Of a stretch of 59,092 nucleotides of DNA, positions 1 through 59,092 are shown piece by piece. The notes under the pieces were generated by a model, which saw nothing but the letters and a program-made list of their open reading frames with translations, did no database searches and was not told the origin of the DNA. Origin of the DNA: Polymyxa betae A26-41. Its lineage: Eukaryota; Protista; Endomyxa: Phytomyxea. The translations under genes and the position numbers were made by a program. Numbering within the stretch: the stretch's first letter is position 1; each line of letters begins with the position of its first letter. The stretch is from positions 1-59,092 of the forward strand of contig RBZT01000664.1 of the NCBI GenBank assembly GCA_003693705.1. The letters run 5' to 3'.

Positions 1-13
1 GTGACGCTATTCT

Positions 14-745
14 AAACGATGCCACTATAGGTCAGATCTATCAGAGAACGTTTATGTTAGTTTTTGAGTGAGAATATTTTACTGGCTTCAAATTCAACAA
101 TAATGTACTACATTTGCATTGTTCTAGCAATTGGAAATTCTAAATCTGGCATATTCGGGACTGCTCGTCTTGTGTGTTGCGCTCAACGGAACAATTGCAA
201 GTAAAAGCTCACTTCCAACAACAGTCCTTATCACACCAGGCTAATCCTTTGCGTTTGTTATCAGGATCTTCTTCAAAATAACATTTAAGTTGACAGACAT
301 CACATTCATCAATGTCATAACCATCAAAATACAAGTATCATGATACATCAGACAAGAGCCGATACAATGTTCCACCAGAGACAGCACTTGTTGCGACAAT
401 ACTCAACTCGACAGTCATCATGGTGACCATGACAATTGTGGCATCGTGTAGTGCCGTTTTCCAGGGCTTCATCACAGTTATCACATCATAGACAATTTGT
501 ACAGGGACATTGGCGAGTGGCATCGTTTGGTCTTGCGATCATCGCAAATGATGATGTCGTTGTTATTAGACATGGCTGTGTAGAATGAAGCCATGGTATG
601 GCTTGGACGTGGCCGAGGTGGCCGAGGGTGGTCTCGTTCGTCAGACCGGAACTTGACGACCTCCTACCCTTTGGCTTCCAATACGCGGCATGGAATGTTC
701 CCCTGGAATATTGGAGCGCTATAAAGGGGGCTCAAGCTATGGTTA
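14..745. repeat. Dispersed repeat copy 1; inverted copy of ~10381-11094, carrying a decayed Cys-rich ORF on the minus strand (ATG 573)
   Basis: Reverse complement aligns collinearly with 10381-11094, e.g. ctataggtcagatctatcagagaacg vs cgttctctgatagatctgacctatag, and gcgctataaagggggctcaagc vs gcttgaacccccttttatagcgc. Differences are substitutions, a 9-bp duplication (gtggccgag) and 15 extra bp in copy 1. Confidence 0.95.
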
Positions 746-862
746 TATATAGCCCATAGGTATTGTCCAACCCTAAACCAGAAAATGTAGATGTTAAAAT
801 TCCGGCTCTGTATTTTTAAATGAAGTTATTTACAGAATAGATTAAGATACAAATATTTAAAC

Positions 863-3800
863 TCAAGCAGTCTTTGCAGACTGATGGAAGAATGCAGGGC
901 TTGATTTTCGAAATGAACTGTCCTCGTCCACAATCAAAGCAATTTTATGCATGTCTGTCTTCTGACGTTCGTGCCCATAAACCATGCTCACCATTTGGCG
1001 GCGCATTTTTGCGTTTAGACCAAGTCGTTGCCAATATAGCTGTACGAGTTCATCTTTGGTCACTTTAGGGATACACCTCAAGATATCGTCTTGCTGTAAT
1101 GCCGGGCAATGATTCAGCACATTTTCCCAGATTGTTTCATGGCAGAATTCGGTTCTCAGAGCATCGGCAGCAGCTTTCCTGATGTTAGATACCGTTTTTG
1201 GGGTAATGTCTCTGATGATTCTCTCAATATCTCCAATGGCGTTATTAATCCGTTGGAAAATATAATCTGGAGAGAATCGTTCAGATTGTACAGTGATTGA
1301 TAGACCAATCACATCGTTCAATAGCTGAGGCTTGCTTTGGACGACATAGCCCAACTTCTCCTGCGTCCTCAATTGCTCAAAAATTGGAGCAGCCAGAAGA
1401 TGAATAAGAACAAGCGCGATCGCTTTGGAATGGCATGATTCGTTCGATTCTGCTAGCAGAAGATACGCAGTGACAGCAGAGTTTCTATCGGCATTGATTG
1501 CGAACTGGTTGACGATCGACTTTGCACCAGGAGGTAATGCAGTCAATCGAGGTGGTTTGAGCACTGCTCCCACAGCTGTCAGGTCAGTGAACGAAGAACC
1601 TATATCGATAGCAGTTTCAGAAGAAATTCCTCCGGTTGCCTATTATACAAATTTAGCTGAACGTAGCAAATTGTCGGCGCCATTACCAGAATAGTCCAGT
1701 GCCCATTATGGAAGAACTTCCGGGTGAACCCCTTCAGAGTACTGCGATCGACATTCACCAAAGAGCTTTCTGCCTCATGTTTAGGATAGACATATTCTAA
1801 AAGGCATTCAAACAGTTGGCGTTCGGCGATGTCGGTCACGCATGCATCTCTCTGCTCTCTAATTTCGCGCAACAGAGCAACGAATGCCTTCCGATAAACA
1901 GATTTCTTGGGATACCTGGACAGTCGTAATATTTTGGCGATTGCTTCCATCAATAATGAAATCTTGTCTCCACTCCCGCTGCAGTGAACAACAAAACCGG
2001 GGAAATTGCCTGTTGATATCTCAATCCTATACCCTGCCTCAGTGGCATGTCTATGAAGGGACTTTGAGATAAGCACGTTGGCGATCTTGACGAATAAACG
2101 CCCCAGAATCAGTGTCTGACAATCGAGAATCTCACATGACTGAAACATAAGTGAGATTGATGCCGAGCTACGATTCTGACTACAATGCCACAGATCGACC
2201 AGACTTGTGGACAGGAGATTCTGAGGGTGCTGGTCCTGTTAATCAGTGTTAAGGCAACATCTAACAGGTTTCAGTCTACAAACAAGATCTTCAAAAGGCA
2301 GCGATGCTCTTGAAATGGCTGGGATAAACTTGTTTGATGGTTTCAGGAGACAGTTAAATTTCTGAAAGCGAGAAGCGATTAGCTTATTGATCTTCATTGC
2401 GTTTGGTTTCAACGACCACAGAGCGCGTTTGGAAGCATAGCGCTCATGATGGTGGAGCTTCTACAAATAAATTAGAAGCGATTCCACCATGTGTTGATAG
2501 TAAGAACCTCAATCAGACTGCTATGTAGAGATTCCACAGAATATTCGGTCCCATAGAACGGCTCCACGAACACATTCTGGGGTCTATCCCGAAGTTCCTC
2601 CCACGGGTAAAGAAGATCAATTCTGCATTGATCCAGACGAAGCTGTTGAAGACCATCCATGACCTGCTTCATGCATGGTTCTTGTAAAGTCGGGCTTTCT
2701 AGCAGGTTTTTACCTATCCCGACCATCTCCGCCATTGTATTGGAGAAATGCCTAACAGCACAAGTCATTTTAATGTCAGAGCAGTTAAAAAGAGCAATTA
2801 CTGGCATAGTTCTTCAGGATGTAAATCAACTAGATCAGGATATTCATGTGAAGCTTCTTCAAAAGCCGCGCGAATTTCGGATTCGCTTGACATTCTCACA
2901 GTATTCAAGTATTTGAAAGTAAGCAAAATGATCTCATTGACTTTTGCCACTCCCGACTCAGTCAGAATTGCAATCAGTTGAAGATACGAAGTACCCTCAA
3001 ACGGCACAACAGTATAATTTGACGCCAGTCCCTTCGCTCTCAGCCTTTCCAAATATTGAAATCGATCTTGATTTCTCATTAAGCAAGCGATAACGTCATT
3101 AGTGCGAACCTTGCAGTTCCTCAGTTCATCATGATTGATTTCGAACATAAGCGATAAATTTCTGTAGCCTTGCACTGAGCAGATGCGATGAATCTTCTGT
3201 CATAACCGTTAAGATCGATATATTGCAACAAACTCGATGCCACTTAAACCGAAACCAGTGGGCGTTGAAAAATTGCAATGTTCTCACTTTCAAACATGAT
3301 ACTGAATCAAAAGCATTGTTCGACATGGGAATTTGTAAAGGGCGGTGACGGTTTGGAACAGCGGAGAAGAATTCCAAAATCCAAGATTCGATGGCGTCTA
3401 AGGGCTGGCTGCTGAGCACGGTCAGGTTCATTAGATTTGCTGAATAATGCTCTTCGAAGAAGCATTTCAGACGGGAATGCAATTTGAGCCGATCTTGTAA
3501 TAGCGTATCACGAGTCCCGATCAGGATCCGACTGAAAGGATTTTGTTTCGAAGAAGTACCTCTCATCACTTGGAGCTGACGATGGGGATCACTGTACAGC
3601 ATGCTCTCAAATTCGGAATGAACAATCTCCACTTCCTCTTCAACTGTATCAGCGGAAAGCAATGGGGATCTAAAGAACTCCGAAAATCTGAACAATAATT
3701 ACTGAGCATTCCAGTTTGGACATGCTTGAGGTCAACCTTGCCAAAGCCTCTTTGCCATGTTCATCTCTCACGTAGTAGTGAAATGTAGAAACAGTACTCG

Positions 3801-4150
3801 ACGTATTTGCATTCGTCGCCCCTCCCCTCTCTGCCAGAAAAGTTCGAAACTCGCCATTGTTGGGATATTTCTCGGTTCCAAGGAATAAGACGTGTTCAAG
3901 TAAATGAGCTAAACCTGGAATATCTTCCGGATCCATGAAGGATCCCACACGAACGGACATCGATGCTGCGCTCTGATAGAAATTGATTCGCATAGTAATG
4001 AAGTTAAACGATCGACAATACCAAAGCCGATGAGAGGTCTGAGGTCATTACAACTCGCATTCCGTTCGTCAGGATTGCAACTCTACACGACCTGGTTCCA
4101 TACTGGGCTTCATCTACCGTAGATAACTTAGCTGGTTGCGATGGCTGCAT
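863..4150 (-). CDS. Peptidase M16A (insulinase / insulin-degrading enzyme-like), multi-exon
   Basis: Spliced N-terminus MQPSQP...ILTNGMRVV...SAASMSVRVGSFMDPEDIPGLAHLLEHVLFLGTEKYP contains the inverted zinc motif HxxEH. C-terminal FEQLRTQEKLGYVV and EPFYGTEY motifs are typical of IDE/pitrilysin. Confidence 0.93.
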
Positions 4151-4458
4151 AAGTTAAATAGACAAAGTTTTTGGCTGTGCCTTCATCTCTGCATTGAACC
4201 GTGACTCACACCTCACACTCCTGAAGCATACAAGCTTCATAATGACCAAAGGGAGATACAATTCCGCATGAATTCGAGCAGTAGACCAGTAGTGGAAAGG
4301 CCCGAGCCGATCATCACGGGTGATGGTAACGTAAGTGGTGACGGGACCTCCTCCCAGTGTAGTTGCCCGATCTGTTCTCGAATATCGATTATCTTCTATC
4401 TGTATCTGGTGTTCCCCAAACTCGCTGCATCGACTTGTTCGTTAGTGTAAGCCTCGAG

Positions 4459-4895
4459 ATGAATTTCGGGCTGACTCCAGCCGATGGATACCTGATGAAG
4501 GCGCCGATCTCCAAGAACCACGACCGCCTTCGACATGGCTGGTCGAAAAGGTGCTGACCTTAACTGTGCCAGTTGCTGTGATAACCTAAATCTAACAGAT
4601 ACTTTATCATCCAAGGCACATCGCTGTATTACTTTCAAGTAAGAACATAGTAGTAGAATTAACTTGCTGGTGAGGGTTAAAGTTTAATTAGCGAAAATGC
4701 GAATTGCTTCCCAAAGGGGAATTCCCGTTAGATGGATCCATGCTGTTCGATTCCGACGACATCACCGGCAAGAAATTTTCGTTCAGACTCACCACCGCTG
4801 ACGGCGAACAAACCATGTATCTGAAGACCGACACCTATGAGGACCGTGAACGTTGGATGAAGGCTTTGATACAATCAGGTGCGAATAAATACTAG
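4459..4895 (+). CDS. PH-domain protein (ends uncertain; may splice on towards ~5223)
   Basis: Spliced: DGYLMKAP...HGWSKRYFIIQGTSLYYFQ..PKGEFPL..KKFSFRLTT..MYLKTDTYEDRERWMKAL, matching the PH consensus. Two GT-AG introns at ~4551-4598 and ~4639-4691. Confidence 0.8.
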
Positions 4896-5558
4896 CTTCA
4901 TTGAGTGACGCAGATTCGGACCGCGTCCGTAGCGAATTTCGGCTTGTCCTTCACGGCCCCAGAAAGCAATCAACATTTTCTGCGATTGGCTGACATCGCA
5001 TACGCGTTTTTGACGCATGACCGTCTGCTTGATTACGAGGGTGCTTAGGGCGCATGACATCGGCCCTACCTCCTCCGCCCTCGCCCGTATTCGTTCCGAT
5101 CCCTACTCCGACACTTCTTCCGCCGCATCTGGAGCTCACACCACTTGCAATCAAAGCAGTTACGATCAAGTTCGCTTCAATGCGCCAAGCAGAAAGCAAC
5201 CTTCTCTCGACTTGTTGGACTAGAAGCATGATACTTCCAGGACAGGCCGGGAACAACCAGATCGTGGCACATTCTAACACGTGTGATTGGGAAAGATGCA
5301 GTTTTCTGAAGAGTCCTTTGGGCGTTATGGCAACCAGTCGATTCCCCAGAGCCCATCCAGTTCACTAATGCGAGAATGATACTGCAAATAAACTGTGCTG
5401 TAACTAGATTGTGATATATGGCTGGATTGTGGAGGTTCTTAAGATCTTGATGTTGATTGAGGCTAGGAATTTGTTTTGCAAATCAGGTTAAGCCAAGCTA
5501 TTTGAACAAAATATTATCAAATATCAGAATAATTAGTATCAAGCCTGTTTTATGAAGG

Positions 5559-7272
5559 CTAGAATTCACCATACAGTTTTTCGCTCTGTCCTTCGTCATC
5601 CTCGCCAAAAACAAGCTGTTTGTCTTTCTGGTTTCTAACAACTCCACGCGGCAGATATTCACGAAGCTTGCGAGCATGTTCTCGCAACATTCGCTCACGC
5701 TCACGCTCGATGATTTGCAAGCGCTCTTCTTCTTCGAGTATCTCGCGTTCTCTTTCGCGCATCTCTTCTTCGCGCTCTTTCTCGAACAGCGCACGCCGTT
5801 CCTCCAGCATTTTCTGCACTGCACGATGATGTTCGATTTTCGCCCGACGCGCTCGTTCGGCGTTCATCTGATCGATACGGTCGTCCTCTGCAAATTTGGC
5901 CATCATCTGAGTTCGCAAGGCCTACCAACCATTTCAGAACCTATATTATCACCTACAACAAGCCAACCTGTTCTTGAAGCTTTTGTTCGGTTCGTTTTTG
6001 TTCTGCCAAGATTTGTTGGCGTTTGTGGCCCTCTATCATTTCTTGTCGCTGTGCCAGTCGCCTGGCCTCCCGAGCCTTCGCCTCCTCTTCGATTTTAGCG
6101 TCCGCTTCGGCAATGAACATCTCGATAAACAATTGCTCCATCTCTTCTTGTTCTTTGCGTTGTCGCTCCATTCCAGCAGCGACACGATCGTATTTCGCCG
6201 CCTCTTGTTGCTGCTGAGCGGATTTCTTTTCAGCGATCTCCATTAGACGGCGATCTTGCAGTTCTGCCCATTCTTGAATCTTCTGGAGCTCTGCCGCTTC
6301 TTCCTCTTTCAGCCGATATTTCAGGTTTCTTCGTTCAATCTCGTAATGATGAATCATTTCACGTAATTCAGCGCGTTTCTTGGATTTCTCCTCTTCAGCA
6401 CTAAAATACATTTTGAAATAAGAACATTAGCCGGACAAAGCGGGTCTTACTGTTTCTCTTTCTGCAGCACTTTCTTAACGACATCATCCACCTGGGCTTT
6501 CTCCTTGAGGAATTCTTCGTATGCCGCCTTTTTCTTTCGTTGCAGATCAAGAATTTGTCTGTCGAGATCTTCCTTCAGATTTCCCATGTTATTATGACGG
6601 GCTTGCACACGCTCCTTTTCCCAACGCTCCGCTTGTTCACGTTCCTGCGCTAACTTCGCCTCGACTTCAATCTATCAAATCCAGAGTGTAAACTAGATAT
6701 AATATAAAGGGTAACATCTGCACCTCTTTCTCAAGGCGCTCCTTCTTGATCTGATGATTATGTTGTATCTGAGAATGTCTTTCTTTGTTCATCTGCGCTG
6801 CCTGAAGCTTTTCAGATAGTGCTCTCAGCTCTTCACTTTGTTCACAAAGTCGCCTTATTCTGGCTTCCTCACTAGCCTGCTGCGATTTCCGATGTTGTAA
6901 CTCAGCCACCAGGCTGAATTCAAACATGAAAACATGTTACGACCGAAGAGCCATTGTCAAACCGATTCTGCTGCTCGTCTAATATTTTCGCCTCGTATTC
7001 TTGACGTAATTTCTGTTCTAAGATCGCACCTTGATTCTCTTCTGCTTCGCGAAGCCGTCGGAGGCGTTCACGGCGCATCTGTTGGACACGATGTTCGGAT
7101 GTCACCTGAGTCCTGAATTCAGAACAAAGCATTCGATGTAAATGACTGCATCGACCTCGGATTTGATATTGGCATGAGCCTTAAGTTTATCTGCTAAATC
7201 TTGCATTTGGGCCTCAGCCCGGCGCTCTTCGGCCATGCGCTGGTTGAACGAGCGACCCATTCGCCTCGACAT
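5559..7272 (-). CDS. MNS1: Meiosis-specific nuclear structural protein 1-like (axonemal coiled-coil, TPH domain)
   Basis: E/R/Q-rich coiled-coil exons. C-terminal MAKFAEDDRIDQMNA..EHHRAV...REHA..L..YLPRGV and CEQSEELRALSEKLQAAQMNKER match MNS1 motifs. Confidence 0.85.
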
Positions 7273-7943
7273 ATCTTTGCTTAGTGATACCGAGTACGCG
7301 GGTGATCGGTTCTTTTCAGGATCTGAAGTCGTCCTGAAAGACTGATGAAGACGATCATGTCACTCATCTGTGTAAGAAATAGGTGAGGCGGCCGCGCCAC
7401 ATTTGATGACTCTTCTATTCACATTGATGACTCTTCGTTCTTGGTTGTCTTGCATATGGCGATCTTCAAGATGTTTAGGTTGACCTTTGCATTTATTGAC
7501 TTTTCACAGGCCTTCTGGAAATCTAGATTAAAAATTGTAGGGGTATATGAGTTATCAAGCCTTGTTCTGTGGAAACTAGGAATTCTTTTAAAACTAAATG
7601 ACTCCTCTATGCATATATCATATACTCGTAAATGTAATGATTTTTCTTTGGTAAAAAAAAGTTTTTTTCAAACCTCAGTGCTATATTTTCAACTTCTGAC
7701 TTCTCCGACTCGCGTAAAGTCTGTCCTTTTTGTTTTCGCGAAATAGCGAAATATGCTATGTTCCGTTTGAACACCAAACACCCCAACACTCCCCCATCAA
7801 TAAACTCTTCCCCAATTTCCCTCACCCAGTTCACCTGCAATGCGCAACATAAATCACTGTTGCTGGCAAGCGCACTGTCTCTTGCCAGTACGGCCTTGTA
7901 ATTGCCGGCTATATATAATCATACCATCTTCCATTCCTTGCTT

Positions 7944-7978
7944 GCTCTCTCGTCTCTTCTCTCGTCTCTTCTCTCGTC
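7944..7978 (+). repeat. Short tandem repeat (tctctcgtctct, ~3 x 12 bp)
   Basis: ctctctcgtctcttctctcgtctcttctctcgtc read directly from the sequence. Confidence 0.8.
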
Positions 7979-8039
7979 GCTTGTCTTTTGACTTCTGCTT
8001 CGGTCAATCTTCCTCATTCAGCGACGTCCAATCTCTTTT

Positions 8040-8660
8040 AGTACGTTCTCCGCTTCCTGACAGATCTTATTCGATGTAAATATTTATCGATTTCGATCTT
8101 TTCTGCAGCATCTGATAGAGAATTCGTTCTTCCTCGACAACTTCAGCATGTTATTATGTCGTGTTTCTTGGCAGAAATTTGTATACGTCAGGCTAAATTC
8201 TGCTTCGATTCGATGCATGAAATTCAATTTCATTCACTATGGAAAGACATCCTCAGTGCAACTATTGCTTATGGTCCTGATATGAAATCCTGTGCATTGT
8301 ATTGGGAGTATCATATTAATTGCTTCGTACACGATTATCCCGGAGATCACCGTATCGATCTGATCCTAGTTTATAACAATCTCCTGGTTCTGTTCGTTGA
8401 GATTGCTGGCACTGTCATTGTCATTAAAACAAGACCATCAAGACTTCCAAAAAATGGCCAGCGATATGTCTCTGGCTCTTCTGGAGATGATCGGTATATC
8501 TTGCACATTCCTAGCTTATTCATACGATCCCGATCAGCTCTTTACATTGTTTTCAGATCGTAATCGATCTTCAGCGATTTCCGAGTGTTCGGCATCCTCA
8601 TCACCAGGTTTGAATACGAATTTGTCTGTGCTCGACCAGTATTCGAAAATGGCAAGCTAG
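8040..8660 (+). pseudogene. Frameshifted ORF relic, possibly PD-(D/E)xK restriction-endonuclease-like fold
   Basis: Open frame ...EIQFHSLWKDIL...YWEYHI...HRIDLILVYNNLLVLFVEIAG, then a frameshift near 8420 into KQDHQDFQKMASDMSLALLEM. No introns, and it lies in the repeat island. Confidence 0.35.
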
Positions 8661-8994
8661 GTGCCGTCTGTCAGCGTTGTCCTAGAAACCAATAGGGACA
8701 ATCGCTGTCATAACCAACGGTAGCTTGCCGTAGATATTTATTTGTCGATACACTTAAGGGATAGCTTATCGAATAAAGCTTGCAACAGGAACGAACTGTC
8801 CATCAGTTCGTTTAACGCCATTTTGAACCGAAGCTTTATTGGCTTCTTAAAATCGTAGTTTACTCATCGATCATCTGTTCCTTGGTCCAGCTCTCCTCCT
8901 CTCGTACAGCCTAATTCATCCTTCTGATCCTGTTCCTGCTCTCTAATCTTCCTTCTTCTGACCATTTCATCAGACAGTTTTCGGTTTATTACAG

Positions 8995-9547
8995 TTAAAT
9001 ACGTGTCCGGGCTTGTCTGGATATTTCGGGCAGAACATGTCGATTTCGTTCCTTAAGACCTCAACGCAGGTGTGGCGGAATCGCGAAACTGTGATGCTGA
9101 TTCCAGGTCCGTTCCGCGGGATGCCCGCATCGTACCCTTTCCCATGTACAACGCGATTCTACTATTGATTCGGCTTCATGCAGAGGAAGGCTGGCGGAAT
9201 CTAACATTATCGGTGGTGGAGAAGGCTGGGTGCGATTCGGTATAGTGTTGCGTATATAGATCTCGAATAAGGATGCGTGAAAGACCGGATGAAGGCGAGA
9301 GTCTTTCGGAAGATCTAGTTCGTATGCGACGGGTTAATCGCTCGGCTAGTTTCTCACAGGGTCGTCCGGAGCGGATACGTCCTCGATTTAGCCAGACGAG
9401 ATCCCCTGGGTTGTAGACAGGATGCGGTTGTCGGCGCCTATCTGCATATTTCTTGGAGCTATCTACCGCGGCACGGAAGCTTTCAAAGCGCGACGGTGGA
9501 TGTCCCGTAATTGATCGACAAATTGAGAAGAGCCTGGGCTCCGACAT
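8995..9547 (-). mobile_element. Degenerate chromovirus-type Ty3/Gypsy LTR retrotransposon relic (integrase C-terminus plus chromodomain)
   Basis: KKYADRRRQPHPVYNPGDLVWLN...RPCEKL, then after a frameshift YELDLPKDSRLHPVFHASLFE...PNRTQPSPPPI...EAESIVESR...KGY..ERTW...PKYPDKPG. This is the classic GPY/F region and chromodomain, with deletions and frameshifts. Confidence 0.88.
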
Positions 9548-9549
9548 GC

Positions 9550-11094
9550 GTTCTATGGCTTATAGCAAATATTTATAATTGATACTCGCTTATAATTGAT
9601 ACAGAACCCCTCCATCGACTGTATTAATTATAAGAGAGTATACTTTATCATCAAAATTTATATCTATAAAATGATCTCCTAGCTAGTTTACAGGCATCGC
9701 AGAAGGTCTGCTTGAGACTCTCTTCTTGCGATCGATATGTAGGTCCTGGACGAATGAACCTGTTTTTGTCAGACCGACCTGGATCATATCGTCCTGCGTG
9801 ATGACCGTTAGAGCGATCAATATGATCATGATGCAAGCGCAGGGACGTGGCTGATGGCTCTCACAGTCTCCCTCCCACCTGTGATAATGATACACATCGC
9901 TTAAGCTTATTCTGCAGGGTCCGTTTTACAATGGACAAGCACGATATAATTTACTCATGCGATTCAATGATTAGACACTAGAGGTGAGTGAGGGAGATGT
10001 GATTAGTATGGAGAAGTACTGATGGTGGTGTACGCCCAGTCCTGCCACAGTTGCATCTGAGACATATGATCTGAAGCGAAGACAGCTTCTCACACAAGGA
10101 GTAAGAATCATAACCGGTTAATATCGAGTTGTACTACCCCAGCATAACGTAAAATTATAGGCCAGAAAACGAGTCCAATACCGAGATTCGGGGTCATAGA
10201 TTTTCTTGGTTCTCCGGGAACGTCCTAACTGTCCCAAATATCGACAATCCCAGGACACCAATTATCGAACAGTTCAAAAGTCGAGATAATTGAGTGCCTC
10301 ACCAACTGGCTTCCAATAATCGGTCCTGTAAATTGCTTGGGTAGAAGGGTTGCTATAATGACACTCTTTACAATGATCTAAAACCATGGCTTGAACCCCC
10401 TTTTATAGCGCCCCAATACCCCAGGGGAACATTCCATATCGCGTATCGGAGGCCAAAGGGTAGGAGGTCGTCAAGTTCCGGTCTGACGAACGAGACCACC
10501 CTCGGCCACGTCCAAGCCATATCCTGGCTTCATTCTACACAGCCATGTCTAATAACAACGACATCATCATTTGCGATGATCGCAAGACCAAACGATGCCA
10601 CTCGCCAATGTCCCTGTACAAATTGTCTATGATGTGATAACTGTGATGAAGCCCTGGAAAACGGCACTACACGATGCCGCAATTGTCATGGACTCCGTGA
10701 TGACTGTCGAGTTGAGTATTGTTGCAACAAGTGCTGTCTCTGGTGGGACATTGTTATCGGCTCTTGTCTGATGTATCATGATACTTGTATTTTGTTGGTT
10801 ACGACGTTGATGAATGTGGTGTCTGTCAACGTAAATGTTATTTTGGAGAAGATCCTGATGACAAACGCAAAGGATTAGCCCGGTGTGACAAGTGAGCTTT
10901 TACTTGCAATTGTTCCGTTGAGCGCAAAACATTAAACGAGCAGTCCCGATTATGCCAGATTTAGAATTGCCAGTTGCTTGCCACCAAACAATGCAAATGT
11001 AGTACAATTGTTAAATTTGAACCCAGTAAAATATTGTTACTCAAAACGAACATCAACGTTCTCTGATAGATCTGACCTATAGTTGTAAACGTTT
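9550..11094. mobile_element. Unclassified repeated element with divergent decayed Cys-rich ORFs (right half duplicated, inverted, at 14-745)
   Basis: Plus-strand relic ORF 10545-11066 and minus-strand relics from 10387 and 9958, all CxxC-rich, intronless, with stops and frameshifts. It abuts and truncates the Gypsy integrase. Confidence 0.6.
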
Positions 11095-11213
11095 GTCGAC
11101 TGTTTGCTGCCTTCTATGAAAATCTCCGCGACACCTTTGCAGGCTGCAGTACACTTTCTGTCGTCTTTATCTTTCAGATCGCCTCTGTCTGCCTGTTTTG
11201 CCAGTAAACCGCC

Positions 11214-11945
11214 ATGGCTGATGCTCCAAAGCACAGCACCGGCGATGGCCAAGCTCCGCAGCTTGTGAAAATCGTCGTTGTAGGCGATGGTGCCGTTGGT
11301 AAAACTACCTTATTGTGCTGACCTTGTCTTTCCTATCGGTGGCAGACTGATTTTTCCTTAGGCTGAGATATGTCGAGAACAAATTTCCAGAATCGTATGT
11401 TCCAACAGTATTTGAAAATTATTATCGCGAAGTCAACTTCCAAGGTGTCCCGGTCACGCTTGGACTTTGGGGTGAGCATCTTTCATTAGAGTACTCAGAG
11501 CTTCACTAAGTGCATTGCAGACACGGCCGGTCAGGAAGATTTCGACCGATTGCGCTCATTGTCCTATCACGAAACGCATCTTGTACTCATCGTCTATTCG
11601 GTCGATTCGCCCTCGTCGCTAACGAATGTCGGAGCCAAATGGGTTCCTGAAGTACAGCACCATCTACCAAAAGTCCCATTTATCCTGGTGGGCACAAAGT
11701 GCGATCTTCGAACTGACGAGCATACGATTGAGAAGCTGAAGGCAAGAAACCAGAAGATCGTCGATGTATCGGTGGCATCGGCCGTTGCTAAAGAAATCGG
11801 CGCTCAATGCGTTATGGAATGTTCTGCCTTAACAGGGACCGGGGTCAAAGAGATCTTCGACGAGGCTTTGAAGATTGTCCTAACAAGACAAGGCCTGATT
11901 AAACATGAATCGGCTTCTTCAAAAACATGCTGTATCTTAGTTTGA
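11214..11945 (+). CDS. Rho/Rac family small GTPase
   Basis: Spliced (2 introns): KIVVVGDGAVGKT, YVPTVFENY, LWDTAGQEDFDRLRSLSY, GTKCDLR, ECSA, C-terminal CCILV prenylation box. Confidence 0.96.
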
Positions 11946-12098
11946 TAATATATACTGTATGCACAATGTGATTACTACCTTCTTCCTAATTCGGCATAAA
12001 ACCAGACCTATCTCAATCCGGTTCCGATTCCTGGATGAGTCATGCCAAAAGCGGCTCGATCCAGCCGGAAAGCATCGAATTCGTCATTTTGCAGAAGA

Positions 12099-12551
12099 AT
12101 GTTCGCTTCACTAATATTGGTGGCGACCATAGCTCTCGTACGCGCCGAAGTTCAGTCGCGGTCGCCTCCACCGGCAATAACGCCAGACCTAATCTTCGAA
12201 CCCGACTACAAGATTCAATGGACCCCAATGCCAGTGCAGCGAAAGTCGCTGCGATCCGAAGGCGCCTCAGAACGCCGGCCGAGCGCCAGCGGCAACAGTC
12301 GACGAATGGCATCCCCGACCTTCATGGTCCTGCAGAATACTGACATCCATAACGCGGGCAAGACGACTCAACAGCATCCAAATGGAGTTCTGGATCGCAA
12401 CAAGCTGCCTGTGCACAACGAGAACGACATGTGCTTCTCGATTTGCCAAGGTGCAAGGGCGACTTCGGAATTCTGCATCAAATGTCAGAGACGGCAAGCG
12501 GGCCTAAAGGACGGGTCATTAGAGGGAGGATTTCTGCAAAAATCAACTTGA
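12099..12551 (+). CDS. Small putatively secreted protein (~150 aa), unknown function
   Basis: From the second ATG: MFASLILVATIALVRA-EVQ looks like a signal peptide with an AxA-type cleavage site. Pro/Ser-rich middle, C-terminal CxxxC-x8-CxxC, no introns. Confidence 0.6.
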   Translation: MFASLILVATIALVRAEVQSRSPPPAITPDLIFEPDYKIQWTPMPVQRKSLRSEGASERRPSASGNSRRMASPTFMVLQNTDIHNAGKTTQQHPNGVLDRNKLPVHNENDMCFSICQGARATSEFCIKCQRRQAGLKDGSLEGGFLQKST

Positions 12552-13336
12552 TGATAATGGTACCGTTCTCAACGCTAGTTCATACAATCCTTATAAAATA
12601 TTCTCGAACGCAATGCTGAGTTGCAGCAAGCTTCATGATTATCAGCAAAAAAGGAAATTGATAGTCAGGATTTCGGTTTATTGCCGATAGTTGGTGATTC
12701 TGGCTGTGTACCAGCGACGGGGCTTGATTTTGGTGATGGCTGTGCGATCCTTTCAGTCCCGGCTTCCACAAAGAAGGTCATCGGTGAGGAAATGGCATCG
12801 GGCGACGACAGCGGAGTCATCTTATGAAAATGTCGGGATACTTGAGAGTACACCGATGGCGCTGAGAGCCTGACCATGAGTTGGGTGAGTGCCGGTGACA
12901 GCGCCGTCAGCACCCGCGAGCTCCCGTTCGCCCGATCAATCAACACACGCGCGCGCGAACCGATTTCTGACTGATCGGCGTTGTCCGAGATATTATCTGG
13001 GAGTCCCACGTGTCAGGCGAAAGACGACACCATAACAACTTCGTGCAGGAATCTACAAAGCGCCAAATGAATGAAATTGACTCAGGGAAAATTGCGCCAT
13101 ACATACGATGTTAATTTTTGACTGCGCACAGTTCAATGCTTTTTCCTTTGTCAAAACTGAGCCTCTCTCACAGTCGCGCTATTTGTATATTGCGCTGTTC
13201 CTTACTTGAAACTCCGCGCAGCTTGTATAGTTCTAGTCAATTTTAACAAAGTCGAGGGGGGATTGGTTCGCAATGCGATGCGGCAAATGCGGCCTCGTCC
13301 CGTTACGACGAACCACGCGACACGCGTCAAACTATC

Positions 13337-14107
13337 ATGGGCAACGTATTCTCTTGGATCCAGCGATTATGGCGATATTCACATCTGGAAATGGCTATTC
13401 TCGGGCTTGAGAATGCCGGCAAGTCCACTTTAGTCCAGATTATCGCCGGAAACACACTGCCTTGTACGCCTATCTGGTTCTTGACTTCACCGGCTGAAGA
13501 CAGATAGATGCCATCGTTCCTACGGTCGGTTTCACCATGGAGCAGTTCAAACGGGACAACGTTATTATTAAGGTTTGCTTTTTCTCTCTCATTTCAATAT
13601 GCTGAATGCTTCTAGGTATGGGATCTAGCTGGCTCTGCTCGATTTAGGTCAATGTGGCCGCGTTATGTTCGCGGCGTCCAACTGGTGGTTTTCGTTGTGG
13701 TAATTATCTTTAATAAGCTCAAAAGTATTGTTGATAATCTGTTAGGATTGTGCTGATAAAACGGCTTTCTCGACTGCGAAGTCAGCCATGCATGAAATCT
13801 TCCAAAAGTCGCACTTGAAAGATGGTGACTTTGTTTGGAATATCATGAATTCTGTTTGCTGAAAATTCCCAGTTCCTCTTCTGCTGATCGGTAATAAGAC
13901 TGACTTGCCGAATGCAGCATCCGAACAAGAGCTGTTTGAATCTTTGTAAGAAGCAGCATGGGAACGTTGACCGTTTTACATTGACTCGATCGCAGTGATC
14001 TGAAGTCTTTGAAACTCCAGCGTGATGTTCAGATTGTATCAACGTCATGCAAAACGCATGATAATATAGAACAAGTCGTGGATTTTTTAGTAAAGCACTC
14101 AACGTAA
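13337..14107 (+). CDS. ARF-like GTPase, ARL8-like (missed by the ORF track; 6 exons)
   Basis: Spliced: [94 protein letters not shown]. Confidence 0.9.
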
Positions 14108-14431
14108 TGTGATTTAACCCGTTATGTTCAAACATCTTGATTCTGTCCGACTAGCCCATTTTGTTTGAGTTTGCGACAGCTGCAATTTCGTTCACTGCAA
14201 GCCTGATACTGTGCGAACAATTGTCAGTTAATTGCGAAGGTATATCTCTATGGGTTTAGATTCTTGAGGGTGAATTGACAATTCAGCATTATGGATAGCA
14301 AATACTGTAGCAAACCAGCAAACTCGCTGTGAAAAAAACATTTGCTTAAAAAGTGCGCCTGTCGGTTGTCGCAGTGACTTTCCATTTAAACAATCGGTTG
14401 CAGCGCCTTACTTCATCGGCTATCGCTCACT

Positions 14432-15188
14432 ATGGGTCGGAAGTCAAAGCCGAAGCTGAAACCATTCTGCTATTACTGTGAACGCGTCTTTGACGATGAG
14501 ATGGTTCTGGTTACGCATCAGAAGGCGAAACATTTCAAATGCCATCACTGCCAGAAGAAACTCGGCTCTGCTCACTCGTTAACTGTGCATGTTTTCCAGG
14601 TCCACAAAGAGACGCTCAAAGTGTCTGCATATTTGGTCACCGTTAATTTTTCGATTGATTCTTGCTTCTAGAGTACCTAATGCCAAGAAGGGTCGCGATA
14701 GCCTGGAACTCGGCATCTTCGGTATGCAGAATATTCCTCCAGACGTCTTGGCCCAGAAGCAAACCGAACAGTTTGGTGGCCAGCAACCGCCTGCCAAAAA
14801 ACTTAGAAAAGAAGACGAAGCTCCGAACTCTGAATCTGCTCTATCTCCCACTCTAGATGCTGTGGCTCTCACATCGGCGTCGGCTCCTGGAGAGCTTCCA
14901 GCCGTTAATAACGCTGCGTATGCTGTCCATCCATACGCTGGGTACATTCCACCGGCGGCTCCATGGCCTTCGGTTATGCCGACGGTCGTCCCTCCAACCG
15001 CGGCCGAACCCGTTGAGCAAGTTCTCATCTACGACGATGAGAATTTCTCAGTAGAAGAGAAGCGCGCTATTCTTGCCAAGTACAAATCCCAGAATGCCGA
15101 AGCAGCTCTAGACCGCCACGTCAACTCGCTACAGGAGTCGATTCAAGAGCGTCTAAGGAGCTTACAAGCGGAGGGAGCTACTGTGTAA
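14432..15188 (+). CDS. BuGZ/ZNF207/SUF4-like double C2H2 zinc-finger protein
   Basis: [49 protein letters not shown] / [18 protein letters not shown], and C-terminal [15 protein letters not shown]. Confidence 0.93.
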
Positions 15189-15541
15189 ACCAAATTATCA
15201 TAAATATAAATTTTATTTCATTCCTTTAAGAATGGCACTTCGTTGCTTCTGTTAGGGGTCTGAAAGCATTATCGGTCATCTGCAAATTCATGTCGTTGAT
15301 TTTGCAGTTCAAACTGAGAAGGCCAACCACAGCCAAAACAGAAGTAATCCTTCTGTTCTAGTGTTATGTTTGCAAGATTCTAACTAGATAGCCCTGAATT
15401 GCATCGTAGACCAGCTCCATCATGAAGCGAGAAATGATGAGTACGGTGCCATGAAGTGAACAGACAGTGCCAGTTTTTTTATAGGGCCGCTGTCATCAGG
15501 CTCGTCGATCCTGGGCATCGAAGTCGGAGATCATCCAGCTT

Positions 15542-17827
15542 ATGTGGGATGTCCTTCTTCTCTTGATCGTGGTTATCGGTATCGTATTCATCTTGATGAC
15601 GCTCATTAGCCTATGGTCATGTCTCCGCACGCACCGATACAATAAGAAGAATTCCACTCTGGATTCCCATGCGGCATTCGAATCATCGGTGGAAAAGGCG
15701 ATTCGCGTGATCGGGACCGTCAGGTATGTTAGCCGATGATCGCTACAGTGAACTGAGTGTGAACAGAGGCGATCTGGAGTCGAGCCTGTCGTTATCGCTG
15801 CTGCCGCTTTGTTTCCGGCGACGAGAGATCAAGCGGCAGATCGCCGCCCTAAGAGAGGTGGAAGCGCTGTTAGCAGACCCCACCCCATTACATATGCCAG
15901 ATGTATTGCAGGTGAGCCGGACCCCAGCACCCCAGCACCGTCACATTCATAATGTATCGTAGGCTGTTCATAGTGGTGATATCCTGGCCGATAAGGACAT
16001 CGAGGCATGGCTGTCCTACGAGCTGGCCAACCGGTCGCAGATGATCGACAAGTGGCTTGTCAACCGGGAGCAATTTCTGCAATCAGAAGCCCAGAGGAAG
16101 CATCTGAGCCGGTCCCCGTCGATCATCTCCATGCGAGATTCGACGCAAATGTCTACTCATCTGGAGATGATAGGGTCCTGGGACTTCGACGTCTTCAGCC
16201 TTGTCGATCAAGGAAAAGAAGAGGTCGACTGCTTCCAAAATTCTAAGAAGATTGCTCACATTAGCGCAGCTGCCACTGGCCGCTGTCGGATTCTGCTTGT
16301 TTCTGAAACACGATTTGTTTAACAAGCTGAATCTGGATATGGACACAGTCGAAACGCTGATGGCCATGATCGATGATTCGTACACCAAGAATCCGTATCA
16401 CTGCAATTTACATGGCGCTGAAGTCGCCCATACGATCTCGTACATGCTGATGTCGGGTCAGTATGCCCTAATAGCAGTCTGTTTGCTGACAGAAACGCGA
16501 ATTCAGGCGGCTTTTATCATCTGTTGAAACCGACCGACGTCTGTGCCATGATTCTGAGCGCTTTGTGCCATGATATTGCACATCCTGGTCAGACGAATCA
16601 CTATCATATTGCAACACAATCAGAGCTTGCACTCCGATATAATAACATTGCGGTACTGTGCTCAGACTTTTCTCGTCTGTTTTAACAAGCCTTCATTTTT
16701 CATTCATCAAACCTTGTTGGTCAAGTTCTCATGCTTTTCCAGCATTGTTGTAAATGCTTGTATTCGTTCTTCGATTTTTTTTAAGCTATGGATCCAGGTT
16801 TTAGAGAATTTCCACGCTGCATTCACAAGGAAACTATTACGGAAACCGGAAGCGAATATCTTCTCAAAACTCGACGGCCAGGCAGTCAAGGGTAGACGAG
16901 CCATCGTAGTCGTTGTGGTTGCAACCAGGATAACACGCTTGTTCTAGAGGTGGATGAGCTGCTAATTTCCGTCATACTGGCCACCGATATGAGCACGAAC
17001 TTCGAATGCTGCGCCAAATTCAGGAGATCGCAGGCGTCGGCCAGCAGCACTCGCCGTGGAAGCAATTCACGGTCATCGTATGAAGTGACAACCGGAAAAT
17101 CCTCCCTCGTTCTTAAGCGAATATCAGATCGATTGATCCGGTTGACGTTAACGCCATGCTGGCCCACAGGGAAAGTTTCTTCACCATGATACAGATGTGC
17201 ATCAAATGTGCCGATATCTCCCATTGCGTCAAGAAATGGGACATCCATAAACGATTCACGGTAGCGATCATGGATTACGCATATGAAAGAAAGCAACTGA
17301 CCAGAGGCGTTTGCATGCAGGATATGATTGCTGAGGAATTCTACATTCAGGGCGACCTGGAGCGAGAGGCGAGCATCCCGATCTCGCCCTACATGGATCG
17401 GTATGCCCTGAACAATATCGCCAAAAATCAGGTCCGATTCCAATTTGCGGCATTGAACTTGTAGTTACCCATTCTTTTGCATAGATCGGATTCTTCCAGT
17501 TTCTAGTGCAGCCGGTAATCAGCGCTCAAATCGCTAAATGCTTTTAATCATTGTGTCATATAGGCGTGGCAGACCTGGCTGTCGCTGTGTCCTGTTCCTG
17601 GAGCTGAGACCAATCTTGTGTCGAACCTGAAGGAATGGGAGCGTCTGGCTGTCGTGTGGAACGCAACGCATAGCACGCCGGAACCGGTTCAGCACGCTCA
17701 CAGCATGTGTAAGGCGAATACGGCGGCGCAATTCCTGATCGTCGCCGACCATCGCAAAAGCCAGTCGCTGTCGGAGGTAAAGATCCTTCCCTGCCCAGAA
17801 ACGACCCCAATATTAGATAAAGAGTGA
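15542..17827 (+). CDS. 3',5'-cyclic nucleotide phosphodiesterase (class I) with N-terminal transmembrane anchor
   Basis: Motifs WDFDVF, NPYHCNLHGAEVAH, ALCHDIAHPGQTN, VLENFH, ILATDM, IKCADISH, EEFYIQGDLE, SPYMDR, QIGF. The N-terminus is hydrophobic (VLLLLIVVIGIVFILMTLISLW). Confidence 0.93.
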
Positions 17828-17911
17828 TATCGATTTGGCCCGAACGAGGACAGTACCGACTTTGTCCTTTATACAGTATTTAATTGAGCAAGGTAGCAAT
17901 CTGCTCTGAGG

Positions 17912-18577
17912 CTATTCCCGCTCACGTTTGCGACTGCCGCTGGATTCGCGATCATCTCGTCGCTTTTTCGAATGCTCTTCGGGATCCCTCCTGCGTTCAT
18001 GTTTTCGTTTTCGTTTCTTCTCTTTCCTTTTCTTTTCTTCCTTCTCGTGCTTTTTGAGGCTTTTTCTACGTCTCCGACGTTCTTTACTATCGCTAGTGCT
18101 GGAATCGCTTAGCGAATCGAGACCATCCGAATCGTCCAAATCAACAGGCTTGGATAGGTCGGAGTTGAGAAAGTTTCTGCACTGGAATGTGAAATGCCCA
18201 TCCTAAGTACGTTAAAATCAGTATAAACATTGTCCCGTTCTGATAAACGGACCACGATATCATGACGATCCGTTCGAGGGACAACATTACCTCATTGCAT
18301 TTCTTGCAAGAGCCGCGCTTGGGACCTGACGAAGACGATACCATTCTGGTCATGGATCGCAGACGCTCTCTCTCTGCTTCGAGCGTTAACAAGGACGAAC
18401 GGTCGTCGCTAGGAAGCCGATCGCGGCCGATGGTGTCCTATCTGGATCGATCAGCTGAAATGGTGTGGGCGGCAGCATCTGCCAATGGCCTACCCATATC
18501 GCATGCGTCTCCAGGGCTCTAGATCCTTCAATACGGTTATCTGGAGGCATGGGAACGCGACCGGCCGTAGCAGGCAT
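17912..18577 (-). CDS. CAX-interacting protein 4 / SREK1IP1-like zinc-knuckle protein
   Basis: MPATAGRVPMPPDNR N-terminus, spliced RGSCKKCNEVGHFTFQCRNF CCHC knuckle, and an S/D then K/R/E-rich tail. Confidence 0.85.
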
Positions 18578-19658
18578 GCTTATGGACAATGATCTAGCAA
18601 CGGGAACTGCGTGGTTCTGCCTACTTCTGATGACCGAGACCAGATTGAGAAATATAGCGATATGATAAAACCAAGGAGAGAGGTAATACTTATTACAGTA
18701 CGGTACTTAAGAACTCAGAGTTACATTGACGTTACAAATAAAGTGATGCTGGGCTTTTGGATGTTCTCAATAATGAGGTTAACGGACCGTTCCTCTATCA
18801 TTATGTTCATTGTTCGATGACTCCTTGGTATCGATCGCCCTGACGGCAAATGGATATGCTAACTGAAAAAGCGCTGTCAAACAGAAAGCCCCTTTACAAA
18901 GTTTGAATCTTTGTTAAACATCCTTTTTCTGTGGATGACGATCGTGGCAATCGGAAGCGTTAAGCCAACATTATAGAGACTCATTAAAGCTCGTGGTAGC
19001 GGGACAAGACAATGAGCGATGTTGCGGGAGCTGAGAAGTTATACTTTATATTCTTGATTCAGACAGACAGGCATGTCTTGTCCTTTTATGGGGCACACGA
19101 GCCATTTCTGGAATTCTTGGCAATTTGAGCCTACGACGATGACAGCATTTGTCAGCAACCCAATGATGCTGCCTTTCCAGGCTTTTCAAACTATTGTAGC
19201 TACAGCAGCATTTAATAATGATTTCGAGCCAAGATTTTGGCATTCGGGCCTCTAGGCTGGAAAATTTGCATCTACGTTAGCTGAGTGCTGAAGGAATCTG
19301 GGCGCTGTCGTTAATGTTTGGGATTGTTGATAGATGAATAAATGACAGAATCGAACCGGGAAATACACGATAGTCGATAGGTGACTCCAAGGACGCCGTT
19401 TTGCGCATAAGCGAATATCGCACAGTTAGTTGCACTGGTCATGTAAAAACTCGTCTGTTGCACTTAATATAATCACACTCAAGGGAGTATTACATAGACC
19501 AATATCAAGGTCAGCGTTTCCAGTGAGAAGCCCCCAGCAGTGACGTGGCCTGTAACGAGAGGGCTGCGCCATGATACCACAGGCATCTGCCCTCTATATA
19601 GTGATTGGACCCCGATCATTCTTCAAATCGCTCTGTATCTGGCATTAATATCGCTGCT

Positions 19659-21064
<1,406 letters not shown>

Positions 21065-21166
21065 CTCTTTTAAAGTGTCGTTAATATATGCAACGAAGCT
21101 TTACATTATGGAAGATTGACTTTATATTGCAATAGTATATGTCGTATGTGCGTAGGAGAAAGAGTA

Positions 21167-24265
<3,099 letters not shown>

Positions 24266-25015
24266 GTATCAATTATCACTAGCTAAATGGAAGTGATCTG
24301 AACAGATAGATAACGCAACATTAACACCCATCACGGACACTCCAACAATTGATCCTTCATTCTTTACTCGCTGTGGCGTCCTTTGCGTCTGCATTCCATC
24401 TGCTCTTGCTCTGAACAGCTCTCGATTCCGCATAAACCAAAGTTCTGAGCTTTGGGGTCTCTTTACAGTTTTCTCACATCACTTCTATGGTTTTAATGAG
24501 ACAACAAACGTGACTTCTCCAAAAACCAAAATAATGGCTATCCTTACATCCCAGTCGAAGATGACTTCATCCCTTCAAATAATTATGTTTTATGCAATTT
24601 TTTCAGTTAAAAATAAAAAATTTGCAACAGTCATTATTCCCATGTCACCATGTCATCGTCTGTATCGTTTCAAGAATTACGATCAAACTGGTTGGAGTCA
24701 TGTAAGTTAAGCCCAACTATGGCATAAATATGCCATTATTGAACAGATTGCTCATCGTGTTCTCAGACACCGGATGATCTTACAGAAAAGCATTCTTTCA
24801 TCATAGTCCCGTTAGGCGTGCGCAACAACCACACTTCTGAATCGTACAGACCCATATCGAGTTCACGGAAAGTTCAATCAAACATAGCGAATGACTTTAA
24901 TTCCAATTGATAGCGATACTCATTGGTTATCAGACGAAAGCCCAACCATAAAGCCAATGTAGGATATGCTCGTGGCGCGTGCATCCATAAGCAGCCAAGC
25001 TGAGGCCAAGCCTCG

Positions 25016-26475
25016 ATGCCTTTGGACGATCATGCGATTCCCAGAAAGAACCCACGCCAGATCTTCAAGGCCGCCCTCGCCAAGATCAAATCGCATCGAA
25101 AAGCGACCAGCGCCTTAACAGAGACGAGAGCCGCTCTGAAAGAGCGCACTTTAGTAGCCTATCATGTCTCTAGATTTGCTAATCAGGCCAGTCTGCAGAT
25201 TAGTGGTTATGATGCCAATGAAGGACATGGTCGTAGCCGGGTAGTCTCACGTCTAGATCTATCCCCGGCTCAGGTGAAGAAGGCCAGGTCGATTCTCTCG
25301 AAGAAAGGCTCGTGTCGCACGTTCGATGAGGCTGGATACCTGACCAGTTTGATTCGGATTCTGCATGTGGCTGTTGTCAGCGATCTGAACGACGACGAGC
25401 TCATGTATCTATCGACCTGCGTCGAAGGGGTCTCGATCGACGCTGGCCAGAGCGTTTTTGAGGTTGGGGATTTGGGTGATCGATTCTATATCGTCGTTAG
25501 TGGAACCTTGACGGTTCACATCTGGTCATCTGATAAAGAACTCATACAAGTTGGTGTTCTATCATCAGGTATCAGAGATTGGTTTGGTATGAGATCGCCT
25601 GAAATCTGACAGGCCGTGGATTCGGGGAGCGCTCCATTCTGGATCACGAGCCGCGAAAGGCGACGGTTCGATGTTCGCACCCGTCATTGTTGATGTCGTT
25701 GGGCAGCGCTACATTCAATTGGATGATGCAAATATTGTTCGATAAGAAGCTCAATGTCAAACTGGATTTCTTCTCCAGTTTGCCGCTCTGCAGGCGTTGG
25801 CCGAGACGGGATATCTTACGATTCGCATTGCCGTTTGATAGCGCCGATGTTCGACGTGGGACGACAGTCGCGAAGCAGGGAGAATTACGTCAGACGATTG
25901 ATATTATTGTCCAAGGCCAGTTTTCTGTGAAAAGAAACTCGATCCAGATCGCATCGATCGGCCGAGGAATAGTCATCGAAGCGTTCGAAGCGTTAAATGG
26001 TCGACCTTGTACGAACACTGTTGAATGTTCGCCACAACGATCGGCCTCGCTGTATTCGGTGTTGTGCAGTGACCTGACGGCGTCATTACGCTCGTCTCGT
26101 TCTACATGGACTCTATTGCTCGAGCATCTAGAAACGATGTGGCGTCTGATGAATGCCCATTATGAATCAGCAGCGGCAGGGACCAAGCGAAGAGAGCCAG
26201 AGGCGAGTAAGCACAAACCAGCGCTGAACTTTCTGAAGCTGCATCATGCGCTGGAGAGAGATAAAACAGCATCAGCAAATGTTGGCGCCATAACGATTCA
26301 CAACAACAGCTTCCAATCCAACACAAGTCTGGCAAGTTCGCAGAGGTCGCTGGTGAATGTCAGAAGAATCCATTGCGCTCACTGGCAGGTGAAAGCTGAA
26401 GAGGAATTTACATTTCCAGAGCCCTTCCAGTATGCTGTATTGAACAACCCCGAGGAAATCGTTACGCCGAGATAA
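25016..26475 (+). CDS. Cyclic nucleotide-binding domain protein (two CNB domains)
   Basis: FEVGDLGDRFYIVVSG, spliced phosphate-binding cassette GFGERSILDHEPRKATV, and a second domain KQGE...IIVQG. One intron. Confidence 0.85.
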
Positions 26476-26506
26476 AAACGATGTTGACATCGGAAATGAT
26501 AATGAT

Positions 26507-29500
26507 CTAACAATTTATAGGAATACGTTTGATACGCGAACAGTTGCTGACATCTTTGAAGACTCGCCAATAGCAATCGGCATTGTCTCTTTTGCGAAGC
26601 AGTTCGACAAATTCTTCATCGTGTGTGATCAGAATTAGTTGAAAGTTTTCATGACCCTTCCTGCGCTCAATTAAAGCGTTCAGAGCATCGGCCAGAGCGC
26701 GAATATTCGCCTCATCTAGGTTCTGGGGAAATCTTAGATTGATAAAAAGAACCGCACTCGTAGTTCTTACTTGAGTAGGCTCATCTAACGCTAATATTCC
26801 ACATCGAACACAGAATGTTTCCGATAAAGCCTGTAAACGTCGTTTGGATAGGGAGCAACGATGAAAAATAAAGGTACCAGCCGAATAAGTAGAGACGCCA
26901 GAACTCGCTGTCCTGCACTTGATCTGCCTCGCATATCAAGCTCAATATCACCCTGTCCTTAGGATTAGATGTGCATAACCAACGGGAAAATTTTACAACC
27001 TGCATCATTACTAAGCGGTAGCTATATTGCTTTCTTTGACGAGCGGCCCCTAAATCAGCCGCTCCTTCGGCATGGTCTGACCTTATAGCAATGGCGTCAA
27101 TATCATTGCCGCGATATGTACATTGCCAAAGCTCTTTTAAAACCAGATTGATTTCACTAAGGTATTAAATCAGCTAGGTCCTCCCTTGCGTTGATGGTAT
27201 TCACCTCATCTTGATCGAATGGAAATCCATCAAAGACTTATCCAATGCCCTATAATACTGATCCAAGTCAGCCAGCATCATTTTTGTCGACTCCAGGTCG
27301 ATCATGGCATCGCGATGTTTCGTTGCAATGTTCCGGTAACGATCCTCCGCTAATGTGGATTCAAACGATTGCAGTTGGTTCAAAAGCGCAGAATGTTCGC
27401 CTTGGCTTGCAGCACTCACTCTTTCACATTCCAACACCATCTTTTGAGCTTTGTCGTACTCTCTATTTACGACTTCACGAGGACGAAATTTTCGGTTCCC
27501 GTTTCCTTTCAGATTCTCAAGCAAACTGACTTGCTTTTCATACGTTTCAAGGCGTTGCCGATATTCGATATTGTCTTGTAGACTGCGCTGATCAGACTCA
27601 CATTCGGCGATAGCTTTACGTTGCTTCTGTAACTCGATTTGCAGGTCACGAACAGCAGCACGAGCGTTTTGTGATTCAGAGTTCAGTCGAGCAATCGACT
27701 CTTGATTTACTCGTAAAGCTTGTAGTTCTTTCGAGATTTGTTGGAATTCCTGATAAATTATTTGAAGTTGCCGTTGCTGAGATTGAATAGAAATCAATGA
27801 CTCCTCTAGAGATCGAATCTCTGAAGACGATTCAGATTCATATTGTTCCTTTGAAGACAGAAGCGACTGAGCTTGCTTCTGAATGGGCAAGCTGGCTTCT
27901 CGACTCCGGGAGATGGCAGACTCAGATTGGTTCCGGCGTTCTTGATAATCGGCAATGCTTTGCTTCACTTCCTCAATCTTGGTTTCGATGCGAGAAAGCC
28001 CACCAGCTTCGTCACGCAAGAGCTGAACTTTCGCGCGTAATGCCCGAGTAACTCCATCGTTACGTAGCATTTGTGTGCGAACATCGTTGATTTGACTGGA
28101 AAGCTGTTGAGATCGAGACTGGAGAGCGGTATATCGCTGTTGGGTTTCCTCAACGGTTCCAGCCGGAAATGTCTGACAGGCTTCTTCGGATTGCCTTAAG
28201 TCAGATTCAAGACGAAGCATTTCTTTCTCGGAATCCATCAATGATACTAACTGGCCCTGCGCTTGACGCTGCTCTTTCAGAATCCCATCAAAATTCTGCG
28301 ATTTCATCGAGAGTTGGCGAATCTCTTCTTTAAGAAGTCGCTCGCGGTTGTCAGCTTCCTCCAGACCGGAACGAGCTGAGGAAATTTCGGTCTGACAGGA
28401 GTTGATTTTTTGAAATATATCTCGAAATTGCTCCAGCTTGGCAATACGGCGTTCGACTTGCAGCAGCTGGTGTTTATTCGATTGCAGCTCTTCTGGCGAT
28501 CGTAAAGCCCGGACACGTTCGGCGTTGCGAGCGACAAAGCTTTGCAATTCTGACGAGCTGAAAGCACGATCACAAAGTCCACAAGAGTGTGCTGCCGATT
28601 CAGACATAGCATGTTCAGCTTCAGTGCCCCAATCAGCAAACAGATTGGCGAATTCAGTCGCATTCCTAACAAGGGTAAATGCTAAAGAAAATTACGGCAA
28701 GTGTTCTGACCTGATATTGCTATCAAGACGATCGCGTTCCACTTTACGCGCACGAAGAAGCTCCTCGGCTTGCTGAAGGGACGAAATTTTCGCGCTTGCA
28801 ATTTGAAGTCTCAGAGGTGTTATCTGAGATTCCGCCGTTTTCACTGAAAGCGTATCAGTGATCAACATTGATAGAGAGGAAAAACGTCAAACATTGCTGC
28901 GTGAGCGTCTTAAGACGATTTCCTAGCAATAGCAATTCATCCTGCTTGCTTCTTTCATCACGCTTGACTGCATCAGTATGGGCCAATGTTGATGCGAGAG
29001 CACCATCAAGCTCTCGCAGACAGGCTTTCATTTCTGTAGGATGATTGGGACCCAAGACATTCAGAATCTAAGCTCAGAATGAACACAGAGTACGATGGAC
29101 CAAAAATTGGTTTACAACTGCGAAAACAGACTGCTTTGTCTGTTTGAACTTAGACTTCGCTTGCTCGTACAGTTTCTCTTGCACAGCGACTCGGTTGCGA
29201 GCCTCATTGCTACACTGTAGTGCATTTAAAGTCTTGTTAACATTGTTTAGCTCGCTGTTGCAATCTTGCAATTGACGATTGTATTGCTCAATCTGGAGCA
29301 TCAACGATAAGAGACAGAAAAAGTTAGGCAAAATGCTTTCACCTTAAGTTCCAACTGTTCCGAGCCAACTGATTTTAAGTGATTGTCGAGCTCAAGCTGA
29401 GCCTGGCCAGCTTGCTGCTTCAGCGGAAGAACCCTTTCCAGTTTACGCTTCGTAACCGTTAAATCGACATCTAGGTTAGATATATGGCCCTAAATTGTTA

Positions 29501-31239
29501 AAAGTTAAGGCAAGAATCGCAGCGGTTGCTCTTGAGCAGAAATTACCGAAAAAAGCTCCATTTGCCTTTTTTCAAGCTGCTCAGTCTGGGCATAATCTTG
29601 TAGCTGCTGTTTTAGCACCAATACTTGTTTTTCCATTGAAGACAAACTTTCTTTTTGTTTGGCTTTTCTTTTAGAAATGTGATGCTGCTTAGCAGTTACA
29701 ACTTCAGACAACTTGGACAACACAGGAGACATGTCATCAGAGTCCAGACGTTCGCAGCTGGGAATCGAGAGTCGAACCTCATCAGGTAAACGTGCAATTA
29801 ACTCAGTGCTTTCCTGCGTACAAGTTCAGTAGGCGCAGAGCCAATTATTATCCATAACTACTGAAAGTTTTGAGGCATGTTGCTGCTCGAGAAATTCAAT
29901 CTTGCCTGCAGTTTTCACAGAATTCTGATATCGAGCTGAGATTTCCTCCTAACAAACGGTGAGGTACGGAAATTGATAAGAACAATCGCCAACTTCAAGC
30001 CTCACGGCAGTATTGAACTCCCTCTCCAATCCTGCCAACTTCGTTTTGCGTTTTTCAAGCTCGTCAGAAAATTGCGACAGACGCTGGACAAGCTCGGTTG
30101 TGCTTTCTGTATATTCCTAGCGGATCGCTTATAACAGGGATTCAACCTACAGAATTCCGAGTTACAGTCTGCAAGCGATTCCGAGCTTGGACGAATTCTT
30201 GCTCCATTGTATGTAGTTCCCGTTCTAACACCGTTAAGTTGTTTTCGAAATCTTCAATCTGACATAGCTAAGCTTAGTCGAGAGACCAGATAATAATGTG
30301 CTTACTGCAGACAGCTCTGCAGAGAGGTCATTAAAGGAGAGACTGTAAGATTGTTTCTGACGCTGAGCGGCTTCCCTATTCAATGTTAGAGAATGGCGAG
30401 AAAATATGAGATCAATACCATTTTTCAGAAAGCATCTCAAGTGCTTGTCGAGTACGAGCTTTATCTGCTTCGACTTTCTGAACAGTCTCGAGATTATTAG
30501 CGATGATGTCAAGGTCTCGCTGAAGATCTTTGCATTTCGACGACCGTTCGTTTCGAACCTTCTTGATGCTTTCCAAAGCCCGGGTGTACTTGGTGGCTGC
30601 AAAAATGTCATCAAACCGCTTCTTCAGCGACTTATCATCACTAAGAGGCCAATCGGCATCCAACTGATGGCAGAAAATGACATTCTCAAGAATTGGCGTC
30701 GTGACTCCCATTAACTGGGTCATTAAATCATCCATTCGAGCACATTTATACGACACCGTCTTTTGTTGTCCTGTAATTGGTTTATGGTCAGTAAACTCTT
30801 TAAGCAAGATGGTTACTACCTTGCTCATCAGTAGTAGATAGAACAGAGTCGATTAATTTGAAAGTTCGTCGACCTTTCTGTGCAGTGACTTGAAAACTCT
30901 TGATAGCAATGACGTTCTTATCAGCTGCGGTCTTGAAGGCAAGCTTGATCTGTCCTTTGACAATCGGCTCCCCACATGAATCAGGATCATGTACAAAGCT
31001 TTTGCCTTTGTCAGAAAGAGGAGGAAACTCTCCCGAACAGACGTATTTCAGGCATTCGATAATAGAAGTCTTTCCCGAACCATTAGCACCTGTCATCAAC
31101 TTAAAGCTGCATCAAATGCTTCCTAGTAGAATCTCTGACCGACAATAATCGTCAGCGGATGCTGGAATTTGATAACAGATTCGGTATCAGGAGAGTAAGA
31201 GCGAACCCCTCTAATAGAGAGTTTATGTAATGTTGTCAT
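26507..31239 (-). CDS. RAD50: DNA repair protein RAD50
   Basis: [48 protein letters not shown], long coiled coil, zinc hook CGLC (~28572-28583), MRGRSSAGQ, LALDEPT, LILITHDE. Confidence 0.97.
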
Positions 31240-31630
31240 TAAATGAGATCAGATTTTACAGAGCCCAGTGCGGCTGGCCTCTGAAGCTCTGCACTAAATC
31301 CTTTCTGCCTTTCGTATTTAATAAATGCCCAAAAATGACAGGAATGAATTTCCCGCATGTGTAAATGTAACATTGCAAGAATTATTTCCCTCGGTGTCGA
31401 AATTTTTAAAGAGTTTGTTATTCATTTTTTTGACAGTGCGGGCAGTTTACAACCGACAACTTTGAATGGAAAATCATCAAACATGTTCGTAATTCGACAG
31501 ATCTCATCGTTTAGAAAAAAGTTACGAAGGAAAATTTCGACAAAAAAAGTTCCGGTAGGAACTGCAAAAAATATCTAAACTTATAACTTTTATTCGCTTA
31601 TATATTATACAAGGCGTCCACCGATGTCCG

Positions 31631-31718
31631 TTCTATGGCTTCTAACTTATAATCTCTAAATTTATAACTTACGTCGGTTTTGGCAATATAAGTTATAAGA
31701 GCTAGAGTCCGCATAGAA
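31631..31718. repeat. Short imperfect palindrome (possible MITE-like relic) in an AT-rich intergenic region
   Basis: Outer arms ttctatg...catagaa and inner arms ttataactta...taagttataa. Confidence 0.4.
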
Positions 31719-32179
31719 ACTCAAAAATCAAGTTTAACTCGCTGACGAAATGGCTAAATGGCAACGGCGCTAAATGGAAACATTGGTCGGTGACAGTAGG
31801 ATAGGAAATCATAAGTAAATCGTGCATTTTGGACCAAGCCACCAAATCCCAACAAATAAATCCCAAAATCCCCGCCGTCATTTTGCACAAAAATCAAAAA
31901 TCCAAATCCAAAAATGACATTCTCGGGAATATCCAGGAAAGAAACCATAGCCAACAAACTCTGCCTTGCTCGTACGCCTGCGGCGAACATGAAGGAGTTC
32001 CTTTGTTAGACATGTATACAAATCAGAACACGAACTAGGGTACTGTAGGTAGGACAAAAGCGACGAATCGCACATCCGGGAGAATCGATTTTGAAATTCT
32101 GCGTTGATTTAAAACCATATCTGTGACTGTTCTGTCTGGTTTGTTTTTATCAGTTACCTATCCACTAAAGCTGTAAAGT

Positions 32180-33505
32180 ATGGCGGCAGCAACAGCTGCC
32201 CAACACCAAGAAAGTTCAGCAAGCCAACAGCACCGGGAGCTGATTTTGGTAAAAAATCGATCTTGTCTTGAATCTCTTCTTCGTGTCAAAGGTCTGTCGC
32301 CAGGTCTATAATGATGCCATGTTTCGTTATATTAGAGCACAGAATCGGGCACACATCAGTACAAAGCGGACTCTTTACCCGCTCGTTTAAACAGGAATGT
32401 TTATGGAGGTCAGCTTTGTGCTCAGGCACTACTGATCGCTTATAAAACTGTTCATTCTGGCTTCCTTGCGCATTCATTGCACAGTAATTTCATTTTTGCT
32501 GGAAAGCTGAATGAGACGATAGATTATAAGGTTTCTAAGCTTGTGCTTTTTGGCTAACGAAATTTCTGAAAAGAGTTCGTGCAGGTAAAGATAATTAAGG
32601 ATGCGAAACGATTCGCTTTGCGTCATGTTTATGCATCACAATCGGGCACGGTTATGTTCTTCGCTAGCATCTCGTTTCATGCGATGGCTGTTGGTGGGCC
32701 ATCACACCAGAAGCGAATAAAACAGGCCAGAATCCCGCCTCCATCTGTAACTTGTCAAGATCTTTTATATCTTGATGGCGATTTGAGATGTTTCAACAGA
32801 GCGTAGTTAACGAGCAGGAATCCCTTTATCAGCTGAGTCTGGACGAGCGATTAACCAGACAAACTCGCGAAAAATTCCTGGAAATAAGCAGAAAGCCTAC
32901 AGCTGTAGAGATAAGACGAATCGATCCTGCTCGTTAGACCTGATCAGTGAAGATCCGTCGGATTGCTGATGACAACGCTAGATATAATTTATCCAACGAA
33001 ACAAGAACCGCTGCTGTACCAGTGGATGAAAAGCGTCGGGCCACTGAACGTCGAGCCAGTCGTGCATCATTGTCTATTGGCATATGCAAGTGATTCTTCA
33101 ATGACCAGCGTCGCTCTTCGGTATTGCCACAATCTGTCTGCACGAAATCCTGATTTTGTTTAGGCCCCATGGGATTGGTCTTGGAGATCCCAGAATACGT
33201 GTTGTCAGCTTAGACCATTCTATTTGGTTCCACGAAGATTTCAGGTTGAAATGAATCTGTTCTTCACCGTCTTTTGATTGTAACTGTGATGATAGAGCTG
33301 ATGAATGGATGCTTTTTGAAATGGAATCGCCAGTTACTACAAACGGGCGAGGGGTAACTAGTTGTTTGTATGTTTGCACGTATCTGCCTTATATCTGCCT
33401 CAGTTAATCCATGGCCATGTTTATGACAAAGCTGGTAAACTTGTCGCCAGTGTTAGCCAAGAATGTCTGATTGAGTACAAGACTCAGATGAAGTCCAAGT
33501 TGTAG
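32180..33505 (+). CDS. Peroxisomal acyl-CoA thioesterase II (TesB/ACOT8 family)
   Basis: Spliced: VYGGQLCAQAL..HSLHSNF, LLAYASD, SLDHSIWFH, GKLVASVSQE. The protein ends in the PTS1 tripeptide SKL followed by a stop. Confidence 0.92.
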
Positions 33506-34432
33506 TGCTGATCTTTCTATCACAATATACTCGTCTTCAATCAATGTCGAATTGTTCTCCGCTTCTCAAAGGGTTGTTTGCACTCATCTGTGGCTTGTTA
33601 AGCAGCGGAACGTCAAACATCGGATGCACTAGGTCGGTCGGACGCCTTGTGCAATTCGGAAGGCAATGTTCGGAATCTCTTTTTTCCGCTGGAGAAACGC
33701 ATGCTGCTAATTTTGGTATTCGAGATTTTTCGAATAATGATGAACTAAATACAGTATGTCCAGGATACGCCCCTTAACATTAACAGAGGAAATGATAGAC
33801 GTACCGGTACCTAAGGGCGAAAACATTGGTGAAGTTACCACTCCATCATCGAGCCTTTCATCCTTTACAAAGATATTTCTAAGAGCTCACAAGATGCCGG
33901 CTGCCTTAGGAGGTCTGGAGTTTCGCTGACTTCGCTTTGCAGTCTCCTCTCATTTGTCACATGATTCAGACACCTTGACGCATTCGAGTTGTGGGCAGCA
34001 TTAGAAATACATCGCTCATGAGGATTGATCATTGACGAAGTGAAAGTCGTTCTTGATTCGGCCGCTGATGATTCATCGGCACGATAATGGCAATGCCGGT
34101 GAAGTTATAGCTCGGGGAAGTTTTCAAACTCTAGTGGCTAGATGTTCGATAACAGTGCTAGATATCAATCTTGTAGCTAGATTCCGTTATTCGATGTTCC
34201 ATCACAAACGCAATCATTAGGTCAGTTTTTGTATTCATCTTCTTGCATCGATCTCCCGTATGCCAAGGATTCCAATTGTGTTCCAAAAGATACAAAACGC
34301 GGCTGATAACGAAGGTAACTAGATAAGCCCCCGTATGCCGATCTAGAAGCTCAGGTTTCGATCATGGTTGGCGTCGGCACTCGAAGAGATCAGAACAAAA
34401 ATACAAAACCTCATAACAAATAATAACAGTCT

Positions 34433-36092
34433 TTATTTCTCTTCTTTGGGCAATCTATCGTTACAGTGATTTTCTTGATCGTAGCCATTGATATCGAGCT
34501 CGATGAATTCCTCATGGACGGCATTCAGTGCTTCTACGACATCTTCCTGATCGATGACGACAGATATGTTTCGTTCGCTGCGCTCCAAATTAGCCACGCG
34601 TAAAGAATAATCCAAAAACTTACGAAGCGCCTTGACTGATAGCCCGAATGTTGATCTTCGCTTTGCCCAGAGAACTGAGAACGCTACCAGCGATGTTCGA
34701 GCGAAATCGCATGCCGTCACCGACAGCAGCCAAACAGGCACACGGTCCAAACGTATCGATAGTTTGGATCTCTTTCGACTCGAGTTCGTCGCGGAATTCT
34801 TTCTCGATGCCGGCAAGAGCTGCCGACGCCTCATTCATCGGTAATGCGAAACAGATGGAATGCTCAGAACCCGCCTGCGTCACAAGCATAACGGAGCAGC
34901 CGATCACATGCATGGCTCCGAATAGTCTCGACGCAATCCCAGGAACGCCAACCATACCGCAACCCTCGACGTTAATCAGCATTAGGTCCAGGATCGTTGA
35001 GAATCCTTGAATACGGGGAGCGTTCTCAATACGAGAGGGCAGGATCGTGCTGCCAGGAGATTCGGGTTTGAACGTGTTTCGAATGCGGATTGGAATCTCG
35101 GTTCCGACCAGAGGCGTCATGGTCTTCGGGTGGAGGACCTTGGCCCCGAAATACGCCAATTCCATCGCTTCTTTATAAGACACCTTCGACCGGATCACGG
35201 CACGATCGACAATGTTCGGGTCGGCACTATAGACCCCATCTACGTCGCTCCAGATCGTGAGTTCGTCCGCACTGATCAATGCAGCCATTATCGACGCCGA
35301 GTGATCGCTGCCGTCTCGTCCAAGTGTGTACGGCACCCCATTCTCGGTCGAGCAGATGAAACCGGTAATGACGACCAAATCGCATTCCTCATGCGCTTGC
35401 AGCCACGTTTGCCAGCTTTCGCGAGAGCGATCGAGCAGCGGGACGGTATGACCAGGGCGTCGGGTCGAAACAGTGATGACATCGCGAGCATCGAGCCATT
35501 GGACCGATCGACAGTCAGCCGCTTGCCGCAGATAGGCGGCCATTAACCGAGCTGACCAGATCTCACCATAGCCTGTCCACCATGGGCACGTCTTCTATGA
35601 TTCAAGTCAGCATAAGCTTACATAGCGATATCTTTATAGCATACCGTATCCGCCGTCTTGCTAAGCCATGCGTTTTTCAAGACGTACCTCAGGTCATCGG
35701 CGTCTGCATGCAGCTGCTCGACAATCTTCGATCGCTGATCGCTTTCGCCTCTGAAAGCAAAACGTTAACAGCAATAAAAACAGCGAAGGTGATTATCCTT
35801 ACAGTAACTGTTCGGCGGTTTCAACGCTTCGATTAATGACCGCTCGCAGCACATTCTCATAGGAAGGGTCACGAGCCGCCGCCAGACGGGCACATTCAAT
35901 CAGCAAAGATGTAACTTTGTCGTAGACGGTGTTTCCTGCTTTGTCCTTTAGCTTTCCCTGGGCGCTGACGACAACAGCCAGGCGGCGCTTGTCAGTGCTA
36001 AGGATGTTGGCGGCGTGGCGATAGCAGTCAGCGTCGGCCAGGCTGGTGCCGCCGAACTTGTGAACAGCCCAAACTGGCTTAGCTCCGACCAT
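34433..36092 (-). CDS. Aspartate kinase with two ACT domains (ThrA/AK-HSDH-type kinase half)
   Basis: HKFGGTS, VVVSA, GYGEIWSA, TLGRDGSDHSA, WSDVDGVYSADP, SYKEAMELAYFGAKVLHP. ACT motifs GMVGVPGIASRLF..QAGSEHSI and AVGDGM..AISQGASERNIS. Confidence 0.94.
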
Positions 36093-36859
36093 GATCGCTT
36101 ATTTAACGGAATGAAGGGGATGGGGTGACGGCGACAAAATGGGGTGATGGGGTGGGTAGGCACCCGAACGGGACCGAACATATGGCGAAATCGCGTCCGC
36201 TGTAGCACGAGAGTCACGTATTGACACACGAGGGCGAAATCATGACCCTCCTAAGTCTGGCCAACGCGTCCTTTGGTGAGTTTTGGACGTGTCTGGGCAC
36301 GATTTTTGGCAGTTGGATTCCACCAGCTTGGTAATGGATAGAAATAGCCAGGCCTCACCAAACTGTGGCGATAATCTATTGTATGTCAATTTGATCAGAA
36401 CCTTCGTAACGAATTGGCATCATGGATATCTCAATGATTCTGTTTGTAAACAGGATCCAGCACCTGAATTCGCCTCAATAGAATCCGGACGCCTAATGAG
36501 CTAATTGAAGACGCCGACTGTATATCCAACGGTTGCTACTGATGACATACTCGAAATACTGGCCCAATGACGATCTGCAACATTTGCTAGCCCAACAGCT
36601 CATGAATTTATAAAAATATTGTTTACAAAAGTGGGTATTGTAAAGCGAATACTGAGATAAACAGAGATGCCGTCAGAATTACCAGCTCGACTTTATTTTT
36701 CATCATGGGCTTCTGGCAATTTTCTCATTTCCGCGGTTTAACACGCAGTCCGTGGCGGAGTTTTTTCCGCCGCTCTGCTGTGGCTGGTTCCATTCCAGGT
36801 TGTCCTCCATACCGACAGTCGTCTCTTTCGATTCGCTACATCGATTAATTATCGGTACG

Positions 36860-37464
36860 ATGGTTGACCCGAAGTTGTTGGCTAAAGTCATCAAGGAAGG
36901 TGGCAAGAAGGTATATCAGTATTGAGATTTATGAGGCCTTTGGTTTATCGTACATAGGGTGTCGAAATCGAAGGTGTCGCCGATATGGGCGGCCTCAAGT
37001 TCTTCGTCACCAACGTCGAGACGCCCGAAGGCGACATTGACCTGCTGGTCGAATGTATGAACGCCATGAACGCTAAGGTCGAAGAGGGCGCTGAAGAACG
37101 CAAGGGCGGTTCCGGCAATGTCGGAAAGATGATCTTCTCCTTGGATGCGTCTAAGCTGATTGTCTTGGGTTACGTCCCGGAAGCCCTCGCTTCGGAGTGC
37201 AGCGTCCTGGAGTGGCTAAACGATGTCTTGGCTCAGTACGGCGGCAAGATCATCGCCAGCAACACGAAGGTTGAGGGCGGCTACATCGCCAAGGGATACG
37301 TCGATGCCGACGCCGACAAGGGCGTTTTCCCATTGAAGATCCGCGACCAGGCTTTGAAGACCGCCATTCAGTACCTGATTAACAAGGGTCTGTTCCCCGA
37401 CGATGATGATGAGTCTGAAGAGGAAGCCATGGGTGACGACTTCTTCGACACCCTGGATGTCTAA
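36860..37464 (+). CDS. Uncharacterised protein (KEGGKKG...MGG..FF...RKGG motifs), acidic tail
   Basis: ATG 36860, one intron 36911-36957, continuous with the 159-aa ORF. Strong C/G-ending codon bias. Confidence 0.85.
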
Positions 37465-38201
37465 ATCTACACATTTCTCGCTTCTATTAAATTGCTAAAC
37501 ATATTCTTATTGCATAACGCTTTGATCGAGTTATCCATGCGACATCGAATGGTTTATTCGTTTCTATCTTTGCAGCCTTAGAACTAAATTAGACCATTGA
37601 TAAATGGGTTCCTTGTGGAATGAAAGTTTTATATACAGCAATGAGATCCTGGCGACTCCTATCATGATAGGCCATTCTTTACCTGAGTTGATCCTCTACA
37701 GCGGTCCTAAAAAGCTAGGAGAAAATAACGGATAAATTCACCAAACAATGAAAATCAGAACAGCTACCTAAGAGCAAGATATCCTGACGCTTATAATTGC
37801 TTCATTATAGGGAGCTGTTAAATCTATACGAGTCAATTAATATTCAGAGCGAAAGCCCTACATCATATCCGAGGTCCAGGCTCCGAAGGGGGGGATTTTC
37901 CCAGAAAAGGCCCATTCTCGGCTCCGGAATCGACCGAAATAGCAACCCATGTCGGTCAATTCCAAAACATTGTTCCGAAGGCTATGATCAGTACGCTTTA
38001 AGCCGTAGGCCAGACGACTCCGACCTTTCAAGGACGTTAGTTGCTTCTGATTCCTGCCCACGTCGGAATTTCTGCGTCATTGAGTCACGGAATCATCCCG
38101 GAAACCCCTATAGGCGAGTGGAATCTGTCCTCATTCCATTCATCAGTCAGCCACGTTACAATAGAGGCCTGTAGAGGGAACCCCATTTACATCCAAACCT
38201 A

Positions 38202-41200
38202 ATGAAGCGCTGTAATTCGGTGCCCAATCTGAAAGAAAATGGCACCAGCGAGCTCGTTCCCGAGCCCAGGCAGCGCTCGCCCCCGTCTCCGGGGCAGGCA
38301 GAGACTCGAATGCGCTCCCGATCAAACAGCGTCTTGGACATCTCTGCAGTGATGCAGAAAATTGAAAGGATCCTGGGAACTCCAAACTTCGAGGCTTGCG
38401 ATCTGAACACGATTACGAAGGAGCAATTTGCGATGCTGAATAGCGTAATGCAGGAGGCGAAGCTGGTTGAACAGCCTGCTTCTATAGTATGGAAAAATCT
38501 TTCGTATATCAAGGACGAGAGGCGAGTGTTCCAAGGCATCTCTGGGTTTGCGAAACCTGGAATGATGATATGCTGCCTGGGTCCGTCATCCAGTGGAATC
38601 TCCAGTTTCCTTCGAGTTTTAGCAAATCGGAATCAGGGAGGGCTGGTCCATGGTGAGATCCTTCTCAATGGTCAGTTTTTTTTGTTTCATTGTATTCGGA
38701 ACGTCATTACTTTTGAAGGTGTTCGGATGCCAAGCAACTTTCGTCAAGTAGTTTCGTACGTTCCATTCGAAGATTTGCATATTGGGTAAGCTAGTAGCAA
38801 CAATTGGTCTAAAATTCTGATCCTGCTTAGTCATATGAAAGTCAAAGAAGCAATTCGGTTCTCGATCAGTCTGCGAGCGTCTCCTCGGCTGCCACAACGT
38901 TTTCTGGATTTACACGCCAGAATTATTTTGCATCTATTGAATGTATGCTTCTCGCCTATTGGAAATGCTACAGCTTATGTTCCTAGTTGAGCCACAGATC
39001 CAGATCTCTAATCGGCGGCGGGACCCTTCGTGGAATCAGTGGAGGTGAGCGAAGGCGCCTAACAATTGGCCTGGAGGTAGCCGCGGGAAACTCAAGTATG
39101 ACTGCACGATCTGTTTCATTGGGGCATTCTTTTTTTAATGTAATCTTTTGCAGTAATGGTTATGGATAGTCCAACAAACGGCCTGGATTCTGTGTCTGCT
39201 ATGGAGCTTGCAAAGATCACCAAGGCTCTTGTTGTAAATTCAGGTAGATCGGCAATAATGTCCTTAGCACAGGTTATGCGATTATCTTTATTCAAAATCT
39301 GTTTGTTTAGACATCTACAGGCCTCCCCTGACTTATTCGGAATGTTTGATTATTTACTCTGCTTATCTCAATCTGAACTGATCTACTTTGGACCTGTCAC
39401 TGGAGCTGTCAGCTACATGAATTCTTTAGGGTTTTGTGAAAGAAATCTGTTTGGTTAGCGGGCTGACAACTATTTTCGTAGGTACCGTAAACCAGCATTC
39501 AGGAACGTGCCCGATTTCCTGTCCGACATTTGCGCCGATCCTTCAGCATATTATTATGGCCCGGATCCAACAGGGGATCTGATTCTGACGTCTTCATACT
39601 GGAACAAGGCACGGAATCAGTTCTTCAAAGTTGCCCATGAACGACCTGATCCTCACCAAATCAAGGGCATGATGTTTTTGAAGAAAGATATTGAGAAAGA
39701 AATTTACATTGTCACATAGGAGGGACAATTCGCGCTTTAGCGGAATCTTACAGAAAATCTGTTCTGTTTGAAGAAGTTGGTCGAGTTGTTTGGCAAGAGC
39801 AGGCTCATAATGCGTCCCAATATGTATGGTTTCCGTTTTTTTTTGTCTTTCTAGTTTGCTGATCGTTAGCCAGAAACTTTCCGTTCCTCTTTATCAACAG
39901 AGCCTGGCCGGAGCCGTTCGAGAGGCATTTGCAAAGAATGCACTTAACATTCGGGCCAAGAAGGAAGGGGAGCCAGCCTCCAAAGTTAACTCATTCAAGC
40001 AGTTCTACGCCTTGTTTGTTCGGTTGGTATCCCCACCCATCCTCGCGCTTTCGCTTAATATCATTCTAGTGCAATACTCCTGAACATTCGTGAAAAATCC
40101 AAGTCACTCGGTCGAGTTGCTCGTGCCATCCTTGTAGCTGTCGTTACTGGAACAATATTTTGGCGTCTTGAAGACTCACAGGTACCTAACTGGTTGTGTT
40201 TGAGGAATCTTCTTTTTTGACAAGTACCATAGGCAGGCGCATTGTCTAAACTCGGAACCAGTAACGTGCCCCAGAACCATTGCAATACTAACTCTAAACG
40301 GCTTTTCAGTTTCGGTAGCAGCCGGTTTCCTGGGCTTCGATGCAGTCGATGAAATTCCTCAGATTTTTCAGTCCAGGTCCAGAAATTGCTTTCGCTTTAT
40401 TCAAAATCGTGTATCAGCTGTGTTTAGGTCAATGTTTTATGCCCAACGTAACGCTGGATACTTTAGCGTTTTTTCGTACTTCGTCGCTCATCTACTTGCT
40501 GATTTGCCTATTATCATTGCACAGACATCAATATTTTCAGTGATTATCTATGCAATGACTGGTATGTAGATGGTTTGGTAATAGATCTCTATGTCCATTT
40601 TTTTGAAAACTTAGGTATGCGGGATGGCGTGTTTAGTGTCAGGTTTTTAATATTTGCTTTACTGATCCTGCAAACCGCAATGGCTGGTAAATAATGATTT
40701 TTTCTGCTTGTTATACTTCGTTGTTCAGGAGCTTAGGTCGAGCCTGGACTACTTTTATGGCCAACTTCGTTCCAAATGAGGTATTTTTCCCGGGCTTTTC
40801 TGTTTCAACTCCTGAGTGCTTGCAGTCCATGGCTATTACAATGTCAATTCTGCTTAACGACGTGTTCTGGTATTTCCAAGGTTACTTTAGGAAAGCCGAC
40901 GAAATCCCAGCTGGTTGGAAATGGGTACATTACATCAGTTATTTCTCTCGTCTATTTCAGGTTTCTATCCACCCAATTCCGTTTTCAGAACGTTCCTTAA
41001 CTAGCTCACAGGCGCTAGCTATCAATGAGCTGGACGGTCTTGAATTAAACTGTGCTGCCACCGACAATTTATGTCGATGGCAAACCGGCAACGATTTGTT
41101 GAGAGAGTTTTATTGGGATACAGGTGACACTGCAATCGGCCTTTGGCTGCAGTCCTTCATCTTTCTAGGTAATGCTTGCAAATCCAATTCGTCCAACTGA

Positions 41201-43706
41201 TTGTCATGATAGGAATATTCCATTGTCTCTCCATTGCATGCATGCTGATGTTGAACTTTGAATATTCTGTGGCAGATGATCCGGTAGCCTCAGGCTCTTC
41301 GGGAAAGAAAGCGAGGGAAGCGGTAGAAATGGCGTCTGGCCTGGAGCGTTCTGATCGCGCTCACATCGTTGAGTTTTCAGGTGGGTGTGCTGCTACGCTA
41401 CTTGGTCATTTTTTTTATGCTCTTCTAGATAACGCATTAACAGTCGTTCCATCAATGATCAAGCCCCCAAAAAATTTGGAAGCTTCCCAAGGAATCTGTA
41501 TGGTTGCTCGCCAGATCAATTACCACGTTGGAGACCTACATCTGTTAAAGAACATCAATCTTTTCGCAAAACCCGGCATGCTTATAGCCATGGTAACTTT
41601 CCAAATGCGGCTCTTCAGTTTCAATGTGCCAACTTCCTATAGATGGGAGCTTCCGGTGCTGGCAAATCTACATTGATCGACGTTTTGGCTCAGAGGAAAA
41701 CAACTGGAACCATAACAGGTTCCATCACTGTCAACGGTCAGACTCTGAGTAGATCAAACTTACGCAGACTCTGTGCATATGTTGAACAGTTCGATTCATT
41801 ACCTGCTTTTTGCACTGTATGTTTTTTTGTTTTTGTGTTGCATACTTTGCTCAGTCTGCCATACAGGTGCGTGAGATTATAGAGTGTAATGCCAAGTTAC
41901 GGTTGCCTGCTGATTATAGTCCTGAAAAGAGAACTAAACTCGTTAACGAGTTACTAGAAAGCCTACATCTATCTCACGTTCAACATGAAATCGCAAATGG
42001 TTTAAGCGGGTTGGTTTTGACGTACCAACTTGATAACGAACGCTGCTAATCAGTTGCTAGTGCTGTTCGAAAGAAGGTTTCAATTGCTGCTGAGCTGGCC
42101 TCTATTCAGCCGCAAACTGGAATCCTATTTTGTGTTAGACATTCGGTCAACTCTTATATAATTGCTGAGGATTTGCTCAGGACGAGCCAACTACTGGACT
42201 GGATTCTCCAGCGGCAATGGATATTGTCACTAGCATCTCTCGTGTTTCAGAGCACACTCCAGTGATTTGTACGATTCATCAGGTTGCTTACTGTTTCATC
42301 ATTTCGTTAATTGTCCTCACAATGCCTTTAGCCTTCAATGGAGCTGATGACATCGTTTAACTGGATTTTGCTTCTCCGAGCTGGTGGTATTCCTGTTTAT
42401 TTCGGACCGACCTGCGAAGTCGCTGACTTCTGTGTTAAATCTGGTACCTTTTGCTTTTTACAAAACAGCTCTCGGTTTGCTTATATTCATGCCCAAGGAT
42501 ACCCTCCTCTGATGGAAAAAGAGAACCTCGCTGAGTACGTGCTACGTACGATATGCAAAGGGCCCCCTAAAGAGGATTCTTTTGCACTCGATCCTCTTTC
42601 TGTGCCTCTGCCAGATAAAGATTCTCTCCCGGATTCTCCTCCTTTTCAGTTCCGCCAGGTTTCATGGTTCCGCAGGTTCCGAACTCTTCTGGAGAGACGT
42701 TTCAAATGCGAGCTTCGTGACAAATATGCTCTTTATGCAAGGCTTTGCTGCTCGACATTTTTTGGCCTGGTTTTGGGATCGATATTCTACCAGCTTCCTC
42801 TAACGTACGCTGGCATGATGGCCAGAGTATCGTTTTTCTTCTGCATTGGTTTGTATGTCTCTCTTCGCATTGGATGATGCTAATAGGAGTATAGTGAATA
42901 ATGTCACATGGTCTCAATGCGCAAAGGTTTCGAACATCGTTAACGACAGACCAAGTTATTACCGAGAATTAGCTTTGGGAATGTCTGCATAATCTATCTC
43001 TTTGCCTTTAGAATGATATTGAGCATTATCTTAGGTATGACGAGAGCGCGTATTTTCTGTCGTGGTCGCTTGCGGAAACCCCGTTCCTCATTGCCCAGGT
43101 ATATCTTGTGCTCCGAACAAAATCGCTGTATTTGTCAGACTTACAAAATCTTTAGGTATTCTGTGCTTCCGTCGCGCCATATTTCCTTGCTGGGATGTCA
43201 CCCTCGCCATCGACATTTTTATCCTACTTTTTGACAATGTGGCTGGTTACTGAATCCGCTTCTGGAGGTATCCATTTCTTAACAGCTCTCTCACCGAACA
43301 CTATTATTTCGAATGGATTGATTACCGCTGTATACACGACCTTCATGGCGTTTTCAGGTTTCTTACTTGTTTACTCGGTAAGTTGGTTTTGCAAACTGTA
43401 TCTGGTTAACTATTGAGCTCCAGTTAACAGGCGATGTCGAGCTTCACGATGGTGTTTTTCTACATCTCTTTCTTTAGGTACGCCGTTTTCTCTTCTGTTG
43501 CTGGAGAAGCCAGTACGCTATCTCCGGACGCTTTCATGTGCGACATCCATGGGGTGGGAATCAATTGCAGAGACGACATACTGCATCAATACGGCATCCA
43601 TATCGATGGACAGTGGCTTTATATTGCAGAACTCTGCTGTGTTCTGATTGCTTTCCGAATTTTAGCTATCATTGCTTTGAAAGCAATCAAGCATATCAAA
43701 AGATGA
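38202..43706 (+). CDS. Full-size ABCG (PDR-like) transporter, NBD-TMD-NBD-TMD, many introns
   Basis: NBD1 ISGGERRRLTIG and DSPTNGLDS; TMD1 exons; NBD2 MGASGAGKSTL, AYVEQFD, DEPTTGLDS, CTIHQPS; TMD2 exons. Confidence 0.95.
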
Positions 43707-44642
43707 TATGATAAACATCACCGGGATGTCCTAACCCTGACAACCTTCTGGAATCCCGTAGTGTCCACAACTTGTCATGCTGTCTGTTGGAACCATTCCG
43801 ACTGTGTTGTTTCTTTATATTGTCATTGAGTGCAAGAACGGATGACAAGCCTTAGATTGTTGAGAGAGAAAATAATGAAATGGGTTTTGGGGTTGGCATT
43901 GGGTTTCTGCAAATCTCTTTACACTAAAGACATTGCAGCGTACATTTGCCGTGTTCCCAATCTTCGTCAGTATTCGTTGATGTCTCCTTTTCAAGCATAT
44001 GAATCATAATCCTTTGATGACGAATCTGCCACGATGCTTACTCTTTTGCAGTAAGTTATCATGGATATTGGCATTATATTACAGAACTTTGACTTGTTCG
44101 AATTGCATTCCGAATTTTAGCTATCATCACGTTGAGAGCAATCAACAAGATGATATGATAAATATCGCCGAGCTACGACCGAGACTACTCACTGCACAGA
44201 ACGAAAATGAGATGAATTCACCGATCGCTGCATTTGTTTCACGCAAAGAGGTAGAACTCGTTGGCGAACAGTCCAAATGCTGGTGCCTCTTTTCAACATT
44301 GGCATCTTAGCGCAAGAATGGAAATCGTTACAATCTACCACGAAGTAGCCATCTTGTAACACGAAGCAGGTGCAACATATCCCACTATGACAGGCAGAAG
44401 CAATCGTACAGCAGTACCCGGCTCGTCCCGTTCGCTCCTGAAACGATTCCCTATATTGACATAACGCCAAATCCTCATATTCAATTCCCTGTATTGATTT
44501 ACTCTATTCCAGAGTATATCAATTGGCCTGACCGGCTGCGAGCCAGCACAGGGACCACCACTCACCTGGTACGGTGACGGTGACAGCGTTACAGCGACGC
44601 AGTCCGCTTTTCCCCTTTCAGTTGAAGTCGTTGCCCTCTTGA

Positions 44643-45467
44643 ATGGCAACGCCGATCCTCGTCCAAGGGGCAGGCCGGGCGTTCATGCCTGGTCTAATGG
44701 CCGGGCTCATGGGCAGCGCCGGCATCCAATATGGGCCGCAGCTGTTCAAGAAGGACAGCGACGCCTCGCAGCTGGCTGCCGCTCTGGCTGCAATCCGTCA
44801 GGGTCCCGGCGTCACAGTCGTCACGAGTCCGAACGGCGGGAGCAGAATTCCATCGCTTTCATTAGCTGCCGTCTGCTTATCAGGAGTCGGGCTGATTACA
44901 CTGAAGCTCGCTGGCGTCTCGCTGACTTCGTTTTTCTGGGTCACCCGCCGTCACTTCCGCAAGGGTATGATAACTCTTGAGAAAGGAATGGATGGATTAT
45001 CGAAACGTATCACCGAGGTTCGCGTCGGATTACTATCGAAAATCGAGCAGGTCATGGGCAAACAGGACAAGCTTGCGGCTTCTCAGCAAGAAATTCGAAG
45101 TGACCTGAATTCGCTCTCTATCAAAGTCGGCGAAGTCGAAGGTGGTATCAACTGTGTTAAAGGCGTCGTTGATGCCGTCGCCCAGAAGATTGATAGTGTC
45201 GAAGTGAAAGTCGACGAATCTACGGCCATGCTGCAAGAAGCTAATCGTGGTGTGCTTCTATTGTGCCGTATCGTCAGCAACACGATCGAGAGTCGGGAAA
45301 CGTCTTTCGAGGAGGCGAAGATGTTGCGAGAATTCGCCGAAAAACGAAGTATTGAACCAGGCAAGCTGTCATTCTTTTCCGCAACGAAAACGGATTTCAA
45401 AGATGTCGTCACATCAATGCCTTTTGGCTGCCGCTCTAATTTCAACAAAAACTGGATCCATACTTAA
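44643..45467 (+). CDS. DUF1664-like (bZIP-like) membrane-anchored coiled-coil protein
   Basis: Intronless 274-aa ORF with a TM-like segment, then FWVTRRHF...LSKRI heptad repeats and ANRGVLLLC, the pattern of DUF1664 proteins. Confidence 0.65.
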   Translation: MATPILVQGAGRAFMPGLMAGLMGSAGIQYGPQLFKKDSDASQLAAALAAIRQGPGVTVVTSPNGGSRIPSLSLAAVCLSGVGLITLKLAGVSLTSFFWVTRRHFRKGMITLEKGMDGLSKRITEVRVGLLSKIEQVMGKQDKLAASQQEIRSDLNSLSIKVGEVEGGINCVKGVVDAVAQKIDSVEVKVDESTAMLQEANRGVLLLCRIVSNTIESRETSFEEAKMLREFAEKRSIEPGKLSFFSATKTDFKDVVTSMPFGCRSNFNKNWIHT

Positions 45468-45641
45468 TATTTTCAATCTTGAAGAATATCCACAATTAAA
45501 ATAAAACTATTCATTGTTTCACACCTAAATTAATCCAAGCACGATTGGCCGATTGCTATTGTCGTAATACCAAGTACTCAAAACTGGTCACTTTTTTACA
45601 AGCAATCACGATAAATTTTTTATATTAAGAGCTTGAATAAA

Positions 45642-48600
45642 TTATTGTTTGCATCTGTCTTTCCATTCCTCAATCCTCTCTTGCAACTCAACATCTAAAA
45701 AAAAAATAGATTAGCACACTCAAACCAATCATATTCCTACTTGGGAGGAGCATTTCAAGAGTCAAAGGCTCACGACAAAATGGATCTGATCTTGAGGATA
45801 AGAGATGTCGGCAAATGACGGCTCGATCCATGGTCACCCCCGAGCTTGGCAAAATAACTGGATCTTCCATAAGGGTATTGAGGATCGGATCCAGAAATTC
45901 ATCGGGAACATCTCCAAGCTCTACAGCGTTAAATGAGTATAGATGTCATTCAGGTGAAACCACGAATACCTTCTCGCATGTTCTTTTGCTGCTCGCACAG
46001 AGCGACAAGCTCATCAAAGTACTTTTCGAGATCTGTAAGAAAATGGGGATACCAGGGGTCGGAATGGTCGATCAGGGACTCCGATTGTCGTAATATCTGT
46101 AAGCAATTCGGGAATAGATCAGGCCTGAACGATTGCTCGTCGGAAACAACTGCCTGTGACACAGTTAGCACTTGGGCCTTCATGGATAGAAATAAATACC
46201 AAGTTGAATTGATGGTACGGGCTCAGATTTACATACAGCTGTCCGAATGCCTTCAGCCAGTTAGTTGGCACGAACCCCAATGTAGCAAGAGCCTCCCGCT
46301 CGGCGACAGGTATGATATCCACTAGTTTAGCCATATAATGAGAGATCATCTGTGCTATTCGTTCCACCATCTCTGGTCTCATCAAAATCATCTGAACGCC
46401 TACAGAGGATTCAGCACATAGTTGGAAGCAGAGCATTATTCGTTACATGGGAATGAGGCAAGATTCAAAAGCGTCCTAAGAGTTTCGTTTGAAAGCGTCG
46501 TAACAATCCGCAAATGGCGGCGAATTGGACCCGAGTTTCTAGCCTACAGCTCATTAGAAATTTCGCAATAGTGATAGCAAACCAGCAATTACATCATTGC
46601 TACGACCGGTTTCGTAGAACTGTTCCGACTTCAGGAGAACTTCGTCCATGACGAACACCATATCGGATACCAGACAATGAATGAATTGCAGCGCCTCATC
46701 ATGATTGTTTTTGCTGAAAACTAATGTTAATTTGATGACAGAGTTCAGAAGTCAAAAGAAGCGATACAAAAAAGGCGGAGATTTTATGACGAGGATAAAC
46801 TTCAAAACAACTTGCGCGAAAAATTGGTAAACATACCAGTAATGAGAGAGTGTATGTTTGTGAGTGTCAGACAGGATCACATAATTGATGACAAGCTCCA
46901 GCAGGTTCCGTATCTATAAAAGCACAATATTAACAAGGTAAAACACACCGGTAGCTGGAGAAACTCACATTGAATTTGTCGTAAAACTGAGAAGTCGAGC
47001 CACTATGTTCTGCCAGAATATAGTGACGAATGAGTGCAGGCAGCAGGCGATCGACCATGAAACTTAACGATGATGAGAACAAAGATATTGCAAAAAATGC
47101 TGAACTTACCGATCAGTGGTGATCAAAGTGTTAAAGCGTTGAGACCCAGGACCGTGTGATGTGGGAATCGGTGCCAAACCGCACAGTACTTCAACGAACT
47201 TCGATCGAAGATGCGGGTTCCTTACGTAATCTGGACTACAAAAACTTAATAAAGCAAAACAAACTTTGGCAACATTGCAAATAACAACATTGCAAATAAA
47301 CTCGAATCAGGCAAGAAGTAACTGAGGAATGCAAAAAAAATCAAACAAGCAGCAAACCTGGCGATTAACGAGACAAACAGGCGTAGAATGAAGGCACAGT
47401 GATGATCTTCCGTAAATTCAGGATTGCTTGCCGGCGGCAAAGCGGCCTCTAACGCAGCGCAATCATTTTCACAAAGGAACAGGCAGAAGGCAGCCATGTC
47501 TTCGAGAAAATACTCCGGAATCATAGCAAATTCTTTTGGGCAGGGCTCCGGTAAAGGAAATGCAGGACCGCCAATCAGTATCAAAACGAATCGTGCGCTA
47601 AGACCGTAAAACGCAAGCGTGGTTCTCAGCATGATGGGGTCGAGCAATTCCACAGCCATGGTAAGCTTCATTTTAAGTATAGAAGAAAACTGCGGATTAG
47701 ACCGATTAGAACCTGCCAAGATTGATCAGTCAACGGTGAAGAGCAAAGCTAGTAGCTGCCTAAAAATATATTGACACTACAAAAGCCCAAAAACAGCAAA
47801 GAGCGCAAACACCGACCAGAGCTTTGAATTGTTTGAACGAGTGAGCTGTATCTGGAGCAGGTTTGAATAACGCCCAGATGAAGAGCGTGCATGGTGAGAA
47901 AGAACCATTCACTATGCAGATCGACACCAAAGCTTCCGGTGACTGCATTCGGATAGATCGGAATTGCAGGCAACGTTTCCGTCCATGGGCCCGGACGAAC
48001 TGGCTGCATAAGCTGCATAAAAGTATGATCCGGCGGGTGCGACTGTCGCACTTGCTCTTGCGATTCGCAATCGCTGCACAGATCAAAGGTTGCAGGACAG
48101 TTGATGCAAACAAACCGGATTCTGAAAGAATCTTACATAAGCACAAAAAACGCAGAGTTAAAAAAACAGAGTGGAGGGAATTTCAGATCCTGCAAACATC
48201 GCAAACCTACAAATGGAAAGAAAAATGACAAACAGGAGATTTGATGAGTTACCCTCGAATAGGCGAAACATTACAGGCTTTGCAGCGCGTACCTTCGTGA
48301 ACGACCAATTCCTGCTACAATCAGCAAACAGAAATCTGAAGAGGAAGGAATGACTACCTGATCAATTGGTGCCTCGCTGAGGAGCTCGGGAATTGCCATG
48401 TGCAGGGTTCGTTTCCAGGGACTGCAAGTGATCATGCGCCTGATTTTCAACATTACATGATGAAGATGGTCGTGATTGTCGGGATGCTCGCGTTGTATAT
48501 GTTCGTGCAGATTGGAGTGAACAGAATCGACATTGTTGACTAACGGTTTAAATTAAATCACAAGATGGTGGACAAAGCAACATTACTGGAGCAGATAGGA

Positions 48601-50440
48601 CACCTTAATGGAGAGTGATTTTCGTGATGAGCAACAATCACGTGAGATCGAAGCTCAGATTCCGAGAAACTGGTTGTTACAGGATTTGTACGACATTGCC
48701 GAAAAGGGCATTGGTACGTTGTTGGAGGTTGCGTTGGGTGTCCCAAAGTCCTCATATACATCTCGTGATCGCACTGCTTACCATTCAGGAATTGAGAGGC
48801 TAGCACAACAGTTAAGCAGACCTTCTCACATAAGTCGAAGTCTTGACAGTGGATGCATTTGTATCTGATTCCTTGAATGCACCGCGATCGACATAGATCG
48901 CCTATATACAGATTAAGCATAAAAACTCACATAAAGACGTTTGCATCGTCCTACAAATTATGCCATAATGCGAGTCGTTGATAACCGTTCGAAAAAAATT
49001 TTGATCAGAATCCGATTGTGGAACACCTCGCCTGTTTTCCATTATTTCTTGGACCTAAAAGAATAATGTTGATAAAAGCGAAGAATGCTCAAATTACAAT
49101 AAAAGCACAAACTTCTGAGAGCGGAGCATAGATCCTGGTCTCGTTCTCTCCTAAATCCAATCGCGAGCGTGACATAAAAAAGTCAGGCTTAATTTTGTCG
49201 GCTTCAACTTTGAGCACATTTAGGGCAATATTGGTCATCAGGACGCAAACGCTCATAAGAAACTCGTCTGCGCAAGAATTAGACACGACATGAGGCCGAT
49301 ATGAACAAGTACTTGTCGAGCCAGCCCGATTCCTGGAGCGTAGACGTGCACGACCCCAGTTGCCGTGCAGGATGCAAGCGATCCACGCTAACAATGATGA
49401 GCGACAAACGCCATCCTCAGACAGCATTTCTCGCCAGATACTCTCCAGAATCGAATGCACTCTATAGCCATTCAGAATGAATGGTTTCAGGAAAAAGAGA
49501 GCAAAAGGGAGATAGAATTTGTGATAAAAATTGAGCAGAATAATTCGCAACAGAATAGAGAATAAAAAAGCAATCCGTGAAAAAGTGCAATATGCAATGA
49601 CAATAACCTGTCAAGTTTGTGCCGAAGATTGGTGGTATTGATGAGGATATGTTGCTCAGACATTGAGTCGGCTTGAGCGAATACCGCGTCAGCAACCGAG
49701 AAATCGCGTTCTGTTAGAGTCGACAGGCGAAGAAAGACGCCCATGATACTGTCGAATTCAAAATTCGGGCCATTAATCCAGGACGTGATGAAATCAGGAA
49801 GCGTTGAGAGAGTCTGCAGTACCCGCCGGCTACATAAAAGCAGACGACGAAGTCCTCGGAGCTGATCCTGATATGTACTGCTTAACAGATTCTCTTTTCG
49901 AATGGCGTTAACCAAAGTATTAACAACGATATTGACAGCGTCGCGAATCTCTTCAGTCGTCATCGAATTGAAAAGAGCGGATAAGAACACATCGTTAGCC
50001 GGTGTGATAGGCTCGTCGTCGCCTTCTGGCTTCACCAATGCCTTAACAGAGCGGTTATTAGCGCGACGATCTAGACAGAGCCAATCACAGAATGTCTGCG
50101 ATCCAAGCTGCCTGGCATCCGACATCGGAATCAGCTCAGGGCGGATGATAATCAGCTTCGCGTATCTCAACAAGATGCGGGCAAGCTGGTGGCATTCAAC
50201 GCGAGCGCTGGCGAAGCAGCCCTGGAGGAAATCGAAAGGGTCGGGGTCGCCCAGCCGATCGACGATAAAGGCGTCGATATTGTCGAATGACATACGGCGG
50301 GTGCGACCTTCAGTAACACGGTCCCATGATCGCCAATAGTCATCACTAGAGTAATCTAAAGGGAGCTGCAACAGACCGCGTAGGAGGGCATCTTCGTCAG
50401 CCGATGATGGAGACGATATCGTCGACGTCGGCAAATCCAT
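45642..50440 (-). CDS. Ubiquitin conjugation factor E4 (UFD2/UBE4-like U-box ligase) with internal ZZ and Di19-type zinc fingers
   Basis: UFD2 core motifs ([61 protein letters not shown]) and C-terminal U-box [44 protein letters not shown]. Confidence 0.92.
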
Positions 50441-51216
50441 ATGGATTTGCCTGATTGGGGCGTCGGCGACTCCCGGCACAGGCGGCCGACGAGATGTCAC
50501 TCGAGGACGATCAACTGGGATATGATATGCCCCAGGCAGAAACGAATGAAATTTGAAAATTAATTTTCGCACTATTTTTAGTGCCGCTCTGCGAACAGTC
50601 GAACACGTCTTTGGAATTCTTCGCCCGCTCATCCTTTGTGCTTCTTCGTATTTCTCCAACTGCAACGTTTTCATGGGTACTATCTATGCCCAACACCACA
50701 TGCGCCTGTCCAAGTGCAAGACATGGACGGCAATAGCATGCAGAATTTCAATCTCAGCACAGACTATAAATCATGATAGGGTAATTTGCTGCAAATGAAT
50801 TCCGAGACAGTAAAACCCTTTCAGTTTCTCAAGAACATAGGATTATATGATACATCACCATCGAATGACAGTTTTTCTGTCCGAAATGAAAGCTGTCCAC
50901 AGCATAAAACTCACAATCAAAGTTCGCACTTTACTGATGATCATTTCTTGTCTTTGCTGGACACAATAAACGCGTGCTTTGGAATAGTTTGCGTTTGCTG
51001 AGTGAGGTATAAAGTTGCAAACTGCTTCATCAGTTGCAGGGTGCGCGACCTACAAGGCTGCGCGTGCTGTCTTATTGTAACGGAAGGCAGCACTGCTTCG
51101 TGTTACCGGTAAACTGACATCGATTTAACTTCGCGCAATATTGCTTTTGGATCTAAAATCGTCTTAAGCAGACTCGTCACGATCGGTCGAGGCGAATCGT
51201 CGGGGCGACTCCAATC

Positions 51217-54200
51217 ATGGCCGCTGGACAGGAACCGCTTCGTCTTGCCGAAGTCTTGAACGTACGCATCGGCCGTGCCTTAGCTGCCCGACGCTTGCTA
51301 ACATTGAGCTAGCTCACGGCTCTGGGCATTAGGCCCGACCATATTAAGTTTAAAAATGTCTCGTTGGAGTCAGACAAATTCGTATCTGTGATTGAGGAAG
51401 GCACCGGCTCCGTTGCCATCGTTGATACCGTGACCAAGAAAGTGACGAAGTTACCTGCTCGGGTTGATTCTGCGATCATGAACCCTGTATCAATGGTTGT
51501 TGGATTTAGAGGTAAATTCGGGAGACGTATTTACTATTTCATTTCCTCTAAATTTTTTATTAGCGGGAAATAATCTGCAGATTTACAATCTCGAAATGCA
51601 AACCAGAATGAAGGTCGCGGCAATGAGCGACAACGTTGTGTTTTGGAAATGGTTGTTCTATCTCCAAATTTTTGTTGACTTTTCTCACAACTCGTCAGGA
51701 TTAACCCCAACACAATAGCCATTGTTACTGAGAAGACAGTATATCACTGGTCCATGGCTGGAGACGCTTCCCCTGTGAGAATCTTCGATCGTGCGGCCCA
51801 TGACGGCGCTGTTCAGATATTAAACTATAAGGTTTCGTGAGATGCAATCTTCCTGGACTGGCCGCTCAACTGTTTTGTAGGCGTCCTCGGATGAGAAATG
51901 GCTCATTCTCGGTGGATTGGCAGCTAAGCCCACTGGAGGTACTTTATCCATGCTTTTCCATTGAGCAGTGTTGACGATATAATAGGCGTCGCTGGTGCAT
52001 TGCAGCTGCACTCAGTCGAGCGTCAAGTGTCACAGCCGACACTTGATGCTCATGCTGGCACATTCGCCACAATCAAATTAGATGGGCGAGATACGCCCTC
52101 CACGCTGTTCTGTTTCGTGACCAACTCCCCGCAAGGGCCTAAAGTTCGTAGCAAGGCTCCTGATTATTTTATTTTTCTTATTTAGCGTTAGCTGTCGATC
52201 ATCGAAGTCGGTGCTCCTAAAGAGCAAGCCTTTAAAGCGATGACTGATGTGCGCTATCAAAATGATCAAGTATAAAGTCTGTTCATTTGGCAATTTCACT
52301 TTTTCATTTTCCTGCTTAAGGATTTCGCTCTTTCCATGCACTCCGATGATAAACATGGTACTCTGTTCCTGCTGACAAAAGCTGGTTTTTTGTATCTTTA
52401 CGAGATACAATCTACCAAGCTTATCTTTGCCAAACGAATTTCACAAGCCACGCTCTTCCTTTCGGTAAAACTTTAACTGCTTTTAAGAGCATGTCTGACG
52501 AAACTGTTAGGTACCTCACAATGAATCTAGTGGCATCGTCTCAATTGAGCAAACGGGTCGTCTTTTCCTAATGGCTCTTGACGAGCCTAATGTTGTTCCT
52601 TTTGTGATCAACACTTTAAAAGTATTGGGCTCTCCCGTTAGTTTCGAATGTTGATTTCGATGTAGGATGTTGAATTGGGTGTCCGAATGGCGGCAAGATA
52701 TAATCTGCCAGGAGCTGATGGCATATTTAAGTCTCAGTTCGAGAAATTAATGGCCAGTGGCCAAATTGCTGCGGCTGCTCGAATTGCGGTGGAGGCACCT
52801 CAGGAAATTCTTCGTACTCCAGATACTATCAATGCATTTAAGCGTCTTCCTGCTGTTCAGGGGCAACCTGCTCCAATCCTTCAGTATTTCTCGCTGCTGT
52901 TAAAGAAAGGTTATTTGACTGCCTCATTGACGTCATGTACCGAGTGATCGTCTCTAGGCAAACTAAATGCAATCGAATCGATTGAGCTGACCAGACCCGT
53001 TGTATCTTCTGGTTCACCTCAGGGCAAAGAACATCTCAGGGGCTGGATTGCCGAAGGCAAATTAGAATTCAGCGAAGAACTTGGCGATTTGCTACGCCAA
53101 TTTGATATCAAGTTAGCTTGTTCGGTTTATCTCCGGGCAAACTGTCCCGATAAGGTTATCATCTGTTTCTTACAGCTTGGAGAATTCGATAAGGTATTAC
53201 TAATTTTTTGTCGTGATTTCGACATTTAATTATCTGCAGATTATTGCATATGCTGCTAATGTCAAGCATACTCCAGACTATGCCATGCTGCTTCAGCAGC
53301 TCCACCGAATCAACCGTGACCAAGCGCTTAGTTTTGCACAAAAACTGAAGTTGGTTGACCTCACTGTTTCGTTTTCCTGGGTTTATTATGTACATAGCTC
53401 GACCGAGAATGGATCGCTGCTTCCGGTCAAGGACATTGTGGAAATTTTCATGGCTTCTCAGGACGCGAAATCTACTACTTCGTTCTTGTTGGATTACTTC
53501 ACCTCGCGCGGAGATCTTGCAGAAGACGCGGATCTTCAAACCAAACTGCTGGAAGTCAATCTAATGTTTTCACCTCAAGTATTTTGCTCGTTGCATAGTT
53601 TGTATCAGGCGTAATGTTATCTAGGTTGCCGATGCCATCCTTGGTTCAAATCAGTACAAGATCAGTCACTTTGACCACCAGCATATCGCTCAGCTATGTG
53701 AACGCGCCAACCTATTCAATCGAGCTTTGGAATACTACGTCGATATGGCTGATATCAAGCGTGTTCTGTTAATGGGTTCGTCATTGCTTCTTATTTGTTG
53801 TAAAGTCAAAGATTGTTTCCATAGGATTGAACTCGGGTATGATCAAACCGGAGACGATTCTTTCATATTTTGGTCGTCATACCCCTGAAAACTGTGTTGA
53901 GATTCTCCGCGAGATCATGAAATTTAACCCTGTCCAGGTTTGAGCCTTTTTCGTCATTAACTTGTAACTAATTTATGTAGCATTTACGTCTAGTTGTCGA
54001 AGTTGCAAAGACCTATTCTAAAGAGCTATCGCCTGCTGCTTTAATTAAAATGTTTGAAGACTTTGATTCTCAACAAGGCCTGTTCTTCTATCTTGGCTCT
54101 TTCGTCAATTACTGTGAAGATCCGGAAATTGTCTTCAAATACATTGAGGTAGCTTTGCTTACCTCCTAGTTTTATCGTTTACACTCATTTTTTTTATCTT

Positions 54201-57200
54201 AGTCTTGTATCACTGTCAACCAATTGAAAGAAGCTGAGCGAGTTTGCCGCGATCACAACCATTATGACCCCAAGCAAGTCAAAGATTTCTTGATTCATAA
54301 GGTCGTCCACTTCGATTTTCCACCCTTCTTTTTTAAAAGTAAATGGCTATCAGGAGCTTGCTGACCCTAGGCCTTTGATCCATGTCTGTGATAAGCATGG
54401 GTTCGTTGACGAACTGACTAGATATCTGTATTCAAAGAACATGCTCCCATTCTTAGAAGCTTATGCTGTTAAGATGAGCCCTGCCCAGGCGCCGAAAGTT
54501 TGGCATTTTAAAGCTATCTCTGCCTTAGTTGAATAGTGGAATAGGTTGTTGGATCTCTTATCGATCTTTCTTGCGATGATCAGCGAATAAAGGATATTGT
54601 CAATCAGCTACGTCCACCAACTTGCCCTATCGATTCCCTGTGTGAGGAAGTTGGTAAACGCAACCGCCTTCGTCTTTTGATTCCTTGGCTGGAGAACCGT
54701 CGCAATGAAGGTATCTTCGTGTCTGTCCACGGTATCTTGCTATCAATGTTGATTTTGTTCAGGAAATAACGAGGTTGCCTTGCACAATTCGCTAGCAAAA
54801 ATCTACGTGGAGACTAACAACAACCCCAAAAACTTTCTGCTCACTAACGAATATTATGACAGCAAGGTATAGTGTTCGTAGACGTCTTCAATATTTCTCC
54901 TAACAGTCTTAGGTTGTTGGTCAATTCTGTGAGAGCCGCGATCCCCACTTAGCTTTCATTGCCTATCGTCGGGCGAAAGGCTCGTGTGATGACGAACTTC
55001 TCGATATTTCGAATAAGCACGGTTTTTACAAGGATCAGGCCAGATATCTTGTTGAGCGTCAAGACCCTGTACTCTGGGAAAAAGCATTGCAGTCAAACAA
55101 CGAGCATCGCCGTGCCGTTATTGATCAGGTATCTGCGATTTGTCATAGCTTGTAATTTTTTAAACGATTTTCTAGGTTGTTGCTACAGCTCTGCCTGAAT
55201 CAAGGCAGCCTGAGGAAGTTTCTGCAACCGTCAAGGCGTTCATGGCTGCCGATCTTCCTAAAGAGCTTATTGAATTGCTTGAAAGAATCGTTTTGCATGG
55301 TCAGTTTTCTACCATAGATCATGCTTCTTGCTTCTGATACTTGCCCAGGTCCCCCAGATTCAGAATTCCACACCAACCGTAATCTGCAGAATTTGTTGAT
55401 TTTGACCGCAATTAAGGCCGATCCGTCACGTGTTATGGATTACCTTAACCGTATGGATAAATATGACGGTCCCGACATCGCCCGAATTGCCATCTCTGAT
55501 CAATACAAGGTATTCTTTACGTCAATCTGTAGATTCCATTCTCAGGCATTAATATAGCTATATGATGCTGCCTTCTTCATTTACAAGAAGTTCAATCAAG
55601 GTGAAGATGCCATTCGCGTCCTGCTGGACCATATCGATTCCATCGAGCGCGCTATTGAATTTGCGGAATACTGGAATAAGGTGAATCTCTTCCATTTTTC
55701 TCAAGGATTGTTCTTAAAAAGAATTAGCCTCCTGTCTGGTCAATCCTTGGCCGTTCGCTCCTCGAACATAATCGTACTGCGGAAGCCATTGATGCATTCT
55801 TAAAAGCCGGTGATGCGTCAGCGTATGACAATGTGATCGCTTGCGCTTCCAAGGATGGACTGTGGGAGAAGCTTATTGTCTTCCTCAAAATGGCTCGAAC
55901 TAAGCTTCGTATGCAAATTGGATCTAATTTCTTTTGGATTCTTATCTCGTTCAGGTGAATCTGCTATTGATAACGAAATGGTCTATGCGCTGGCCCACTC
56001 CGGAGATCTCGGCGCTCTGGACGATTTCCTATCTACGCCAAACATCGCTAAACTTGAGCACATTGGTGACCGACTATTTGATGAAGGTTAAGTTATTTTT
56101 CCTGGTTTCTTTCACTTGGTGATTTTACTCAGGCATGTTTGAACCGGCGCGTATTATTTACAGCCATCTCAACCTCTATGCCAAACTTGCTTTGTGTTAT
56201 GTGCACCTTCATCAATTCCAAGCAGCTGTGGATGCTGCTCGAAAGGCCAACTCCATTCCGACGTGGAAGGCGATCTGCTATGCTTGCGTTGATGCTCAAG
56301 AATTCCGTTTAGCCCAAGCCTGTGGTGTTCATATTATTGTTTTCATGGATCATTTGAACGACCTGGTCCAGCATTATGAAGTTGGGTGCCACTTTGAGCA
56401 AGTTATTGCCCTTTTGGAGCAAGGTGCGTCTATTTTCGTTCTAGAAACACCATCGCTGATTTCGAACAGGTGTAAACCTCGATCGCGCTCACCAAGGTAT
56501 CTTTACAATGCTTGGCCAACTTTACGCCAAATATAAGCCTGAAAAGCTCATGGAACATATCAAATTGTTCTGGTCGCGTTTGAATATCCCCAGTCTGTTG
56601 GGAGCATGTTTGCAGAATATGCACTATGTTGAGGCTGTCTTCTTGTACTCTCATTATGATCAATACGACAATGCTGTTGATGTCCTAATTGAACATTCGC
56701 CTAATTGCTGGCAACATGACTTATTCAAGCAAACTATAATTCAATGCAGCAACACTGAAGGTGAGACACTTTTGTTCTTTTCAAATCATCAACTGATTTC
56801 GTTAGTTTTCTACCGCTCCGTAACTTTCTATCTGCGTGAGCATCCGATGCTGTTGAATGACCTGCTGATCGAAATTAGCGGGAAAATTGACCACACTCGT
56901 GTTGTCCATCTTTTACGTCAAGAGAGCTCTTTGCCTATTGCCTTGAAGTATTTGCTATTCGTCCAAAAAGACAATGTTGTTGCTGTGAACGAAGCTGTGA
57001 ATCAACTGTACGCTATCTGCTGGCTCTGTTCATTTTATCCATGACCGCTTTGTAGGTTTTATGAGACTGAAGACTATAAGGCTCTGAGAGAATCGATCGA
57101 AACTTACGACCAGTTCGATCAAATTGCCTTTGCTCAAAAACTTGAATCCCATCCTCTTCTGGAAATGCGCCGACTTGCTACTCACCTGTATAAGACGAAC

Positions 57201-57912
57201 AAACGATATCAAGTTAGATTATCGTTGATTGCTGTGTTAGTCGTCGATGTCTTACTATCATTAGGTTGCGATTGACATTGCCAAGAAGGATCTTCTGTAT
57301 GAAGATGTCATTTCTACTGCTGCCGTATCCAAAGACACTGCCATTGCTGAAGAACTTGTCAGGTTCTTTGTCGACAAGGACGAAATTGCTTGCTTCACTG
57401 TTAGTTTTGCACCACAGCATTGCACCTTTATTCATATTCTCTCAGGCTATGCTTTTCGCGTGCTACAGCCAGATTAGGGCAGATGTTGTTCTGGAACTTG
57501 CTTGGCGACATAACATTGTCGATAATGTTATGCCTTTCATGATTCAGACTTTCCGGGAATATGACGATAAACTCTGCGATATTACCAACAAATTTGAAGC
57601 TCAATCAAAGGTTTGTGAAATGACGTCATTCTTTTTGCCCTGTTTTGAACTCTGCCCTAGGCGAAAGAGGAAATCGCCAACGAGGAAAAGAAGAAGCAAG
57701 AGCAAGAAAACGCTAAAGCTGCTCAGTTCATTGGCATCCCAAGCTTCAGCGCCGGCCCGACTCCACTTGCGATTATGCCGCCGATGCCGGCTTATGGTTC
57801 TCCTTCGCCCATGATGTATCCATCAGGGCCGCCTGCCGTCATGAACGGTGTAATGCCTGATAACTATAGCCCGATGCAGCCTGGGGCGCCTGGTTACCAT
57901 CATGGGTTCTGA
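51217..57912 (+). CDS. CHC: Clathrin heavy chain
   Basis: [105 protein letters not shown]. Pro/Met-rich tail; ~30 short introns. Confidence 0.98.
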
Positions 57913-58062
57913 ACTTCTATAAACAGTGTGAATTGTATTGTAGCGACAGCATCATATCGTCTTAGTCACGCTGCAGCTGAAGGTGTAGTCCTCTTCAATC
58001 ACAGAGTGAACATTTTTGATGGCATTGACATCGATAGCCTCCATTTGGCTTAGGGTCGTCAA

Positions 58063-59092
58063 ATGGTTTCAACGCAGGCAGAAACGGTGTCAGCATCCCC
58101 AGCCTATTCGCAGTCATTTATATCGCTGGTAAGCCCTGGAGCCGTATCGAATCGTGTCCTCTATCTGGACTGGTTAAGGACGATTGCAGTCTATCTCGTA
58201 TGATGTTGCTTCTTTCTTGCAGAATCTGCTAAATGACCGATACAGGTAGCCATTGTTCATACAGCAATTAGTCTCGCAAGAGTCGCGAATTACACCCACG
58301 ATGCTCTTCAGCAGCAATATGCCGCCATTCGTGGGTTAATTCAGTTCGGCATGCGTAAGCCGTGATTTCGCTTCGAGAATCGACCTTCTGACTATTGCAG
58401 CATTTTTCTTTTATCTCAGCGGATCTGCTGCTTATTTGTCCAATGACCAATCTTTCATGGTTTTCTTCAGTACGCTTGCTGGGCATAGTGAAATCTTTAC
58501 CTAAGATCTGTTAGGAAAAAAGCTGCTTAGACTTCTAATCCCGTGCTTAATTGGGCTGGTCTTCATCGTATTGCCGACAGCGTTTATCGGCCGGCATTAC
58601 CGTCCGTGTGCGGCTAAAGACATTGACGACTTTTTTGACTTTGCTTTCGATTTCTTCACAAATCAATTCGCTTGTGGCGGCTTTGAATGGTGATATGCTT
58701 CCAGAATATAAATAGTCAAACTGAACTACTCCGTTATCAGGCTCTGGTTTCTTCCGGTATCATTTATCCTGTCTGTTGTTAATTTTCCGTTGTTCTCTGT
58801 CATTCGGGCCATTTACAAAGATGAGAATGCGATCCTGTTATCACTACCCATCTTGCTATTCGATGGAATCTGGTGCGGCACTCTCTCTTTTCGTTTAAGT
58901 TCTTTGTTCTTCGATTTTCGTTCCTTGGCGGATAGTTGCTTAACTGCCGTTTTAGGATGTCATTCATGATGTTGGTGGCGTTTTGTGCAACCTTGTTTGT
59001 CGACATTTCGCTTCTTCAGGCGTGTCTGATTCTAACGCCATATCTTATAACTGTCCCTCTTTACCGATCTCTCTCATTCTTTCGGCGCTTTC
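58063..59092 (+). CDS. Acyltransferase family 3 (OpgC/MdoC-like) membrane protein, runs off window end
   Basis: Spliced: RVLYLDWLRTIAVYLVAIVH...QFGMPFFFYLSG...RKKLLRLLIP...WLWFLPV. These are the hallmark AT3 motifs (RxxxLDxLR..H, MPxFFxxSG, RLLIP, LWFL). Confidence 0.85.

Follow-up and report, generated by a model that had tools for sequence, protein, structure and literature searches.

Does the Polymyxa betae genome encode a UFD2-type ubiquitin ligase with a zinc-finger receptor built into its core, and if so, what might that receptor read? Polymyxa betae is a root-parasitic protist, a phytomyxid rhizarian, and the UFD2 proteins known so far extend ubiquitin chains in general, on substrates handed over by Cdc48 and partner ligases; a subfamily with its own substrate receptor may choose its own targets. 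The sequence-only reading of contig RBZT01000664.1 (the window, the whole stretch of 59,092 nucleotides analysed) had proposed such a protein, with a KCMF1-like ZZ-Di19 unit and a second ZZ finger inside the core, and had inferred a single-chain E4 ligase that reads N-degrons, possibly a component of a lineage-specific pathway. The assembly that holds the contig comprises 1,001 contigs and 27,085,946 bp (PMC6328671).

The gene, the second and non-canonical UFD2 gene of this genome, occupies 45645..50674 on the minus strand (as do all features of the gene given below), with 18-19 exons and a product of about 1180-1256 aa. Its in-frame ATGs lie at 50674, 50632 and 50440; deep RNA contigs start at 50533-50593, which favours ATG 50440, with the start remaining uncertain. 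Exon 1 (49608..50674) encodes an N-terminal helical region that is 35% identical to the ortholog P0198 from residue 93 on, and returned no match in a Pfam search. RNA-seq bore out the manually spliced exons: single transcript contigs of 3650, 3718, and 3681 nt (runs X5, X7, and X8; two studies) cover the gene from exon 1 to the U-box with zero base differences, each joining the Ufd2 core, every zinc-finger exon and the U-box in one spliced contig, which excludes exon skipping or a split into separate genes. The joints of the transcript contigs give fifteen introns (GT-AG in 15/15), and two further GT-AG introns (49268-49312 and 49462-49607) follow from contig arithmetic; together the 17 account for exactly 3718 nt of the transcript record, in one open frame. 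A strain ~96% alike (X1, from a third study) has identical joints across ZZ2 and the core, and of its coding changes 18 are silent and 10 are replacements (~78% replacement expected by chance), with no replacement at a zinc ligand. The predicted last intron (45695..45740; 46 nt, GT-AG) is read through in contigs of all four runs, contig assemblies being apt to drop rare forms; if it is retained, a hydrophobic tail with a terminal Cys would take the place of the last U-box helix (45645-45694), and the spliced tail matches orthologs. For searches and folds we took exons one by one or natural homologs (P0198, P0074, and L017), and joined exons served only for the frame check.

We found that the zinc fingers do lie inside a UFD2 core, as had been claimed. 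Five exons match Ufd2P_core (PF10408) in order in exon-wise Pfam searches, at positions 51-147 upstream of the insert and 161-361 after it. The first part of the core (49113..49461, with the 45-nt intron 49268-49312 within) ends at the ETRI motif (49142-49131); the second (45970..47913; exons 9-17; Pfam positions 161 to ~583) begins with SEWFFLT at 47913; and a C-terminal U-box follows (45742..45918; Pfam positions 1-56, E 1.7e-22), its last helix depending on the intron that the contigs retain. Comparison with yeast Ufd2 places the insert at a short loop near residues 368-383, which the module replaces. The protein thus shares Ufd2P_core and the C-terminal U-box with Ufd2p, UBE4B, and UBE4A, but differs from them in its ~270-residue ZZ[DZB]-ZZ insert, which breaks the core that is uninterrupted in canonical members, in falling into a separate clade, and in coexisting with a canonical UFD2. 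The latter, a separate gene for which the earlier reading had advised a search, is present on contig C873 and groups with canonical proteins on the core/U-box tree. Given the interrupted core and the separate clade, we assign the protein to a Ufd2/UBE4 subfamily and not to the canonical orthologs; the ortholog matches yeast Ufd2 at E 3e-45 by sequence and at E 1e-17 by fold.

Between ETRI and SEWFFLT, ZZ1, the Di19/DZB finger and ZZ2 all occur at the minus-strand places originally described. Exon-wise Pfam searches returned ZZ over the cut-off (E 2.8e-7), and zf-Di19 (E 0.0017) and ZZ2 (E 0.0067), both split by introns, under it; PF05605 was above the cut-off in homolog P0033. The first part of ZZ1 (48771..48970; exons 4-6) contains six Cys and the pocket residues. 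Here the earlier span holds for the six Cys (48970-48771) and needs one refinement at its end, which had been set at the sixth Cys: the two His ligands lie downstream of the DZB, at 48474-48459, in a last part of ZZ1 (48442..48474; invariant H122/H127) that also contributes a closing beta strand (129-132). The DZB double C2H2 finger, recognised by Pfam, alignment and model, lies at 48484..48716 (exons 6-7), and ZZ2 at 48010..48299 (exons 8-9), with complete zinc ligands and a degenerate N-terminus pocket. In an alignment of 14 homologs the sixth Cys and the DZB are separated by a 20-24-residue linker that lacks a His pair, and the His pair after the DZB is invariant and followed by a strand. 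An AlphaFold2 model of residues 412-690 of P0198 (pLDDT 78, pTM 0.73) predicts the three fingers as a single compact unit. The whole p62 ZZ (126-169) aligns to model residues 12-133 (rmsd 1.5 Å over 44 residues), residues 58-120 superpose on the KCMF1 DZB (76-138; Z 9.4, rmsd 1.6 Å), and residues 164-228 form the second ZZ; the small size of the domain keeps the ZZ Z-scores low (3-6). By alignment and predicted fold, ZZ1 is therefore a split domain, with the DZB nested before its last two His ligands.

This arrangement does not match the KCMF1 architecture that had been read from a ZZ followed by Di19. The KCMF1 DZB begins only after a complete ZZ (bioRxiv 10.1101/2024.12.18.629163), and since the DZB here lies within ZZ1 there is no tandem; a plain KCMF1 fusion is ruled out by the His pair after the DZB and by the ortholog model. 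Among solved structures, KCMF1 and p62 come closest to the module, and superposition of the whole module on KCMF1 is poor (rmsd ~11 Å). Like KCMF1, which acts as ZZ-DZB receptor in the UBR4/SIFI complex, and plant DI19, the protein combines a ZZ with a Di19-type double finger; unlike them, it has the nested DZB, a second ZZ, a fusion to a U-box ligase and, in a search that lacked a positive control, no Di19_C match. The module probably works like KCMF1 without being a KCMF1.

About 20 homologs carry the module with identical layout, two of them from a EukProt transcriptome set labelled Nonionella stella (a foraminiferan) and the remainder from metagenome contigs, several of which come from one sample and are nearly identical, so that the counts overstate independence. 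Single-ORF homologs show the same domain order. P0198 is 32-81% identical exon by exon and is among the top matches for every exon except 11 and 12, and a search with exon 10 recovered a 59%-identical metatranscriptome protein as well as P0033, which has the whole layout in one ORF. On a tree built from C-terminal core and U-box columns only (LG+G4, quick search, SH-aLRT support), 12 ZZ-bearing rows and five fragments form one clade (SH-aLRT 100), and none of the full-length canonical rows has a ZZ motif. Four of the five fragments lack the insert region because they are incomplete; P0081 still holds the end of ZZ2, and P0085 is P0077's downstream ORF. Across branches of 0.4-1.3 changes per site, no zinc ligand varies and the ZZ1 pocket is kept. 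The subfamily is conserved and distinct within the Ufd2/U-box family; its same-layout homologs and their clade rule out a species-specific accident in Polymyxa betae, and what had been suspected to be lineage-specific belongs to a conserved protist group. Its range is likely rhizarian, on two named points, one of them possibly a contaminant. No named Plasmodiophora or Spongospora homolog was among the matches of our word-limited search, which does not amount to absence, and the ESM Atlas returned canonical Ufd2 or generic ZZ clusters only. The fifth fragment (L018/P0002), also a member of the clade, shows no ZZ2 in the stretch of its called protein that precedes the second core part, which loss, an intron or a mis-call would explain. 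Neighbours of the metagenomic homologs include a CHCH gene upstream (L019, L021), a mitochondrial carrier downstream (L019, L020) and NOG1 nearby (L021, L022).

In p62, whichever residue stands at the N-terminus, its alpha-amino group is held by D129 and D149 and the first peptide bond by D147 (PMC6098011); its side chain is read by N132 (PMC6098011; PMC6197226), and an Asp to Asn change at position 129 lowers binding ~30-fold (PMC6098011); in KCMF1, D29/D31 are required for N-degron binding (PMC12286842). ZZ1 of the Polymyxa betae protein keeps the equivalents of p62 D129, R139, D147, and D149, and of KCMF1 D10/D29/D31. Among the homologs, D129 is kept in 12/14, R139 in 14/14, D147 in 13/14, and D149 in 14/14; all three Asp are found in the Polymyxa betae gene and in 11 of the 14, and two homologs have Asn at position 129. 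ZZ2 has K, T, and D at positions 129, 147, and 149, and not one of 18 homologs has a ZZ2 with all three Asp. The earlier observation that ZZ1 keeps its acidic positions and that ZZ2 has lost two thus holds for this gene and describes the family. This conservation supports, and does not prove, a grip of ZZ1 on free N-termini. It does not carry the further claim that Arg degrons are read through these acids, as the Asp trio binds any N-terminal residue and the side-chain reader N132 is replaced by Arg in Polymyxa betae and in 14/14 homologs, a substitution that makes Arg specificity doubtful. The residue at this position in KCMF1 is Leu, and KCMF1 still reads basic N-termini (10.1101/2024.12.18.629163; PMC12286842), so Arg132 is not decisive. 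The p62 ZZ further differs in being free of an inserted domain, and PB1, LIR, and UBA are missing here.

We give about an even chance to the reading that the protein is a single-chain U-box ligase that selects substrates by their free N-terminus via ZZ1 and ubiquitylates them via its U-box. The three Asp of ZZ1 would clamp a substrate by its free alpha-amino group and first peptide bond, and a side-chain preference unlike that of p62, possibly for acidic or oxidised residues and not Arg, would come from the inserted DZB and from the Arg that is invariant at p62 position 132; ZZ2 would give structural support or serve as a further docking finger. The core would hold the substrate where the U-box with its E2 can reach it and add or extend ubiquitin chains. 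A single chain would do the work of UBR4 plus KCMF1 in animals, or of PRT1 in plants, with the canonical UFD2 on C873 retaining the Cdc48-linked role. What the data show directly is the expression of the gene, its domain order, its conservation and clade, and a predicted fold; the ligand, the partners and action as an E3 or an E4 are inferences. Transcript continuity, the site of the insert at the yeast Ufd2 loop, the shared layout and single clade of the homologs beside a canonical paralog, the ZZ1 pocket conserved where that of ZZ2 is not, and the nearness of KCMF1 and p62 with their N-terminus-binding Asp residues all argue for this reading. There is also a precedent in Arabidopsis PRT1 (RING-RING-ZZ), a single-chain ZZ and RING N-recognin (PMC11668491) that combines N-terminus reading by a ZZ with a ligase domain that binds an E2, albeit with RING in place of the Ufd2 core/U-box, aromatic specificity and no DZB; and two ATE1-like loci are present in the genome (contigs C914 and C889). 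Against it, Asp at the pocket positions is common in ZZ domains, including an ADA2 ZZ of the same genome that has D129, R132, and D149; the change of Asn132 to Arg removes the side-chain reader of p62; the Asn at position 129 in two homologs is the change that weakened p62; the DZB is placed differently from that of KCMF1; the folds are predicted for orthologs and not for the Polymyxa betae protein itself; and near-duplicates inflate the homolog counts.

A bolder form of this proposal, which we hold only tentatively and consider doubtful as a whole, is that a UFD2 subfamily of ancient rhizarian standing became a single-chain N-recognin independently of UBR4-KCMF1 and PRT1, and that its split ZZ, with a nested DZB and an Arg-lined pocket, would read N-termini not favoured by p62 and KCMF1 (e.g. 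acidic or oxidised-Cys ones, without prior arginylation).

Alternatively, in a minority explanation that we take seriously, the module would not read N-termini but offer a docking surface to proteins in general, whether to an internal peptide, to a modified protein or to one fixed partner, like the ZZ domains of MIB1 or ADA2. Other ZZ matches in this small genome belong to two ADA2 genes (contigs C375 and C455), one SWIM-RING-ZZ protein and a large gene on C674, and Arg132 is common to both ADA2 domains; the prediction of the three fingers as one compact unit (pTM 0.73) would suit a docking surface, and the sole DZB ligand reported, as cited in 10.1101/2024.12.18.629163, is a mono-ADP-ribosylated histone. 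Against such a surface, ZZ1 keeps its pocket acids across a deep clade in which ZZ2 loses them, and only one of the four other ZZ matches keeps all three Asp.

We think it unlikely, though worth weighing, that the protein substitutes for KCMF1/DI19, its ZZ-DZB docking on UBR4 DOC1 and its U-box being supplied as the priming ligase of a UBR4 complex. UBR4, one of the partners to be looked for, is represented by a C-terminal half with DOC1 (contig C709), and three UBR-box loci are present; the separate KCMF1 also sought was not found, nor was DI19, with limited sensitivity for small exons that a small, intron-rich KCMF1 could have escaped. Both the ZZ and the C2H2 fingers of KCMF1 bind DOC1 (PMC12286842), and UBR4 complexes shuffle these domains among subunits (10.1101/2024.12.18.629163). 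The C-terminal helix of KCMF1 is, however, its UBR4 anchor (PMC12286842), and here the module runs directly into the Ufd2 core, with no match to Di19_C (PF14571) in the genome (a search without positive control); KCMF1 R20, one UBR4-binding residue, is not conserved, and the ZZ-DZB geometry differs. The PF24079 profile gave no match either. UBR4 is possibly split in two genes: the C709 gene (~130200-137450) covers DOC1 to the C-terminus and seems to begin mid-protein, and the large C674 gene (~14600-22400) resembles the UBR4 N-terminal half and ends in a ZZ with all three Asp, a resemblance only, as it has no PDB or Pfam match.

It is very improbable that the protein works as an ordinary UFD2 duplicate in which the insert is carried along as a tolerated passenger or has a purely structural part. 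The insert sits in a variable loop, and the DZB exon of X1 carries 4 amino-acid changes and 0 silent ones (a short stretch from one contig at depth ~4), but those changes hit no zinc ligand, the ligands and pocket persist over the long branches given above, and in homologs a ZZ1 Cys is the target of a probable intein. An artefact of manual splicing, or of two overlapping genes, can be put aside, as full-length spliced contigs occur in three runs and single-ORF homologs have the same order.

Should the N-terminus-reading ligase be borne out, it would be a third route, after UBR4-KCMF1 and PRT1, that couples N-terminus recognition to ubiquitin transfer; we know of no study of the N-degron system in the supergroup of Rhizaria. 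Prior annotation of the architecture had been named as grounds for setting the proposal aside, and literature searches on a ZZ in Ufd2, on Plasmodiophora Ufd2, on Ufd2 inteins and on N-degrons in Rhizaria, outside subscription journals, found no description. The domains of the module are already visible in automatic Pfam annotation of homologs, so the subfamily is unreported in the searchable literature and not hidden; a protist UFD2 subfamily with a built-in zinc-finger module is apparently undescribed. A split ZZ with a nested domain is likewise a zinc-finger topology for which the searched literature yielded no report, and the size of the module (~270 residues) and its high predicted folding confidence make its specificity directly testable.

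Some homologs are further interrupted by probable inteins. In P0077 (~764-1338) one lies inside ZZ1, directly before the third zinc-ligand Cys, with a Cys start, a TPDH block, a Gln end before Cys and a weak LAGLIDADG match (E 0.08); remnants of it stand at the N-termini of P0076 and P0078, and it is absent from the Polymyxa betae gene. A second lies in the Ufd2 core of P0072 (~1091-1547) and at the same site in P0073, P0076, and P0078, with a Cys start, a TPDH block, an Asn end before Cys and TIGR01445 matches below the cut-off (E 0.03-0.18). Both are found in some homologs, and the host of these sequences seems to be an intein-rich eukaryote.
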